Shown here: positions 1-64,000 of the stretch, piece after piece
Layout of the letters: each line of letters opens with the position of its first letter
Position numbering within the stretch: position 1 is the first letter of the stretch
Source: a virus
Lineage: Duplodnaviria; Heunggongvirae; Uroviricota; Caudoviricetes
Strand: one strand, 5' to 3'
Virus record (IMG/VR): IMGVR_UViG_3300027126_000001
Length of the DNA: 64,000 nucleotides
Made by a program: the position numbers and the translations under genes
The notes under the pieces: model-generated
The model's database searches: none
What the model was told of the DNA's origin: nothing
The model's input: the letters and a program-made list of their open reading frames with translations, nothing else

Positions 1-4
1 TTTG

Positions 5-73
5 TAGCGTAGCGTGGACTCGAACCACCCCCCAAGCTTATGAGACTTAGATGCAACCTTTACACTTTAACGC
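5..73 (-). tRNA. tRNA-Met(CAT), weak acceptor stem with 1:72 mismatch (possibly initiator-like or degenerate)
   Basis: Minus strand: TAAGT-CTCATAA-GCTTG anticodon arm, GGTGG-TTCGAGT-CCAC T arm; only 4 of 7 acceptor pairs. Confidence 0.65.
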
Positions 74-83
74 AGTTTATAAG

Positions 84-155
84 CGGCTCTAGAGGGAATC
101 GAACCCTCGTCTCCTGGGCGACAACCAAGCATCCATACCACTGGACCATAGAGCC
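84..155 (-). tRNA. tRNA-Asp(GTC)
   Basis: Cloverleaf; loop TTGTCGC; T loop TTCGATT. Confidence 0.9.
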
Positions 156-210
156 AAATTACTTGTCTGTTCCAAGTTGTCAAACCTGTCAAGAGTCGGT
201 TAAGCTTCAG

Positions 211-282
211 TGGAGCTATGGAGAATCGAACTCCAATTTATGATTTGCAAAACCATCGTAATAGCCGTTATACTATAGCCCC
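211..282 (-). tRNA. tRNA-Ala(TGC)
   Basis: GGGGCTA/TAGCTCC acceptor with G3:U70; ATGGT-TTTGCAA-ATCAT. Confidence 0.9.
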
Positions 283-917
283 TTATTTATTTTTCTTCCT
301 AATCTCCATCCTTCTGGGATTGTTTCTCCTTTGTATATTTTTTTGTTTGAATATTCATCAGTGATCCAACAAGTTCCGTATTGAGAATTACTACTTCCTT
401 TTCCTGCTCCTTTATGAGATTCTTTCATTTTTTGAATAGTTTCAGGTGTGTGCTTTTTTCCTGTGAAGGTATCGTACTTTACTTTTCCTTCTCTATGCAA
501 TCTCTTTACTCCTTCTTGTCTTACTCGGATCATTTTCTCTCTGTACTCTGAGTCTTTCCATCTTTCTTTTAGTAAAGCACTAACTATTTTTTGACCTTTC
601 TCCCAATCCTCTTTTGTAAATCCTCCACTACCTCCTGATTTTAAATTTAAACAGTTTGGATTTTTTAAATCCTGTTCTGTTATTAAATTAATTTCAGCTT
701 GAACTAATTCCTCTCTTGAATTAAATTGCTCCAGTATTTCAAATTTAAAATTGTCTCTACCGTACTTATTTAATTCATAATACAATCTCTTACCACTTCC
801 TAAATACCCGTCATCTATACGGTTAGTTGAATGCATTCCCAAGTAATATCTACCGTTTATAAGATTTGTTGTCTTATAAGTGTAGTGATATTTTTTATTC
901 TCTTTGATGTTAGCCAT
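273..917 (-). CDS. GIY-YIG homing endonuclease (SegB-like) with NUMOD3-like motif, inside the tRNA array
   Basis: YTYKTTNLINGRYYLGMHST...YLGSG; KKHTPETIQKMKESHKG; start moved to MANIK (917) because the longer ORF overlaps tRNA-Glu. Confidence 0.85.
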   Translation of the reverse strand: MANIKENKKYHYTYKTTNLINGRYYLGMHSTNRIDDGYLGSGKRLYYELNKYGRDNFKFEILEQFNSREELVQAEINLITEQDLKNPNCLNLKSGGSGGFTKEDWEKGQKIVSALLKERWKDSEYREKMIRVRQEGVKRLHREGKVKYDTFTGKKHTPETIQKMKESHKGAGKGSSNSQYGTCWITDEYSNKKIYKGETIPEGWRLGRKINKGL

Positions 918-963
918 ATCTATCTTTTCTAATAAATAGGCTAACTTTTCAAAAAGTCTACAG

Positions 964-1035
964 TACTGCGTACGGGATTCGAACCCGTGCCTTATCATAG
1001 AAAGTGATACGTGTTAACCCCTTCACTAACGCAGC
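964..1035 (-). tRNA. tRNA-Glu(TTC)
   Basis: TATCA-CTTTCTA-TGATA; T loop TTCGAAT. Confidence 0.9.
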
Positions 1036-1042
1036 AGTTTTG

Positions 1043-1116
1043 AGCAACATGCCGGTCTCGAACCGGCCTTATTCCACATTGGAAGTGTGGTGCCATACCT
1101 ACTAGGCGAATGTTGC
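1043..1116 (-). tRNA. tRNA-Gly(TCC)
   Basis: CCACA-CTTCCAA-TGTGG; U73. Confidence 0.9.
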
Positions 1117-1204
1117 AATTTGAGGTTAAGAAATCCTCAGTGTTGTGCACGGGAAAATTCTAATGCAATTCATCTCATTCCTTTCTCAAGGGAACAACAC
1201 TTTT
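1117..1204 (-). ncRNA. Structured spacer RNA directly 3' of tRNA-Thr (partial HDV/theta-ribozyme-like layout)
   Basis: GTGTTGT/ACAACAC closing helix, TTCC..GAGA..GGAA hairpin, TGAGG/CCTCA hairpin. Confidence 0.45.
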
Positions 1205-1205
1205 G

Positions 1206-1278
1206 AGCTTCCTACCGGCTACGATCCGATAACCTCTTGTTTACAAAACAAGTGCTCTACCAATTGAGCTAAGGAAGC
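1206..1278 (-). tRNA. tRNA-Thr(TGT), non-canonical T loop ATCGTAG
   Basis: CTTGT-TTTGTAA-ACAAG; D arm TAGCTCAATTGGTAGAGC. Confidence 0.85.
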
Positions 1279-1284
1279 ATTTAA

Positions 1285-1426
1285 TTACAGCCGGTTCTCG
1301 TATCCGTTCTGCAGGTTAGCCCCTGCTGCTTTACTATAAGCTAACTCTAATATTTTTTGTAGGCGACCAGCACTCCGGTCCTTCTGAGACATGAAGTCTA
1401 TCCATATCCTGTAATCAGGTCCTACA
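1285..1426 (-). ncRNA. Two structured spacer elements between tRNA-Leu and tRNA-Thr
   Basis: TGTAGG/CCTACA-closed multibranch fold (1358-1426); GTTAGC/GCTAAC plus TTATAGT/GCTGTAA pseudoknot-like pairings (1285-1347). Confidence 0.45.
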
Positions 1427-1430
1427 CTTG

Positions 1431-1503
1431 TACCCAAGGAGGGATTCGAACCCTCAATATCTTGATCCTAAGTCTAGCGTGTCTGCCGTTCCACCACTCG
1501 GGC
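1431..1503 (-). tRNA. tRNA-Leu(TAG) with short 5-nt variable loop
   Basis: Leu-type D arm TGGTGGAACGGCAGACACG; loop CTTAGGA; variable ATATT; 73 nt. Confidence 0.8.
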
Positions 1504-1520
1504 AATTAATTTCTTATACT

Positions 1521-1551
1521 TAAATATACGAACTATATTTCTAATATCCAA
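1521..1551 (-). promoter_or_regulatory. Bacteroidota-type promoter TTG-N20-TATATTTA
   Basis: Same motif and 20-nt spacing at 13 sites in the window. Confidence 0.75.
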
Positions 1552-1572
1552 GCTTTTTTTAATTTATTTTTG

Positions 1573-1643
1573 AGGGCAGTGTTGGAATCGAACCAACCTA
1601 ACAGAGTTTGCAATCCTGTGCCTAACCAATCGGCCAACTGCCC
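1573..1643 (-). tRNA. tRNA-Cys(GCA)
   Basis: GGGCAGT/ACTGCCC, U73, loop TTGCAAA. Confidence 0.85.
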
Positions 1644-1647
1644 CTTA

Positions 1648-1731
1648 TAAAATAGTCGCTCTACCATTACAGCTAAATCTTGGTCATCACGATTACGATT
1701 GTTGGAATCGAACCAACGTCCTACTATTTTA
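1648..1731 (-). ncRNA. Circularly permuted tRNA-like RNA (YrlA/Y RNA-like architecture)
   Basis: TAAAATAGT-AGGAC-[GTTGG TTCGATT CCAAC]-closed acceptor-like segment-[TAGCTGTAATGGTAGAGC]-G-ACTATTTTA; 9-bp terminal helix sits where the anticodon stem would be. Confidence 0.7.
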
Positions 1732-1747
1732 ATTTCTTTCTTATACT

Positions 1748-1778
1748 TAAATATACGAACTTTATTTTTAATATCCAA
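1748..1778 (-). promoter_or_regulatory. Bacteroidota-type promoter upstream of the permuted RNA and tRNA-Cys
   Basis: TTG-gatattaaaaataaagttcg-TATATTTA, nearly identical to 1521-1551. Confidence 0.75.
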
Positions 1779-2489
1779 CTAAAAGAATAAAAATGTTTCC
1801 CATTCTTTAGGAATATCTTGAACCTGTCTTAGTAACATTAAATAATGTGGTCGTTTAGGTTCTGGGATATCTTTTCCATATTCTTCTAATGTTAAATCTG
1901 CTTTTTCATGATTACATGTTCTGCAAGCTGTAACTAAATTATCCCATGAATCTTTTCCTCCTTTTGATTGAGGAATAACATGATCTAATGTTAGTGTTCT
2001 TTGATTTGAACTACCACAGTAAACACATTCATAATTATCTCTCTTATAGACGTTTTCTCTATTTAGAGGTACTTTGTGAATATTTTGTTTAACATAACTA
2101 AATACTCTAATGATAGAAGGTTTAAAAATTTCCAATTTTGGATTTACTAAACCAAATGTTTCTGGATGTTCAGCTATTACTTCTGCATTACCTTTGTAAG
2201 AAATCACAAATGCTCTTTCTACTGGTATGATACTTCTGGCGATAAAGCTCGAATCCACTACTAGTGCTTTTTGATACTTACTCATGATAACTTGTTTTAA
2301 AGGTTTATATTGTGTTTTTCTGTTGTACTTCCAAGTTTTATGTTCTCGGTATTTATGGTTAAACTGACCTTTTCTGTAATAAACACCCTCATCCCAATAA
2401 GGTGGGTATTCAAATTTTAATAGGATTAATTTATAATCTTTAGAACAAGTTGCTTTGTTCAATCTTTGCCTGTTAGTGCGTGTACTCAT
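1779..2489 (-). CDS. McrA-like HNH endonuclease (core probably from Met at 2285), in frame with an N-terminal basic ~62-aa peptide
   Basis: RDNYECVYCG...LTLDHVIPQSKGGKDSWDNLVTACRTCNHEK. Confidence 0.85.
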   Translation of the reverse strand: MSTRTNRQRLNKATCSKDYKLILLKFEYPPYWDEGVYYRKGQFNHKYREHKTWKYNRKTQYKPLKQVIMSKYQKALVVDSSFIARSIIPVERAFVISYKGNAEVIAEHPETFGLVNPKLEIFKPSIIRVFSYVKQNIHKVPLNRENVYKRDNYECVYCGSSNQRTLTLDHVIPQSKGGKDSWDNLVTACRTCNHEKADLTLEEYGKDIPEPKRPHYLMLLRQVQDIPKEWETFLFF

Positions 2490-2515
2490 TTTGCTCGAAT
2501 TTTAGGTTAATAAAC

Positions 2516-2767
2516 CTAATGAGCATCGAATTCTATTTTCATAATTAATTTTATTAAATATTTTAAATCTTCAATTGAATTAATAGTATTATTAAATTTT
2601 AAAAATCTATTTTGATTTTGAATTAATTCGATTGTTAACCAATTTTCTACAGACCAATTATTCTGTAAAAAATGAATTTTAAATTCATTAAAAATATAAA
2701 TTCCTGAATTATAATGTAATTCTTTAAAATTATTTTTTATTAATAATTCTCTAATATCTAGTCTCAT
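2516..2767 (-). CDS. Hypothetical protein
   Basis: 83-aa ORF filling an AT-rich gap in the array; no motif. Confidence 0.5.
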   Translation of the reverse strand: MRLDIRELLIKNNFKELHYNSGIYIFNEFKIHFLQNNWSVENWLTIELIQNQNRFLKFNNTINSIEDLKYLIKLIMKIEFDAH

Positions 2768-2866
2768 AACTTTTTTTATGATTTTTTAAAATCTTAATTT
2801 CTTCCGGAGAAACTGTTAAGGGGTAGCCTAACGGAATTTGACCCTTAATCTGTTCTCCTTCTTCTG

Positions 2867-2937
2867 CGCAGACCGTAGGAATCGAACCTACCCGTAGCAG
2901 TTTTGGAGACCGTACCGACACCTTGTCTGTGACCCGC
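2867..2937 (-). tRNA. tRNA-Trp(CCA)
   Basis: Loop CTCCAAA; G73; T loop TTCGATT. Confidence 0.85.
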
Positions 2938-3030
2938 ATTTGTAGAGTATCGCTTACTCTACCAAAGTTGATCAGACTTCTTTAATAGCTCTTTTGATAT
3001 AATCATCTGTCTATCCATGCGATTTTTTTG

Positions 3031-3102
3031 TACCCCATCCAGGAATCGAACCTAGAACTAATCTTTAGAAGAGATTCGTTATATCCGTTTAACTAATAGG
3101 GC
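3031..3102 (-). tRNA. tRNA-Arg(TCT)
   Basis: AATCT-CTTCTAA-AGATT. Confidence 0.9.
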
Positions 3103-3107
3103 AGTTG

Positions 3108-3179
3108 AGGTCCTAAAAGGGATCGAACCTTTGTTGTATCGTTCGTAGCGATAAGTTTTTCCAATTAAACTATAAGACC
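3108..3179 (-). tRNA. tRNA-Arg(ACG)
   Basis: TATCG-CTACGAA-CGATA. Confidence 0.9.
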
Positions 3180-3185
3180 AATTTT

Positions 3186-3258
3186 GGGTGATTCCGGGTT
3201 TCGAACCCTGTTCTCTTCATTCACAGTGAAGCACTTTACCAATTAAGCTAGAACCACC
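3186..3258 (-). tRNA. tRNA-His(GTG)
   Basis: CTTCA-CTGTGAA-TGAAG; C73. Confidence 0.85.
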
Positions 3259-3264
3259 ATATTG

Positions 3265-3333
3265 TACCGACTACAAGTTACGCTCTTGTCTGAGAATACT
3301 TATGAGATATTCTCGATCCTAGATCAAGTCGGT
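3265..3333 (-). tRNA. Aberrant tRNA-Met(CAT)-like RNA (69 nt, minimal D arm, T loop AGCGTAA)
   Basis: Perfect ACCGACT/AGTCGGT acceptor; 8-bp GAGAATAT/GTATTCTC stem with CTCATAA loop. Confidence 0.65.
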
Positions 3334-3338
3334 AGTTG

Positions 3339-3423
3339 AGGAAAGCATCGTACTCGAAACGAACCCGTTTTATCGAGCGATTGCCTTAGCAGGGCATCCT
3401 AACACCTTGTCAGTTTACTTTCC
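3339..3423 (-). tRNA. tRNA-Ser(GCT)
   Basis: Loop CTGCTAA; long variable arm. Confidence 0.85.
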
Positions 3424-3429
3424 ATTTTG

Positions 3430-3501
3430 TACTCCTAGGAAGAATTGAACTTCCATTTCATCCTTATCAGAGATGTGTGCTAACCATTCTACTATAGGAG
3501 C
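3430..3501 (-). tRNA. tRNA-Ile(GAT)
   Basis: CATCT-CTGATAA-GGATG. Confidence 0.9.
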
Positions 3502-3509
3502 AATTTTTG

Positions 3510-3584
3510 CTGATCTGACAGGACTCGAACCTGCTATCCTAGGTTTAACAAACCTCCGCTGTATACCACTTAAGCTTCAGATCA
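3510..3584 (-). tRNA. tRNA-Asn(GTT)
   Basis: Loop TTGTTAA; G73. Confidence 0.9.
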
Positions 3585-3588
3585 ATTT

Positions 3589-3760
3589 TGAGCCACATAA
3601 CAGGAATCGAACCTGTCTGCTAAATCTTGTCAAATACTCTCATCTTGTCGACCTTTCAGAGGCATATTCTATTTAACCCTTTATGACTTTCCACCTTACG
3701 TCTAAGACAGTCCATACATACCTGATTAAAAGATCCAGTCGTCACCGTTGACTATGGACT
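3589..3760 (-). pseudogene. Chimeric/degenerate tRNA-like element (Lys-like 5' half, ~100-nt insert, intact T arm)
   Basis: D-arm-like TAGTCAACGGTGACG, loop CTTTTAA, distant ACAGG-TTCGATT-CCTGT. Confidence 0.45.
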
Positions 3761-3766
3761 TGTTTG

Positions 3767-3839
3767 TGGGTCCTGCAGGAATCGAACCTGCTCCTTTCGC
3801 TCTTCAGGCGGACGTACGAACCATCTATACGAAAGACCC
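3767..3839 (-). tRNA. tRNA-Phe(GAA)
   Basis: Loop CTGAAGA; GGGTCTT/AGGACCC acceptor. Confidence 0.9.
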
Positions 3840-3978
3840 ATACTCCCTTCGTTGGTACTTGCCGTTTCTTAAGTCGACACTTTCCCCGTGCTTGTTTTAT
3901 TTAAGTGTACTTCCCTACTGGGAACCTGAAGTCAACACTTTTTGTGTATCTTAAGATACTCTGTCGTGAGAAACGTTG

Positions 3979-4060
3979 TGGAACCTGGTGGACTCGAACC
4001 ACTCCCTATAAGGACGAGATTTACAGTCTCGCTGTCGTATCCGAACGACTTTCAGTTTCC
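3979..4060 (-). tRNA. tRNA-Tyr(GTA)
   Basis: CGAGA-CTGTAAA-TCTCG; long variable arm. Confidence 0.9.
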
Positions 4061-4068
4061 AATTTTTG

Positions 4069-4139
4069 TACCTCGTGATGGTTACGCTCCACCGCCTTTT
4101 GAATGTAAATCAAAAACGCTTCTATTACGCCAACGAGGC
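4069..4139 (-). tRNA. tRNA-Val(TAC), non-canonical T loop AGCGTAA
   Basis: TTTGA-TTTACAT-TCAAA; GCCTCGT/ACGAGGT acceptor. Confidence 0.75.
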
Positions 4140-4147
4140 AATTTTTG

Positions 4148-4219
4148 TACCCCCACCAAGAATCGAACTTGGATTCCTATATTAAAAGTATAGTACTTTA
4201 GCCGTTAAGTTATAGGGGC
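4148..4219 (-). tRNA. tRNA-Lys(TTT)
   Basis: CTATA-CTTTTAA-TATAG. Confidence 0.9.
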
Positions 4220-4225
4220 AATTTG

Positions 4226-4301
4226 TCTGATAGGCAAGATTCGAACTTGCGTGCTCTGCGGTCCAAGTGCAGCGAGATAAACCGGACTCCTCTACTACCA
4301 G
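4226..4301 (-). tRNA. tRNA-Pro(TGG)
   Basis: Loop CTTGGAC; D loop GGAGTCCGGTTTATC. Confidence 0.9.
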
Positions 4302-4310
4302 AAATTATTG

Positions 4311-4382
4311 ATGGCTTATCGGGATTCGAACCCAAACTAAAACAGTCAAAGTGTTTTGTGCTAACCGTTACACTATAAGCCA
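4311..4382 (-). tRNA. tRNA-Gln(TTG)
   Basis: AAACA-CTTTGAC-TGTTT. Confidence 0.9.
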
Positions 4383-4388
4383 ATGTTG

Positions 4389-4482
4389 CGGAGAATATAG
4401 GATTCGAACCCATACACCCTTTTAATGATCGACGCATTTCAAGTGCGCTGCCGGTACCCAGAATCTTTCGGCTTAATCCTCC
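4389..4482 (-). tRNA. tRNA-Ser(TGA) with enlarged D loop
   Basis: GCGCA-CTTGAAA-TGCGT; long variable arm; G73. Confidence 0.85.
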
Positions 4483-4532
4483 TTAATTTTATCTCAATAT
4501 GTCAATGAACTCTTATTCTTTATTTCTATACT

Positions 4533-4563
4533 TAAAGATACGATCTTTATTTCTTTCTAGCAA
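4533..4563 (-). promoter_or_regulatory. Promoter at the head of the tRNA array
   Basis: TTG-N20-TATCTTTA. Confidence 0.75.
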
Positions 4564-4583
4564 CTTTTTTTTTAATTTATTTC

Positions 4584-4620
4584 AAAAAAAAACCCGAATC
4601 TTTTTTAATTGATCCGGGTT
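4584..4620 (-). terminator. Intrinsic terminator (candidate attenuator)
   Basis: AACCCGGATC/GATTCGGGTT hairpin followed by a T run. Confidence 0.8.
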
Positions 4621-4653
4621 CTTATTAGAATTTGTATGTTATAATTTTTTATA

Positions 4654-4800
4654 TCATATCCCGGTTTTGGTTGTTTTCGGTTCGTTATTATATGCGCTAA
4701 AGCCCATAATCACATCACCACATAATATCTGCGACCACGTATTAAGTGCTCTACTCATTATTGTAGTTAAATCTTGATGTATGTTCTGTATTGTTTTCAT
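4654..4800 (-). CDS. 48-aa putative leader peptide (absent from ORF track)
   Basis: MKTIQNIHQDLTTIMSRALNTWSQILCGDVIMGFSAYNNEPKTTKTGI; own promoter at 4820-4850; stop ~35 nt before terminator. Confidence 0.6.
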   Translation of the reverse strand: MKTIQNIHQDLTTIMSRALNTWSQILCGDVIMGFSAYNNEPKTTKTGI

Positions 4801-4819
4801 TTTATTTGCTTTCTATATA

Positions 4820-4850
4820 TAAATATATGAACTTTTCCATTCCAGTCCAA
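4820..4850 (-). promoter_or_regulatory. Bacteroidota-type promoter
   Basis: TTG-N20-TATATTTA. Confidence 0.75.
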
Positions 4851-4877
4851 CTATATTTTAATTTTTTTTTCTTTTTA

Positions 4878-5309
4878 TTATTCTATTGTTAGCATTTGCA
4901 TTATTGCTGGATCTAGGTACTTTGGTATTAATGCTTTATATACTCTTGATCTTTCCTTGCTTGTACCTGTTACGTTTAACTTTTCTACTTGATCTCCGTA
5001 CTCTCTTACAAACTGTTCTATAATTTTACATATAGTTTGTAGTATGCTGTAAATCCTTCCCTCTCCTGTTAATTCAAACGTATCAAGTTTGTATCCGTAT
5101 CCTTTATCTAATCCAAAACTTATATCAAAAGTTTTATCTTCTGGCATGTATTCTCCTGAATAGAAAGATACCTTATATTGATTATCCGGTGTTGTAAATG
5201 TATAATCTACTGAAAGTATAGTGTCATCATCTTCCATTTCATCATATGTGATATCATGCTCTTTAAATGGAAAGATTTCTTCTTTTAGTAATTCAGCTAA
5301 TTTAATCAT
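4878..5309 (-). CDS. Hypothetical protein with MIKLAELLKEE leader
   Basis: 143-aa ORF, promoter-like site at 5327-5357 (CTG-N20-TATATTTA). Confidence 0.75.
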   Translation of the reverse strand: MIKLAELLKEEIFPFKEHDITYDEMEDDDTILSVDYTFTTPDNQYKVSFYSGEYMPEDKTFDISFGLDKGYGYKLDTFELTGEGRIYSILQTICKIIEQFVREYGDQVEKLNVTGTSKERSRVYKALIPKYLDPAIMQMLTIE

Positions 5310-5369
5310 TGTGTTTTTATATATTATAAATATACGAACTTTTATTTTAAAAAACAGTAGTTTAATTTG

Positions 5370-5484
5370 TAGTCAGGACAGGACTCGAACCTGTTCGATT
5401 TCACCGTAGGACGTAACGAGCATGTTACTTTCCGAGTGTTACTACATCCCCTCACCTCTGCGTCTACCCATCCGCCACCTGACT
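5370..5484 (-). ncRNA. Leu-like tRNA mimic with the anticodon/variable region replaced by ~65 nt
   Basis: AGTCAGG/CCTGACT acceptor, TGGCGGATGGGTAGACGC D arm, ACAGG-TTCGAGT-CCTGT T arm; no canonical anticodon arm. Confidence 0.6.
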
Positions 5485-5645
5485 ATTTGCAATTATGGTT
5501 GATGAGACCTAACGAAGTAATATTGCCCTCCGAGCTCAGTTTCTATATCGGACAAACTGAATTTCAAAATACGCTCTTGCCTCACGCCCAAGAGTATGTC
5601 GTCATCTTTATGGTTAGATGAAACTGTCTGAGTAATCAACTCATT

Positions 5646-5733
5646 GGAATCGGTGAGGGATTCGAACCCTCATCCCGCTTAGAAGCGATGTTACCCTCTG
5701 TCGGTATTTATTCCCGATTACACCAACCGATTC
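5646..5733 (-). ncRNA. tRNA-like RNA with 8-bp acceptor and scrambled anticodon arm
   Basis: GAATCGGT/ACCGATTC; D stem GTGT/ATAC; GAGGG-TTCGAAT-CCCTC. Confidence 0.55.
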
Positions 5734-5857
5734 TTTTTTACCAACCTTGGTCTTTCAGGGTTTCTGATTGAGTGCAATAAGTGACGCCTTCCTACTGTAA
5801 ACCCTTGTTCGGAAATTAATACACTCTACCTCTCAATTAACAGCGAGCATTGGTAAA

Positions 5858-6034
5858 TTATTTTACTTTTACAGTATCTACTTTTACTGTGTCAGCTGAA
5901 GTTGAATCTACTTTTACTGAATCAACTACTACTGCTGTTGAGTCTATTGTTGATGTTTCTGCTGTGTTTACTTGGTTACAACTTGTAATTGCTAAACCTG
6001 CTACTAATGCTAATACTAAAAATTTTGTTTTCAT
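5858..6034 (-). CDS. 58-aa lipoprotein (absent from ORF track)
   Basis: MKTKFLVLALVAGLAITS-C lipobox; acidic tail with five D(S/T)(V/T) motifs; promoter at 6061-6091. Confidence 0.75.
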   Translation of the reverse strand: MKTKFLVLALVAGLAITSCNQVNTAETSTIDSTAVVVDSVKVDSTSADTVKVDTVKVK

Positions 6035-6060
6035 TTTCTATTTGTTAATTAATTTATGTT

Positions 6061-6091
6061 TAAATATACGAAATTTATTCCGTTTCAGCAA
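6061..6091 (-). promoter_or_regulatory. Bacteroidota-type promoter
   Basis: TTG-N20-TATATTTA. Confidence 0.75.
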
Positions 6092-6359
6092 CTAATTCAT
6101 AAGTTTTTTCAAAAATATCTGGTTTGCATGGATAAAATTCTCCTTGTACTCCTTTTATGATAAAGTCACCTGGAATGGCTGTCATAATTCCTTCTAATGT
6201 ATTGATTTGCCAGTAGCATCCTTTTGGGTTATTTTCTGATGGCTCTAACACAGGAGAAGCATAAACTTTTCCTTCTGACCATTTTTTAATTTCAAACTCA
6301 GTTTGTTCTGATATTTGAACTGCTTCAATTACAACTGGTTTCTTTCTATAAAGTGGCAT
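6075..6359 (-). CDS. Conserved phage protein (YRKKPVVIEAVQ / PGDFII family)
   Basis: YRKKPVVIEAVQ...TLEGIMTAIPGDFIIKGVQGEFYPCKPDIFEKTYE. Confidence 0.8.
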   Translation of the reverse strand: MPLYRKKPVVIEAVQISEQTEFEIKKWSEGKVYASPVLEPSENNPKGCYWQINTLEGIMTAIPGDFIIKGVQGEFYPCKPDIFEKTYELVAETE

Positions 6360-7296
6360 GATTTTCTAATACTTTTGTTACTTCTGTTACTACATGTTCC
6401 CATGTTACTGGTCCTGTTTCGTCTGCATAAGGAGCTGGGTCAGGTCTTCCTAATTTAATAAATGCTTCTACTCTTTCAACTGATGAAGCTGATTTATAGT
6501 CTGAGTACCATTCTCCTTCTTTAATTATTTCGAAAGTATGCTCATCATATTCTGCTCCAAGAAATAACGGCTTGTATGAAGTATTAGTTCTTGAATATAC
6601 TTCATCAAAATCTAAATACAATTCTTTACATAATACTTCTCCGTCTTGTAGAATAGTAAATTTATCTCCTTCCAAATAAGGTGTAAAATAGCCTACTCTT
6701 TCTGCTTCCCAATTTCCAATTCTAAAGGCTGCATCATCTGCATCTCTAAATTCTTGTCTACAGTCTGGATAAATAGCATGATCTCCACTGTGGATTCCCA
6801 TTGCAATATCACAAGTCTCTCCTGTACGATTTGCAACTGATAAAGCTACTGCTTGAGTAATAGAAGCAAATATTTTGTTTCTGTTAGGAACAACTGTTGC
6901 TTTCATATTATCTTCTGCATAATGACCTTCTGGTACTTCTTCACCTCCTGTTACTAAAGCTGAGTCTAATAAATCAACTAATCCATTTAATTGAATTTGA
7001 CGGTAGTTAATTGGATTAATCATTACTTCATTGAAAATTCTCTCTCTATCTCCAAATTCATCATCTCCATTCTTTTCTTGTAGAAAATCTTTAAGTGCTT
7101 GAGGTTGAACTACCAAAATATTATTAATATAATCTACTAATGATTGAGCTCTCTCTAGCTCTACTCTATGTTTTTGACCATAGTCAAATGAAATAGCTGT
7201 TACACTATCATACTCTTTTAGACATCTAAGTAACAAAGTACTTGAGTCCATCCCGCCGCTGGCGCTAACAACTACGTGTCGTTTTGCTTTTTGCAT
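6346..7296 (-). CDS. queC: 7-cyano-7-deazaguanine synthase QueC
   Basis: SGGMDSST PP-loop, FDYGQKH, VVPNRN, IHSGDHAIYPDCR. Confidence 0.92.
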   Translation of the reverse strand: MQKAKRHVVVSASGGMDSSTLLLRCLKEYDSVTAISFDYGQKHRVELERAQSLVDYINNILVVQPQALKDFLQEKNGDDEFGDRERIFNEVMINPINYRQIQLNGLVDLLDSALVTGGEEVPEGHYAEDNMKATVVPNRNKIFASITQAVALSVANRTGETCDIAMGIHSGDHAIYPDCRQEFRDADDAAFRIGNWEAERVGYFTPYLEGDKFTILQDGEVLCKELYLDFDEVYSRTNTSYKPLFLGAEYDEHTFEIIKEGEWYSDYKSASSVERVEAFIKLGRPDPAPYADETGPVTWEHVVTEVTKVLENHATL

Positions 7297-7355
7297 AAAA
7301 ATTATTTTATAACTGCTACAGTATGTTCTGGATAGTAGCTTAATCCTTTTTTAAT

Positions 7356-7877
7356 TTATGAATTTTGTTTGAATTTTCCAATAAATCTTCCATGAATTTT
7401 TTCATGACACGGAACACATACTGTTAATCCATTTTCAATATCAAATGCTTTCGAAAAATCCTCACTAAATGTAATAATATGATGAGCTTGTAGAAACCCT
7501 TTTGAACCACATTTTTGACATGTAAAATGATCTCTTTCAAATACTAATTTTCTCCATTCCAACAATCTTGGATCATTTCTCCTCTTTTGATTGGTATTTG
7601 TTATTCCACCTTTCCAGTTATTATTTGCTGGACCTGTTTGATTTCTCCCGTAAGCTGGATTTTCAGCACCTTTTTTAAATCTTGTTTTTTTATTAGCTTC
7701 AGAATCTTTCATAGATTTTGAAAGGTTCTTACAATGCTCCTCTGTCTTTTTTCTGCCTAATAAATTACTAGATATTAACTTACTTTTACATTCTTTACTA
7801 CAGGTTTTATAATTATCCCAATGCTGTGTCTCAAATACATTATCACATATCTGACAAGTCTTTTCTATCTTTGCCAT
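7356..7877 (-). CDS. HNH homing endonuclease with CxxC and NUMOD-like segments
   Basis: FERDHFTCQKCG...LQAHHI...NGLTVCVPCHEKIH; NNNWKGG. Confidence 0.85.
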   Translation of the reverse strand: MAKIEKTCQICDNVFETQHWDNYKTCSKECKSKLISSNLLGRKKTEEHCKNLSKSMKDSEANKKTRFKKGAENPAYGRNQTGPANNNWKGGITNTNQKRRNDPRLLEWRKLVFERDHFTCQKCGSKGFLQAHHIITFSEDFSKAFDIENGLTVCVPCHEKIHGRFIGKFKQNS

Positions 7878-7919
7878 AGCTTTTATTATAAATAGCTATT
7901 CCTCCAGAAAAACTTCCTA

Positions 7920-8165
7920 CTATAATTGATAACTTTGACGATCTCCTAAGGAAGGTTCTACTTCTGATTGTTGAGTTTTAAAGTACTCCTGTAAGAACTC
8001 TCTACGATATAGTAATACTTCTCCTTTGTATCGAGTATTGCTAATTTCTCTTCTACCTATTTTTTCATTTGCTTTACCAGCTGCTGTTGCTACTTGCTTC
8101 CCTAATTCACCTCCTGCTGCATAACCTAAGTAATCGTATAACGATATTAATCCTGTTTCTTCCAT
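7920..8165 (-). CDS. Hypothetical protein
   Basis: 81-aa ORF; promoter-like motif at 8184-8214. Confidence 0.7.
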   Translation of the reverse strand: MEETGLISLYDYLGYAAGGELGKQVATAAGKANEKIGRREISNTRYKGEVLLYRREFLQEYFKTQQSEVEPSLGDRQSYQL

Positions 8166-8296
8166 ATTGAATTTATTTTATATTTAATGTACGAAATACT
8201 TCCTCCTACTGCAACAAAAAATGCAGAAATATTTAACAGACTTGGATGCCAGTGGTCACCGCAAATCCCTAGTGCGTGTCTTAATGCTTCTCCCAT
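8147..8296 (-). CDS. 49-aa membrane peptide (absent from ORF track)
   Basis: MGEALRHALGICGDHWHPSLLNISAFFVAVGGSISYIKYKINSIWKKQD; starts right after the upstream stop. Confidence 0.6.
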   Translation of the reverse strand: MGEALRHALGICGDHWHPSLLNISAFFVAVGGSISYIKYKINSIWKKQD

Positions 8297-8298
8297 TT

Positions 8299-8610
8299 TT
8301 ATGCATCAATTGTAGTCATTGTTTTCATTTTCTCCTGCACTTCGTTCCAAGTATTTATATACTCTTTAATTGATGTAAAGTGTTTTTTACTATCTACATT
8401 TAGTAGTTCTCTTGAAATAACTTTTAAGGCAAAATTAAAAGTGGAGGGATAGCATACTGTTCTTAAGTACGGTTTATCGTCCTTACCTCTATTTACCCGT
8501 TCGTAGATTGTATATCCTCCGCTACTTGATTTTGTAATGAAAAATGGTTCCATAATCGGATCTTCGATGAGTGTATCATCTGCTGGTATTGAGTCTGGGT
8601 TTCGTAACAT
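8299..8610 (-). CDS. Hypothetical protein
   Basis: 103-aa ORF in operon. Confidence 0.75.
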   Translation of the reverse strand: MLRNPDSIPADDTLIEDPIMEPFFITKSSSGGYTIYERVNRGKDDKPYLRTVCYPSTFNFALKVISRELLNVDSKKHFTSIKEYINTWNEVQEKMKTMTTIDA

Positions 8611-8616
8611 TTGTTT

Positions 8617-8880
8617 TTATTTTAAGATTAATTCTTTTAATTGCTCTTCTGAAAGTCTTCCTGGTTGAGCTTTAATTTCTTTTCCATCTTCAAGAACAAC
8701 TGTGTGAGGAATTCCTCTCACTTTATACTGTCCTGATAGGTTATCCGGATCTTCTTCGACATTAATTTCTAAGAATTCAATGTCTCCCTGTAATTCTTCC
8801 CTTACTTTTGTGAAGGTTGGTCCATATATTCTACATGGTCCGCACCAGTTTGCATAAAATTTAATTACCTGCTTTGCCAT
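8617..8880 (-). CDS. Thioredoxin
   Basis: FYANWCGPC; YKVRGIP. Confidence 0.92.
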   Translation of the reverse strand: MAKQVIKFYANWCGPCRIYGPTFTKVREELQGDIEFLEINVEEDPDNLSGQYKVRGIPHTVVLEDGKEIKAQPGRLSEEQLKELILK

Positions 8881-9019
8881 ATGCTCCTTTTGATTTGTAG
8901 TGATCAGCTTTGCTGAATTTGCTTTGTGACTGTTCTTTCTTAGGTAATACTGTTCTTCCTAAGGTTGGAATCCATTCCATTAATTGAGTGTACATACTCC
9001 TTGCTGAATTTTTAGACAT
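8861..9019 (-). CDS. 52-aa basic peptide (absent from ORF track)
   Basis: MSKNSARSMYTQLMEWIPTLGR...KGAYGKAGN; follows promoter at 9042-9072. Confidence 0.55.
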   Translation of the reverse strand: MSKNSARSMYTQLMEWIPTLGRTVLPKKEQSQSKFSKADHYKSKGAYGKAGN

Positions 9020-9037
9020 ATCCTTTATTTTTGATTA

Positions 9038-9250
9038 TTATTTAATATACGAAACTTCTTTAAGAAATCCAAACTTTATTTGATTATTTATTCGATTTGT
9101 TAGTGTGTTAAAATCTCCTATCTCCACCAAGTACTTGAATTGCTGTAATTGGAAAGCAGCAGACTCTGCTAAACATGTCTCTGCCCACTGATCTGTAAAT
9201 TCATAAGTCTTTGCCTTATATTTAAACGTAAGTGTTTTAGTCCCTTTCAT
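9038..9250 (-). CDS. Hypothetical protein
   Basis: 70-aa ORF directly after promoter at 9256-9286. Confidence 0.7.
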   Translation of the reverse strand: MKGTKTLTFKYKAKTYEFTDQWAETCLAESAAFQLQQFKYLVEIGDFNTLTNRINNQIKFGFLKEVSYIK

Positions 9251-9255
9251 ATAAT

Positions 9256-9298
9256 GTAATATATGAAAAAAAGCTTACCGAAGCAAGCTTTTTTTTAA
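9256..9298 (-). promoter_or_regulatory. Overlapping terminator and promoter
   Basis: AAGCTTGC-TTCG-GTAAGCTT hairpin plus T run containing TTG-N20-TATATTAC. Confidence 0.75.
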
Positions 9299-9754
9299 CT
9301 ATTTTTCATATACTTCAGCTTTATTTGAATCTACAGCAATTTCGTGAAAAACTACTCGCCCTTGTTCAATTGCCTTTTTTATATTCTTCTGTTTTGTAGA
9401 TAGGGAAGAACTTCCACTTTTTACTTCAATAAAGTGTACTTCACATTTTGTTTTGCTGTCTGTGTGAGTGAATCCCACATAGTCAATTGGCATTCCGATA
9501 AACACCACATCTTCAGGTGGTAGTGGAAATTTTGTCATGAAAGGAACAAAATGTTCTATGCTCTTTCCCCAATTTACTGCTGAAGATCTGAATGTTGAGT
9601 CTTTCCTTACTTTTGCTTTTTCGATAATGTGAGCAGCTGCCGTTTCTTCAATTTGTTTTTTTAGTTGTGTTACCTCATGCACATATTCTCTTAGTTTTAC
9701 AGTTAGTAAAAAAATTACGCTTGCTAGAAATAGTGAAATAATTAATAGTGTCAT
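9299..9754 (-). CDS. Holliday junction resolvase-like PD-(D/E)xK endonuclease with N-terminal membrane anchor
   Basis: GKSIEHFVPF...FIGMPIDYVGF...FIEVKSGSSSLSTKQKNIKKAIEQG. Confidence 0.8.
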   Translation of the reverse strand: MTLLIISLFLASVIFLLTVKLREYVHEVTQLKKQIEETAAAHIIEKAKVRKDSTFRSSAVNWGKSIEHFVPFMTKFPLPPEDVVFIGMPIDYVGFTHTDSKTKCEVHFIEVKSGSSSLSTKQKNIKKAIEQGRVVFHEIAVDSNKAEVYEK

Positions 9755-9767
9755 ATTTTTAATTTTT

Positions 9768-11477
9768 TTATCCGTCACAGCTTAAACAGTCTTCAGAAGT
9801 TCTACTTCCAATGTCCCCATTTATGACAGAATCCGTTCGTAAATAATATAACGTTTTTAATCCAAGTTTCCAAGCTGTCTGGTGAACAAGGTTTATGAAT
9901 TTAGGACTATCACTTGGATCGAATGCTAAGTTTAGTGATTGAGCTTGATCTACGTATTTCTGTCTTACTGAAGCCTGTTCTACTAAAGCCAATTGGTTTA
10001 TTTCTGCAAATGTTAAGAATACTTCCTTATCGTCAAACGGCATAATGTCTTCCGGTAGATTTGCAATTGATCCTCTATCTTTAAGAATCTGTTGCCATAC
10101 TTCTTCTGAGTTATGTCCTTTGTCTTCTAAATACTTTTCTAATACTGGGTTCTTTCTAATGAAAGTTCCTTTAGAAGAATTAAATGTATAGACATTTGCT
10201 GGGATTGGTTCAATACCTGCTGATACTCCTCCTGAGATTGTTGAGTTAGAAACTGTTGGAGCAATTGCAATTAAATGCGTATTTCTCATTCCTGTTCCTT
10301 TACACCAGATTGGCTCCCCATACTCTTCAGCTAATTTTCTAGAAGCTGCTTCTGCTTGTGTTTTAATTTGAGAGAAAATTCTATTTGTCCAAGAAGTAGA
10401 TGCAATTGAATTAAATGGCAATCCTTTTGCTTGTAAGAATGAATGCCATCCTAAAACTCCTAACCCTAATGCTCTTCCTTTCTTAGCTGATCTATGTGCT
10501 CTAATTAAAGAATCTTTACCATTTGTTTTAACTAAGAACTCTTCTAATACTCCATCTAAGAAATAGATTGCTGTTTCAACTAAATCAGTATCTTTCCACT
10601 CATCGTATTTTGTAATATTCAAAGAAGATAAACAACAAACAAATGAATGCTCTTCATCAGTATGTAATGCAATCTCTGAACAAATGTTTGTCATTGTTAC
10701 ATCTAAATTATTCTTAACGTATGCTGGTGGATTAGCGTTGTTAACATTATCCTTAAACATAATATAAGGTTCTCCTGTTTCAACTCTTGATTTTAAAATC
10801 TCAACCCATAGTTCCATTGCTTCTGGATCTCTATGTTCTAACCTCTGCATAAATTTATCATCAATAGAAACACATTGGTGTAAATTTAAACACTGACGGT
10901 TTGGATCTCCTTGAGGTCTTCTAATACGTAAAAACTCTTTTATATCTTCGTGATTGATATCTAAGTTTACAGAAGCTGCTCCTCTACGAACTGATCCTTG
11001 ATTTGTAGCAATGATAGTTGAATCATAGATTTTAGCCCAAGGCACAATTCCTTCTGAGTTACCGGTATCGCCATTTGCGATCTTTTTCCCTCTTCCTCTA
11101 ACTCTGTTTAACCCTATACCAACTCCTCCTCCTAAAGAGGTAAGTCTCATTAGTTCTGCATTAGTTAACCCTATCCCTCTGATTGAATCAGGAGTATCTA
11201 TACCGAAACATGAGATTGGTAATCCTTTATCAGTTCCAGTGTTTGATAATACAGGTGAAGCTAGGTTTAACCAACCCTTCCACATATACTTAAAAAATTT
11301 GTTTGCTAGATCAGGTCGATCTAATCTCTTAGCTACTGCATCAGCAACTCTTCTGTAAGCTTTCTTTGGATTCTCATCGGGCAATAAATATCCGTTTGAA
11401 ATTGTTGCCAAAGATACTTCATTCATCCATTCCGGATAATCTACACCTGGTTTCCAGGCACTGTAATCTACTCCCAT
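9768..11477 (-). CDS. nrdA: Ribonucleotide reductase class Ia alpha subunit (no ATP cone)
   Basis: ISCF, TNICSEI, APTVSNS, DQAQSLNL, KTLYYLR, C-terminal CLSCDG. Confidence 0.95.
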   Translation of the reverse strand: MGVDYSAWKPGVDYPEWMNEVSLATISNGYLLPDENPKKAYRRVADAVAKRLDRPDLANKFFKYMWKGWLNLASPVLSNTGTDKGLPISCFGIDTPDSIRGIGLTNAELMRLTSLGGGVGIGLNRVRGRGKKIANGDTGNSEGIVPWAKIYDSTIIATNQGSVRRGAASVNLDINHEDIKEFLRIRRPQGDPNRQCLNLHQCVSIDDKFMQRLEHRDPEAMELWVEILKSRVETGEPYIMFKDNVNNANPPAYVKNNLDVTMTNICSEIALHTDEEHSFVCCLSSLNITKYDEWKDTDLVETAIYFLDGVLEEFLVKTNGKDSLIRAHRSAKKGRALGLGVLGWHSFLQAKGLPFNSIASTSWTNRIFSQIKTQAEAASRKLAEEYGEPIWCKGTGMRNTHLIAIAPTVSNSTISGGVSAGIEPIPANVYTFNSSKGTFIRKNPVLEKYLEDKGHNSEEVWQQILKDRGSIANLPEDIMPFDDKEVFLTFAEINQLALVEQASVRQKYVDQAQSLNLAFDPSDSPKFINLVHQTAWKLGLKTLYYLRTDSVINGDIGSRTSEDCLSCDG

Positions 11478-11486
11478 AAAATTAAA

Positions 11487-12464
11487 TTAAAATGCGTTGT
11501 CCCAATCCATATGCCCTTTGGCATAATTTGTTACTCTATTTGCGAAAAAATCTGTATGCTGTTTTCCTGCTACTACAGCATCAAACCACAACATTTGCTT
11601 TAAAGCTCCTTTATCAATTTGATCTGAAGGTATTAGAGGTTTTAGTCCTAAATCTCCCATCTTAGTATTTACTCTGTGTTTGATAAAGTTTTTTAATTCC
11701 TCTTTAGATAAGTTCTCTAAATCTCCCATTTCAAATACTTTATCAATAAAATTGAATTCTAATTCTAGAGCAAGGGTTGCTGCTTGCCTAATATCGTTGA
11801 TAAGTCTTTCTGTCTTTAGTTCTGGATACTCTTCCATTAAGGTTCTGAATAACCAGCATCCTGCCTCAGAGTGAAGTGATTCATCTCTCACAGACCACTC
11901 TACGATTTGTCCTACTCCTTTTAATTTGTTTCTCATTTTAAATGATAACAATACTGCAAAAGAAGAGAATAGGTTTACTCCTTCGGTAAATGCTGAGAAT
12001 ATTGCTAGTGATCTAGCTGCTTCATGCCAGTCTGTTTCTCCTGCATTTCCGTCTCTAACATCCATTAGAGATTGAATTTTAGCTGCAGTTGATTCGTCTT
12101 CCAAGAATTCTGCGAAATTATCCAAACCTAATTGCTCGTTTAATAGAGCGTATGCTTCAGCATGGATTGTTTCAAAGGCTCCAAAGGTAGTCGCCATCAT
12201 AATAACTTCAGGTTTTCTAAACCATTTTGTTACTAAAGATGTCCAGTAATCATTTACTACTGTTTCTGTTTGTGCAAACCCTTTTAGAATTCCTCCTATA
12301 AGGTTTTTTTCGTGCGGTTTAAGATTCGAATTCCAGTCTGATACGTCTTGTGACATTGGGACTTCTGTATGTAACCAGTGTGCTTGGTGGGCTTTTAACC
12401 AGTAATCGTGAGCTTGTGGATACTCAAATGGCTTGTAAACTATGCGTTCGTCTTTTAGACTCAT
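11487..12464 (-). CDS. nrdB: Ribonucleotide reductase beta subunit
   Basis: ETIHAEAY, FTEGVNLFSSF, RDESLH. Confidence 0.95.
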   Translation of the reverse strand: MSLKDERIVYKPFEYPQAHDYWLKAHQAHWLHTEVPMSQDVSDWNSNLKPHEKNLIGGILKGFAQTETVVNDYWTSLVTKWFRKPEVIMMATTFGAFETIHAEAYALLNEQLGLDNFAEFLEDESTAAKIQSLMDVRDGNAGETDWHEAARSLAIFSAFTEGVNLFSSFAVLLSFKMRNKLKGVGQIVEWSVRDESLHSEAGCWLFRTLMEEYPELKTERLINDIRQAATLALELEFNFIDKVFEMGDLENLSKEELKNFIKHRVNTKMGDLGLKPLIPSDQIDKGALKQMLWFDAVVAGKQHTDFFANRVTNYAKGHMDWDNAF

Positions 12465-12519
12465 GTTCGCTTTTTTTTTAAAATGGTTATAGATTATGAC
12501 TGTAGAAATAAATAGGCTT

Positions 12520-13872
12520 TTAGACTGGAATTTGAGATTCTAATTCAAAGAACTTATTAGCAATATCTTTGTAACTCCCTCTCTGTTTATCCCCTGATTC
12601 GTCTATCAACATGTTACCTAAAATTTCTATATGTCCGTTATTTGTATCAACTTTTGCATCCCAAGTCATACCGTCCATTCCGTATCTATTCTTCATAACG
12701 TGAATTCTTCCCGTTCCTAAAACCTTATCTTCTTTCATTCTTGATAAAGATAAACAAACGTCTGCTACCATCATCTTATCGTAAGAACCTGCTGCTTTAT
12801 CACCTTCAATAACTGAATCCTTAGCACCCATTCTATTAACTTGAGATGGTGTTAGAATAGGAATTTGTAGTTCCTTAGCTAATCCCTTTGTTGCAATAAA
12901 TACATCATCAATTTCATCTTTTCTCTCTGTGAAACGAGATTTCGAAGGTGCTTTTAAATAATCGACATAGTCAATAACAATCATATCTGGTTTATGATCC
13001 ATATCAATACATTTCTGGATATGAGATTTAATTGTGTTAATTGAAGCTCCTTTTGGAGGATACTCTTTTACAATAAGTTTTCCTTTTAGTTTACCTACAA
13101 TCTTCTCAACTTCTCCTCTATGTTTATTTACTTCTTCAATTCCATATCCTGTAAAGTAACAGTCAAAACGTTTTCCTACATAATCCTCTCCAAGCTCTAA
13201 AGTATAGTAATTTACATTGTAGCCCAGTAGTACTGCATGTGCTGCTGCTGCAACCATTGTCCAAGACTTTCCTCCTCCGGGATTACCGAACATAATAACT
13301 AAATCTCCAGGTCCAAATCCTCCTCCAATAGTTTCATTCATAATCGGCCAAGGTGTTGGAATAGTTGGTCTGTAGTTTTCTCTATAACGACTCTCTACAT
13401 CTTTGTTGTACTCATGCCCCATATTTTTATCCATACCAGCTCTCATAGCTCTTTCAATCAATCCTCTAATACCGTCAAAGTCTCCTTGGTTTAAAAGGTC
13501 TGCTGAGTTTAGTAATGCTGCTTTAAGTTCTTGGTTTTTTGCAAATGTAGTAAATTCTTCTACAACGTATGCTAAATCTTCCTGAGTTGCTTCGTAACAG
13601 TTTCTTAATTCAGATTTAACTGCTACTTGTAGTATATCATTTTCTACTTTCTGTAATTCAATTTTTAATGCTTCTAATGAAATTGTAGTATGGTACTTAT
13701 CATAATACTTAATAGTAGTTTCTAGAATCCATTTATGTGCATCTGAGTCGAAGTAGTCCGGTCTTAGTAAGTCTCTTGTGTTAAGTAAGAATTTCTTATC
13801 CGTTAATAATGCCCCTAATACCTTTAATTGGAATCCTTTCCCGTAGGAAGATAGTTTTGCTAATGATGTCAT
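12520..13872 (-). CDS. Replicative DnaB/gp41-like helicase
   Basis: GNPGGGKS Walker A, LELGE, IDYVD, SQVNR, KNRYG. Confidence 0.9.
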   Translation of the reverse strand: MTSLAKLSSYGKGFQLKVLGALLTDKKFLLNTRDLLRPDYFDSDAHKWILETTIKYYDKYHTTISLEALKIELQKVENDILQVAVKSELRNCYEATQEDLAYVVEEFTTFAKNQELKAALLNSADLLNQGDFDGIRGLIERAMRAGMDKNMGHEYNKDVESRYRENYRPTIPTPWPIMNETIGGGFGPGDLVIMFGNPGGGKSWTMVAAAAHAVLLGYNVNYYTLELGEDYVGKRFDCYFTGYGIEEVNKHRGEVEKIVGKLKGKLIVKEYPPKGASINTIKSHIQKCIDMDHKPDMIVIDYVDYLKAPSKSRFTERKDEIDDVFIATKGLAKELQIPILTPSQVNRMGAKDSVIEGDKAAGSYDKMMVADVCLSLSRMKEDKVLGTGRIHVMKNRYGMDGMTWDAKVDTNNGHIEILGNMLIDESGDKQRGSYKDIANKFFELESQIPV

Positions 13873-13892
13873 ACAACTTATTTTATTATAAC

Positions 13893-14918
13893 TTATTTTT
13901 TATATGTCGAAAGCGGTCTGAATAATTCTAACCATCCTTCAACGTTTTTGTTTAAAGCTTCGATTTGATCTGCCTCTAACATGTTTAAAAAAGTAACAAC
14001 CTGTAATGCCGGTGTTGGCTCTTTTATCTTATCTAATATATGAACTATTTCGTAATCTCCCAACCTTGGCTGTAAAAGATTCATTAATTCATAGTTAGTT
14101 TTTACCTTTTCCCATTCATATATGATTTTTGCAAAAACTTTCTTATCCTGTAATCCTTTTTCACAAACTTCATAAATATCCTCTAAAGAAAAGCCTGGTT
14201 TGTTCTCTAATCCTGGAAATTCTTTTATAAGTGTTTTAGGTCCTAACCCTTTTATTCCTGTAAGGTTATCTGAGTTATCACCTAGAAGTGCTTTCATTAT
14301 TAGGTAATTCTCAGGAATCATACCTATTTCTTCCTGTACCTCTTTTTTTCCATAGGTTTTTTTCTTGATAGGGGAATAAACCTCAATGTTTTCATCCACT
14401 ATTTGTAAAAAATCCTTATCAGAAGAAACGATTGTTACCTTCTTATTATTAGCTCCAAATTTCTGAGCTAGGTAAGATATGGTATCATCTGCTTCTATTT
14501 TGTCTATAGAGATTAAGGTGATAGGAAGGCATTGTAAGTATTCTACTAGTCTATGCATTTGCATAGTCATTGATGCGTACTCATCTTCTTTATCATCAAA
14601 CAGTTCCCAATTAGTAATCCTTTTAATGTTTCTATTTGCTTTGTATTCCGGGTCAATATTTTTTCTACTTGAAGAAGAAGCTTGTCCGTCAAATACGCAA
14701 ATGATTCTGGTAGGGTCAATTGTTCTCATCAAGAATCCTAACGATCTCAAGAAACCTACCAATCCTCCTGTATGATGGCCTTGAGGATTAATTGATTGTA
14801 GCATTGCAAAACTTCTAATAAACGTATTCATCGAATCTACAATAAGTACGTGATCATTTAGCTTTCTGTCAGGCCTTTTTTCTAATCCTTTTAGGATTTC
14901 ACTATAACTTTTTTCCAT
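13893..14918 (-). CDS. 5'-3' exonuclease (FEN/Pol I N-terminal/T4 RNase H-like)
   Basis: IVDSMN, FDG, EADD, SSDKDFLQ, GDNSDNLTGIKGLGPKT. Confidence 0.92.
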   Translation of the reverse strand: MEKSYSEILKGLEKRPDRKLNDHVLIVDSMNTFIRSFAMLQSINPQGHHTGGLVGFLRSLGFLMRTIDPTRIICVFDGQASSSSRKNIDPEYKANRNIKRITNWELFDDKEDEYASMTMQMHRLVEYLQCLPITLISIDKIEADDTISYLAQKFGANNKKVTIVSSDKDFLQIVDENIEVYSPIKKKTYGKKEVQEEIGMIPENYLIMKALLGDNSDNLTGIKGLGPKTLIKEFPGLENKPGFSLEDIYEVCEKGLQDKKVFAKIIYEWEKVKTNYELMNLLQPRLGDYEIVHILDKIKEPTPALQVVTFLNMLEADQIEALNKNVEGWLELFRPLSTYKK

Positions 14919-14920
14919 TT

Positions 14921-15508
14921 TTATAAATATTTCCACACAAACCCTCCTGCTGTTTTTTGTCTTCCTTTTAAACAATCTACTATTGTAGTTATACCTGTTT
15001 GTACTTTTGCTTTTTTGGCAGACGAGTATTTTGCCACAAAATCTCCACTTGGAGTCAGTTGCTGTACTGGTTTTGATCGTATCTCCGAAAGTACTTTCCT
15101 ACTTGCAAGCATTGCATCTGTTGGATTTTTATTCTTTTCTAGTAACGTATTTGAAACTTTTAAATTCTGTTCTTGTGTTCTTACTATCAATTTATTTCTT
15201 TCCGACGATATTTTTGCAGTAGATGCTTTTACCTCTTGGTAGATTTTTGCAGACTTTTTCTCTCCTACTCTATTTGCCATTCGCATAAATGCATAAGCTC
15301 TTGCTTGTGTAGCAGATACTGTATATAGTAGCAAATGTGATATATAATGCTCTTTTGCTGTTAACAATACTAGGTTTTCCTTTCTATTAGATCCTCCTTC
15401 ACTTCTAGGAATTATGTGGTGATTTTCGTAATAGATCCCTTGTCCTTTTTTTCTCTGCTCTTTTTTTGCTCGATCAATTATTTGATCATAAATTCTTTGA
15501 TAATTCAT
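14921..15508 (-). CDS. HNH homing endonuclease with C-terminal NUMOD1-like domain
   Basis: YYENHHIIPRSEGGSNRKENLVLLTAKEHYISH; KTAGGFVWKY. Confidence 0.85.
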   Translation of the reverse strand: MNYQRIYDQIIDRAKKEQRKKGQGIYYENHHIIPRSEGGSNRKENLVLLTAKEHYISHLLLYTVSATQARAYAFMRMANRVGEKKSAKIYQEVKASTAKISSERNKLIVRTQEQNLKVSNTLLEKNKNPTDAMLASRKVLSEIRSKPVQQLTPSGDFVAKYSSAKKAKVQTGITTIVDCLKGRQKTAGGFVWKYL

Positions 15509-15627
15509 AATAAAAAAAGCTTAGGTTTTCGGGGTAACGGACCCTACTCACCATAAGCTTTAGTTGATATTTTATGTATATTTGTAGCCGTTACCCTACA
15601 TATATAAATAGCAACTTTTATTAGTAA

Positions 15628-16704
15628 TTAATCATCACTTATTCCAATATCTCTAATATCCTCTCCTACTTCGGCCTCTACCGCTACCTCGAAGTCCATT
15701 GATCCTAAAATACCTGACCAGGTTCCTTTGTAAGTGTCTTTGTAGTTGTCGATAGCTTTCTTCTCATCTTCGATGAAACCGTGCTGGGTCATTACAATTG
15801 CACCTCTGGATTGAATACCATTGATGTGATTCTTCTCAACTTGAACTTTAGTCTTCTTAGCAAATTCATACTCCTTACCTTTGGCGATTGCTTTAATCTT
15901 AGAAGTGCCTGAGTTTGTGATATTACCGAATGTCACAATTAGAGTTGCATCATACCACATTGCCATTCCTCCTTTATTCTGAAGTTTAGGCTGTCCCATT
16001 GGATGCTCAGGTTTCATAGTCCATACCTTGTTGATTGCAACTAAAGTATTTGTGTACTTGCTCCCTTCTTTTCTTGATAACAAAACCTTCTGGTTTAGAT
16101 TATTTCCGAATTGAGTTGACATTGCTCCTGCATTCCATTCGTTATTGTTCTTATTTGACCTAACAGATAAGTCACATGGAACAGATCCAACTGAGTCCCA
16201 GAAAAAGCATAGGTCGTAAGGAAGGTTTCCTTTCTTTTGTTCATCAATTAAGTCTAGGATATATGCTGCTACATCTTCGATAGTATTTAAACTTCCCCTA
16301 TCTGCATATAAGAAGAATCCTTGATAGTCAGTAATCTCTCCTGTGTCCTCGTCAATCACTTCTTCTACTTCTAGTCCCATAGTTTGAGCATGTGGCCATG
16401 ACCATTTCATCTCAGTAATAATAAATACTGGTAGTATACCTCTTTTCTGTGCAGATACAGCAGCCTCAAGTAGAAGTGTTGTCTTACCTGTATCGGAATG
16501 CCCTCTTAGTAGGGTAATGTGTCCTGTTGGAATACCGGGTAAAGATACAATATCTTGAAAAGCTTTTGAAACAGGAATCCAATCCTGGGTTTTAAACTTG
16601 ACTGATTGTGAACTAAAGCCCTTATTCTTTTTGAATTTGTCTAAACTAAAACCGCCTTTGATTATTTCGCTAGCGGTTTTTGCTGTTTCTTTTTTTGCTC
16701 CCAT
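15628..16704 (-). CDS. recA: RecA/UvsX-like recombinase
   Basis: GHSDTGKTT, WDSVG, NKGGMAMWYDATL, KNHING. Confidence 0.85.
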   Translation of the reverse strand: MGAKKETAKTASEIIKGGFSLDKFKKNKGFSSQSVKFKTQDWIPVSKAFQDIVSLPGIPTGHITLLRGHSDTGKTTLLLEAAVSAQKRGILPVFIITEMKWSWPHAQTMGLEVEEVIDEDTGEITDYQGFFLYADRGSLNTIEDVAAYILDLIDEQKKGNLPYDLCFFWDSVGSVPCDLSVRSNKNNNEWNAGAMSTQFGNNLNQKVLLSRKEGSKYTNTLVAINKVWTMKPEHPMGQPKLQNKGGMAMWYDATLIVTFGNITNSGTSKIKAIAKGKEYEFAKKTKVQVEKNHINGIQSRGAIVMTQHGFIEDEKKAIDNYKDTYKGTWSGILGSMDFEVAVEAEVGEDIRDIGISDD

Positions 16705-16706
16705 TC

Positions 16707-17558
16707 TTAGTTGAATAAATCGTCAAATTTAGAAACTGTACTCTTGTTCCCTGCTGTTGCATTCTCTAGAGTGAAATCTGTTTTATTACTTCCCAAGGTT
16801 TTGTCTAAGTCAGTTTCCTCTGCTTGTACTGGTGCTGGTGCGACTGGTGCGATTGATTCTGCTGCTACTGGAGCCGGAGATGTTACTTCTTCTCCTGGGT
16901 TAAGGTACTCCTGTAATTTTTTCTTAATGAAGTCATAATCGTATTGAGTTTGTACTTCTAAAGCATTTGGTTGTTCTTTTAGCCATAAATCAACTTGCGT
17001 GTTATCGTCTGATAAAGCGGTTTGTTTAGGTTTAATACGAACTGTAGTAGTCGGGAATTGACCTGGTCCTGCTGCTGGTGTAGTTTCAACAACCATGTCC
17101 CATCCATTAATTACATCTGTAAAGTCCCCAATATCTTCATCCTCTGCTAAAGCCAATAATGCTTTATAGATGTTGATACCGAATGACCAAAGACGTACTC
17201 CTTTATCTTCTTCACCTCTTACAATAACAGGTGCAAAATATCTTGATTTAGGAGATAACTTTCCAGATAATGACCAGTTGTCTTTATCAGAAGTCTTTCT
17301 TAATTCTTTTACAAATTCTTCGATTGGATCTTGTTTGCCGTAATTCGACAATGACATCATAGGGAACTTCCCGATGTTGTAGTGCAGTTTCAATTCTGTG
17401 AAAGGATCTGCAGCATTAAAAGCTGAAGGTACAATTCTAATTGTTGATTTTCCGTTTGCAGGTCTCCAATAGATCTTATCGAAGTCTACTTTCTCACGGT
17501 CTTGATTTCCGGTGCTGTTTAGAGCGGCCAGTTTTGCTTTAATAGCATTAATGTCCAT
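16707..17558 (-). CDS. Single-stranded DNA-binding protein (gp32-like)
   Basis: WRPANGKSTIRIVP, GKQDPIEEF, acidic FDDLFN tail, next to recA. Confidence 0.8.
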   Translation of the reverse strand: MDINAIKAKLAALNSTGNQDREKVDFDKIYWRPANGKSTIRIVPSAFNAADPFTELKLHYNIGKFPMMSLSNYGKQDPIEEFVKELRKTSDKDNWSLSGKLSPKSRYFAPVIVRGEEDKGVRLWSFGINIYKALLALAEDEDIGDFTDVINGWDMVVETTPAAGPGQFPTTTVRIKPKQTALSDDNTQVDLWLKEQPNALEVQTQYDYDFIKKKLQEYLNPGEEVTSPAPVAAESIAPVAPAPVQAEETDLDKTLGSNKTDFTLENATAGNKSTVSKFDDLFN

Positions 17559-17592
17559 AATGTAACTGATTTTAATTAAAACTTTTATTTAT

Positions 17593-17625
17593 ATAATATA
17601 TGAAAAAAGTTGCAATAATACAACT
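17593..17625 (-). promoter_or_regulatory. Overlapping terminator and promoter
   Basis: AGTTG/CAACT hairpin plus T run; TTG-N20-TATATTAT. Confidence 0.7.
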
Positions 17626-18079
17626 ATAATTCTATAATTCTGAATAATTTTGTGTTGACTCTTTTTAGTTCTGCACCTTTTGTAAGTAGTATACAGTTTT
17701 GGTAGTCATTCCAATTCACTTTGTAGTTTGTATCTAAAATTCCTCCATTTAAGGACTCGATTAGACGGTTCAGTGAATTAATTGTGTATAGTGTATTTGA
17801 TTCCTTCTTTCTATGTACTAGTATAGTATTTTCTAAGAAATTAGAAACGTTTCCAAATTCTACGTTATATGTACAGATATATTCATCTTGGCTCTTTGAA
17901 TAAAGAACGAAAATTTTGTTATAAATGATCTTATACTTGTTCTGTATTGTACTTAAAATCTCCTCTAACTGCTGTTCTGAAGAAAAAGTACAAAATAACT
18001 TGTTGCTCATGTCGGCTGCATTAAAATTGTATTCGATATCGTAATCGAACATTACTGGCGTTACATTATTCTGTATCAT
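17624..18079 (-). CDS. Conserved hypothetical protein
   Basis: 151-aa ORF between polymerase and SSB. Confidence 0.75.
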   Translation of the reverse strand: MIQNNVTPVMFDYDIEYNFNAADMSNKLFCTFSSEQQLEEILSTIQNKYKIIYNKIFVLYSKSQDEYICTYNVEFGNVSNFLENTILVHRKKESNTLYTINSLNRLIESLNGGILDTNYKVNWNDYQNCILLTKGAELKRVNTKLFRIIEL

Positions 18080-18098
18080 TTATAAATATGTTTTTATT

Positions 18099-19424
18099 TT
18101 ATAAAACTAAATTGTTACTGTATTTAAACTTTACAGGGTACTTACCTCCCTGATTCATTATTTTCTCTAAAGATTCCAGTGTTTCCTTGCCGTCTGATTT
18201 ATCGAAATCAAATACAAAAGCATCATAAGTATAGAGGGCTAATTTACTTTCCTTATCTTGAAGAAACATAAGCACATCTTTTAATATAAGAATATTTCTT
18301 GAGGTTTCCAAGCTCTGCATCATATAGTTCATAAGCTTTTGAGGATGCATATCTGGGAGGTTTTGTGTAAATCTTTTTCCTGATATTGGATCTTCTACAT
18401 ATCCTTGTTCTTTAAATTGCTTCCAGAGGCCGTTTATATAATTCTGAATCTTATCAAAGATTTCTAAAAAAGCATACTCAGGTGGAATCTTTCCATAAAT
18501 GGCGTGAAAGTTAATCTGTTTTGCTTTTGTATACTCATCTTCAGCTATTTCATCTTTTCCGAAATAAAGTCTAGCTAATTGTATATGTGCCGACTCATCT
18601 GTTAATTCATACCCGATCTGTTCACATAATAACCTTAAATGGTATCCGTCAAAGTCCATTTCTACAAATACATCGTTTTGAGGAATGATTGCTTTTCTAA
18701 ATTCAGGTGCTTTTGGTATTGCTGCAAAATTTACCGAATTAAAAGCATTTGTTGGACGAGAGGTTGTATTGTAGAGGTTATATGAAGTATAAATTATATT
18801 ATTGTCAATACTGTAGACAGGATTGTTTGGTTTAAACAGTTCTAGGAAAGATTGATATGTTATTCTCAATCCAGCTCTCTCAATCATAAAGAAAACAGAC
18901 GTTGCAGTTTTATTGTAAAAATCAAAGCCATTTGGTATTGTAATATGCAATATCTTTTCTAAATACTTATAATTCTCCTCACATTTTTCAAATAGTTTTG
19001 ATATTGGAATTATAGCATTTATTTCTTTAAAATCATGAAAACGGTTGTAGTACCAGTTGCAAGTTGAATTAGATCTTGGAAGTTCAAGCCTATTGAAGGA
19101 AGTCATTGAATAAAGTAGGGAAAGATCTATGACATCCTTTGTTATAAAGTGGTACATTAATTCTTTCTTATCAAATGTATAAAGTGTTATGTACTCCTCT
19201 AATATATCAGAGACACGTTCTTTTGTTAGATTTAATCCTTCGTCATGACTTACCGGTATTATGTATCCTTCGTGATGATCTAAAGGCCTTAAGTAAACTG
19301 CTACAGTGGTTGTAAGAAGTGGGTGGTAGTTATCATTTGAAGATATAACTTCTACATAACCTCCTTTCTTTCCTAATTTTTTTAGAAGCTCTATTTGCTC
19401 CTCTGACTCTACTATATAAAACAT
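18099..19424 (-). CDS. Family A DNA polymerase (short, 441 aa)
   Basis: Motif A EMDFDGYHLRL, motif B AKQINFHAIYG, motif C variant YTYDAFVFD. Confidence 0.85.
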   Translation of the reverse strand: MFYIVESEEQIELLKKLGKKGGYVEVISSNDNYHPLLTTTVAVYLRPLDHHEGYIIPVSHDEGLNLTKERVSDILEEYITLYTFDKKELMYHFITKDVIDLSLLYSMTSFNRLELPRSNSTCNWYYNRFHDFKEINAIIPISKLFEKCEENYKYLEKILHITIPNGFDFYNKTATSVFFMIERAGLRITYQSFLELFKPNNPVYSIDNNIIYTSYNLYNTTSRPTNAFNSVNFAAIPKAPEFRKAIIPQNDVFVEMDFDGYHLRLLCEQIGYELTDESAHIQLARLYFGKDEIAEDEYTKAKQINFHAIYGKIPPEYAFLEIFDKIQNYINGLWKQFKEQGYVEDPISGKRFTQNLPDMHPQKLMNYMMQSLETSRNILILKDVLMFLQDKESKLALYTYDAFVFDFDKSDGKETLESLEKIMNQGGKYPVKFKYSNNLVL

Positions 19425-19441
19425 TTTCTATAACCTTTTAT

Positions 19442-19480
19442 ATAATATAAGAAAAAAAGCCTGCATAAGCAAGCCTTCTT
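19442..19480 (-). promoter_or_regulatory. Overlapping terminator and promoter separating late and replication modules
   Basis: AGGCTTGC-TTAT-GCAGGCTT plus T run; TTG-N20-TATATTAT. Confidence 0.75.
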
Positions 19481-20155
19481 TTATTTCTTTGTATCAAAAT
19501 TTGCCTTTCGGGAATTTTCTAGTTCTAGTCCTGGGTCTTGTATTATAATTGTGTTTGAGGACAGTTCGTTTAGTGTTACAGGTATAGGCTCTTCGACAAG
19601 TAGCGAATAGTCTGTTATAAATATCGAGATTCCTGGCATGTTCTTTTCTAGTGCTGTAATAGCTTTTCTATTTTTAGATGCTGCTCCTTCGTACGGATAC
19701 CCACTTAGGAATGTGTCTTGTGCCGGTCCTTTGATTATCCAGTCTGTTTGCACAAACCTCTTGTTAGGTAGTTCTCTCTGTGCTTGTAAATAGAGTTCTC
19801 TATCTGTCTCTATAATTTTGTTATCATTTTTATCTTGAATAAAGTACCTTGTAGTAAAACCGTTTTCCTTGTCTATTGAGGATGTTTTTGGTTTGAAGAA
19901 TCCTTTGGCTAAAGCTGCTAATAGCGCAAATATACTTGCTTTTGCTCCTTTGTTTACGATACCTTCCGTTTGTACTTTTAAAATTTCTGCTCCTCCTTGT
20001 TGTGGAGATTTTCCTGAATAAAATTTTCCCCTAGAAGCTTCTATATAAAATCCAATGTAGTCTTCCCCGGTATCTCTTGTCTTATACTCCCCTCCTGAGG
20101 TGTATTTAGGTTCCGTGTAGCTGGTTTTTGGTATGTATCTTTTAAACTTTGACAT
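19481..20155 (-). CDS. Hypothetical baseplate-region protein
   Basis: 224-aa ORF ending the tail operon. Confidence 0.7.
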   Translation of the reverse strand: MSKFKRYIPKTSYTEPKYTSGGEYKTRDTGEDYIGFYIEASRGKFYSGKSPQQGGAEILKVQTEGIVNKGAKASIFALLAALAKGFFKPKTSSIDKENGFTTRYFIQDKNDNKIIETDRELYLQAQRELPNKRFVQTDWIIKGPAQDTFLSGYPYEGAASKNRKAITALEKNMPGISIFITDYSLLVEEPIPVTLNELSSNTIIIQDPGLELENSRKANFDTKK

Positions 20156-22854
20156 TATGATAAATAATCTTTTGGTTTTGTAAGTTTGGTTACTTTAGGG
20201 TAATTTTTCTGCAGGCTTGCCACTACACTTCCTATATACCCATTTGTATCATTTTCGTTAGGCGGTGCATAGGTATACATAAATTGTGCTATCGTAGGAG
20301 GAGTTCCTGCTTTCCATTTTTGACTTTTTTCTATTAAGTTCTGATTACCAGATGTAACTGGCATTTTTCCCGTGCTCCACTTCTTGATTTTTTTTTCAAC
20401 CAATGCTTGTGCACCCTTTTCTGCAGTAGAAAATCTTGCAAATCTACCTCCTGGCTCTATGATTACTTTTGGATCTATTGCTTTTAGGGATTCACTGTAA
20501 TCTAAGTTACCTGGGTTGTTATTTCTATATGATCTTGATCCTTTACCTCCGTTCACATTCGGCAACCACCCTTCTTTAGTTCCTATAACAAGTGCAAATT
20601 CGTATTCGAAAGTACCTGCTGTATATCCTGCATTCTTTAATACTGTTCTCAGTAATGCACTCCCCTTAACCGGTGCAGAGGTAAGGCCTTGTCTCTCTGT
20701 TGTTGAAACACCTGTAGCTGACTGGTTGTCGTTAAAATCTCCTGCTGTCTGGATCTTATCTCCTGGTTTAAGTACAATTGTCTGTGCTTTTAACTGGGTT
20801 GTCCATTTATTACTTCCTATTGTATGGTCTACTCCTGTTACAATAAATCCTAATACTTGATCGTACTTATCTGGCATTATACCTTTATTTATTTTGAAGG
20901 CTTGTCCAATTTTAATGCCCGATATTCCTTCCATGTCGATATTAACCTCAAATGGAACAATTCCTGCCGGTCCTGCTGTTGTTCCTGATGCTGCTGACTC
21001 CTCTGTATATGTCTGAATATATGTTTTGGTGAAATCCGCGTAATCAACCCTTGCAGCAGTAAACTTTTCTGGGTCGTATTTTCCTGAATAAAATTCTTTC
21101 AGTGTTGCAAATGTTTTATTGTACCTTTCCGCTTGTTGCTTCTTTCTCTGTTCCTCAACACTTTCCTTTGAAGAAGCATCTGCAGTTGTGTTTATAAACT
21201 TACTGCCTAAGATTCTATCAGTCAATCCTTCGTTCCATCTAAATAAAGCTTCAGCTTCTATACCTACATCTGAGCCGTTGTTTTGAGCAGAAACTGCTAC
21301 CATTGTACTCAGTGCTGGCGATAATTTAGTTGTAAAGTCAAAATTTGTTAGAGTTGATTTTAGTCCTGTTACATTTAGGGTAGGAGTCTCTTCTTCTGAG
21401 TCTGAAGTTCTAACTTTTCTGTCTACTATATAGTATGTAAATTCATCTTCTTCGTAATGTAATGCTAACTCGTTATAGTCTCCCCCTAGTGCATCGGTGA
21501 TTTTTGGTAATATCCCATCAAATAACTTTATCAATGTTCTACTTCCTTTTTCCGGAGTATTTACGAGTGTTGTAATTGCTTCTCCAAGTATATTTACATT
21601 AACCCATATATTTAAAATCTCATCAGAAGACGTTCCGTTTAATGTCCCCCTTAGTGCTTCTATAATACTCGGGTATAGTTGCCCAGAAGCCCATTTCTTT
21701 GTAGAAGGGGATAGTATTAAACAAGTACCTGGATCACTTGATACGTGGTAGTCGTATGTTCTATACCTACATAACTGTATGTCCGACTCTTCTCCTATTT
21801 TAGCAATTTTTGTATTTAGTTTTATTACAGACTTCTTATCTTTGTCACAAGGTAGTATAGCGTTAACCAATGCACAGAAACTACCAAGTTGCATATACAC
21901 AAATTTATTTGGCGATTTTGTAGCTGACTTTGCATCCACCGGGGTAAGGGTTTCTACAGCCTGTTGTGCTATATTTATACCTGTTATTCCGTTTACTTTT
22001 TCATAATTTTCAATGAAATTTTTATGCTTAGTCTTTAAAGTTTCGTACACATTTCCTACTCCATCGGTAGTAGCTTTTTCTATAAGAGTCTTAAAAGCTG
22101 CTTCTAACATGGTAGCACTTACAGTCTTCCCTTCCTCTTCTTGGTTACCTGGAAATGTTCCTGTTCCGACATCTATAGTTAAAGATTCTATAATCTCTCC
22201 GATTGATATTAATGTTGTTGTACAATCATACCCTCCATCCTGTCTATACTTCCAAGAAAAGTTTTTTATGAATCCAAATATACCGTCGTAGTTATATCCT
22301 GAATCTTGCTTTAATTTATTAATTTCTTTGTAGATATCTTCCTTTGTTGTACCTTCTGTAAACATTGAAGATACTGTACTCGGTGTTGTCACAAAATTGT
22401 CTACTCCCTTATAGTATACACTATGTCCCCATTCCAGTAAGGCTGAGAATCCCGGTCTCATGTACAGTAATTCTAATTCCTGTAGTTGTGAAACATCCCA
22501 ACAGTTAAATGTAATTGTAGCTTCTTTTAAAACTCCAAACCTGTTAATGGCACGAATCTGTACTCCTGTAATACCTGGCATAGGTCTAAACCCTAATCCA
22601 GCTGAGAAGTTACTATATGTCTTATCCCCAAATCTTCCTTTAGTTCCTCCTATAAATACGTACTTGTTTGCTAGTTCACTAGATCCTCCGGCATTCACCG
22701 AGGATGTTAGTTTTACCCATCCGGTTTTGCTGTTTAGGTATTGTATGTTTTGATCTGTTCTACCTTCTTTTTTAGAAAAGACATCACTTCTCAAATTTAA
22801 CTGATTCAATACTTCCTTGTCAAAAGGACCTCCTATAACTTTACTGCTTGGCAT
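20155..22854 (-). CDS. Baseplate hub-like protein with C-terminal putative peptidoglycan hydrolase domain
   Basis: Position after LysM gene; hub-like GFIVTGVDHTIGSNKWTTQL; RSYRNNNPGNL...ARFSTAEKG...YAPPNENDTNGY. Confidence 0.7.
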   Translation of the reverse strand: MPSSKVIGGPFDKEVLNQLNLRSDVFSKKEGRTDQNIQYLNSKTGWVKLTSSVNAGGSSELANKYVFIGGTKGRFGDKTYSNFSAGLGFRPMPGITGVQIRAINRFGVLKEATITFNCWDVSQLQELELLYMRPGFSALLEWGHSVYYKGVDNFVTTPSTVSSMFTEGTTKEDIYKEINKLKQDSGYNYDGIFGFIKNFSWKYRQDGGYDCTTTLISIGEIIESLTIDVGTGTFPGNQEEEGKTVSATMLEAAFKTLIEKATTDGVGNVYETLKTKHKNFIENYEKVNGITGINIAQQAVETLTPVDAKSATKSPNKFVYMQLGSFCALVNAILPCDKDKKSVIKLNTKIAKIGEESDIQLCRYRTYDYHVSSDPGTCLILSPSTKKWASGQLYPSIIEALRGTLNGTSSDEILNIWVNVNILGEAITTLVNTPEKGSRTLIKLFDGILPKITDALGGDYNELALHYEEDEFTYYIVDRKVRTSDSEEETPTLNVTGLKSTLTNFDFTTKLSPALSTMVAVSAQNNGSDVGIEAEALFRWNEGLTDRILGSKFINTTADASSKESVEEQRKKQQAERYNKTFATLKEFYSGKYDPEKFTAARVDYADFTKTYIQTYTEESAASGTTAGPAGIVPFEVNIDMEGISGIKIGQAFKINKGIMPDKYDQVLGFIVTGVDHTIGSNKWTTQLKAQTIVLKPGDKIQTAGDFNDNQSATGVSTTERQGLTSAPVKGSALLRTVLKNAGYTAGTFEYEFALVIGTKEGWLPNVNGGKGSRSYRNNNPGNLDYSESLKAIDPKVIIEPGGRFARFSTAEKGAQALVEKKIKKWSTGKMPVTSGNQNLIEKSQKWKAGTPPTIAQFMYTYAPPNENDTNGYIGSVVASLQKNYPKVTKLTKPKDYLS

Positions 22855-22859
22855 TTTTT

Positions 22860-23156
22860 CTATCTATTAAGGTTTATATAGTTACTCACTGCTAAGTCTT
22901 TATCGGCAGGTATTCTAATCTGAACTCCTGGCTGTACTATTAATGATGCTTTTTCAGAAGTATTTGCAGCTGCGATTATCCACCACAAAGTGCTGTCTCC
23001 GTAGAACTGCTGTGCTAACCTATCATACCTATCTCCTGCTGTTGTTATTATATAAAAGTCTTCAGAGGTTGGAGGTATTTCTGGATATAGTGTTGTTCTC
23101 CTATAAGGCTTTCCTGTAGGTGATTTTGTTAAAGGTACTGTGTCGTATCGTTTCAT
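22860..23156 (-). CDS. LysM-like baseplate protein (P2 gpX-like)
   Basis: GDRYDRLAQQFYGDSTLWWIIAAAN...GVQIRIP. Confidence 0.85.
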   Translation of the reverse strand: MKRYDTVPLTKSPTGKPYRRTTLYPEIPPTSEDFYIITTAGDRYDRLAQQFYGDSTLWWIIAAANTSEKASLIVQPGVQIRIPADKDLAVSNYINLNR

Positions 23157-24733
23157 TCTATAAAGCTATTATTTCCATTTGTACCAGCTGTAAAGTATTT
23201 CTTAAGTCCTGTTTCTGGTGTGAATGTATGTATTGGCGTAAAGTCTATGCTACAGTCCATTACCATTGGCAGTTCCTGCATTGTAGTATCTACTTCTCCT
23301 TCTGGTTCTAGCATTGCTATTTCCCAAGGATATTCTACATTCCAAGAATAGTTTACACTATTCATTACTCCTGGTAGTTCATATATATAATCTCCTACTG
23401 TCATCTTTACTATAGTTCCTCTCATAAATTGACCATTGTCGGCATATGTAGGTGCTGTTGAAGATGCTAAGTATATCATTTTTTGATATAATGGCTTCAT
23501 CTCAGATCTTGTTGCAGCTGCTATTTTAAAAGATAAGCTAATTTTTCTCTGAAAGCCACCGTATACTTGAAAATCTTCTCCTCTACCTAAGTACTTTGTT
23601 GGATTCCACTGCCCTGTATAGTTGTCTGAGAAGTTATCGAGGAATGCTCTGAAGTATAGTACTTTTGTCTCTGTAGGAGTTATTACGTGGAATCTAAATT
23701 TTACAATATCTCTTCCTTCCTCTTCCCCATTTACTTTTGCTGTAACAGGTGCTTGTGCATTTAGTTTATCTATTTCTGCTTTTGTTGCAGAAGTCGTCCA
23801 GTATATGTTATTACTTTTATTTTCATCTTTTCTAGCTCCTTGATCTCCCAGCAGAATTCTGTTTTCCTTTAGTACATTTCCGTTCTTAGTATCTCTTTTA
23901 GACTGTTTATCGATATAACTTCCTGAAACAGTTCCGATAGGCCCTTTGTAACTTCCTGTTACGTTTTGATTGGATATACCTAAAGATCCTGGGGAAGCTG
24001 TTGTATCTTTTTGTAACGGGGCATTAAGTGTTACTGTAGCTCCTGCAATGTTTACATCTACCGGTGTTGTCGGTCCTGCATATATTGGCTTACCTGCTTG
24101 TGCATATATTTGAGCTCCTCTATTTTGTTGAGGTGTATTTAAGTACGTGTCGTAGTCTAATTTGCTTTCGGCTGTAACTTCAAATTTTCCGTCTTCGTTT
24201 TCTTTTCCAAAATTAGACTGTACCTTTCCTGAGATTTCCTCACCTCGTAAAGCAAGTGGTGCTCCTTCTACACCTCCTGCTCCAAAAAATTGGGCAAAAG
24301 CACTTGTAGTATTTCTTCCTGAAGGCTGTAAGTATGTATCTGTTCTAAAGGCGTACACAAAGTGTGTGCCTGTTCCATTTACAGGAACTTGTGCAAGAGT
24401 CGATCCTACAATTTTGGCTGTTTGTTTAACTGTCTCTAGTCCCTGCTTTACAATAGCACCTGCTAAGCTTTTCCCCTTATCCCTATTCTTCTGTAACTTA
24501 TCTTGAATATTTACTTGCTGAAGTAGTGCTTGATTACCTAAAAACTTCAATCCAGGACGGTCAATAAGCATTTTTCCGATTCTAGTTAAATCGTCTACAC
24601 GCTTTGTTATTTGCATATCGACTTGGTTACTAGAAGGAGGGTTATTTATGTCCTTAGTAACGTAGGGCGTATCGCTTCCATAACGAAGACTTTTAAGGTC
24701 TGTTTGGAGATTTATTAATCCTGGTGATGCCAT
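23153..24733 (-). CDS. Baseplate/tube-initiator protein
   Basis: C-terminal LYFRAFLDNFSDNYTGQW...YLGRGE...RKISLSFK...VKMTVGD; position after tape measure. Confidence 0.7.
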   Translation of the reverse strand: MASPGLINLQTDLKSLRYGSDTPYVTKDINNPPSSNQVDMQITKRVDDLTRIGKMLIDRPGLKFLGNQALLQQVNIQDKLQKNRDKGKSLAGAIVKQGLETVKQTAKIVGSTLAQVPVNGTGTHFVYAFRTDTYLQPSGRNTTSAFAQFFGAGGVEGAPLALRGEEISGKVQSNFGKENEDGKFEVTAESKLDYDTYLNTPQQNRGAQIYAQAGKPIYAGPTTPVDVNIAGATVTLNAPLQKDTTASPGSLGISNQNVTGSYKGPIGTVSGSYIDKQSKRDTKNGNVLKENRILLGDQGARKDENKSNNIYWTTSATKAEIDKLNAQAPVTAKVNGEEEGRDIVKFRFHVITPTETKVLYFRAFLDNFSDNYTGQWNPTKYLGRGEDFQVYGGFQRKISLSFKIAAATRSEMKPLYQKMIYLASSTAPTYADNGQFMRGTIVKMTVGDYIYELPGVMNSVNYSWNVEYPWEIAMLEPEGEVDTTMQELPMVMDCSIDFTPIHTFTPETGLKKYFTAGTNGNNSFIE

Positions 24734-24745
24734 ATAGTTTATCTA

Positions 24746-24955
24746 TTATCCTGGTGGATTATCTAGGTATTTTGAAGGTGTTGCTCCGTCTAAATCCAAT
24801 GCAGAAGGAGCTGGTACCGGTACTGTTTGTGTCGGTGTTCCGTTGATTGAATATTTAAAGTGTAAACTTGAGTTAGGATTTGCACTCGGTATTTGCGAAG
24901 GTGTTGCTCCGTCCAATCCTAAATTACTTGTTGGTAATAAGTCTAATAGTCCCAT
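24746..24955 (-). CDS. Small Pro-rich protein with internal repeat
   Basis: LGLDGATPS and LDLDGATPS; TATTTAT motif upstream. Confidence 0.75.
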   Translation of the reverse strand: MGLLDLLPTSNLGLDGATPSQIPSANPNSSLHFKYSINGTPTQTVPVPAPSALDLDGATPSKYLDNPPG

Positions 24956-24980
24956 ATTGTTTATTTTTATTATAAATAGC

Positions 24981-27599
24981 TTACCCTACTGAATGTAGGT
25001 TTAAGCCGATTGATTCGTTTAATTTGTTTGGTCCAATGTAAATATTTTGACCTTGTTTAACTGCTTGTATTAATTCATCTATTTTAGCATAGAACTCTCT
25101 TAATGGTACAACTGCTTCCGGCCCTGCTTCTCCTACTATTGCTCTGGTAGCTCCTGATACAATTCCACCTGTTGCAAATTTTCTCGGTTCCTCTCCCTTT
25201 TCCGGGGAAGATTCGAAGATAGGTCTAACTGCTCCTCCTAATGCTCCAGCTGCATCTGGGAATGTTCCTGCAATCCATTTGAAAAGTGCATCTCCTCCTA
25301 TACTTCCTATAATAGTTCCTATTGGTCCTCCTAATGCTGTACCTACTGCACCTCCCAGTATTCCCCCTAATCCTCCCATAACAATTTTACCAATCTGCTG
25401 GTTTATTGCGTCTTTTCCTAGTGGGTTACCTTTATCATCTATAGGATTTTCAAGTAGTGACTTAATATCTTGGTATGCAAAAAATCCTGTCAGTATTGTA
25501 TTTAGTCCTGGTATTTTTTTCAATGCTGTTTTTAGGAATCCCCCTACTCCGCCCATTCCTTTTATAGAAGATTTTAGTGCTGTGAAAGGGTTAAGTTTAG
25601 ATACCATGTTTTTTGCTCCAGAAAATAGGTTTTTAAAAAAACCACCTCCTCCTCCTGCAGCTGCACCTCCTGCACTCGCTGTCCCGGCACCTGCTCCGCC
25701 TGCAGTTCCCGCTCCAGCGCTACTTGCTGCGGCAGCAACTCCTCCGCCTCCGCCTCCGGCTGCTGTTGTTGCTGATGTAACTTTACCTGACATACCTTTA
25801 AACATGTTGCCTAGGTTCTTTACCATTCCTCCTAGTTTGGCAGGTCCCATTAGTGCAGTCATCAATAGTAGTCCTTTTGTAATGATGTCTACATGTTTTC
25901 CAATAAATTCAAAAGCTGCTGCAATTGGTTTAAGTATTATATTAAGCTTATCCATAGCTTCACCCATTTTTAACATGGCTTCAGCTTGTTTATCTGCTAC
26001 TGTCTGGTTCTCTCTCTGCTCTATTAACGCCTTACTTCCTAGATCTTTCTGCAATTTTTGCATAGCTTCCTTAGCCTTATCTAGCTTTCCTTGTTGTTCA
26101 AGAAGTTTAATTCTTTCAAGTTCTTTATCTACTGCTTCATCTAGGGAAGCTTTATCTTTAACTTTGAAAGATGCCATAGCTTTAGCTTCTGCAGACATAT
26201 TTGCCATCTGGTCTAACTGCAATCCATAGGCTTTAGCAATTGCTTCCTGTTCTAATACTGTTTTAGCAGCATCAAATTTCTGTAATGCTTGATCTTCTTG
26301 TAAAGCTTTTGCTAATGCTTCTTGATCTCCCATCAAAGCAGCAGCTCTTGCTTTTTCGTTGTTAATCTCTTTTCCTGATAGTAGTTCTGCTTCTAATTCT
26401 GCTGCAATAGATTCTTCGAAGTTTAACATGTTCTTTCCTGCAGCTGCAATTTCTTCTATACTACTCCCTAACTTTTTAGCTTCTATACTTGCTTGAGCTA
26501 AACTCTTACCTTGTCCTTGAATTAAAGCTTTTGTAGCATTACTTGTTTTCGATATATCCTTGGTTATCGCTTTATAATCAATTCCTAACTTATTTCTCTT
26601 ATTTGAAAGTATAACTTCTCCTGTTATGCTTTCAACCATTTCGGTATAATCTTGGTTTGTACCTGCTGCGTATATTGCTAATGAATTAGCCTCTTCGCTA
26701 GACATCCCTAGATACTTAGTTTGAGTTGCTAATGTTTTAGCGGTTTCTCGAGAGATTACTGCAGATGTACCTAAAGCGTTTGAAAAACCTACTACAGAAT
26801 CTGTTAAATCCTTCCCTGTAAGTCCTTGAATAGATCTTGCTGCCTTATTCATAGACATAACCATTCTATCACTTTCTTCCCTGCTTACATTTAGGTTTCT
26901 CCCTATCGCTACGGTTCTTTCATCAAAATCCTTTAATCCAGATACTATTTTACCTATCGTAAATGCAGCTATAAATTTAGTAAAGACTCCTCCTAATTGC
27001 TTAGCACCGGCTGCAAATCCGTTTTTACCTTCTGCAGCTGCGTTTCTAGCAGCATCTGAAGCTTTTTGAAATTCTCCAAAAACTTTGCTTAGTACTGGAA
27101 CATCTTTTACAAGGTCTGATAGGTTATCAAAAAATTTAGACTGTTTACTTATTTCTTCAAATGTCTTCTTTAAATCTTCTGCATGATCTACACTTGCTTC
27201 TATTGTCTTATCTACTTCTTTAAGTCCGTCAATAGCTTTCTTTATATAATCTGCTTCTTTACCTTTTGCATTAACAAGTTTATCTTGTAAAACTCCTATT
27301 TTAGATTGTATCCTGGATTGCTCTTGTTGTAGTTTTGATAAGTCTTTTAGGAACTTTACTTCCTCTTTTCTATCTTTTAACTGATCTGCAGTATACCCTG
27401 ATAGCTTATTTCCTAAACTTAATGCCTCTCTGAAGCTCTCTGTATAGTTTTTTGCCGAGTCTCCGGTAAATCTTTCTGCTGCTCTAGCATTATCTCCTAA
27501 TGCTTTTGCGAGATCGTTTAATACCGAAACTAACTCTGCTGATGCTTTGTTAAATTCCTGTAATTCTTGAGTGCTGCTTGTAATAGTCTTTTTTGCCAT
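24981..27599 (-). CDS. Tail tape measure protein
   Basis: 872 aa, Ala/Lys-rich helical, Gly-rich C-terminal stretch, KFATGGIV...IVGEAGPEAVVP; follows chaperone genes. Confidence 0.85.
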   Translation of the reverse strand: MAKKTITSSTQELQEFNKASAELVSVLNDLAKALGDNARAAERFTGDSAKNYTESFREALSLGNKLSGYTADQLKDRKEEVKFLKDLSKLQQEQSRIQSKIGVLQDKLVNAKGKEADYIKKAIDGLKEVDKTIEASVDHAEDLKKTFEEISKQSKFFDNLSDLVKDVPVLSKVFGEFQKASDAARNAAAEGKNGFAAGAKQLGGVFTKFIAAFTIGKIVSGLKDFDERTVAIGRNLNVSREESDRMVMSMNKAARSIQGLTGKDLTDSVVGFSNALGTSAVISRETAKTLATQTKYLGMSSEEANSLAIYAAGTNQDYTEMVESITGEVILSNKRNKLGIDYKAITKDISKTSNATKALIQGQGKSLAQASIEAKKLGSSIEEIAAAGKNMLNFEESIAAELEAELLSGKEINNEKARAAALMGDQEALAKALQEDQALQKFDAAKTVLEQEAIAKAYGLQLDQMANMSAEAKAMASFKVKDKASLDEAVDKELERIKLLEQQGKLDKAKEAMQKLQKDLGSKALIEQRENQTVADKQAEAMLKMGEAMDKLNIILKPIAAAFEFIGKHVDIITKGLLLMTALMGPAKLGGMVKNLGNMFKGMSGKVTSATTAAGGGGGGVAAAASSAGAGTAGGAGAGTASAGGAAAGGGGGFFKNLFSGAKNMVSKLNPFTALKSSIKGMGGVGGFLKTALKKIPGLNTILTGFFAYQDIKSLLENPIDDKGNPLGKDAINQQIGKIVMGGLGGILGGAVGTALGGPIGTIIGSIGGDALFKWIAGTFPDAAGALGGAVRPIFESSPEKGEEPRKFATGGIVSGATRAIVGEAGPEAVVPLREFYAKIDELIQAVKQGQNIYIGPNKLNESIGLNLHSVG

Positions 27600-27637
27600 T
27601 TTCTAACAATAGTGTTTAGTATAAATAGAAAAAGATA

Positions 27638-27910
27638 TCACTTCTGTGATACCTTTGTCTGATATGTGGGTTTTATGTGTTTATTTTCATTTCTTAGGAG
27701 TTCTGCCATTTGTTTTCCCTGTTCTACAGCATTCTGTGTAGTATCTTTGCTATTAGTCTCTTCATAAGCTTCTACAATCTTATTGTATATAAATCTCCTT
27801 GTAGATATGGGTAAATTATAAACATCAAACCATGTGTACCCTCCTTTTCCGTAGAACACTATTTCGTGTAACTGTGTAAAGAGCTTTAACCTATACTCCG
27901 GCGTCAGGCC
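27638..27910 (-). CDS. Frameshift-accessed C-terminal extension of the tail assembly chaperone
   Basis: Reading frame open from the T7 tract: GLTPEYRLKLFTQLHEIVFYGKGGYTW...; no ATG start of its own. Confidence 0.75.
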   Translation of the reverse strand, partial: GLTPEYRLKLFTQLHEIVFYGKGGYTWFDVYNLPISTRRFIYNKIVEAYEETNSKDTTQNAVEQGKQMAELLRNENKHIKPTYQTKVSQK

Positions 27911-28637
27911 AAAAAAAGCTAATCCCTACAGGTAGATCGACGTCCTCCTCTTCGCCTTCACTATTTGTTACAGATACTTTCATATTTAAGTCTGGAGATA
28001 TTTCTGAATAATATTTTCTAAAGGCTCTAATGTCTATTGCTAAGAAGTACTGATTTACAAACTCTCTAATATCTTTTCTTTCTATACTTCCGTTAACAGA
28101 TGTTATTAAGTGTGCAAGTCTTACAGTGACTTCGTTTTTACTATCTTTATTCAACTTCTGTAAACCTTTTATTTCTTGATCTATCTTACCTTCATCATTA
28201 TGGGAAAGAATCTTAAATGTTATTTGATTACCTGTGTTTGGTAGTGTAAATTCAAACTCATTTTTTGTAGCTTTTTCAAAATCTGGATGTAACGGTTTAG
28301 GTTGAATTGAGGATAGGTCTATTGATTGTGGTACTTTATCGTACTCGAAATCATAACTAGCACCGTAGGAGAGTATCCTAGCAGCTATCATAATTGCATT
28401 CTTATCTCCTACTAGTAACTCTCCGTAATCAATAGGAGTTACAATTAAAGACTGTAAAAGTTTATCTATTACAGTTCCTTGTTTAATGTAATTTGTATTT
28501 GTAATGATATCCTCTTCGCGAGCTGTCATATACTTCATCTCGATTTTCCCTGATGCTAGGGGAGAATCTTTGGCATATAGTAATCCTTTTGAAGGAAGTT
28601 CTACTGTTTCAGTAGGGAGTTTAAATTTTTGTTCCAT
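27891..28637 (-). CDS. Tail assembly chaperone / baseplate hub assembly protein (gp26-like)
   Basis: ELPSKGLLY...MTAREEDI...VGDKNAIMIAARILSYG; ends SFFWPDAGV. Confidence 0.8.
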   Translation of the reverse strand: MEQKFKLPTETVELPSKGLLYAKDSPLASGKIEMKYMTAREEDIITNTNYIKQGTVIDKLLQSLIVTPIDYGELLVGDKNAIMIAARILSYGASYDFEYDKVPQSIDLSSIQPKPLHPDFEKATKNEFEFTLPNTGNQITFKILSHNDEGKIDQEIKGLQKLNKDSKNEVTVRLAHLITSVNGSIERKDIREFVNQYFLAIDIRAFRKYYSEISPDLNMKVSVTNSEGEEEDVDLPVGISFFWPDAGV

Positions 28638-28669
28638 AAATTTTATTTGTTAGTAACTATTTCTATATA

Positions 28670-28700
28670 TAAATATACGAATAAAACTTTTTTAAAACAA
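28670..28700 (-). promoter_or_regulatory. Bacteroidota-type promoter
   Basis: TTG-N20-TATATTTA. Confidence 0.7.
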
Positions 28701-28706
28701 CAAAGC

Positions 28707-29354
28707 CTACTTTCCTTTATAGATTTTCCAGCCTCTTTCTGCGATACCCTCTTTGTGCCTTAGTCTACATTGTAGTGTTGAGTAAGCTATTCCTGTAAGT
28801 TTTGAAAGTTCTGGGTAGCTACCTGCTGTATGTTTCTGTCCTGATTCAAAGATGACTGTGTAAGGTCCTTTTGCAGCTTTTGCCTGTAAACCTGTTTTTC
28901 CTGTTTGATCCTGCCTCCTTGCTTGGGCCACTCTCTGTCTACCCTCTTCACTCATATCAGATTTCATTCCTTTATAAACTCTTGAGGAATTGTTTGTATT
29001 TCCTTTCTGAGCTGTTCCTATGTTCTTTTTGTGTTCTTCTGTTTTTTTTCTCTTCCACAGGTCCTGTAAAATTCTTCTAGCGTCTCCATACTGCTCTTCT
29101 GTTAGTTGCCTTTTTCCATCATAAGAAATTCTATGAAAAGCCCATAGCATTTTTCTACTATAGATTGAATGCCCTTTCCAATACTCTGCTAATATCTTAT
29201 GAACTGTATAATGTTCTTCAGGAGTTAACAATACTGTGGTTGATTTTTTACCAAAGCTTTTCGGAATAATGTGGTGTGCTTCATAATATATTCCTGCTTC
29301 CTTTTCTCTGTCCTCTACTATAGCTTGTCTAATAATCTTAAAATACTGTTCCAT
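28707..29354 (-). CDS. HNH homing endonuclease inserted after the tail tube gene
   Basis: YYEAHHIIPKSFG...LLTPEEHYTVHKIL; KKTEEHKKNIG. Confidence 0.85.
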   Translation of the reverse strand: MEQYFKIIRQAIVEDREKEAGIYYEAHHIIPKSFGKKSTTVLLTPEEHYTVHKILAEYWKGHSIYSRKMLWAFHRISYDGKRQLTEEQYGDARRILQDLWKRKKTEEHKKNIGTAQKGNTNNSSRVYKGMKSDMSEEGRQRVAQARRQDQTGKTGLQAKAAKGPYTVIFESGQKHTAGSYPELSKLTGIAYSTLQCRLRHKEGIAERGWKIYKGK

Positions 29355-29423
29355 AAAAAATGCCTATTTACTTTATTATAAATAGACATAAATTATGTAA
29401 ACCAATAATTCAGTATACGGTAT

Positions 29424-29912
29424 TTAGTAGTTGAGGACGCAAAAATCCATTGCTACTGAAATTCCTATCTCTACTAATCCGTCAGCAGAAGTCCAGTCAA
29501 ATTGACCAAAGTCGCCTTTTGTTAAAAAAGCTCCTTTGATAATCCACTCTCCTACGATATCCCCTACAGGACCTAAGATGTTTAAAGTTAAATCTTTCTT
29601 ATAGAAATCTGAATAACCTGCTCTACCGGTTACTGATTCATATCCTAAACGAGCCCATTCCATTACAGCTTGTGCTCCAGAAGGAGTGATTGGTGAATAT
29701 AAAGTCATATCCATATCTTGCCACTCTCTTTTACCTCTTATTTTTCTGTAAGAGTTGATGTGATCAAGTTTAATAACTCCATCTTGAAAAGAAGGTGCTT
29801 TCACGTTTTTAACCATGAATGCTGGGATATTGTCTATATACATTACGAACCTGTGTTGAACCATTGGTTCAAAAGCTCTAAACATTATTTCATTAGGATC
29901 TAATACTGCCAT
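29424..29912 (-). CDS. Tail tube protein (gp19-like)
   Basis: FEPMVQHRF...WQDMDMTLY...YKKDLTLNILGPVG...W. Confidence 0.9.
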   Translation of the reverse strand: MAVLDPNEIMFRAFEPMVQHRFVMYIDNIPAFMVKNVKAPSFQDGVIKLDHINSYRKIRGKREWQDMDMTLYSPITPSGAQAVMEWARLGYESVTGRAGYSDFYKKDLTLNILGPVGDIVGEWIIKGAFLTKGDFGQFDWTSADGLVEIGISVAMDFCVLNY

Positions 29913-29957
29913 TTTATTTTCTTATTATTTAATTATAAATATCTACTGTTTAGATTC

Positions 29958-31748
29958 TTATGCAAATGTTGCTCCTGTTGGTTCAATTGTAAAGTCTAAC
30001 ACAACGAATTCAATTGTTTTAGTTGGTTGAATAAAGATCTGACCTACTAATTGATTTCTATCTACAACATCTGCTGTGTTGTTTGAATCGTCCATTACCA
30101 CTCTATATGCATAAAGTCCTTGTCTTTGTACTACTGATTCTAAATATGGATTTACCGTCGCTAAGAATCTATTTCTAGTTGCTATACTATTCTGTTCAAA
30201 TACTAAGTTTCTTGCTTGGTCACCGATAAACTTCTTAAGTTCTATTAACAATCTTCTAACGTTTACTCTATCTAAAGCTGATGCTTTTGTTTGTAATGTT
30301 TTCTGTCCGAATACTGAAATACCTGTTCCTGGGAATGTAGCAATTGGATTTACTTTTCCTAAGTATAATGTATCTCTATCTCCTTTTGTTAATTTTCTTT
30401 CTGCTTGAATAACTCCTGCTAAACCTCCTCTTACAAGTCCTGCTGGTGCAAACCATGGTGCTGAAGCATTATCTGTAAATGCATATACTCCTGGGATTAC
30501 TGTTCCTGCTGGTGCATATTCGTTTCTACCTGTAGCTGACTGTACTTGTACCCAAGGCCAGTAAGTTGCTGCATATGAACTATTAATTGCTGCTGCTTGA
30601 GTTGTTACATATGATATTACAGATCCTGTTGGAACTAAGTCCACTACTGCAATACAGTCTCCTCTATCTTCTGCTAAAGAGATAACCGAGTCAATTACGT
30701 TTTTAGCATTTCTAGTACCACCTCCTTGTGCTGTTGTACCATATACCAATCCCGGTGTAGATATTATGTTGTACTGGTATTCATCTCTATTTGATAATAA
30801 TGAAATAGCTGTTGCATAGTTATCCCCTACCAGCCCTTGTGCATCTGTAGTTGTAGTACCGGTTCCTAAACTTGCAAAATAAGTAGCTCCTGATTTAACA
30901 GCTCCTGTTGCATTGTAAAATGATCCCGATGTTGCTACCGGTAATGAAGCTGAGTATGAAGTATTTGCTGAATCTCTATTTACAGTTATTCCGTCTGTAC
31001 TTAGGTAGTTCGGTGTAGCTAGATTTACTGCACTTACTCTAACGAAGTTTGACCTATTAGGGTAAGTTCCTTCTTTATAAATATACGATGTTGTTCCATC
31101 TGTACCTACTCTTGTATATTGATTACCAATTACTGCTTCAATATAGTTTGTTGAATTTGGATCTAAAGATACATTAGTAAATGTTTCAAGAGTTATTGGA
31201 TTATTTGTATTATCATCCCCCTGTCTTATAAGTAATGTAAATGTTCCTTGAGCATTATTAACATTTTGAATTTGCCATCTTATATTATCAGCTGAACCTG
31301 TTGTTAAAGATCCATCAGGGTTGATATATGAAGCTCCTCCTGATATAGCACTTGTTACTGTTGCTGCGTTATTGTACATTGCCCCTTTTCCTAGAGTTTT
31401 AAGTTCAAAAGGTGTGCTTGCTTTTGCAGATGATGAAATATATGTACTAGTTGCTGAATCGTATGCTCCTGATACAACTCTTGTAATTAATGCTGTTCCT
31501 CCTCCTTGAGAAAAATAATTTTTTACCGCTACAGAAGTTAGAAATTCGTAGTTTGAAGAACCTGATGTAAATGTCTCACCGAACTTTCTTGTGAAGTCGT
31601 TGTAAGAGGTAACAATAGTAGGCTGATTATCCGGTCCTTTTACTGTTGGTCCAATGAATGCTGCTCCTGCTTGTACTGGTGCCGGTGTTATGAAGGAGAT
31701 GTCATTCTCTCTTGTCAACACTCCTGGAGAAATAATTGATTCTGCCAT
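29958..31748 (-). CDS. Tail sheath protein (gp18-like)
   Basis: SPGVLTREND, PWFAPAGLVRG, VNPIATFPG, FGQKTL, RVNVRRL. Confidence 0.95.
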   Translation of the reverse strand: MAESIISPGVLTRENDISFITPAPVQAGAAFIGPTVKGPDNQPTIVTSYNDFTRKFGETFTSGSSNYEFLTSVAVKNYFSQGGGTALITRVVSGAYDSATSTYISSSAKASTPFELKTLGKGAMYNNAATVTSAISGGASYINPDGSLTTGSADNIRWQIQNVNNAQGTFTLLIRQGDDNTNNPITLETFTNVSLDPNSTNYIEAVIGNQYTRVGTDGTTSYIYKEGTYPNRSNFVRVSAVNLATPNYLSTDGITVNRDSANTSYSASLPVATSGSFYNATGAVKSGATYFASLGTGTTTTDAQGLVGDNYATAISLLSNRDEYQYNIISTPGLVYGTTAQGGGTRNAKNVIDSVISLAEDRGDCIAVVDLVPTGSVISYVTTQAAAINSSYAATYWPWVQVQSATGRNEYAPAGTVIPGVYAFTDNASAPWFAPAGLVRGGLAGVIQAERKLTKGDRDTLYLGKVNPIATFPGTGISVFGQKTLQTKASALDRVNVRRLLIELKKFIGDQARNLVFEQNSIATRNRFLATVNPYLESVVQRQGLYAYRVVMDDSNNTADVVDRNQLVGQIFIQPTKTIEFVVLDFTIEPTGATFA

Positions 31749-31877
31749 GTTTTTTGTTTAGTTTAATTTGATTTTACAAAGATGTTTTTATTAAAAATAA
31801 GCACACCTTGTTTACGTAGGTATTCTATTTTCTAATAAATAGCAAAGTGTAGTCGAAACCTTTATTAGAAATGTTTA

Positions 31878-32129
31878 CTATATCGGTATTATTTCTCCTG
31901 TATCGATGTCGATTGAACACTTTCCATATATTTGCTCAAGGTGCTGTGCAAGTGCTTTTGATTGTTGTTGTATTTGTGCAAGCATGTTGTGCACCTCTCG
32001 CTGTCTTGTTTTTATGTTTAGCTTTTCAACTTCAATAATTCCTAGTTGAGTTATTATTTGCTTTTCCTGTTGCTGTAACTCTTGTAATTGCTCCAGTTCT
32101 TGTTGTTGTAACTTTGTTTGTTTTTCCAT
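31878..32129 (-). CDS. Small coiled-coil protein
   Basis: Gln-rich heptads; C-terminal YGKCSIDIDTGEI. Confidence 0.7.
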   Translation of the reverse strand: MEKQTKLQQQELEQLQELQQQEKQIITQLGIIEVEKLNIKTRQREVHNMLAQIQQQSKALAQHLEQIYGKCSIDIDTGEIIPI

Positions 32130-32140
32130 AACGTTTGTTT

Positions 32141-32332
32141 TTACTCTAATGTTTCAGGTAGTTCTTCTACATATTCCATGTCACTTGCAAGTGATGGGTG
32201 TGCTAATATATAGTAGTTATTATCAATTAAGTAAATATCACTCCACTTCATTCCGTTTTGATATTTTTGATTTTGTGATACCTGTATGTTATAGTTTTCA
32301 CACTGTTGGTAAGTCCCTTTGTAATGTTTCAT
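32141..32332 (-). CDS. Hypothetical protein (possible fiber assembly factor)
   Basis: 63-aa ORF following fiber genes. Confidence 0.6.
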   Translation of the reverse strand: MKHYKGTYQQCENYNIQVSQNQKYQNGMKWSDIYLIDNNYYILAHPSLASDMEYVEELPETLE

Positions 32333-32334
32333 AA

Positions 32335-33720
32335 TTAGTAAAGATTATAATAACTATTAATTTTAGTAGATAATGAAGATGTAAATGATGTTACACTTCC
32401 TGTGTACATTATTTTTTCAATTAAATTATTTAAAGATGCTCCCGCATTTAAGGGTTTTGTTAAATAGATATTAAATCCTAGTTGAAGGTTTGTAGCGCTT
32501 ATTAACTTAGCATCGTAGGTTGCAGGTCCTGATGGGTATATTTGGTTCCATCCTTGAGCTCTAGTTGACCCTGATATTATACTTGTGTTAATGCTATATA
32601 TTGGCGATCCTACCCCAGAACCTATATTTGTACTAGTTGAACCAGATTGAAATAATCCGTAATATCTTACACTAGGATTTGTTGTATATCCTATGTATAG
32701 AGTTTGGGAGCCAGGGTTTAAGTGATTGTATACTTGAAAATCATTTAACACTGATGCTGAGAGGAAGTTTTGCATAGTAAATCCTGTTGCAGAATATACA
32801 CTTTGATTAATTCCTACAGCATTATTAGCATTTGAAGCTGTGGGGAAATATTGCACCCCTAAAGCATCTACTTCTACTACTGCGGGCTGGGAAGTCATTG
32901 TATCTGCTTGTAAGTGTCTGTTATTTCCACTTTGATCGTACCAAGTACGTACTCGTGCTCTCCCACCTATAGTTCCCACTGTTTTTATATAGGCTTCAAC
33001 ATATTGTTCAAAATTATAATTAGTTGACCCTGATATTAGCAAAATTCCTGTAACTTCTACAGTATTGGATGTCTGTGTAGTAGTTTTGCGTATTCCCCAG
33101 TTTGATGATCCGCCTATTGTTGTGTATTCTGATTTACATAAGTAAAAATTATTATCCAAAGATTGTGAAGTAAAGTTTGTCCCAGGTTGGGTAGCCATTA
33201 AATGTTGATAGTCGCTAGCTGTATCATTAGGTCCAAATTTTAAAATTCCGTTATCTGTTCTTTTTGCAACAGAATACATTGTATATGTACCTGTACCTAT
33301 AAATGGAGAAGACGGATATAATACCCCAAGGAATTGTGATATTACAGTTTTACCTTGATTATTTACTACAGTTGTACCATCAAATGTAATGGAAGTACTC
33401 CCCGACGTTATCGAGCCAGAGTTAAATGTTGAAAAAGTAATATTTAACCTAGTACCTACTCCCGGATCTGTTGCGGGTTCAGAATATCTCCAAATATTTG
33501 TCTGAGTTCCTATAAAGTTTGATATAGAACCTGTATCTAATTTCCCTCCTACAAAGTTTATATCTAATTCAGCATTATCTTTATCTCGTACAACCTTCAT
33601 GCAAGGTCCTGTATATGTGCTACTTAGCTTTCTTAATGAATATGCAGCGTATGAACCTGTAAATTGATTTAAAATATACGAGCCCTTTATGTAACTTGAT
33701 GCTATTATTCCTGGATTCAT
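32335..33720 (-). CDS. Putative receptor-binding/adhesin protein (beta-rich lectin-like)
   Basis: AAYSLRKLSSTYTGPCMKVVRD...VRTWYDQSGNNRHL with an inserted beta-rich domain. Confidence 0.65.
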   Translation of the reverse strand: MNPGIIASSYIKGSYILNQFTGSYAAYSLRKLSSTYTGPCMKVVRDKDNAELDINFVGGKLDTGSISNFIGTQTNIWRYSEPATDPGVGTRLNITFSTFNSGSITSGSTSITFDGTTVVNNQGKTVISQFLGVLYPSSPFIGTGTYTMYSVAKRTDNGILKFGPNDTASDYQHLMATQPGTNFTSQSLDNNFYLCKSEYTTIGGSSNWGIRKTTTQTSNTVEVTGILLISGSTNYNFEQYVEAYIKTVGTIGGRARVRTWYDQSGNNRHLQADTMTSQPAVVEVDALGVQYFPTASNANNAVGINQSVYSATGFTMQNFLSASVLNDFQVYNHLNPGSQTLYIGYTTNPSVRYYGLFQSGSTSTNIGSGVGSPIYSINTSIISGSTRAQGWNQIYPSGPATYDAKLISATNLQLGFNIYLTKPLNAGASLNNLIEKIMYTGSVTSFTSSLSTKINSYYNLY

Positions 33721-33729
33721 AACTTTATT

Positions 33730-36700
33730 TTATGCTTGTTCTAGTCTTCCGTATAACATATATTCTTCTGCTCCTATCCAATCTATTGCAAATACTGAGT
33801 ATTGTTCTGCCGTTTTTGTATTTTCTGTTGCTGCTGTTCTTATTGTAACTCCTGAACCTGTTACAAATGATAGTTGTCCTGTTCCTAGTTGCTTACCTTC
33901 AAACCTACTTCCTATTTGTAAATTTAGAGGTATTGTTATTGTTGTAGCTGTACTTGAAGTAAAATGTAAAATTCTACCAGTATCCTGTTGTTGAAGGGTA
34001 TAGTTAATTGACCCTGTTGATAAAATATCTTTAAATAAAGAGATAGGCCCTGTTCCTAATAATGAACCTGTAAACTGTCCTGTAAAAGATCCTGAGAATG
34101 AACCTGTGTTTGATAAAAATTGATCTACTCTATTAGCTGTTACTATTACTGAAGGAATACCTGGATGCCCATCTGCAGGTTCTGCAAATAATCTTACACT
34201 AGTATCAGCTGATTGCCATATAATTTGATAGTAATCATTAGCTGCTGAGTTTGTAAACCAATTCCAAGCTGCTACTTCTTTACCGTTATTACCTGTTAGT
34301 GTTACAGTAGTGGCAGTATCTGTTAAATCAATTCCATTTTTTCTTAACCAAATTACTATTTCATCTGCTCCTGAATCTGTCTTATCTAATTGTGCTGAGA
34401 ATTGAATATTATATACTCCAGCATTTTGTGTTTTAATATAAGTGTTAAAAGGATTTGTTGATCCTGATACAGACACTCCATTTGTAATGTCTGTTCTATT
34501 AAGAGACATTGAACGAGGCATATTAGCAACAGGATTTGTTTGAGTAGTTGTATCATAAAAACTACCATATGAACCTGTCGCTGTATTAAATCCACCTCCA
34601 TCACTAGTTGATGAAATTGTTACTTGACCTAATCCATCTGTCGGTGATAATGTTATATTTGGACCTGCTAATAATTGTGTTACTCCTCCATTTAAAGCAT
34701 ATGATGCTGTAGTTGCTCTTGACGCAGATACTGCAAATGAAGCACTTAACCCATTCAATGCATAAGAAGCTGTACCAAATAATGAACCTGTAAAGGAACT
34801 TGAAATGAAAGTCGACGCAAAGATACTCCCACTAACATGTAAATTGTATTGTGGATTAAATGTATTAATACCGACTCTTCCGTTTACTACTGAGGAGGAA
34901 AAGGCGTTGCCGGTGGTTGTTGAGTAAGAACCTGTTGCAAATATTAATCCTCCTAAATTTATACAGTGTCTAGATTGGGAAGGTAAACTTATATTTGTAC
35001 CTATTATAATATTATTAGTATTTATAGTTCTAGTCCCTGATCCATTATTCCCAACATTATACCCTATTAGTGTAGAATATGAAGCATTAAGTGCTGTTCT
35101 ACCGGCATTATTTCCTAAAAAGTTTGAATTGTTAGCACTATTAGCTTGGAATCCGGCTTGATATCCTAAGAAGTTTGAACTACTGGCATTAGTAGCTTGA
35201 TATCCGGCTTGGAATCCTAAGAAGTTTGAATTACCGGCATTAGTAGCCTCGTATCCGGCACTGTTTCCTAAGAAGTTCGAACTACCAGCATTGGTAGCAT
35301 TTTGTCCTGCTTGAGGTCCTAAGAAGTTTGAATAATCAGCACCTGATGCATATCTTCCAGCATTATTTCCTAAAAAGTTTGAATTGTTAGCACTATTAGC
35401 TTGGTATCCAGCACCACTTCCTAAGAAGTTTGAATTACTAGCATTAGTAGCCTGATATCCGGCACTGTTTCCTAAGAAGTTTGAATTACCGGCATTAGTA
35501 GCCTCGTATCCGGCACTGTTTCCTAAGAAGTTTGAATAACTAGCACCTGATGCATATATTCCAGCATTACTTCCTAAGAAGTTTGAATTACTAGCATTGG
35601 TTGCTTCTTGTCCAGCTTGAGGTCCTAAAAAGTTTGAACTACCTGCATTAGTAGCCTCGTATCCGGCGCTTTGACCTAAGAAGTTTGAATAATTAGCACC
35701 TGATGCATATCTTCCAGCACTGTTTCCTAAGAAGTTTGAATAATTGGCATTGGTAGCATTTTGTCCTGCTTGAGGTCCTAAGAAGTTTGAATTATTGGCA
35801 TTGGTAGCATTTTGTCCTGCTTGAGGTCCTAAGAAGTTTGAATTACTGGCAGTAGTGTATGCTCCGGCACTGGTTCCTAAGAAGTTTGAACCATCAGCAT
35901 CAGAAGCCGAAAAGCCGGCTTGGTTACCTAAAAATATACTATTGGCATTAGATGGTCTTTGTAGGATAACATCAAAGTACGGGGTACCGGCTGGTGGATT
36001 TGTTGAGTAAAGTGTATTGTACTCAACAGATATTGGATAACTCGATGTAGTAGCATTTTGTGCAAATGATGAAGTAGTAGCAAATGATGCTGTAGTAGCA
36101 AATGAACTTGATATTGCTCTTGAACTTGACACAGCAAATGATGCTGTTCCTAATAATGACCCTGTAATAGAAGGTGCTTCTAAATAATTACCAACAAAAC
36201 CTTCACCAGTTTCAATGTATTTATCAGAATATGTTGTATAAGTTTGTATTCTTAGAAAATTTTCCTCACTAGTATTTTTATCACTATTAAGGATATTAAT
36301 ATTATCAGATTTTAACTGTAATACCTGTTCATAAGTACCATTGTCCGTTGTTATTATAAGTTGGTCTGGGTATATTTGTATTTTACCAAAATCTGTACCT
36401 GAAGTATTTTGTATAGTGGAGGTGTTTAGTGTAGTATTTATTAAACTTCCAATAGATGTTCCATTAGAGTTACCACCTAATGCTACACCAAATCCTTCCT
36501 CAACATTAGCTAATAGACCTATTGATTGTGATTGATAGTTAAAGTCATTATTTGATATATCGTTAAACAGTATCTGCCTATTATTTACCCCAGCTGGGTA
36601 GTCTACACCGAATAGGGCTGTTCTACTAGCATCAGTACCCCAGTTTGTAGTAAATCCTTGTGTTGCTGTAACACTTCCTGTTACTGTTTGGTTTCCTATA

Positions 36701-36858
36701 AAAATATTTGAACCTGTAGTTGCAAATGAACCTGTATCAATAGTTGTTCCTCCTGCATTTAGAGCATAGGAAGCTGTTGCAGAATAAGAAGCACTCACAG
36801 CATTCTGTGCCCAAGATGCTGTTGCAATTTGTTTACCTTGTATTAATTTTAGTGGCAT
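33730..36858 (-). CDS. Tail fiber/adhesin with 17-aa beta-repeat array
   Basis: 1042 aa, Ser/Thr/Gly-rich; SNFLGxxAG repeats; GRVGINTFNPQYNLHVSG. Confidence 0.8.
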   Translation of the reverse strand: MPLKLIQGKQIATASWAQNAVSASYSATASYALNAGGTTIDTGSFATTGSNIFIGNQTVTGSVTATQGFTTNWGTDASRTALFGVDYPAGVNNRQILFNDISNNDFNYQSQSIGLLANVEEGFGVALGGNSNGTSIGSLINTTLNTSTIQNTSGTDFGKIQIYPDQLIITTDNGTYEQVLQLKSDNINILNSDKNTSEENFLRIQTYTTYSDKYIETGEGFVGNYLEAPSITGSLLGTASFAVSSSRAISSSFATTASFATTSSFAQNATTSSYPISVEYNTLYSTNPPAGTPYFDVILQRPSNANSIFLGNQAGFSASDADGSNFLGTSAGAYTTASNSNFLGPQAGQNATNANNSNFLGPQAGQNATNANYSNFLGNSAGRYASGANYSNFLGQSAGYEATNAGSSNFLGPQAGQEATNASNSNFLGSNAGIYASGASYSNFLGNSAGYEATNAGNSNFLGNSAGYQATNASNSNFLGSGAGYQANSANNSNFLGNNAGRYASGADYSNFLGPQAGQNATNAGSSNFLGNSAGYEATNAGNSNFLGFQAGYQATNASSSNFLGYQAGFQANSANNSNFLGNNAGRTALNASYSTLIGYNVGNNGSGTRTINTNNIIIGTNISLPSQSRHCINLGGLIFATGSYSTTTGNAFSSSVVNGRVGINTFNPQYNLHVSGSIFASTFISSSFTGSLFGTASYALNGLSASFAVSASRATTASYALNGGVTQLLAGPNITLSPTDGLGQVTISSTSDGGGFNTATGSYGSFYDTTTQTNPVANMPRSMSLNRTDITNGVSVSGSTNPFNTYIKTQNAGVYNIQFSAQLDKTDSGADEIVIWLRKNGIDLTDTATTVTLTGNNGKEVAAWNWFTNSAANDYYQIIWQSADTSVRLFAEPADGHPGIPSVIVTANRVDQFLSNTGSFSGSFTGQFTGSLLGTGPISLFKDILSTGSINYTLQQQDTGRILHFTSSTATTITIPLNLQIGSRFEGKQLGTGQLSFVTGSGVTIRTAATENTKTAEQYSVFAIDWIGAEEYMLYGRLEQA
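35085..35935 (-). repeat. Tandem 51-bp (17-aa) repeat, 16 SNFLG units
   Basis: cctaagaagtttgaa recurs with a 51-bp period. Confidence 0.9.
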
Positions 36859-36861
36859 ATC

Positions 36862-38097
36862 TTAGCTAAATTTTCCTACTATTACTATTTGATCTGTACT
36901 ATCAAGTGTAAATCCTAAATCTGTGAACGTAGTTGTTATGTTTGCTCCTGATTGAATTGTTGTTCTATTTTCCCTAGGTATCAATATACCGTTTATATAT
37001 ACTTGGAAATCTCCTTCGTCTAGTGCTGGGAATCCAGTTGGCGGAGATGGTATTGTATGGTTGTTAAATGTAGCAACTAATCCTACTATTGGATCTGCTA
37101 ATGCTGTGTTCGACATTCCTACATATGCTATTTGCTCTACCGTCATTCCTGATCCTCCTGTTCCTCCTCCTGTATTTCCAGTTGCTCCTGTAAATGCTGT
37201 GTCGAAGAATCTCGAAGGAGCTTGTGCTGTTGATGTTGCTGCTCTTGCATTTAGTATTTCAACTGATCCTGCTGTCTCTATTCCAAATTTTAAAGCTGCT
37301 TTTGAATAGAATTTATTTGGATTTGCTACCGATGCGTTGATAGTATCTGGTATAATGTACCCTCCTATTTTAATTGTAAAGGTTGTCTTTACTGTTCTAT
37401 CTCCTCCCTGTATTAGTTCCGTAGTAGTTGTGTAGTCGTCAATCGATGCTCTAAATTTGAATCTTTCTGGATCTCCCCAGTATGAATCAGAGGCAAAATT
37501 AATACCTTCTACTATTTTATTCATTTGTTCTACATACTCTGTAAAAATTGTACAAGAGTATACTAGGTTTACATAATCTGGTATGATTACTCCATAATAC
37601 TCTTTTACTGGAATTCTGTTTGTTAGTATTCCAAATTGATCGTATATGTTTTTACCTGAGTACTTTTTTTCAAATACTCCAAAGTGTAGTGGATTATTTG
37701 CATCCATTTTATTTCCTAACCCTCTATCTTTGGTAACAGAATCCCTCTTAAACATGATAAGTGGTGTCTGTATTTTACCATTCTTATCTCTGTAGAATCC
37801 ATCTTTCTGTACTGACGCCCATCTTTCTGGTGATCCGTATAGGATCGGTACATTAACTTTTGCTCCATTTTGTATTACAGAAGGTCTAATTACATTCTCA
37901 AAATAGTATATTATTGCTGCATCTACATCTCTCAGTCCTACTTGGAACTGTTTTACTTCGTCGTTTTTTACACTCTTTTGATTTTCTCTTCTTTTATTTG
38001 CAGGTATAGGAGCTTTGCCGTTATTCAAATACGGTGTGATTGTCTCTTGAGACAACTCTACTTGTGATTTAGGAACTGGTTTTTTTATGTTTGTCAT
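36862..38097 (-). CDS. Tail terminator/sheath stabilizer (gp15-like) with C-terminal extension
   Basis: VPILYGSPERW...IQTPLIMFKR...PDYVNLVY...EQMNKIVE. Confidence 0.7.
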   Translation of the reverse strand: MTNIKKPVPKSQVELSQETITPYLNNGKAPIPANKRRENQKSVKNDEVKQFQVGLRDVDAAIIYYFENVIRPSVIQNGAKVNVPILYGSPERWASVQKDGFYRDKNGKIQTPLIMFKRDSVTKDRGLGNKMDANNPLHFGVFEKKYSGKNIYDQFGILTNRIPVKEYYGVIIPDYVNLVYSCTIFTEYVEQMNKIVEGINFASDSYWGDPERFKFRASIDDYTTTTELIQGGDRTVKTTFTIKIGGYIIPDTINASVANPNKFYSKAALKFGIETAGSVEILNARAATSTAQAPSRFFDTAFTGATGNTGGGTGGSGMTVEQIAYVGMSNTALADPIVGLVATFNNHTIPSPPTGFPALDEGDFQVYINGILIPRENRTTIQSGANITTTFTDLGFTLDSTDQIVIVGKFS

Positions 38098-38100
38098 TTA

Positions 38101-38589
38101 CTAAATTCTTACTCTTGTTATGCCTACCTTATCTGATCTTGTTAAGTGTGTTTGGCAAATAATAGAAACCGATGCTCCAAAGTTTGGTCCTTGGTCGGTG
38201 AAGCTATATGCATTATCTTTCCCTAGGAATAACTGGTTCTCTGTGGTGTTATCCACTTCGTAGTAATTCTCATGCCAAAGGATAATATCCCCTACCTCAG
38301 GTACAACGTTTACTAAAGCTAGATCTTCTCTTAAAAATGCGAATGAAGATTCTCTTGTTAGGTCTGGTCCAAAATCATCCACATTACTTACCTGGTCTCC
38401 TCTTGTTATTAAGCAGTTCAGTTTAACGGGTTCCCAGAATATTTTATCCATCCCTTCTCCGTAGATGTTTGCTTGAGTTTGTTCTAAAGAGAATTTGTAA
38501 TAGAGAATCTCTTGCTCCACTACATCTGATAGTAACTCTCTGTTTATACCTACAAACAGGTTAAAATCTCTTTGACTTCCGAATATCAT
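38101..38589 (-). CDS. Neck/head-closure protein (gp14-like)
   Basis: NIYGE...VPEVGDIILWHENYYEV. Confidence 0.7.
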   Translation of the reverse strand: MIFGSQRDFNLFVGINRELLSDVVEQEILYYKFSLEQTQANIYGEGMDKIFWEPVKLNCLITRGDQVSNVDDFGPDLTRESSFAFLREDLALVNVVPEVGDIILWHENYYEVDNTTENQLFLGKDNAYSFTDQGPNFGASVSIICQTHLTRSDKVGITRVRI

Positions 38590-38897
38590 CGACTAACTTT
38601 TTCTATAGATTTAACTGAAAGATCTACTTTTTTAATATTTGGGACTAACCTAAATGTATCTTTTTTTAATTTTTCAAATACTAATAGAGGTTGTTTTGCT
38701 GTAAGAATTTTTACTTTCAAGATAACAGTATTTATATCCTCGTTTGAGCCTATAGCAGTAACCCTGGTTACTCCTGGCATAGCTCTAACAAAATCTGCAA
38801 CTTGTGAAGCTGTGATTTCATCTTTATGTCCAACTCGTACCAATGCCTGGTATAGTGAAAATTCTCTTTCTTCTCTTAATATGTTTACTAATCTCAT
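38586..38897 (-). CDS. Hypothetical protein with MRLVNILREE leader
   Basis: 103-aa ORF. Confidence 0.75.
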   Translation of the reverse strand: MRLVNILREEREFSLYQALVRVGHKDEITASQVADFVRAMPGVTRVTAIGSNEDINTVILKVKILTAKQPLLVFEKLKKDTFRLVPNIKKVDLSVKSIEKVSR

Positions 38898-40057
38898 TAT
38901 CCTACAAATATTACCATTGGAACCTGTTTTAACGTATCCTGTAAAAACCCACTTTCCCCTGCTTTTCTTTCCAGTTGTGAGAGTTTTGAAGTACTTTCCA
39001 ATATTGTTCGTAAATTTTCTATTAAAGCTGTTTTTTCTGTTCTAGCATCTGCTAACAGATCTTGTTGATTTAATGTAGCTTCTGATCCTGGGATAGGAAC
39101 TGTTGTGTATTTTCCTCTAACATAAGCTAGTAGTTCTTTTGCTAAAGCTAAAGAGTATCTATAAACCCACTGTCTACCGATTGAATTTATACTTGCATAG
39201 GTTGGATTCTCATAAGGAACATTTGATATATTGGAAATAGATGTTCCGGATCCTCCTGGAGTATTAGCTGAATTATCTAAAGACTGTTTTTCTTTTACCT
39301 TATAGTATTCAAACCATATTTTTCCTGCATTCTTAGGTACCGGAAATAATTTTAAATGATTGTTAACTATTTCAAAAGAGTATCCTGATCTTCTGATCTG
39401 GTCATTAAATTCAATTGCTTGTACTTTTAGTATATCGTAAGAAGCGGGCATTAGTAAGAAGTTTACCCCTGGAGAGAATGATCCGAAATCGAATGCATCC
39501 ATAAGAGATTGAATACCTGTCCCTGTTCCTGCATAAGGATCAAAATATCTTAAAATTGCAGGTGGCGCTTCGTAAAATACTCTTGTAATCTCTATCCTAC
39601 CTTGAATACCTTCATTAGTTGCCCAGGCATTTAGGTCATATGTTTGTATGTTTGGAGATACGTTTATCGACCCACTGTAACGTGTTACAACTCCTCCTAC
39701 TCCTGCTTCAGTTCCATATCCTGCTGCAATTGTAATTATATTCTGCAAGGAAGGTGTTACTACTGCATCATTAAGTGTAGTGGAAGTGTCTCCTCCTTCC
39801 AGCGATAAATAATTCTGTACAGCTTGTGCTTGATATACTTCGTTTCCATAAGTGGTAACTGCTTCCTCAAAGCAAGCAAAAAATGATCCTGAGTTTAGTT
39901 CAACATCCATTAGAGGATACCCTAGACGAATAGCACAGTAGTTAGCTACTTTTGGTGCTTCATCTTGAAAATCTAAATCATCATCATAAAATCCAAACGG
40001 AGTTGATTGCCCTGCTGTGAATGTTGCTGTTCCATCCCATATTTGTATATTAGCCAT
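38897..40057 (-). CDS. Neck/head-tail adaptor protein (gp13-like)
   Basis: RLGYPLMDVEL...WVYRYSLALAKELL...RGKY...LNQQDL. Confidence 0.8.
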   Translation of the reverse strand: MANIQIWDGTATFTAGQSTPFGFYDDDLDFQDEAPKVANYCAIRLGYPLMDVELNSGSFFACFEEAVTTYGNEVYQAQAVQNYLSLEGGDTSTTLNDAVVTPSLQNIITIAAGYGTEAGVGGVVTRYSGSINVSPNIQTYDLNAWATNEGIQGRIEITRVFYEAPPAILRYFDPYAGTGTGIQSLMDAFDFGSFSPGVNFLLMPASYDILKVQAIEFNDQIRRSGYSFEIVNNHLKLFPVPKNAGKIWFEYYKVKEKQSLDNSANTPGGSGTSISNISNVPYENPTYASINSIGRQWVYRYSLALAKELLAYVRGKYTTVPIPGSEATLNQQDLLADARTEKTALIENLRTILESTSKLSQLERKAGESGFLQDTLKQVPMVIFVG

Positions 40058-40067
40058 TTAGTATCTT

Positions 40068-40490
40068 TTATGTAGTTACTATTAAATAACCTATTTTTGC
40101 ATTTGATCCAGAAGGCTGTACTTTTATTGATCTTATGTTATCATAGTTAAAGTTAGTTAAACTTCCTGTCATAAGTCCTGTACTTAGAAAAAATGTACCC
40201 CCTCCGCTTATTAGTAAATTTACAGTACTAGTAGAAGAAGATATTTGTAAGTTTACGTTGGAACCTGTAGACATATTGGTAATTCTAGCATACTGTAAAC
40301 TACTTGAAACAAAGGTCCCTGCTCCTGGTAAATTGCTTAGGTTGAACAACTCAGTAAGACTGCTTGAAGGTACGTTTACTATTCTTTCATCTATATATTC
40401 TATATTAGGAATAGTATGGGAATAGGAAGTACCTCTTTCCTTACCTTCTATTTTAATCCTCTCTCTTATAAAGTATGTAAAGTCTGCCAT
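40068..40490 (-). CDS. Hypothetical structural protein
   Basis: 140-aa beta-rich ORF with TATTTAT motif upstream. Confidence 0.7.
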   Translation of the reverse strand: MADFTYFIRERIKIEGKERGTSYSHTIPNIEYIDERIVNVPSSSLTELFNLSNLPGAGTFVSSSLQYARITNMSTGSNVNLQISSSTSTVNLLISGGGTFFLSTGLMTGSLTNFNYDNIRSIKVQPSGSNAKIGYLIVTT

Positions 40491-40524
40491 CTGAATTTGT
40501 TTTATTTATAAATAGTAGTTTAGT

Positions 40525-41211
40525 TTAATCCCTAAAATCTTGATATACTTTTAATATTGGAGATACTATTTCGTGTCTATGGTTTTGTTTTAAAGCAAAA
40601 ATTCTGAATCCTTGTACTTGTTCTTCGATTCTCGTAAGGAATGAAAATCCTGTTTCTTTTTTTATTTTTAAATCAATTTGAGCTAAATCTCCACATATTA
40701 CCATTTTAGATCCTTTACCTAATCTTCCCAAAACAGTTTCCATTTGATCTTGGGTGACGTTTTGTGCCTCATCCACTATAACAAAAGAATTTACAAATGT
40801 TCTACCTCTCATAAATGCAAATGGTACAATTTCAATATTTCCTTGTTCCATTTCTTTATCTACTTTATCCTTACCATACAGCATGTATAGGTTGTGATAT
40901 ATCGGTGCTAACCAAGGATCCATTTTTTCTTTAAGATCTCCTGGTAGGAATCCTAATTCTTCCTTAGCCACGGTAGGCCTGGTTATAATAATCTTTTCTA
41001 CCTCTCTACAAAATAGCATATCTAATGCTGCTTGTACGGCTACTAAGGTTTTTCCTGAACCTGCCATTCCTTTTAGGACGACTACGGGATTTTCTACAAT
41101 AAGTGCTTTTGCTTGTTTCTGTTCGTCATTAAGTTGGAGTTGGAACTTAATTGGGTTTTTCGGTTTTCTCTTTTGAGTATAAACCTCATCAGTGTGATGG
41201 TTTGAAGCCAT
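40525..41211 (-). CDS. phoH: PhoH-family ATPase
   Basis: GMAGSGKT, LGFLPGD, FMRGRTF, DEAQN, GDLAQIDL. Confidence 0.93.
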   Translation of the reverse strand: MASNHHTDEVYTQKRKPKNPIKFQLQLNDEQKQAKALIVENPVVVLKGMAGSGKTLVAVQAALDMLFCREVEKIIITRPTVAKEELGFLPGDLKEKMDPWLAPIYHNLYMLYGKDKVDKEMEQGNIEIVPFAFMRGRTFVNSFVIVDEAQNVTQDQMETVLGRLGKGSKMVICGDLAQIDLKIKKETGFSFLTRIEEQVQGFRIFALKQNHRHEIVSPILKVYQDFRD

Positions 41212-41259
41212 AGTGAAACGTTTATTTGTTTATTATAAATATACGAAACTTTTTTAGAT

Positions 41260-41285
41260 AAAAAAAGAGGGCTAAAAGCCCTCTT
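41260..41285 (-). terminator. Intrinsic terminator after major capsid gene
   Basis: AAGAGGGC-TTTTA-GCCCTCTT plus T run. Confidence 0.85.
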
Positions 41286-41312
41286 CCTTATTATTATTAT
41301 TCTAGTTTATTC

Positions 41313-42944
41313 TTAGATAGTAGTTACGTCACTAACGAAGATTTTACCGTAGAATTCTGGTCTGATCATTTTCTTAGCATATCTAGTCATGATACCTTTT
41401 CTTGGAGTGAAGGTAGTTGGATCGTAGATAAGTGGTGTCATGATTAATGGTACGTAAGGAGCATAAACTGCACCTGTTTCAAGGAATTGAGATCCTCTGT
41501 AACCCATTAAGATCACGTTTTCAGTCATGTAAGGGTTTTTATAAACTCTAAATCTTGAGTTTAAATTACCTACTTTTTGAACACCCATTGCGAAGTCCAT
41601 TTTATCTCCGTTTGTATCTGCTGCATATCCTGGAATTGATTCTAAGATTGTAGCTACAGTTGGAGAACATACTAAGAAATTAGCTCCACCTCTTAAAGTT
41701 TTTTGGTGAATTTTGTTAGATACTTTTTGTACTTTAGTACCTAAAGTTCCAAACCATTGACCTTGAGTGTTATAGTAACCTCCTGCTGCAACTGAACTGT
41801 CTGTCCAAGCTGTTCCTGTCCAGTTTCTGTTAGATACTGCTGACCATCTTTCAGTTGTAGCTGCATCGGTAATTAACATATCTAATAGTTCTAAGTCGAT
41901 CTCCATAGAGATGTACTCTGATAATAGTGATGTTAACTCTGCTTCAGCATCAATTGAATGGTAAGCGTTAAGATCTTGTGCGAACTCTGGAGTCCATTGA
42001 GCTTTTAATTTTCTTGTCTTAGCAACAATTGCCTCAGAAGCTAATTGAACGTTGATTTCTGGTATTTTTAACGTACCTGTTGTATCTTCGAAATCACCTC
42101 TTGAGTTATCAGTCGGTTGTTTTGAGAAAATTACTGTACCACCTGTAACAATTGTAGCTGCTCCTAAAGAACCTCCTGCACTTGCTAACTTAGATACGAA
42201 TACGATAAAGTCTCCACCTGCTGATTGAGATACAAAAGTTAATTCTGGGTTAGTAGTTACATCTACTGCTACTGATCCAGATAATAATCTGAAAGATCTT
42301 ACTGCTTCTAAGTCTGGATTAGAGAAAGATGAAGTAGGTACTGCTACTGCTTTGTACTCTGATGGGGCAACTCCGAATTGGTATGCGATAGAAGCTGAAA
42401 GAGCTGCTGATACTGTAGAAGTTGATGTCAATGTAGTTGCTGATGCAGAGTTAATTGAGTATCCAAATCTTCCAGCACCGTATAAACCTCCCGATACTTC
42501 TTCGTCAACTGACATTTTATTTGCAGCTCCTGCATCAGATACGTTACCGTACATACTATTTCCTGATGAAAATGTTCCTTGGTTAGTTCCGTATTTAAAA
42601 TCTAAATAGAAAATAAGACCTGAAGGTAAGTTCATTGGTTGAACAGAAACGAAATCTTTAGCAGCGATTTGAGCGAATACTTTACGTACTAATGGTAAAG
42701 CTACTCCAGCCCATTGCTCACCTTGTCCAGCTGAGAAAGAACCTCCTCCTGAATTTGTAGAAGATTGTTCCGATACTAATTGTTTTGCTTGATTCTCAAG
42801 AATCATAGCCATGCTATTTTTTTCGATTTCATTAGAAATACCGTCTAATAAACCTGTAGCACTCCATTTACCTGCTAAACGAGCAGCATCTGCTTGTAAA
42901 GACTTGTAATTGTTAGAGCTCTCTAATAATTGATTTAATTCCAT
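41313..42944 (-). CDS. Major capsid protein (gp23-like)
   Basis: VSVQPMNLPSGLIFYL, AKTRKLKAQWTPEFAQDLNAYH, YAPYVPL, PRKGIMTRYA. Confidence 0.95.
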   Translation of the reverse strand: MELNQLLESSNNYKSLQADAARLAGKWSATGLLDGISNEIEKNSMAMILENQAKQLVSEQSSTNSGGGSFSAGQGEQWAGVALPLVRKVFAQIAAKDFVSVQPMNLPSGLIFYLDFKYGTNQGTFSSGNSMYGNVSDAGAANKMSVDEEVSGGLYGAGRFGYSINSASATTLTSTSTVSAALSASIAYQFGVAPSEYKAVAVPTSSFSNPDLEAVRSFRLLSGSVAVDVTTNPELTFVSQSAGGDFIVFVSKLASAGGSLGAATIVTGGTVIFSKQPTDNSRGDFEDTTGTLKIPEINVQLASEAIVAKTRKLKAQWTPEFAQDLNAYHSIDAEAELTSLLSEYISMEIDLELLDMLITDAATTERWSAVSNRNWTGTAWTDSSVAAGGYYNTQGQWFGTLGTKVQKVSNKIHQKTLRGGANFLVCSPTVATILESIPGYAADTNGDKMDFAMGVQKVGNLNSRFRVYKNPYMTENVILMGYRGSQFLETGAVYAPYVPLIMTPLIYDPTTFTPRKGIMTRYAKKMIRPEFYGKIFVSDVTTI

Positions 42945-42968
42945 TTGTTTAATTGAATTTGTTTTGTG

Positions 42969-44216
42969 TTATGATTTTATAATTCCTGCTAATTTTTGCC
43001 ATCTAGCTACTTGTTCAGATACTTCAGAAATAATTTCTTTCTTACCTGCTGTTGCTGCAGTACCTACTGCTTTAGATGCAAATGATTTATGTTCCTTAAT
43101 AGTTACTGGTTTAGCAACTACATTTTTAGAAACTGTTTCGAAAACTAATTTTACTTCTTTAACTGTTTCTGCTCTATCAAATGCTGCTACAACATTTACT
43201 TTTTGTGATTCAGTTAAATTGTTTGCTTTGAAAACTTTATTTACATAAAGTAATTTTGCATTTAAAAGATTAACTTCTTGAAGTTGAGTTCTTAATTGTT
43301 TTACAGTTGCTAAAGCTTCGTCTAGTTCTGCAGATTCGTTCCAACTTGTTTCTCTTGGTGCTGATTTTTCACCTGGTTGAGCTAGAATGTGTTTTTTCAT
43401 AAAGTCTTGTACAGACATTCCTACTTTCTTAGCAGCTGATTTAACAGCGTTAGCAAGTTGAACATCTAACTCTTTACCTGTTTCTTTACCAGAAAACATT
43501 GACATTGGATCTACTTTACCGCTTGAGTATTCTTCCATACCTTCTTCTAATTCTCCTTCAGATACTCTGTTGGCTCCTGAGTGTGGCTCAGTTTCAGGTA
43601 TTTTTTTACTTAGAACTTTTGAGAATTTTGTTTCAGGTGCATTTTGAATAGCATCGTATGCCTTTTCTGCTTTGTCTTTAACTCTGTTAACTACACCTCT
43701 AACTGCAGATCCTATTCCTTCTTCAACTTCTCCTTCCATTTCAGCTAATTCAGCTAATAATTCGTTAATATCAATTTCCTCTTCAGAATCCATTCCTACC
43801 ATGTCATCTCCTTCTGGAGCTTCTTCACCTGGCATTTCTTCTTCCGACTCATCATGACCTACTTCTTGTGATACGATGTCTCTGATAAGGTCTTTAAGTT
43901 CTTCTACAGACATGTCTTTTACGTCTATATCTTCTTCTTCACCTTCTTCAGTTTCTTCTTCTTCACCTTCTTCTTCTTCCTCTTCTTCAGCAACAATTTG
44001 ATCTGCTGGGTTTGGAAGTTTTTCACCTGTTACAGCGTTAGTTCCGAAATCCTCTTCCTCATCTGAATCTTCCATTTCTTGAAGTTTTTGAGCTAACATT
44101 TCTTTTAGATGTGGAGTTAAAGTCTCTTCTAAAGCTTCTTTTGCGTTTGCGATTGCAGCTTCACGAATAGTTTTCGCTTCAGCAATAGCTTGCTTTAATA
44201 AATCTTTGTTTGACAT
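42969..44216 (-). CDS. Prohead scaffold protein (gp22-like)
   Basis: AIAEAKTIREAAIANAKEALEE, acidic middle, LQEVNLLNAKLLY, C-terminal RWQKLAGII; between protease and capsid genes. Confidence 0.85.
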   Translation of the reverse strand: MSNKDLLKQAIAEAKTIREAAIANAKEALEETLTPHLKEMLAQKLQEMEDSDEEEDFGTNAVTGEKLPNPADQIVAEEEEEEEGEEEETEEGEEEDIDVKDMSVEELKDLIRDIVSQEVGHDESEEEMPGEEAPEGDDMVGMDSEEEIDINELLAELAEMEGEVEEGIGSAVRGVVNRVKDKAEKAYDAIQNAPETKFSKVLSKKIPETEPHSGANRVSEGELEEGMEEYSSGKVDPMSMFSGKETGKELDVQLANAVKSAAKKVGMSVQDFMKKHILAQPGEKSAPRETSWNESAELDEALATVKQLRTQLQEVNLLNAKLLYVNKVFKANNLTESQKVNVVAAFDRAETVKEVKLVFETVSKNVVAKPVTIKEHKSFASKAVGTAATAGKKEIISEVSEQVARWQKLAGIIKS

Positions 44217-44345
44217 TTTGATTTGTGTTTGTTTGTCGTACGTCTATTGTAGTATGTGAGACGTAATAATATTTTACTTTGTAGTAGATATCACATAAGT
44301 GTCGTGATATATTCGAATATAAATATACATATATTTTCAAAACAT

Positions 44346-44372
44346 AAAAAACCCACCTGTATGGGGTGGGCT
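44346..44372 (-). terminator. Intrinsic terminator (near-duplicate of 51742-51769)
   Basis: GCCCACC-CCATACA-GGTGGGT plus T run. Confidence 0.85.
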
Positions 44373-44381
44373 GTGTTGTTG

Positions 44382-44618
44382 TTAGGATATATGACCTAAT
44401 GTTGATAATGCTTCTTCTATGTGAATTTCAACATCGTTAAATTCGTTTTCATTAGAAGCTATTTGATTTGCTTCCTTATACTCTTCTATTACGTCTAGTG
44501 CAATCTTTAAATACCTTTTTACTTCAAGTGCTACTGTATCTTGAGTTACTTGTTCACTCAAAGATGCTTTGTTTAGATGTTTTGCTTGCCATTGGTGTAT
44601 GTCAAAATTATTTTTCAT
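44382..44618 (-). CDS. Hypothetical protein
   Basis: 78-aa ORF, MKNNFDIHQWQ...SLSE leader. Confidence 0.7.
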   Translation of the reverse strand: MKNNFDIHQWQAKHLNKASLSEQVTQDTVALEVKRYLKIALDVIEEYKEANQIASNENEFNDVEIHIEEALSTLGHIS

Positions 44619-45199
44619 TATGCTCTTAATATATTGTTAATAATAGAATCTAATCTATCGTATTTTCCTGCTGCTTGTTTTCCTTCATTCAATGAAATTG
44701 GATTCATAAATGCTCCTTGTGTAGAAGGATTAGAAACGAAATCCCAGCATACTAATTCAAAGTCTGGCTGAACCATTAAAGTTCCTTCGTTTGTTTGCTG
44801 TACTGATCCTGTTCCACGAGAAGATATTCCTATTGTATGCCCTCCTCTTAGTATTTCTTTTACGATGTTTCCTGAAGGTGTGTTTAGTAATTCAACTTTT
44901 CCCATCAAGTCATCACCTTCCCACCACAAGTCTTTTACAACGTGTGATGCGTTTTTTAATGATACAATTGCTGATTCTGGGTGATCTAATTCTCCGTAAG
45001 CATTCCCTACTTTAACAAAATTCTCTATATACTCTCTTACTTGATCTTCAAGTATTTCTCTTTTATAGATTCTTCCGTTTTGATTTTTTGCTCCTGCTCT
45101 TTGCATAACTCCTGTCACTTCAAATACACCTGGTCTGTCTTTTACTTCGGTAAGAAGTCCTTTGAAAGGAGTTACGTTTATTAATAGTGGATTGTTCAT
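44618..45199 (-). CDS. Prohead core protease (gp21-like)
   Basis: KNQNGRIY, GELDHP, GISSRGTGS, DFVSNPS. Confidence 0.95.
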   Translation of the reverse strand: MNNPLLINVTPFKGLLTEVKDRPGVFEVTGVMQRAGAKNQNGRIYKREILEDQVREYIENFVKVGNAYGELDHPESAIVSLKNASHVVKDLWWEGDDLMGKVELLNTPSGNIVKEILRGGHTIGISSRGTGSVQQTNEGTLMVQPDFELVCWDFVSNPSTQGAFMNPISLNEGKQAAGKYDRLDSIINNILRA

Positions 45200-45204
45200 C
45201 TTTC

Positions 45205-47115
45205 TTAGTTTAATAATTCAGATAGCGATTTTACTCTTCTAGACTCTGTAACCTGGCCTTTTTTAAGCATGTCTGGTTTAATTCTAACTGCAAAACCTCC
45301 TCCGCCTGGACCTGCTTGTACTTCTCCTGATTTTTCGAGAAAGTTGAAAGAAGAAAGTATTGTTGACTGTAATCCATCTAACTTATCTTTTACAACTGGT
45401 GCGTTAGTTCCTATTCCTGATATGTAAATTCCACCGTCTGCAATACCTACTTTAGTAATGGTTTGCTTTAAGCCAGCTAATCCATCAGGTTTTTCATTAA
45501 ACTTAGTTAAATACTCTACTTTAGTAGATACTATAAAATTTGGATTTGAGTCACCAATTGCTTGTCCTTTATCTGTAACTAATCTTACCGGGAATCCATT
45601 CTTTTTAATATATTGATATACTTGTTTAGCTGCATTATTGAGCATTAAATTTCCTCCTACTTCATCTTTAAATTCTATAGCTTCAAAAAGATTATCTAAA
45701 GCATCTCTAGTACCTTCAAAGCCAGGTATGTCTTTGTCAATTTTAATAACCCAATTAGAACCCATACCATCATTACTGTATACTTTTCCATCTTGTTCGG
45801 CTCTGAACGTAAATCTACCATTACCTAAATCACGTACAACTGTGCCTGTGTACTTTTCACCATCATTTTTATTAGTAAAAGTAACTTTTTTACCTGCTCC
45901 TATTTCTTCCATCATATCCTGCTGTGCTTGTACCCATGCATCTGAATTCATTGCCCTGTCTGATGGTGATTCGTATCCTTGGTATCCTGGATCTCCTTTA
46001 TACTCTTCATCCTCATCTGGTTGATTCATCCAATGCTCATCGTATGGATAGTCTGAGTAGATACTTTCGATTGCTCTGTTATATCCGTAGATTCCTTCTC
46101 CATCTAAGTACTCTGCTAACTCTCTATAAGCTTCATCTTCATCTGGACCTGTCATGATATCGTGGATCCTGTTTGTGTATCCGTAGATTTGATTATCATC
46201 TAGGTAATCTGCTAATTCACTTTTATATTCATTATCTGATTTAGGACCTTGCATTTCGTAAATATCCTCTTCACCCTCCGCTAAAGCTTTTTTAATAAGG
46301 TTTTTAATCCCTTCTTTTAAAACACTTTCAGATAAGTCTTGTCTTTTATTCTCTTTATCAGCGTATGCCTTAGCTCTCTCTTTTGTAGCAAAATCTGTTA
46401 CTAAGTGATCTCCTTCCCATACCTGGTATGTGTTGTTTGTTTTCGAGAATCTTACAGTATATTTATCACCTGGTTTTTTGGTATGATCTTCTTTTAGATT
46501 TTTTACTTTCTTCATTCCATTGAAAGTATCTACAGTATTTTTTGCTGTAGCATCTACCATTTTATCATGAAGGTCAACCTTCTTATTGTTTCCTGCTAAT
46601 TGATTTGTATAGTATATTGAATCCTTTTCTAAATTCTTAAGAACTTTTGCTAAAGCTTTCTTGTATTCTTCTGCAGTTGGGGTTCCATGTACTTGTAAAA
46701 CTTCTAACTCAACTCTTAACCCTCTTAGTATTTGTTCGTATGGATACTTATCCATGTCGTTAGTTGGTTTATATCTATAGTCTGTTAAACTCTTTTTAGT
46801 AAGCTTGGCTTCTCTAACAGCTCCCTTACGTCTTTGTAATTCTGATTTAACTCTTGCAATTATATCCTCATTACCTTCATATCTTGAAAGGTTGATAATC
46901 ATATCTGTAAGTGCGTCGTTAGAGTAGTCTTTAAAACTTTCTTCAGTGCTAACTTCTACAATCATTCCTTTGTTCTTAAGAATTTGGACTGCATCATCGT
47001 ATCCGTTGAAACGAGTTATAAGTTGTGGTTGTTGCATTCTAGCTTCAGCTAAGAAATGTTCTTTAGAGAATTTTCCCTCTTGAATTCCGTTATATTTTTC
47101 TTGTAAAGTTCTCAT
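45205..47115 (-). CDS. Modular hypothetical protein, probably protease-processed head protein
   Basis: 636 aa; heterogeneous segments joined by (L/I/V)xE linkers. Confidence 0.75.
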   Translation of the reverse strand: MRTLQEKYNGIQEGKFSKEHFLAEARMQQPQLITRFNGYDDAVQILKNKGMIVEVSTEESFKDYSNDALTDMIINLSRYEGNEDIIARVKSELQRRKGAVREAKLTKKSLTDYRYKPTNDMDKYPYEQILRGLRVELEVLQVHGTPTAEEYKKALAKVLKNLEKDSIYYTNQLAGNNKKVDLHDKMVDATAKNTVDTFNGMKKVKNLKEDHTKKPGDKYTVRFSKTNNTYQVWEGDHLVTDFATKERAKAYADKENKRQDLSESVLKEGIKNLIKKALAEGEEDIYEMQGPKSDNEYKSELADYLDDNQIYGYTNRIHDIMTGPDEDEAYRELAEYLDGEGIYGYNRAIESIYSDYPYDEHWMNQPDEDEEYKGDPGYQGYESPSDRAMNSDAWVQAQQDMMEEIGAGKKVTFTNKNDGEKYTGTVVRDLGNGRFTFRAEQDGKVYSNDGMGSNWVIKIDKDIPGFEGTRDALDNLFEAIEFKDEVGGNLMLNNAAKQVYQYIKKNGFPVRLVTDKGQAIGDSNPNFIVSTKVEYLTKFNEKPDGLAGLKQTITKVGIADGGIYISGIGTNAPVVKDKLDGLQSTILSSFNFLEKSGEVQAGPGGGGFAVRIKPDMLKKGQVTESRRVKSLSELLN

Positions 47116-47116
47116 G

Positions 47117-47359
47117 TTATTTATTTTCGTCTAAGTATTCAAACATTTTTGTATGTGAAGGTCTCTTCGGTCTTTTAACTGTTTTATACCCTAATTTTTC
47201 AAGATACTTAGTAGCTTTATTCTTTCCTGTTCCTTTTGAAAAAGCATTAGGAGTACCGTATTGCTCTCCTGTTCCTGGTGTAAATGATGCTCCTGTACCT
47301 GTTGTAGACATTTCAGCTAAAACTTCCTGCACTGCTTTTATTATTTCGGATTTTTTCAT
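47117..47359 (-). CDS. Hypothetical protein with MKKSEIIKAVQEVLAE leader
   Basis: 80-aa ORF. Confidence 0.75.
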   Translation of the reverse strand: MKKSEIIKAVQEVLAEMSTTGTGASFTPGTGEQYGTPNAFSKGTGKNKATKYLEKLGYKTVKRPKRPSHTKMFEYLDENK

Positions 47360-48210
47360 AGATTTTTTAACTCATTTACTAGTTCGTAGTATTGCATTAA
47401 AGAAACTAAGTGGTTATCGTCAACTTTTTGTGTATTTTTTATTGGTGTTATTCCCTTCTGAATCTCTTCTAGCTTTATTTTTACTACACTGTTTGTAATC
47501 TTCTCTTTTAACGTAGTAATAGTTTTAGCTAACTTCTCCATTTCCTCATTTACTAAGTTTCTAAGCCTTGTTGAGGAGTTTGCAGAAACTATAAACTCTT
47601 TTAGTATATTTTTCTGTTCCGGAAGCAGGTCTTTATATTGGTCGTTAAATTTCTCTAACAAAATTTTGTACGTTAAAAGACGTAGATCTTTGTCAAACTT
47701 TGAATACTCTTCAATTAACGCATCTTTTACTTCCCCCTCTGAATGTTTTGTCTGTGTTAAGTGCTCCAGTATTGTAGTTTTATTATTAACAAATACATTT
47801 GGATCTAATAAGTCTGGGGTGTTTTGTGCTTCCAGTAGGCAGTAAAGGGCTGCTAGTGGTTTGTAGCTATCTACTTTCATAGAGAAAAATTCCTCTAAGT
47901 TGTAATGTTGTTTTAACTCTTTAATTAACTCGTATTTCTGTTTCTTTAAAGAATCCAAGTCTATCTTTCTAGATATCTCAACAATTGTTGATACTATAGT
48001 TTCAGCTTTTTTCGAACCTACTCCCTTATTTTTAATAATAAAATCGTACAGTTTAAATTCTTTTACTAAAGATGTATTTCCTGTATAGAATTTCTTAATC
48101 ACCTTAATAGCCGGGGATTCTTTCCTAGATAAGGTATCTGCCGCTACTTGCTTTACCAGCAATTCAAATATAAGGCCTGTATTTTTGTATTTTGAATGTT
48201 TTATCTTCAC
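47356..48210 (-). CDS. Conserved head-module protein
   Basis: GTG start, KHSKYKNTGLIFELL; downstream of portal. Confidence 0.8.
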   Translation of the reverse strand: MKIKHSKYKNTGLIFELLVKQVAADTLSRKESPAIKVIKKFYTGNTSLVKEFKLYDFIIKNKGVGSKKAETIVSTIVEISRKIDLDSLKKQKYELIKELKQHYNLEEFFSMKVDSYKPLAALYCLLEAQNTPDLLDPNVFVNNKTTILEHLTQTKHSEGEVKDALIEEYSKFDKDLRLLTYKILLEKFNDQYKDLLPEQKNILKEFIVSANSSTRLRNLVNEEMEKLAKTITTLKEKITNSVVKIKLEEIQKGITPIKNTQKVDDNHLVSLMQYYELVNELKNL

Positions 48211-48239
48211 AGTAATAGTGTCTTTGTTATAAATATCTA

Positions 48240-50102
48240 TTAATTATCTAAATCTCTAATATTATCTTCATTAAGTAAATCCGATATTTCCTCTTGTTTT
48301 TTCTCAAAAATTAACCTCTTTTCTGGTTTAAAAATATCTTTGTTTCTTAGATAGACTGCCTGTGTGTTCCTAGTATTTTCTCTTACATTCTCATTATCAC
48401 TTGGGTAACCGCCTTTCATTCCATGTACTCCTAACCTGTCTCTTCCCCCTAATGGATCTTTCTGAGTGCCGAGTATTGAGAATTTCTCTCTTGGTTTTCC
48501 TTCCGGGTTAGGTTCTGTTTCATTATATCCAGCTGGTAGTTCTCCTCTTTCTCTTCCGTACATAGAGGCCAGGTCGTGAGGTGTTCCGTAAGATTCCCCT
48601 GATACAATTGGATCGTTTCCTTCGTTTTCTATTTGAGATAATCTAAAGTCTCTTTTTGCATCCTCTCTTACTAGATCTCGCATTTCATTGTAAGTATCCT
48701 CTGATAGGTTAAAGATGTTATCGTAAATGTAATCTGTAGAGAATAGTTTTGTTTCTTGCATTTGACGAGCAAGATCAATTTTCTCTTTCATTAAAGCTAC
48801 CTTTTCTTGTTCGTAAACAATAGATGGAGTAGTTAATTTTATTTCAAAATTAGTTAAAGATTCTCCTGTAAATCCTTGAGCGTATAAATGCACTAATCCA
48901 ATTTTGGTTAATTCACTCTCTACGATTCTCTGTAACCTCTCTACCGTTCTAGCAAAACGGATATCTTCTGCTGCAAGAGTTGCTTTACCTGTTAAGTCTT
49001 TTTCGTATCCAAAGTATGCTTTCGGTACTTTTAATGCTGCAAACATTTTATCTCTTAGGTATTCGATATCGTTTGTACCATCGTACTCTAGTCCTTTTGT
49101 TGTATCAATTTTTGTAGAAGTATCTCCTCCACGAACTGGTAGGTAGAAATCTTCCATCATGTTCATCATATTGAATCTTAGGTTATATTCACCTGTTTGT
49201 GGATCAACATATGGGGTTTTCTTAATACTATTAATAGTCTTTTGCATGAACTGCTCTACCTCGTTTGGTGGAATAGTTCCTACATTGATATAGAATGTTC
49301 TCTTCTCAGGAGCTCTCATGATTCTGTGAATCAACATTGCATCCTCCATTAAAGTCAACTGTTTATAAATTTTACGAGCTGGTTCGATATAGGATCTTCC
49401 GTATGGTAGGTAGTTTGTGTCTGAGATTAATCTGAAGTGAGCTACTTCGTAGTTGTCAAGAGTGATAACTGATTTATTAGCTTTAGGTATGTAGTTTGGA
49501 TCTGCTGAAGAAGCTAATCCGTCTGGGTCAATTGTAAAGACTACTTTGGTTGGTTCTTTAGGATCTTGCCCTTCGTATCTCACCATGTTATAGACTGTGT
49601 AGGGAATTACATTGTAAACTCCAAATTTTTCTGAGATTTCTAGTTTTAAGAAGAAGTCCCCATACTTACACATATTTCTAATCCAAGACCAAAGGTTAAA
49701 TTCGATATTTAATACATCGTAGTATAGGTTGTACAATACTCTCTGTATATTTTCATCTGAAGATTTAATAGCCAGTACCTCGCCTACATCATTCTTAAGG
49801 GTAGCTTCATCTGCTAATATATCTAAAGTGGAAGCAATAAGTGGATCTGTATCCATTGCCTCATAATCAGAATATAACTGTATCCTTAGCGTTTGGTAGT
49901 TAAGGTTTGGATTAAATATATTTTTATTATTGTATATGTAAAGACGTGAGAATCTATCCAGTAATGAATTAGTCTGGTATTTACCAGTTGTCTGAATTTG
50001 ATTAACATCAGCAATCTTTAGTTCATCCCCCCCTACGTTTCTTACTAGTATGTCTGTTGCAAATAATCGTTGTAGTGAAGAGAAAAGATTTCTTTCTGCC
50101 AT
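48240..50102 (-). CDS. Portal protein (gp20-like)
   Basis: YGRSYIEPARK...EDAMLIHRIMRAPEKRTFYI...EDFYLPVRGG. Confidence 0.95.
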   Translation of the reverse strand: MAERNLFSSLQRLFATDILVRNVGGDELKIADVNQIQTTGKYQTNSLLDRFSRLYIYNNKNIFNPNLNYQTLRIQLYSDYEAMDTDPLIASTLDILADEATLKNDVGEVLAIKSSDENIQRVLYNLYYDVLNIEFNLWSWIRNMCKYGDFFLKLEISEKFGVYNVIPYTVYNMVRYEGQDPKEPTKVVFTIDPDGLASSADPNYIPKANKSVITLDNYEVAHFRLISDTNYLPYGRSYIEPARKIYKQLTLMEDAMLIHRIMRAPEKRTFYINVGTIPPNEVEQFMQKTINSIKKTPYVDPQTGEYNLRFNMMNMMEDFYLPVRGGDTSTKIDTTKGLEYDGTNDIEYLRDKMFAALKVPKAYFGYEKDLTGKATLAAEDIRFARTVERLQRIVESELTKIGLVHLYAQGFTGESLTNFEIKLTTPSIVYEQEKVALMKEKIDLARQMQETKLFSTDYIYDNIFNLSEDTYNEMRDLVREDAKRDFRLSQIENEGNDPIVSGESYGTPHDLASMYGRERGELPAGYNETEPNPEGKPREKFSILGTQKDPLGGRDRLGVHGMKGGYPSDNENVRENTRNTQAVYLRNKDIFKPEKRLIFEKKQEEISDLLNEDNIRDLDN

Positions 50103-50132
50103 TTTAAAAATGTTTTATTTATAAATAGTAAC

Positions 50133-51707
50133 TTATCCTATTAGCCATGAAAGATCCTCATCGCCATTAGCTGTCTTCATAAGATAAGGATTATTCTGCA
50201 TAGGACCAACATTGTAAACTGCAGTATTTCTTTGATTAAGGTTTGTGAATGAAGAGAGAGTAGCTCTGGTTAGGTCCATACCTTGCTGTCTAAGTCTTAT
50301 TGCAGTATCTCTTACATACAGTCCTGTTGCAAAAGCCATCACTAAGTCATCATTATACCCTGTCTGTGCCTGTGCCTTTCCATTCTTCCATATGAAGACT
50401 CTCATTTCAGCTAAAGTCCTCTTAGATTTAATGATAACCGATCTTTCCCTTATGTATTCAGTCATTTTAGCGATAACAAGGGGTCTTGTCTTTAACGACA
50501 TTGTAAATCCGGGTACCAGTTTATCTCTTTCAAACTTGGCCATGTACGATTCTACTGTTTCCGTATCCGATCTCGACGAGTAGTACAGGTTTCTATATTC
50601 TCTTTCTAATATCTGTTCAATAGTTGCCCATCCGATGTTAGCATTCTCTACTACCAGTAGTGCATCGTTATATTCTGAAGCTATTCCCACTAGTACGTTT
50701 CCAAATTCTTTAGGGGATATCTTTCCTTTATACTCTCCTACCTGTGTACAGCTGTCTATATCCATAATATGGAAGGTAGAGTAGTCGGTAGAGTCTCCTC
50801 TAGCGACATCGGCAATAACCATATACGTCTTATTATAATCAACTGCTTCCCATATCCATAGATTTCCGTCTACACCCCTCTTTTCCATTGGATCGACTTG
50901 GTATGTTTCTTCATAAAAGGACATATTCTCTACTTCAAATACAGTATCCCCCGATGATAGGAAGTCACAGTCACACTCTTGAGCTGCTTGTTTCTCTCCT
51001 AACTGCCTTGTCTGTTCATCTCTCCAGTCTTGCTTTCTTTCCGGATGTACGTCCCATTTTAACTTAACTGGTATAAATCCATTCTCTCCTGCTTCTGCTT
51101 TTTCCCATGTTTTGTGAAACCAGTTTCCTACACCATTTGGGGTAGATAGCGCCATACATTGTCCTCCTGTTGCAAGAGTTTGTTGTGCTGCAGTAAATGT
51201 CTCTTCAATGTTATCGATGAAAGCTGCCTCATCTATTAGTAGAAGCGATACCGCTTCAGAACGAGCTGCATCAGAGTTTGACGATTTAGCTGTAATTTTA
51301 GAGCCGTTCTTAAGTCTAAGAGATAACTTATTCTTCTCTGTGAAGGGTAGTTGTAACCATTTTGGTAGATTCTCGTACATGAAAATTGTTTTGGTTACAA
51401 GGTTCCTAGCCGTTGCTTGGGTAATTGCAAGTGCTAGTACGTTTTTATCTTTATAGAAGATCATTAACCATAGAGCGTAGGCCGAGGCTAATGTAGAAAT
51501 TCCTAGCTGTCTTGATTTAAGAGTTACTATAAACTTCTCATCTCTAAATAAGTGAAGAACTCCTTCCTGGAATGGATAGAGGTTGAATAAGATTCTACCT
51601 CTGGTTGGATGTTGAATATAGCAATACTTCTTCATGAAGTAAGCCGGGTCTTTTGCACATTTTATGTACTCTTGTGCAACTATTTGTTTTATATCTTGTT
51701 GTGACAT
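50133..51707 (-). CDS. Terminase large subunit (gp17-like)
   Basis: LKSRQLGIST, LIDEAAFI, STPNG, ADVARGD, VENAN, YNDDLVMA. Confidence 0.95.
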   Translation of the reverse strand: MSQQDIKQIVAQEYIKCAKDPAYFMKKYCYIQHPTRGRILFNLYPFQEGVLHLFRDEKFIVTLKSRQLGISTLASAYALWLMIFYKDKNVLALAITQATARNLVTKTIFMYENLPKWLQLPFTEKNKLSLRLKNGSKITAKSSNSDAARSEAVSLLLIDEAAFIDNIEETFTAAQQTLATGGQCMALSTPNGVGNWFHKTWEKAEAGENGFIPVKLKWDVHPERKQDWRDEQTRQLGEKQAAQECDCDFLSSGDTVFEVENMSFYEETYQVDPMEKRGVDGNLWIWEAVDYNKTYMVIADVARGDSTDYSTFHIMDIDSCTQVGEYKGKISPKEFGNVLVGIASEYNDALLVVENANIGWATIEQILEREYRNLYYSSRSDTETVESYMAKFERDKLVPGFTMSLKTRPLVIAKMTEYIRERSVIIKSKRTLAEMRVFIWKNGKAQAQTGYNDDLVMAFATGLYVRDTAIRLRQQGMDLTRATLSSFTNLNQRNTAVYNVGPMQNNPYLMKTANGDEDLSWLIG

Positions 51708-51741
51708 ATTATATATGTATATAATATAAATATAGGGATAT

Positions 51742-51769
51742 AAAAAAACCCACCTTTATGGGGTGGGCT
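51742..51769 (-). terminator. Intrinsic terminator (near-duplicate of 44346-44372)
   Basis: GCCCACC-CCATAAA-GGTGGGT plus T run. Confidence 0.85.
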
Positions 51770-51791
51770 AAATTGCTGTACTATCTATAAA

Positions 51792-53252
51792 TTATCCTCT
51801 TTCTAGGTTTCTTATTAGATCATTGTCTAAAATTTGACTTTTTAAATCATCAGACATTTCATTCCCACTTAAAGCTTGTTCAATGTCTGAATATGTGAAT
51901 ACTCCGTCAAATGCAAGAGGATCATTAGAACCACCTCCTTCACCCATAGTATCGGCTAGGATAGATATTAATTCATCTGCATTATTGTCTTGAGCAGCAT
52001 AAAATATAGCATCAATAACCATACCATCCTCTGCATTTCCTCCTAGGCTGTTAACAAAATCTAATAATTGGTAAGCGTTAACTTGAGTATTTCTATCTAG
52101 GTTATCTACTTTAGCATGTAATCTCTCATATCCCGATGCCGTATTATCAACCTCTTCCGCCAATCTTGAACTAGCAGTCAATTTATTTTCTACTAAGAAT
52201 TTTTTTAAATCAAAAGTTCCTTCTTGTAATGCTTCTACTTTTTCTGCTTTTGGAGCTGCAGGTGTTTTTTCTTTTTTGTTGAATTTCTTATCAAATGCTG
52301 ATTTCAACTTTTCTGCTGCTTTTTCTAACTTTGCAGCATCTGTTGCTAATTGCTTTAAGTCTTTTGGGCTAATGTGTGCAGCATGCTCACTTTCTTCCAT
52401 TTTCTTTGCTTTATCTCTTAACATTTGAGCAATCTTTTTCATTTGCTCCATTTTATGCTTTTCTGCTACCTCGTTGGTTCCGTGGTCGATGCTTTTCATT
52501 AATTCATCGATTGTACGGTATTCAGGTATTACTGTTTCGTTAGCCATTTCATCTCCTGGTACTGTGGTAGGTGGTGTTCCAAACGTCTTTAAGTAGTTTT
52601 TTCTATTTATATCCTCTTCTGGTGTGTTACCTGGGTTAATGAAGTCTTCTTCTTCGTCATCGATTCCTAAAGCGTTTTCTACTAAACGAGTTAAGTAGTT
52701 TTCTCTTGGAGATTGTTTTGCTTCCATTACTGAACTGTTTGCCTTAATCCAACTTCTTACTTCCTGCTCTGCACTATCTATAGTTGTTGTACCTTTGATT
52801 ATACCGGCATCATGCATCTTATCGTAGATTTTCATAACAACCTCTTCTTTTGCATTTACTCCTAATACATTTCGTATTGCTTCTTCGTAAACATCTCCCA
52901 CTTCTTCCGAATTATCATAACCTCCTTCACTTAATCCTTCTTCAACATCCATTTGTTTTTTCTCTTGTAAATAAAGTTGACTATCATGTATTAATTCTCC
53001 TGTTAATCCATAATTCTCATCTTCCAAGCTCATCAACTCTTCGTCTGATAATGGAGTACCATCCTCATACTCTGCATAAGTAATATATGCATCTACAAAA
53101 TCTGGATAGTCATTTCTGTCTATTCCTTCGATTTCGATTGATCTAGTGTTTACTGGTTTTCCGTTTAAAGAAACTTGCTCTTTTAGAAGCTTTGCATTCT
53201 TTGTAAGTTTATTCTCTGTTAAGAATTGTCTTAAATTAAAATTATCTGCCAT
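51792..53252 (-). CDS. Modular hypothetical protein with duplicated leader-like segment
   Basis: NFNLRQFLTENKLT at N-terminus and TFDLKKFLVENKLT internally. Confidence 0.8.
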   Translation of the reverse strand: MADNFNLRQFLTENKLTKNAKLLKEQVSLNGKPVNTRSIEIEGIDRNDYPDFVDAYITYAEYEDGTPLSDEELMSLEDENYGLTGELIHDSQLYLQEKKQMDVEEGLSEGGYDNSEEVGDVYEEAIRNVLGVNAKEEVVMKIYDKMHDAGIIKGTTTIDSAEQEVRSWIKANSSVMEAKQSPRENYLTRLVENALGIDDEEEDFINPGNTPEEDINRKNYLKTFGTPPTTVPGDEMANETVIPEYRTIDELMKSIDHGTNEVAEKHKMEQMKKIAQMLRDKAKKMEESEHAAHISPKDLKQLATDAAKLEKAAEKLKSAFDKKFNKKEKTPAAPKAEKVEALQEGTFDLKKFLVENKLTASSRLAEEVDNTASGYERLHAKVDNLDRNTQVNAYQLLDFVNSLGGNAEDGMVIDAIFYAAQDNNADELISILADTMGEGGGSNDPLAFDGVFTYSDIEQALSGNEMSDDLKSQILDNDLIRNLERG

Positions 53253-53299
53253 TGTTTTTTATTTTTATTTATAAATAGGTTACTTTTTTAGTGATATAG

Positions 53300-54106
53300 T
53301 TATTGTGCTCTATGTGCAAAATACCTGGTTGTGTATACATTGTCTATTCTCCTAACTGATGTTAGTTTGCCTGCTTTTAAGAATGGTTTTCCAAAATTAA
53401 CATCTACCCACTCCAGCTTCCCTGTTATTCCCGGGTCTCCTTTTACTCCAGATGATGTATTTACAATCTTCCCTGTTCCGTAATTGTCATGTGTAAATGT
53501 AGCGTCTTTTCTATAGTCCGTTCTTATTTTGTATGGAAGTTCTTCTTGTGTTACTTCTGCCTTGTCTAACCCAATCTCAATATCATCTGCTGCTTGTTTT
53601 ATGTCTATAATGTAGTCTGAGTTTATAGTTCTACCAATATCTATTGGATAGGTCAGTACTTTAGGATCTGCTTCACCTTTAGCAACTTTTTCCTCTAAAT
53701 GCTCTCTTGTCTGTGTTACCAGGTCTGCACCTTTCGGCACTACCATCACTGTTACCAGGCTATCTCCAATCTTAACAATTACGTAGGTATTACCTGTATT
53801 TTCCTTGTTTTTATCTCTTGTTTTTGTTACTAGGTATATAGGGTAGTTTTTTCCGTTATTTTGCAAATATGGAGTAAGTATCGGCAGTGCTTTAACTACA
53901 CTTCCTGCCTGTTTTGCTGTAGATGTCTCAAAAGCTCTTAATACCTTTAGTAACCTTTCTCGTATAAGATTTTTTAAATTCGGTATAACCTTCTCTCTTG
54001 TATAAGGTGTTAATGCTTCGGAAGGAACCTGTATATCTACTATTTGAGATCTATCTTCTTTCCTTTCTTTGTAGTGTATTGTCTGTATTATCTCTAATAA
54101 TTTCAT
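53300..54106 (-). CDS. Hypothetical protein (MKLLEIIQ leader)
   Basis: 268-aa ORF. Confidence 0.75.
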   Translation of the reverse strand: MKLLEIIQTIHYKERKEDRSQIVDIQVPSEALTPYTREKVIPNLKNLIRERLLKVLRAFETSTAKQAGSVVKALPILTPYLQNNGKNYPIYLVTKTRDKNKENTGNTYVIVKIGDSLVTVMVVPKGADLVTQTREHLEEKVAKGEADPKVLTYPIDIGRTINSDYIIDIKQAADDIEIGLDKAEVTQEELPYKIRTDYRKDATFTHDNYGTGKIVNTSSGVKGDPGITGKLEWVDVNFGKPFLKAGKLTSVRRIDNVYTTRYFAHRAQ

Positions 54107-54108
54107 AC

Positions 54109-54684
54109 CTATAATCCTGTTGGTGTTTCTTCTTCTGGGCTTCCTGTTGGTTCTTCAAAAGGTGTTTCTTCAGTTGGTGCTTCTCCACCTGCTTCTCCAC
54201 CTGGAAATTCTCCTCCTGCTCCTCCTGCTGGTGGTTCTGCTGCAAAGTCTTCTCCTCCTGGTTCTTCACCTTGGGTAATTGGTCCGTCTCTAAGTATTCT
54301 GTTTAGGCTGTCAAGTGCTTGTTGATATGTTGAAGTAGTTGCTAAATGATATGATTTACCTTCTATATTTGCATCAAACTGCAAGTAGTATTCCGGGTCG
54401 TTTGGGTCTAACTTACTGCTTTGTGGTTTGCCTGTCCACTTCAACTTGAATGACTGTCCGTTTTTAAGTACAACCTGAAAAGTAGATGGTTTAGGTGATA
54501 GCCATTTTACATCTTCTACAAACTCATCAAATTCACTAGTCATTAATGTTTTTAAAGTCTTTTGTACTGGAGGAAATTTTCCTAAGATTTCTTGTGTAGA
54601 TGTTTTTAGCACAGGTGCTTCTGCTTCCCTTAATACCTCTACGTATGCTTCTAATATTATCTTTTTTAAATCCGATTTTTTCAT
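54109..54684 (-). CDS. Hypothetical protein ([12 protein letters not shown] leader; acidic Gly/Pro tail)
   Basis: 191-aa ORF. Confidence 0.75.
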
Positions 54685-55637
54685 TAGTCTCTATATTTGC
54701 AGTTACTTTTACCTGTATTGTATGGAGTTGGATGTGCTGTTCCTTTTACGTGAGTATGTCCACATTTATGGCAACAGGTACCTTTCTTTTCATTCAAAGC
54801 CATTGTAGTTATAACTGTGCTGTCTATTTGATTTGTTTTTTCTTCTCCATCTAAATATCCGTAAGCTGCTTGTAAATAGTCGTATGCTTTTATAATTTTA
54901 GCTTGCCACCAGTGTGGAAAATCTACTTCTCCTGCTTTTTCGTATGCATCCAATTGCTTGTATAGCATTGAAGCCATTTTAGCAATTCTGTATACATCAC
55001 TTTTTAGCATTGCTGGTTCGTTGTCTTGATGTCCTACATCTAAGTCTTCTGCTATGTTTTTATTTAATTGTGAAGGATCTGTTGGTGCTTGCATTGCTGC
55101 CATATCATCATACTCTTCATCTGAAGGTTGTGATACATATTTTACCATTGCATCTGATAGCTTGTCTTCTAGCGCTGGTGTTGTAAGAGATACTTCGTTT
55201 CCTTGAGTGATTAAAAAATTACACAATTTCATATCCTCATTACCCATGTCTAGGTTTATTGACTTTGTTTGTGGGTCCAGTGTAAATCTAAAAGTATCGT
55301 GTCCTTTGTCTTGTCCATACTGAACGTGTATGTTAAATTTATTAACCCCTAGTCCAGTTAGTTTAATTGCTTTTAACTCATCTCCTTGAGCTCGTAATAC
55401 TTTAACTAATGATTTAGCTACTTCTTTTCCTACAGCTGCAGATTCCTCAGTGGTGTATTTTCTAATTACCTCTTCTTTTATCTTCTTACCATCTCCTGTC
55501 TCAATTGATTTGATATCTTGGTTATTTTTTAAAGATGTTAGTTCTTGATCAGTTTGGTAGTCCATTGTCTTCTTCTCACCTTTTGCTGTCTGTATAAAAG
55601 CTGTCTTTTCTTCTACTAGTTTCATTAATTTTTTCAT
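54684..55637 (-). CDS. Modular hypothetical protein
   Basis: 317 aa; [10 protein letters not shown]...[10 protein letters not shown] segment; Cys/His-rich C-terminus. Confidence 0.75.
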
Positions 55638-55697
55638 ATTTCGATTATCTAAAGATAGGTACTTATGTTCATATATACAAATAAATAGTATAACTTT

Positions 55698-56456
55698 TTA
55701 CTGACAGTGGTAGTTTAAGTACCTCTGTAATGCTTTTGCATAATGTGTTCCTTTGTCTTCTAACTTATTTCTCTCCTGCATCACTTTTGTACATGAAAGT
55801 TTTCCTAATCTTTTTTTTAAAATACCAGGCGATACGGGGTCATGTACTCCTTCTTCTAGTGCTATTACCGGATTAGATGTCATAAAATTAGGTTTCCTCA
55901 TTATCGTCTTTGCAATAGCTTGATTAACTTGTGACATGAATGGAATATTTATATCTGTTCTCCTATCCTTAACTACAAATTCATGGTACTTTTTGATAAA
56001 ATTAATAAACTGCTCTTTTTTGTTTGATAGTCTTGCAAAAAAATCTAATAGTTCTGATGTTGTAATTTCTTTTCCGTTTCTAGGATCTACTAATCTATCG
56101 AAGAAGTGTTTTCCAAATTCCAAATCTACAGGGTCTAGCTCATCATCCGCATACCTCTCTACAGACCTCATATCTGCCATCTCTTCTATCGATGATAGTT
56201 TATCGTAGTACTGCGGATCTTCGTATACATGGTCAAAGGCAATTTCCATTGCTATGTCAGCATCTGTGGTGTGCTCCATCTCAACTTTAACCCCTTTTAT
56301 TATTTGCTGTATAATACGGTTGATAGGTAATTTGTGCATTTGTGCTAAATCTCCTATAGTTGCGTACTGTGATAGTCCTCCCGGTAGGTTGTTAGGTGCA
56401 ACTGTTGTTGAATCTAATACTTCCTTAATTATTTTTTTTATCTGATTTTTTTTCAT
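55698..56456 (-). CDS. Modular hypothetical protein
   Basis: KGVKVEMEHT...IAFDHVYEDPQYY module plus KHFFDRLVDPRN module. Confidence 0.75.
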   Translation of the reverse strand: MKKNQIKKIIKEVLDSTTVAPNNLPGGLSQYATIGDLAQMHKLPINRIIQQIIKGVKVEMEHTTDADIAMEIAFDHVYEDPQYYDKLSSIEEMADMRSVERYADDELDPVDLEFGKHFFDRLVDPRNGKEITTSELLDFFARLSNKKEQFINFIKKYHEFVVKDRRTDINIPFMSQVNQAIAKTIMRKPNFMTSNPVIALEEGVHDPVSPGILKKRLGKLSCTKVMQERNKLEDKGTHYAKALQRYLNYHCQ

Positions 56457-57069
56457 TCTCTAGAGTATAGTAGTATATGTTTTCATTACCTTTTTCCATT
56501 GTCCATTTATCTGAAACTGATTCACAAAACCATTCTTTATTATCAATCATCCAATCCGGTTTATCTGGAAATGTTTGAGTTACAAAGGACATATCTCTCC
56601 ACATTAACCTATTATTAGGTTGAAGAGTGAAGTTTCCGTTATCTAATTTAATTAGATGTGCAGCTTTATATTGTGTTGGTTCGTTAGAGTACGGATTATT
56701 GTACCAGTCAAAAGTCATAATATAATTTCCCCACTCTTTACTCCCGTCTTTAAATATTGCTTTTACTCTTGATTGCAGTAAGTAGTCATACACTGTACAT
56801 GATACATCATGTCCAAAACAGTCCCATAATTGTAAATGGTCTAAAGCCATTCTAGGAGCATCATCTTTCCAAGCAAGCATATGAATTGGAACTCTCGATC
56901 TAACAGCTCCTTCATCAGTCATTACATGAAAGGTAAGTGCTCTTCCCCCTACAGACTGTGCTCCGAATACTATTACATCTTGCATACCTTCTCTCCCGTC
57001 ATGCTGGTAGAGGTGTTCTACTCTCATCTTAGCATAGAAATGTGTTATGGATGTATTTAGTGTTGACAT
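56425..57069 (-). CDS. Conserved phage hypothetical protein
   Basis: 214-aa ORF; LQLWDCF, HLIKLDNGNFTLQPNNR. Confidence 0.75.
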   Translation of the reverse strand: MSTLNTSITHFYAKMRVEHLYQHDGREGMQDVIVFGAQSVGGRALTFHVMTDEGAVRSRVPIHMLAWKDDAPRMALDHLQLWDCFGHDVSCTVYDYLLQSRVKAIFKDGSKEWGNYIMTFDWYNNPYSNEPTQYKAAHLIKLDNGNFTLQPNNRLMWRDMSFVTQTFPDKPDWMIDNKEWFCESVSDKWTMEKGNENIYYYTLENEKKSDKKNN

Positions 57070-57383
57070 TATTTGTTTTTTATTAACAGTTCTCCTAATA
57101 CTTCTAAGCGTCCTACCTCTCTTTGAAATTCAATTTGAGACATATCTAAAGAAATCTTTTTATAGGTTTCTTCAAATTCTTTCTTTGCCTTTTCAAAATC
57201 GAGTTTTCCTTCAGAAGCTTTTCTATAATAAGGAGCTTTCACTTTAAAATGATGCCAGGTTAGTAGAGCTAATCCTCCTTTTTCTCTAGCATTTGATGCT
57301 ATTTTTGCAGCACCTTCTCCTCTAGTTTTAGCAAAGTCTTCTAGTACTTCTTTTGCTTCTTTTAATAATTGTAGTAGCTTCAT
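57069..57383 (-). CDS. Hypothetical protein (MKLLQLLKE leader)
   Basis: Start moved to the Met just after the upstream stop. Confidence 0.7.
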   Translation of the reverse strand: MKLLQLLKEAKEVLEDFAKTRGEGAAKIASNAREKGGLALLTWHHFKVKAPYYRKASEGKLDFEKAKKEFEETYKKISLDMSQIEFQREVGRLEVLGELLIKNK

Positions 57384-57384
57384 A

Positions 57385-57855
57385 TTATTTGGTTTTACCC
57401 CAAGTTTTACCTTTTCCTTTTGTTCTACATTGAGCAGGTGTTGGTCTACATGCTGGGTATTTTGATCTTTTTTCTCCTTCTTGTCTTCCGCAGGATTTAT
57501 ACCCTCCTTTTCCATCAGGTGCATTACAGTCAACCCATCCTTTAGATTTACCTTTTGCTCCTTTTCTTGAAAACCATTTGTGAAGGGTTTCATCTTCTTG
57601 TAGTAGTTCCTGGATTGCTTGTTTTACTTTTGCATATCCTGAACCATATGGTGCTGCCTTACCGGCTTGAGGATCATCTGCTTCTTTTATATCTTTCCAG
57701 ATATCTCCTTTTCTACATCTTACAATAGCCCCTGATCTGTATGCTGAGGGTTTATCGTATTTTGTTCTAGCGATACGCAAGCATCTGTCTGCTTTTTCTT
57801 CAGATAAAACTTCTTTAATTAGTTGTGCTATATATGCCTTACTTACCTTGTCCAC
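57385..57855 (-). CDS. Basic Cys-containing modular protein
   Basis: LIKEVLSEE, LLQE linkers; WVDC...SCGR...KYPACRPT. Confidence 0.7.
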   Translation of the reverse strand: MDKVSKAYIAQLIKEVLSEEKADRCLRIARTKYDKPSAYRSGAIVRCRKGDIWKDIKEADDPQAGKAAPYGSGYAKVKQAIQELLQEDETLHKWFSRKGAKGKSKGWVDCNAPDGKGGYKSCGRQEGEKRSKYPACRPTPAQCRTKGKGKTWGKTK

Positions 57856-57982
57856 GGTATAGTTTTTTATAGTTTTTCGAACTCTTCAGAGAAGATGTCT
57901 TAGATTTAGCATGAACGCCTGGTCTTGATACTTTTGGTGTGTCTACTTTTGCAACTGTAGAAGATGTTTTAGCTTTTGCCAT
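57839..57982 (-). CDS. 47-aa basic peptide ending YRGQGK (absent from ORF track)
   Basis: MAKAKTSS...RPGVHAKSK...KNYKKLYRGQGK; TATTTAT 19 nt upstream. Confidence 0.65.
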   Translation of the reverse strand: MAKAKTSSTVAKVDTPKVSRPGVHAKSKTSSLKSSKNYKKLYRGQGK

Positions 57983-58010
57983 GGTAATTTATCTTTTACA
58001 ATAAATATCG

Positions 58011-58598
58011 TCAATCTTCTAAATGTCTTTTAGCGTGTTGTAAAAAATCTTTTAACCCCTCTGTTAATTGGTTGTTTCTCTGACTTGTGTTATTATTCCA
58101 AGCCTCTACATCCCCCTGTTCAGTTACAAAAGTATCCGTAGTGTTTATACTATCTAGTATAAATGCCTCTACATCCTGTAAGAACGCTTGTAAGCTTCCT
58201 CTAATCATAGCTTTCTCATAACTATCGTATAATCCTGCTTTTCTTAATTCTGCTTCATACTCTACAGTGCATGGATCGAAACAAAAACCATGAATTTTAT
58301 ACATCTTCTGTGCAAGATGGTGCTTCATAGGGCCTCCACATTTCGGACATGTTAGCGGTATTTGTAATGCCTTTTTTGCAGCATCTAATTTTGTAATATT
58401 CTGTCTTATACCATTCTTAATAGTCCAAGTTCTACCACTCTCTTCCCAGATATCTCCTTCTTTGTATGCAGTATAGGCTTTTTCGTAACCTGTTCCGTCT
58501 ACGGTTTTTGCTGAGAAGTCTTTTGTGATAAGGTTTCTTGCTCTATTTACGTCTTTTGATTTGAATTCTTTTTTAAGTAAGCTCTCGCCCATAACCAA
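58011..58598 (-). CDS. Hypothetical protein with CxxC/CxxxC motif
   Basis: EGDIWEESGRTWTIKNG; CPKC...CFDPC. Confidence 0.75.
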   Translation of the reverse strand: MVMGESLLKKEFKSKDVNRARNLITKDFSAKTVDGTGYEKAYTAYKEGDIWEESGRTWTIKNGIRQNITKLDAAKKALQIPLTCPKCGGPMKHHLAQKMYKIHGFCFDPCTVEYEAELRKAGLYDSYEKAMIRGSLQAFLQDVEAFILDSINTTDTFVTEQGDVEAWNNNTSQRNNQLTEGLKDFLQHAKRHLED

Positions 58599-59151
58599 GT
58601 TCTTTTAATGTGTTAATAACTGATTGTATTTCTCCGTCCTTCACCTCTAGGGCTATCCCTCCTTTAGCAGTAAATGCTTGTAGGTTTGAAGGCTTGTCGT
58701 CTATTAGTATAGCTTTTTGGTTTGCAAAATCCGACTTAGCATCTCCAAATCTAAATTCGACAGGAGGTGCTGGTGTTAGATGATCCTTTACCCATATTCT
58801 CTTCCCCAGTCTTGATGTGTTCTGTCTTGATGGTGATGTCAGTATTATTGGGCTATATGGCTGTATAAAAGACCATAGCTGTCTTCCATTTGGCATCCAA
58901 TTCATACCTGACCAAAATTCTAGTCCTATATGATTATCTATAAAGTTCCAAAATTCTTCTGCACCTTCTAATGCTTCAAAATGTTTTGGACGAGTTACTT
59001 GGTTTATAACTTCTTTTGAATAGTATTTTGGACCTTCCTGTCTTAACATTTCAACAAATCTATTTTCAAAATCTGTCAATACTCCATCCATGTCACAGTA
59101 TATCTGGTAGGTGGGGTATGCTTCTAATAACTCTATAAGGCTTGTTCCCAT
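58573..59151 (-). CDS. HAD-family 5'(3')-deoxyribonucleotidase-like protein
   Basis: YCDMDGVLTDF, ILTSP, GKRIWV, LIDDKPSN. Confidence 0.85.
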   Translation of the reverse strand: MGTSLIELLEAYPTYQIYCDMDGVLTDFENRFVEMLRQEGPKYYSKEVINQVTRPKHFEALEGAEEFWNFIDNHIGLEFWSGMNWMPNGRQLWSFIQPYSPIILTSPSRQNTSRLGKRIWVKDHLTPAPPVEFRFGDAKSDFANQKAILIDDKPSNLQAFTAKGGIALEVKDGEIQSVINTLKELGYGRELT

Positions 59152-59507
59152 ATTTTACTCCAATTTTCTTCTTGCTGTCTTGCCGCTACTTCGTACGGGT
59201 GATTATCATATGTATACCCTTGCTTATAATACCTTGTCATCCACGACGGTGATTGTAGGTAGTGCTGGTATTCATGTATCACTGTTCTTACCAGTTCCTC
59301 TAAGCTATTAATATTCCTATAGTATACAACTATTTCGTTTAGTATGTAGCAGAATTCTCCCTTGACATCGTCCGGGGTATCGCTACTCACGTATATATAC
59401 GGAAAACATTTCTGGTGGTTTGACATTCCGTACATTTGCTCTATTGCTGTTATAAACTGTTCGATATAATTAGCAATATCCCTTTTTGTAACCTTTTTCT
59501 TTATCAT
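59133..59507 (-). CDS. Small zincin-like (HExxH) protein
   Basis: VIHEYQHYLQ...HPYEVAA. Confidence 0.75.
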   Translation of the reverse strand: MIKKKVTKRDIANYIEQFITAIEQMYGMSNHQKCFPYIYVSSDTPDDVKGEFCYILNEIVVYYRNINSLEELVRTVIHEYQHYLQSPSWMTRYYKQGYTYDNHPYEVAARQQEENWSKIWEQAL

Positions 59508-59522
59508 AACTTATTTTTCTTT

Positions 59523-60254
59523 CTAACTCTTTATACTATCTTCCCAATTTCTAAATATAATATTTCCTTCTAGGTAAGCTTCTTTTTCTATTTCCCTAAG
59601 GTAATCATCTTCGTTAGTGTTACTTGTACCAATTCCCTCTAACCTTCCTTCTAGGTTCTGCATATGATGAATCATTTCGTGAGTAAACGACCTACATACG
59701 TCTTTAGGGTGTCTTCCTAAAGTAAAAAGTACTACTTCTTTCCCATTTGGACTATAGTACGCTGTTTTACCGAAGAAGTTTTTAGCTTCTTCTTCATCTT
59801 CTCTTACTTTAATATTCGGAAGAGGTGTTATATTCATACCTTGGTCAATCATGTACTCCAAGATTGAAGCAATATACGGAGAATAGTTAAACTTCTCCTG
59901 TACATTCTCCGGCATTGTTTTTTGGTATGGGGTATAATCCCATCCTAGTTGTGAATCCATTACTCTTGTAATGTAAATTCTATCTTGTTGAAAATCTAAG
60001 TTAAACTTATGAGTATCCACTAATTTTCTTAACTCCTGGTATAAATGTTCTAGGTCTGCCCTATCCTTTGAAGATATCGCTGATGAAGCAGCAATGGGTG
60101 TTCCTGATGCTCCTTCTTTTATTTGCGCTCTTTCAGCTGTTTCTATAGAAAAGTTCACAAGTACCTTATCGATTGTATCTGCCATTTTTTTTTCTATTGA
60201 AATCTCTTTTTTCTGAAAGTCTTTTTTAAACTGTTCAACAAAGTTAAGTATCAT
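59523..60254 (-). CDS. Protein with C-terminal zincin-like (HExxH) domain
   Basis: FTHEMIHHMQ...EKEAYLEG. Confidence 0.7.
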   Translation of the reverse strand: MILNFVEQFKKDFQKKEISIEKKMADTIDKVLVNFSIETAERAQIKEGASGTPIAASSAISSKDRADLEHLYQELRKLVDTHKFNLDFQQDRIYITRVMDSQLGWDYTPYQKTMPENVQEKFNYSPYIASILEYMIDQGMNITPLPNIKVREDEEEAKNFFGKTAYYSPNGKEVVLFTLGRHPKDVCRSFTHEMIHHMQNLEGRLEGIGTSNTNEDDYLREIEKEAYLEGNIIFRNWEDSIKS

Positions 60255-60320
60255 TTATCTAATGTTTATGTGTGTGTTAATATTCTCCTAATATCCAACG
60301 GTTATATTAAATAAATAGTA

Positions 60321-61103
60321 TTAAAGTTTAATAGAGACTGGGTAGCTTATAAATTTAGGTTCTGTTGTTGGGTTTTCAATTTCGTACAACCTGTATATCA
60401 GCTTAAATAATTCAAAGTTCTCTTCTATATTATCGATTACTTTTAATTCCCACCCTTTACCTTGTATCTTCTTACCACTCTTATCTTCCCCTCTTGTAGC
60501 AGCTTTTAACCAAAGTATAGCTGTCCTATCTATTTTAATTTCCTTTGTCTCTTCAATAGATTTAGCATAAGCTGCAAGCTGTAGGTCGTACGATTTGTGA
60601 AGACTGTTAGATGTCTTAAAGTCAATTAGCCAATTCTCGTCATTTATCTTAACAACTAGGTCAGCAGTACCTGCATACCTGTGCTCGTCGGAATAAGTAA
60701 ACTCCTCTGTAAATATTAATTCCGGTTTTGCTATATCCCAGAATTGTTTAAACTTAAGTATCATTCCCCAAACCAATTCGTTATATCGAGCATTCCCATA
60801 ATCATCCATCCACTGAATTTCTTTTCCTTCCAGTAGTTCTTCAATTGCATTATGTACTTGAGTACCCTCATCTCCAGCTCTTCTCATAATGATATCTGCA
60901 TTATGGCCTACATCTTTCATCCAGTTTTCAAAGAATTTATTCTTTGGCATGTATTGAAGGATAGATGTAACAGAAGGGTAGAATAGTTCCTCCGATCTTT
61001 GATAGACTCTGTTATCTAAGAAGTTAATTTGTTTTAGTTCTGGTTTAAAATCTAATCTTTTTTTAGCATGCTCTGATAGAACATTTTGTCCTTTTTGTAT
61101 CAT
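60321..61103 (-). CDS. PD-(D/E)xK exonuclease
   Basis: YPSVTSIL, GTQVH, YAGTADLV, LIDFKTS, QLAAYA. Confidence 0.88.
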   Translation of the reverse strand: MIQKGQNVLSEHAKKRLDFKPELKQINFLDNRVYQRSEELFYPSVTSILQYMPKNKFFENWMKDVGHNADIIMRRAGDEGTQVHNAIEELLEGKEIQWMDDYGNARYNELVWGMILKFKQFWDIAKPELIFTEEFTYSDEHRYAGTADLVVKINDENWLIDFKTSNSLHKSYDLQLAAYAKSIEETKEIKIDRTAILWLKAATRGEDKSGKKIQGKGWELKVIDNIEENFELFKLIYRLYEIENPTTEPKFISYPVSIKL

Positions 61104-61104
61104 A

Positions 61105-62025
61105 TTATGATAGTTTATAGCGGAGTAACTTTCCGAAGTCCATTTCCTCTGCCTGTTGTACATATCGAGTAAAGCTTGCAAAGCCCATCTCGCTTGGATC
61201 TTTATCTTGCATATCTACTAGATATACTTTCTTTCCCATATTCAGAAACTGTTCTGTATATGAGAGTGCTTTTTTAAATGCGTCCCTGTCTAGGGCTACA
61301 TATATATCTTCTACCTGGCTTGATAATATCTTTTTTATCAAAGATTTTGATAAAGACTTACCAAGTATTGGTACTGCGTTTCTTTTTACTGCTATTGCAT
61401 CAAATACCCCTTCTACCAGGATTATGGGCTGGGCCCAGTTAATAAGGTTCTCAAAGACTATTATATCTTTAGAACTCTCTGGACCCCTATATTTGTGGTA
61501 TGCATCTTCGTAGGTTCTTCCTACAAATGTATTTAATTGATTATTCTCATTATATGAAGGGATAATAACTCTTCCGGTATATTCTCCTGAGGTGCAGTAC
61601 CCTATATTATATTTTAGGAAGTCTCTATCGGTAAAACCTCTTTTATAGAGATATCTCCTTACTTTATTTGCTATAATAGATGTGGTTGATGCTGTATATA
61701 GGGCTTGAAACTCTTTGGGAAGTTCTACAGAAGTTACAGGAGCATACCCTATTTCGTCACCTTTTCTTACATATTTAAGTATTTCATATGCTTGTTCGGC
61801 AGGTACTTGTAACTGCTTAAGTAGGGACTTAATTGTACGTCCTTTAAACCCACATACCCAGCATTCAAAAGGATTCTCTCCTTTTTCATTGGTATGCATA
61901 TTTACCTCTAACTTCGGTTTATGGTGGTTACATTTTGGACAGGTAAAAGCATAGTTCTCCCTAGCTCTTTTGTGAGATTTTCCTAAAACATTTTCTATGA
62001 AACCTAATAGTATTTTACTGCTCAT
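61105..62025 (-). CDS. DNA primase (Zn ribbon plus TOPRIM)
   Basis: CPKC...CWVC; RVIIP; LVEGVFDA; LDRD; DKDPSE. Confidence 0.9.
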   Translation of the reverse strand: MSSKILLGFIENVLGKSHKRARENYAFTCPKCNHHKPKLEVNMHTNEKGENPFECWVCGFKGRTIKSLLKQLQVPAEQAYEILKYVRKGDEIGYAPVTSVELPKEFQALYTASTTSIIANKVRRYLYKRGFTDRDFLKYNIGYCTSGEYTGRVIIPSYNENNQLNTFVGRTYEDAYHKYRGPESSKDIIVFENLINWAQPIILVEGVFDAIAVKRNAVPILGKSLSKSLIKKILSSQVEDIYVALDRDAFKKALSYTEQFLNMGKKVYLVDMQDKDPSEMGFASFTRYVQQAEEMDFGKLLRYKLS

Positions 62026-62051
62026 ATACACGTACATAACTGTTTGACATT

Positions 62052-62086
62052 TTAATATATGAAAAAAGGCTTGAATAAACAAGCCT
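62052..62086 (-). promoter_or_regulatory. Overlapping terminator and promoter
   Basis: AAGGCTTG/CAAGCCTT plus T run; TTG-N20-TATATTAA. Confidence 0.75.
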
Positions 62087-62097
62087 TGTTTTATATT

Positions 62098-62526
62098 TTA
62101 TACGTCTGTCATTTTTAAACTACCTTTATCATCTGTCATGAAGTTATCAGGCCTGATATCTAGCTCTTCTGGATCTATTCCTAAACTCTCTGCCTCTTGT
62201 TCGAGTTTCTCAATAAATTGTTCGGGAATTTCTCCACTATATGGATTCATATTTGGCATTGAGATTATTGCTAGTTTTGGATTTACAACCTCTACATCTA
62301 AAATAGGTACAAAGTACTTTGTTTTTTTTCCTTGTAGAATTTGAGCATGTTCAATCTCTACTTCATCAGAGGTTACTTTCTTCACAATATTTCCGACTAG
62401 GTATACTGATCCGTAGTCACCTGCTCCTAAGTATTCTCCTCCTTGGTCGATAATATTATTTACCCTTTCCTTATATTCTCGGGAAGGATCAATTACTTCT
62501 CTTAGTATTTGAAGTATACTAACCAT
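62098..62526 (-). CDS. Minimal protein-kinase-like protein (142 aa)
   Basis: LGAGDYGSVY Gly loop, IVKK, LDIRPDNF catalytic loop, ends KMTDV*. Confidence 0.75.
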   Translation of the reverse strand: MVSILQILREVIDPSREYKERVNNIIDQGGEYLGAGDYGSVYLVGNIVKKVTSDEVEIEHAQILQGKKTKYFVPILDVEVVNPKLAIISMPNMNPYSGEIPEQFIEKLEQEAESLGIDPEELDIRPDNFMTDDKGSLKMTDV

Positions 62527-63013
62527 TGCTATGTACAGAATCCACAAACTGTTGAATTCCTTGTCTAAATTGTGAATCAACATCGTATACACTTGATACT
62601 TGTTTTTCCACATATTCAGGTGTGAAACTATCCATTGGGATTACTGCTGCTTGTTTTACTGGAAGTCCTCCTTTTGAAGGGTATATTGCTAACCCAACTG
62701 TTCCGTCTGGGTGGATGAAAGCATTTAGTAGGTCTTTTATATATGGGTGTTTTGAGTAAACATTTTTAACACCTTCTCCTTCGTAAATTGGATCTTCTCC
62801 TCTAAGAATTCTATCTACATTGTCGGGATTTGCCTTATCTAAAATTGCATTTCCTCTTTGTGGATCTCCTTGATATTTCTCATCTTCTCCTTTTGCAATT
62901 TTGGTTAGAATTTGCATGAATTCATCAGGTGTTCCTCCCTTTGTTTTTCCTAAGTACTTTGAATACCCTTGAAGCTCTTCTTTAATTATACCTACCAGTT
63001 GTGATCTTTTCAT
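62519..63013 (-). CDS. Hypothetical protein (MKRSQLVGIIKEE leader)
   Basis: 164-aa ORF. Confidence 0.75.
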   Translation of the reverse strand: MKRSQLVGIIKEELQGYSKYLGKTKGGTPDEFMQILTKIAKGEDEKYQGDPQRGNAILDKANPDNVDRILRGEDPIYEGEGVKNVYSKHPYIKDLLNAFIHPDGTVGLAIYPSKGGLPVKQAAVIPMDSFTPEYVEKQVSSVYDVDSQFRQGIQQFVDSVHSNG

Positions 63014-63014
63014 G

Positions 63015-63110
63015 TTATTTTCGTTTGTTCTTAATAATAAATAGTAGTGTATCTGCTACTATTAAAAATGCCCCTAAGACAACAATGCCTGTAATTACTT
63101 TTTGTACCAT
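63015..63110 (-). CDS. 31-aa membrane peptide (absent from ORF track)
   Basis: MVQKVITGIVVLGAFLIVADTLLFIIKNKRK; TAATG overlap with upstream stop. Confidence 0.5.
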   Translation of the reverse strand: MVQKVITGIVVLGAFLIVADTLLFIIKNKRK

Positions 63111-63367
63111 TAGTATTCTCTTATTCTTACGTTTAAGTATCCTGTACCTTTTATTAGTCTGTGATATGTCTCTTTTGGTATAGTTAATTTTCCCTTTAAA
63201 GGTTGAGGTAATTCATTGTCGAATTGAAACATCCAATCTGTTGGTTCTAGAATTTCTACTTCTCTATCATTTTCATCTCTATGCCACACCAGTTCTTCTT
63301 CTGGAATGTCTTGTGTGAATTTTCTATAAATGAATTCTGGTGTTTGTAACTGTTTATATGGCCCCAT
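63110..63367 (-). CDS. Small cupin-like conserved phage protein
   Basis: ELVWHRD...WMFQFDN...IPKETYHRLIKG. Confidence 0.7.
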   Translation of the reverse strand: MGPYKQLQTPEFIYRKFTQDIPEEELVWHRDENDREVEILEPTDWMFQFDNELPQPLKGKLTIPKETYHRLIKGTGYLNVRIREY

Positions 63368-63368
63368 A

Positions 63369-63923
63369 TTACCAATACCCGCTAAAGTTTCTTGATCCTC
63401 CTAAAGATTTCCAATATCTTCCAATATTACAAGCCCAGTATCCTGGTTTTGTTTTATCTTTTTTAGTATCACATTTATGTCTAGCTGCAAAAGAAGATCT
63501 GGCTCCTGGTTTATCTATCTTAACATTCAACCCTGTTGTACCTCCGAAAGATACTTTTACTACATTTCCTTTTTTATTCTTAGTATAAACGTAGAATTTT
63601 TTAGATCCTCCTCTTTTTGGTTTGTTTAAAGGAACATCTTTACCTCTGTATTCTGCTTCATCTAATAACTCTTCCATTGGAAGATCTAAAGGTACTTTCT
63701 GTCCTTCATACATTCCATACTCTCCAATATCTGTTGTTTCTAAAAGAAGTATGTCTTGCTCATTGAGAGTTATTTTACCGTCTCTTAGGGCTTGTCTTGC
63801 TTCAGCAAACAATTGTATAAACGAGTCAGAGGAATACCTGTAGACACACTCAGATAGTGTCAGTTTATTGTCTAAATGGTATTGAAGGTTTGGTAATCCA
63901 ACTATTTCCTGTAATCTTATCAT
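63369..63923 (-). CDS. Modular hypothetical protein
   Basis: LLDE linker then KKFYVY...KVSFG...SFAARHKC...YWAC module. Confidence 0.75.
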   Translation of the reverse strand: MIRLQEIVGLPNLQYHLDNKLTLSECVYRYSSDSFIQLFAEARQALRDGKITLNEQDILLLETTDIGEYGMYEGQKVPLDLPMEELLDEAEYRGKDVPLNKPKRGGSKKFYVYTKNKKGNVVKVSFGGTTGLNVKIDKPGARSSFAARHKCDTKKDKTKPGYWACNIGRYWKSLGGSRNFSGYW

Positions 63924-64000
63924 AAGAAATCTTTTCTAAAATATCTTCCTTCTATATTATCATTTATATAGTCGGAACCTGGTTCTATTACTCCTTTTAT

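Follow-up and report, generated by a model that had tools for sequence, protein, structure and literature searches.

The stretch of DNA analyzed here (64,000 nucleotides; referred to below as the window) belongs to a T4-like myovirus, whose Gp23 capsid, Gp20 portal, gp32, and T4-type terminase genes are all present. Its relatives include Flavobacterium phage immuto and Cellulophaga phages; it occurs in river and lake metagenomes and is a phage of freshwater Flavobacteria. On the minus strand of the window, an HNH homing-type endonuclease gene (positions 1779 to 2489; Pfam HNH_5, E = 3.5e-16) is followed by a promoter-like module, TTGGATATTA..GTTCGTATATTTAAGTATAAG (1740 to 1778), by the 84-nt element which is the subject of this work (1648 to 1731), by a 4-nt spacer, UAAG (1644 to 1647), and by a gene for tRNA-Cys(GCA) (1572 to 1643), which was predicted by ARAGORN and matched the Rfam tRNA model with 52.8 bits. 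A second copy of the promoter-like module (1513 to 1551) precedes a tRNA-Leu gene. An open reading frame (ORF) of 81 amino acids with a TTG start (1533 to 1778, minus strand) extends over the promoter-like module, the element, and the tRNA-Cys gene.

Read 5′ to 3′ on the minus strand, the element, an ‘A-type’ module, is made up of the parts of a tRNA in permuted order, namely, closing helix, variable loop, T arm, capped acceptor-like arm, D arm, and again closing helix. The 5′ strand of the closing helix, UAAAAUAGU (1723 to 1731), occupies the position in which a tRNA has the 3′ strand of its anticodon stem and forms nine perfect base pairs with the 3′ strand, ACUAUUUUA (1656 to 1648), at the opposite end. 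It is succeeded by a variable-loop-like AGGAC (1718 to 1722), the 5 nt of which represent tRNA positions 44 to 48, and by a 17-nt T arm, GUUGG-UUCGAUU-CCAAC (1701 to 1717), which is repeated exactly in the tRNA-Cys gene at 1581 to 1597. The adjoining acceptor-like arm (1676 to 1700) is sealed by a hairpin and comprises an AAUC/GAUU stem, an inner hairpin, GUAAU-CGUG-AUGAC (1683 to 1696), and a 3-nt bulge, CAA. U8-A9 and a D arm with G18 G19, GCUG-UAAUGGUA-GAGC (1658 to 1675), which the Rfam YrlA model matched with its own D arm, complete the tRNA-derived portion, after which a G26-like base (1657) leads into the 3′ strand of the closing helix (together 1648 to 1657). An earlier note on this DNA had given the order of the parts on the minus strand, the perfect 9-bp helix, the exact 17-nt duplication of the T arm, and the 4-nt distance to tRNA-Cys, and all of these statements are correct, the spacer being located at 1647 to 1644 and the first base of tRNA-Cys at 1643.

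ARAGORN and Rfam at its gathering score each reported 18 tRNAs in the window, the element not being among them, and the best alignment of the element to the tRNA model (RF00005), at 14.6 bits, was confined to the T arm. The standard cloverleaf order, with an anticodon loop and an open 7-bp acceptor stem, is not that of the element: an anticodon loop is absent, the acceptor-like arm, if read as an acceptor stem, forms five of seven pairs and is sealed, and an ACCA within the capped arm (1684 to 1681) lies on the wrong side for an acceptor. Because it possesses neither an anticodon loop nor a free acceptor end, the element is predicted neither to decode nor to be charged. The features of tRNA that it has kept are U8, G18 G19, A21, G46, C48, U54, U55, C56, A58, the G53:C61 pair, and the T loop UUCGAUU, and the 26:44 combination changes jointly from G.A to U.G. 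At position 14, A is replaced by U or C, such that U8:A14 is not kept, and positions 15 and 48 are A and C in all copies and do not form a Levitt pair (G15:C48 or A15:U48). An alternative hairpin in the D region (columns 60 to 63 with columns 68 to 71) was favored by RNAalifold, and one-sided changes in these columns also keep pairing. It is likely, as far as can be judged from sequence, that an L shape is held by the T-loop/D-loop elbow, combined with a non-canonical core. The folding stability of the element alone is unexceptional (z = -1.0).

The succession of T arm, 3′ acceptor strand, spacer, 5′ acceptor strand, and D arm is a property of any junction between two tRNA genes, and, where tandem tRNAs are alike, the halves of their anticodon stems also pair across the junction. 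A covariance model built on the element, R1, which scores the window copy at 114.9 bits, returned dozens of matches of 12 to 40 bits when applied to ordinary tRNA-tRNA junctions, while the Rfam YrlA model produced a match at E <= 1 in 13 of 14 control genomes. As junctions and control genomes match as well, neither the architecture alone nor the 15.9-bit match of the window copy to the YrlA model (E = 1.4) proves anything. It is the comparative evidence, that is, the scores of the homologues, the retention of pairing, and covariation, which lifts the predicted structure above such a chance arrangement.

Homologues were sought by pattern scans of IMG/VR and JGI metagenomes and then with R1, and 17 loci representing 10 distinct sequences were recovered at 80 to 115 bits, separated by a wide gap from the junction background (at most 40 bits). 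The copies in T4-like phages of ~165 kb (the window, L010/L011, L190, and L036/L143) have the closing helix UAAAAUAGU/ACUAUUUUA and the genomic site in common. Those in jumbo phages of ~300 kb (L081, L084, L151, and L185 to L197) are closed by the helix UGU(A/C)GUGUA/UACAC(-/A)ACA; the jumbo-phage contigs correspond to 30 to 48% of ~300-kb genomes as estimated by CheckV, and the complete 322-kb genome G005 was also available. Conservation of the element between these lineages was pronounced, as the window and G005 agree at 90% of a 61-nt core, whose flanks cannot be aligned, and the proteins adjoining the jumbo-phage copies have no homologue in the 64-kb window, with the exception of a mobile GIY-YIG endonuclease. 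Within the T4-like lineage, the element is 95 to 98% identical, compared to 77 to 81% for the adjacent HNH gene, and the neighboring tRNA-Cys is far less conserved than the element. Blastn of the region and of the jumbo-phage trio against 50,697 records of cultured phages detected no homologue of the element, the exact core pattern was absent from the genomes of 185,579 prokaryotic species, and no match to R1 was obtained in the Flavobacteriales metagenome-assembled genome G007 or in the metagenome-assembled genome G008, which holds a relative of the window phage. A parent tRNA for the half containing the D arm could not be identified among the loci compared, and no description of this family was found in the literature on orphan phage YrlA RNAs and on permuted tRNAs in phages.

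Base pairing is preserved throughout the alignment of the 17 copies. The individual pairs are formed in 99.2% of instances, versus 35 to 45% in slid controls, and seven pairs have changed on both sides. Six of the nine pairs of the closing helix differ on both sides between the two lineages, the jumbo-phage allele being UGUAGUGUA/UACAC-ACA, and pairing is retained; since there are two alleles only, these six double changes may represent few evolutionary events. The third pair of the acceptor-like stem (columns 34 and 54) is U-A, A-U, or C-G, each of these versions being seen in at least two backgrounds, and the sole change in the inner hairpin of the capped arm converts one U-A pair to U.G, the remainder of that arm being invariant. 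In the variable loop, G46 and C48 are invariant and positions 44, 45, and 47 vary. The T arm and the D stem show no variation across the 17 copies and are, by virtue of never varying, outside the reach of covariation analysis. The covariation score of the alignment was 0.30, as opposed to 0.11 in shuffled alignments, and was reached by none of 500 shuffles; when the same model-fitted alignment was submitted to RNAalifold without an imposed structure, the closing helix, the T arm, and the acceptor-like stem were recovered. Covariation in relatives had been proposed in the earlier note as a check, and its outcome is favorable, in that the helices are kept by compensatory change among 10 distinct sequences. 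In the jumbo-phage homologues, stop codons are present in all three forward frames, whereas the RNA helices are kept. Given that the core is conserved, that the helices are compensated, and that a reading frame is not conserved, the alignment indicates an RNA gene whose structure is subject to purifying selection.

The position of the element ahead of tRNA-Cys is not a constant feature of related phages. In relatives without it (L024, L028, L029, L033, and L035), the promoter-like module is located directly before tRNA-Cys, and in L012, L013, L037, L043, and L062, a different element of ~85 nt occupies the gap between promoter and tRNA-Cys; the HNH gene and tRNA-Cys are separated by about 45 to 650 nt, depending on the relative. 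G001, which is the nearest complete relative, has 67% of the window's words in common with it and an HNH gene that is 97% identical, but harbors ~270 nt of unrelated sequence at the site and no element. As it is absent from G001 and from most syntenic loci, the element is dispensable. The core of the promoter-like module is present in six copies in the window, all on the minus (transcribed) strand, and the module TTGGATATTA..GTTCGTATATTTAAGTATAAG resembles the promoter type of Bacteroidota (-33 TTTG/-7 TAnnTTTG). A sigma-70 scan, which is not designed for Bacteroidota promoters, placed it at chance level (3 sites versus 2.0 expected). The earlier note had regarded this module as the element's own promoter, which is not upheld: it is the predicted promoter of tRNA-Cys and is found directly before that gene in element-free relatives. 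Because the module abuts tRNA-Cys in those relatives, we consider the element to be an optional insert in the tRNA-Cys leader, without a promoter of its own.

The earlier note had also proposed that the 3′ end is freed when RNase P cleaves tRNA-Cys, which is plausible for part of the family. The spacer to tRNA-Cys is 4 nt in the window, L010, and L190, which places the element 4 nt from the cleavage site in three of the four T4-like variants; in L036, however, ~80 nt and another element lie between it and tRNA-Cys. Owing to these ~80 nt, release by RNase P is not expected to be a rule of the family, although it can reasonably be inferred for the window. Contigs of a riverine metatranscriptome (run X1) cover positions 1571 to 4279 without differences and at varying depths; as contigs, possibly derived from DNA, they cannot establish transcription, ends, or strand, and are at best weak support. 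In run X10, one contig of low depth joins position 1645 to position 1778, with 30 nt on its shorter side, and skips both the element and the promoter. This join is at most a hint of an insert-free variant, in which the intervening letters are uncertain.

In the jumbo phages, the element is part of a tRNA island, which also encodes GOLLD RNA, SmpB, an RNA ligase, an aberrant tRNA, and another tRNA mimic. Among the loci shown, 6 to 10 nt separate it from a preceding, aberrant tRNA-like gene of 93 nt; L081 is an exception, in which a GIY-YIG-like ORF interrupts this arrangement. The closing helix of the jumbo-phage copies extends to 14 to 15 bp with a conserved bulge or mismatch, and in L191, L193, and L197, it is followed by a U-rich, terminator-like run. 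In most jumbo-phage loci, a permuted module designated ‘B-type’ precedes the element by ~115 nt, and in L081 and L195, it lies further upstream (examples are L084 2951 to 3052 and L197 3011 to 3107). It has the same architecture as the element and likewise a covarying closing helix (GGACG/CGUCC, GAGUG/CACUC, and GGGUG/CACCC), but differs from it in a canonical D arm (A14, G15:C48), a short and variable capped arm, and a higher YrlA score, as it matches the whole YrlA model at 34.6 to 41 bits (E = 1e-8 to 7e-6). The ‘B-type’ module is absent from the window.

The RNAs to which the element bears the closest architectural resemblance are the bacterial Y RNAs of the YrlA type, whose tRNA-like domain has its parts in permuted order, with T and D stem-loops and an acceptor-like stem that is closed by a loop (Chen et al. 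2014, PMC4201824). YrlA genes are found within a few kb of a Ro60/TROVE gene and on the same strand, and the region of the 5′ end carries the motif GNCGAAN0-1G, the presumed contact for Rsr; all phage YrlA RNAs described lie beside a phage Ro60 gene, the phage examples in that study being mycobacteriophages that encode Ro60 (PMC4201824). From among the three YrlA features, i.e., TROVE gene, motif, and tRNA-like domain, the element exhibits the tRNA-like domain alone. With the Rfam YrlA model (RF02553), the window copy attained 15.9 bits, local to model positions 23 to 86, against a gathering score of 69, while L036 reached 23.4 bits and the jumbo-phage copies reached 25 to 26 bits; in the alignment, the T arm, capped arm, D arm, and closing stem were all in register. 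The YrlA topology noted previously is thus that of the element, which has the same permuted order, closed by a 5′/3′ stem, with a canonical T loop and G18 G19. In contrast to YrlA, it is a lone module of 84 nt rather than an RNA of about 114 nt or more, possesses no extended terminal stem with GNCGAAN0-1G and no Ro60 gene adjacent to it or in the genomes searched, lacks A14 and the Levitt pair, and has a capped-arm sequence which is its own and invariant. A score below the gathering threshold does not in itself exclude membership, since Rsr-adjacent, YrlA-like RNAs of Flavobacteriales (L209 643 to 728 and L210 543 to 628) score only 38 and 31.7 bits. These RNAs, from the likely host group, resemble the element in the order of T arm, capped arm, and D arm and in falling below the gathering score; they are located downstream of TROVE on the same strand and have a long, two-part outer stem and a conserved 5′ GCCGUAG, whereas the phage element has neither that stem nor GCCGUAG. 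As compared at this level, the element shares the design of the YrlA tRNA-like module, yet it is not demonstrable as a member of the family.

Several readings of the element compete with that of a stand-alone tRNA mimic. It might be a true Y RNA of the YrlA family, binding the host Ro60 orthologue Rsr via its terminal stem and tethering a partner such as PNPase; besides the topology, the whole-model match of the ‘B-type’ module, the sub-gathering scores of the TROVE-adjacent Flavobacteriales RNAs, and the extended jumbo-phage stem with its conserved bulge or mismatch are compatible with this, and TROVE was present in 20 of 301 sampled Flavobacteriales genomes. About 93% of these potential hosts therefore have no TROVE, however, and none was found among the window ORFs of at least 160 amino acids, as had been stated before, nor in the related genomes G001 to G006, of which G001 and G005 are complete; RtcB was likewise absent from the window ORFs and from G001 to G006. 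Neither AAGAAAGAAAUUAAAAUAGU, the 5′ flank and strand of the window copy, nor AAAAUGUGUAGUGUA, its jumbo-phage counterpart, contains the motif GNCGAAN0-1G, the flavobacterial variant GCCGUAG is absent from both phage lineages, and the stem expected to carry the Ro site is wholly different in the two lineages, amounting in the window to nine perfect base pairs. With the adjacency of all described phage YrlA RNAs to a phage Ro60 gene also taken into account, we deem a Y RNA unlikely, and the earlier proposal of a phage Y-like RNA is not supported by the YrlA score, the missing motif, or the missing Ro60 gene. An alternative is a cis-acting part of the tRNA operon, either a structured leader which aids the folding or processing of the neighboring tRNA or, in the jumbo phages, a terminator. 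Its insertion exactly in the tRNA-Cys leader, the short distances to tRNA-Cys (4 nt) in the window, L010, and L190 and from the tRNA-like gene (6 to 10 nt) in the jumbo phages other than L081, and the U-rich run in L191, L193, and L197 would all suit such a role. Against it stand the different neighbors in each lineage, the ~80 nt and additional element in L036, the far greater divergence of the adjoining tRNA-Cys, the many relatives in which the same promoter serves tRNA-Cys without the element, and the consideration that a leader or terminator needs no invariant capped hairpin and elbow, such that a cis-acting role seems improbable to us.

Less credence still can be given to a dead remnant, that is, a junction of tandem tRNA genes from which the outer halves have been lost. 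Junctions do share the order of parts, score 20 to 40 bits with R1, and match YrlA at noise level, and the element is dispensable; a tandem-tRNA junction may well have been the origin of the family. A remnant would nonetheless be hard to reconcile with a core that is 90% identical across two lineages with unalignable flanks, with helix changes every one of which is compensatory, and with an acceptor-like arm that forms a closed, conserved hairpin instead of two halves of an acceptor stem, and we consider it very unlikely. A working permuted adaptor, either a circularly permuted tRNA or the tRNA-like domain of a two-piece tmRNA, was considered on account of the permuted gene order, the ACCA in the capped arm, the SmpB encoded by the jumbo phages, and a weak match to Rfam tmRNA_permuted (RF04321; 10.7 bits, E = 4.7). 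The permuted tRNA genes of the red alga Cyanidioschyzon merolae and the genes for two-piece tmRNAs are similar in that the 3′ half of the tRNA body is encoded before the 5′ half; their products mature to chargeable molecules with a 7-bp acceptor stem. The element differs from them in its sealed, imperfect acceptor arm and in the absence of an anticodon loop and of a tag reading frame, for which there is no room as tRNA-Cys begins after 4 nt. This candidate was rejected as highly implausible in view of the sealed arm with five of seven pairs, the misplaced ACCA, the missing anticodon loop, and a tmRNA_permuted score of 10.7 bits against a gathering score of 47; moreover, no SmpB homologue was found in the window. 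That the region codes for protein is the least credible reading of all: a frame of 81 codons with a TTG start is indeed open, but it spans the complete tRNA-Cys and the promoter, has no Pfam match, and is closed in the jumbo-phage homologues, in which the helices are kept. A search for DUF7873 yielded no match among the window ORFs of at least 160 amino acids or the neighbors tested at jumbo-phage loci, and the element is a single module behind an HNH gene.

We consider it rather probable that the element is a Ro60-independent, non-chargeable tRNA mimic, which is produced from a tRNA operon, trimmed by tRNA-processing enzymes, and acts on a factor that recognizes the shape of tRNA, and the ‘anticodon-less decoy’ also put forward in the earlier note is preferred here over a Y RNA. 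The element would be transcribed as the leader of the tRNA-Cys precursor, from which cleavage by RNase P at position +1 of tRNA-Cys is presumed to free it, the closing helix then protecting its ends. The T-loop/D-loop elbow would fold it into a tRNA-like L shape, and a stable mimic of YrlA-module design, independent of Ro60/Rsr, is envisaged as the product. Its near-invariant elbow and capped acceptor hairpin may bind or titrate a host or phage factor which recognizes tRNA shape. A broader proposal, that these RNAs constitute a new Ro60-independent class of sealed tRNA mimics, spread horizontally among phages of Flavobacteriia (both T4-like phages and jumbo phages bearing GOLLD) and acting in trans via the elbow and capped hairpin, is put forward more tentatively, as we hold it to be possible rather than probable.

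Since 2014, bacterial Y RNAs have been known to contain tRNA-like modules; to our knowledge, the binding target of the module itself has never been settled. The occurrence of the module alone, without Ro60 and without the Ro60-binding stem, in near-unchanged form in two unrelated phage lineages argues that it has a function of its own, and the 84-nt element offers a minimal object for finding its partner. If the proposed role is correct, it could be a decoy or inhibitor of a host reader of tRNA shape, for example, a tRNA-directed defense nuclease, a processing enzyme, or PNPase; in the jumbo phages, it might alternatively be a partner or cargo of the neighboring GOLLD RNA. The element is a further indication that the tRNA islands of phages are not limited to tRNA genes. 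With regard to annotation, a gene call for ORF 1533 to 1778 is spurious, as the earlier note had maintained.

In the jumbo-phage loci L081, L084 and L185 to L197 (phages of approximately 300 kb), the circularly permuted tRNA-like element constitutes the last member of a three-gene array. The two genes that precede it are located, for example, at positions 2861 to 3052 (minus strand) of L084 and 2917 to 3107 (minus strand) of L197. The first gene of this array specifies a second permuted tRNA-like RNA, termed B-type, which attains YrlA scores of 34.6 to 41 bits and whose covarying closing helix takes three forms. It is followed by an aberrant tRNA-like gene of 93 nt detected by ARAGORN, with a 21-nt insert in its D loop and an anticodon loop of 8 nt, to which the label Thr, Pro or unknown is variously assigned. 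In L197, a GOLLD RNA (RF02032, 285 bits; positions 1881 to 2286, minus strand) is located approximately 540 nt downstream of the element, followed approximately 1 kb past this match by a gene encoding SmpB (463 to 900, minus strand; Pfam E = 2e-46), while a T4 Rnl1-like RNA ligase gene (6145 to 7170, minus strand) is present 3 kb upstream of the element. GOLLD is absent from the 64-kb window itself.

The stretch that separates tRNA-Cys from the HNH endonuclease gene (window positions 1779 to 1572; relatives L012 to L067) represents a hot spot for inserts, its length ranging from approximately 45 nt to approximately 650 nt across syntenic relatives and its contents being of at least four kinds. 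The tRNA-Cys leader of many relatives is filled by another conserved element of approximately 85 nt, CACCUACUACGUAAC...GGUCAGGCUAGGUG, which is closed by the pairs CACCUA/UAGGUG. This alternative element lies between the promoter and tRNA-Cys in the relatives L012, L013, L037, L043 and L062, and is also present in the T4-like locus L036 (4103 to 4170, plus strand), where the copy yielded no Rfam match.

Directly after tRNA-Leu in the window, a stretch of approximately 70 nt (1358 to 1426, minus strand), in which UGUAGG/CCUACA closes three hairpins (CCUG/CAGG, AGAC/GUCU and GACC/GGUC), resembles a cloverleaf in outline but is devoid of tRNA loops. Two tRNAs (3510 to 3584 and 4389 to 4481, both minus strand; 48.8 and 30.4 bits, respectively) were identified by Rfam and missed by ARAGORN, and a lone T arm, ACAGG-UUCGAUU-CCUGU (3590 to 3625, minus strand), is located immediately upstream of the former. 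At positions 5394 to 5461, 66 nt are replaced by an identical 34 other nucleotides in contigs from four metatranscriptome libraries, this variant allele falling within an odd Leu-like tRNA shell (5370 to 5484). Approximately 120 nt at positions 6089 to 6208 share 72 to 80% DNA identity with genes for "hypothetical" or PGDYG proteins of many unrelated phages, which infect Staphylococcus, Streptococcus, Enterococcus, Clostridium and Bacillus.

Among the six Flavobacteriales TROVE loci fetched, three harbor a Flavo-1 RNA (RF01705, 62 to 78 bits) directly downstream of the TROVE (rsr) gene on the opposite strand (L211, 698 to 779; L212, 2435 to 2512; L213, 2470 to 2547), and Flavo-1 and Rsr may be linked. 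YrlA-like RNAs are present at two Flavobacteriales TROVE loci, distinct from these three.
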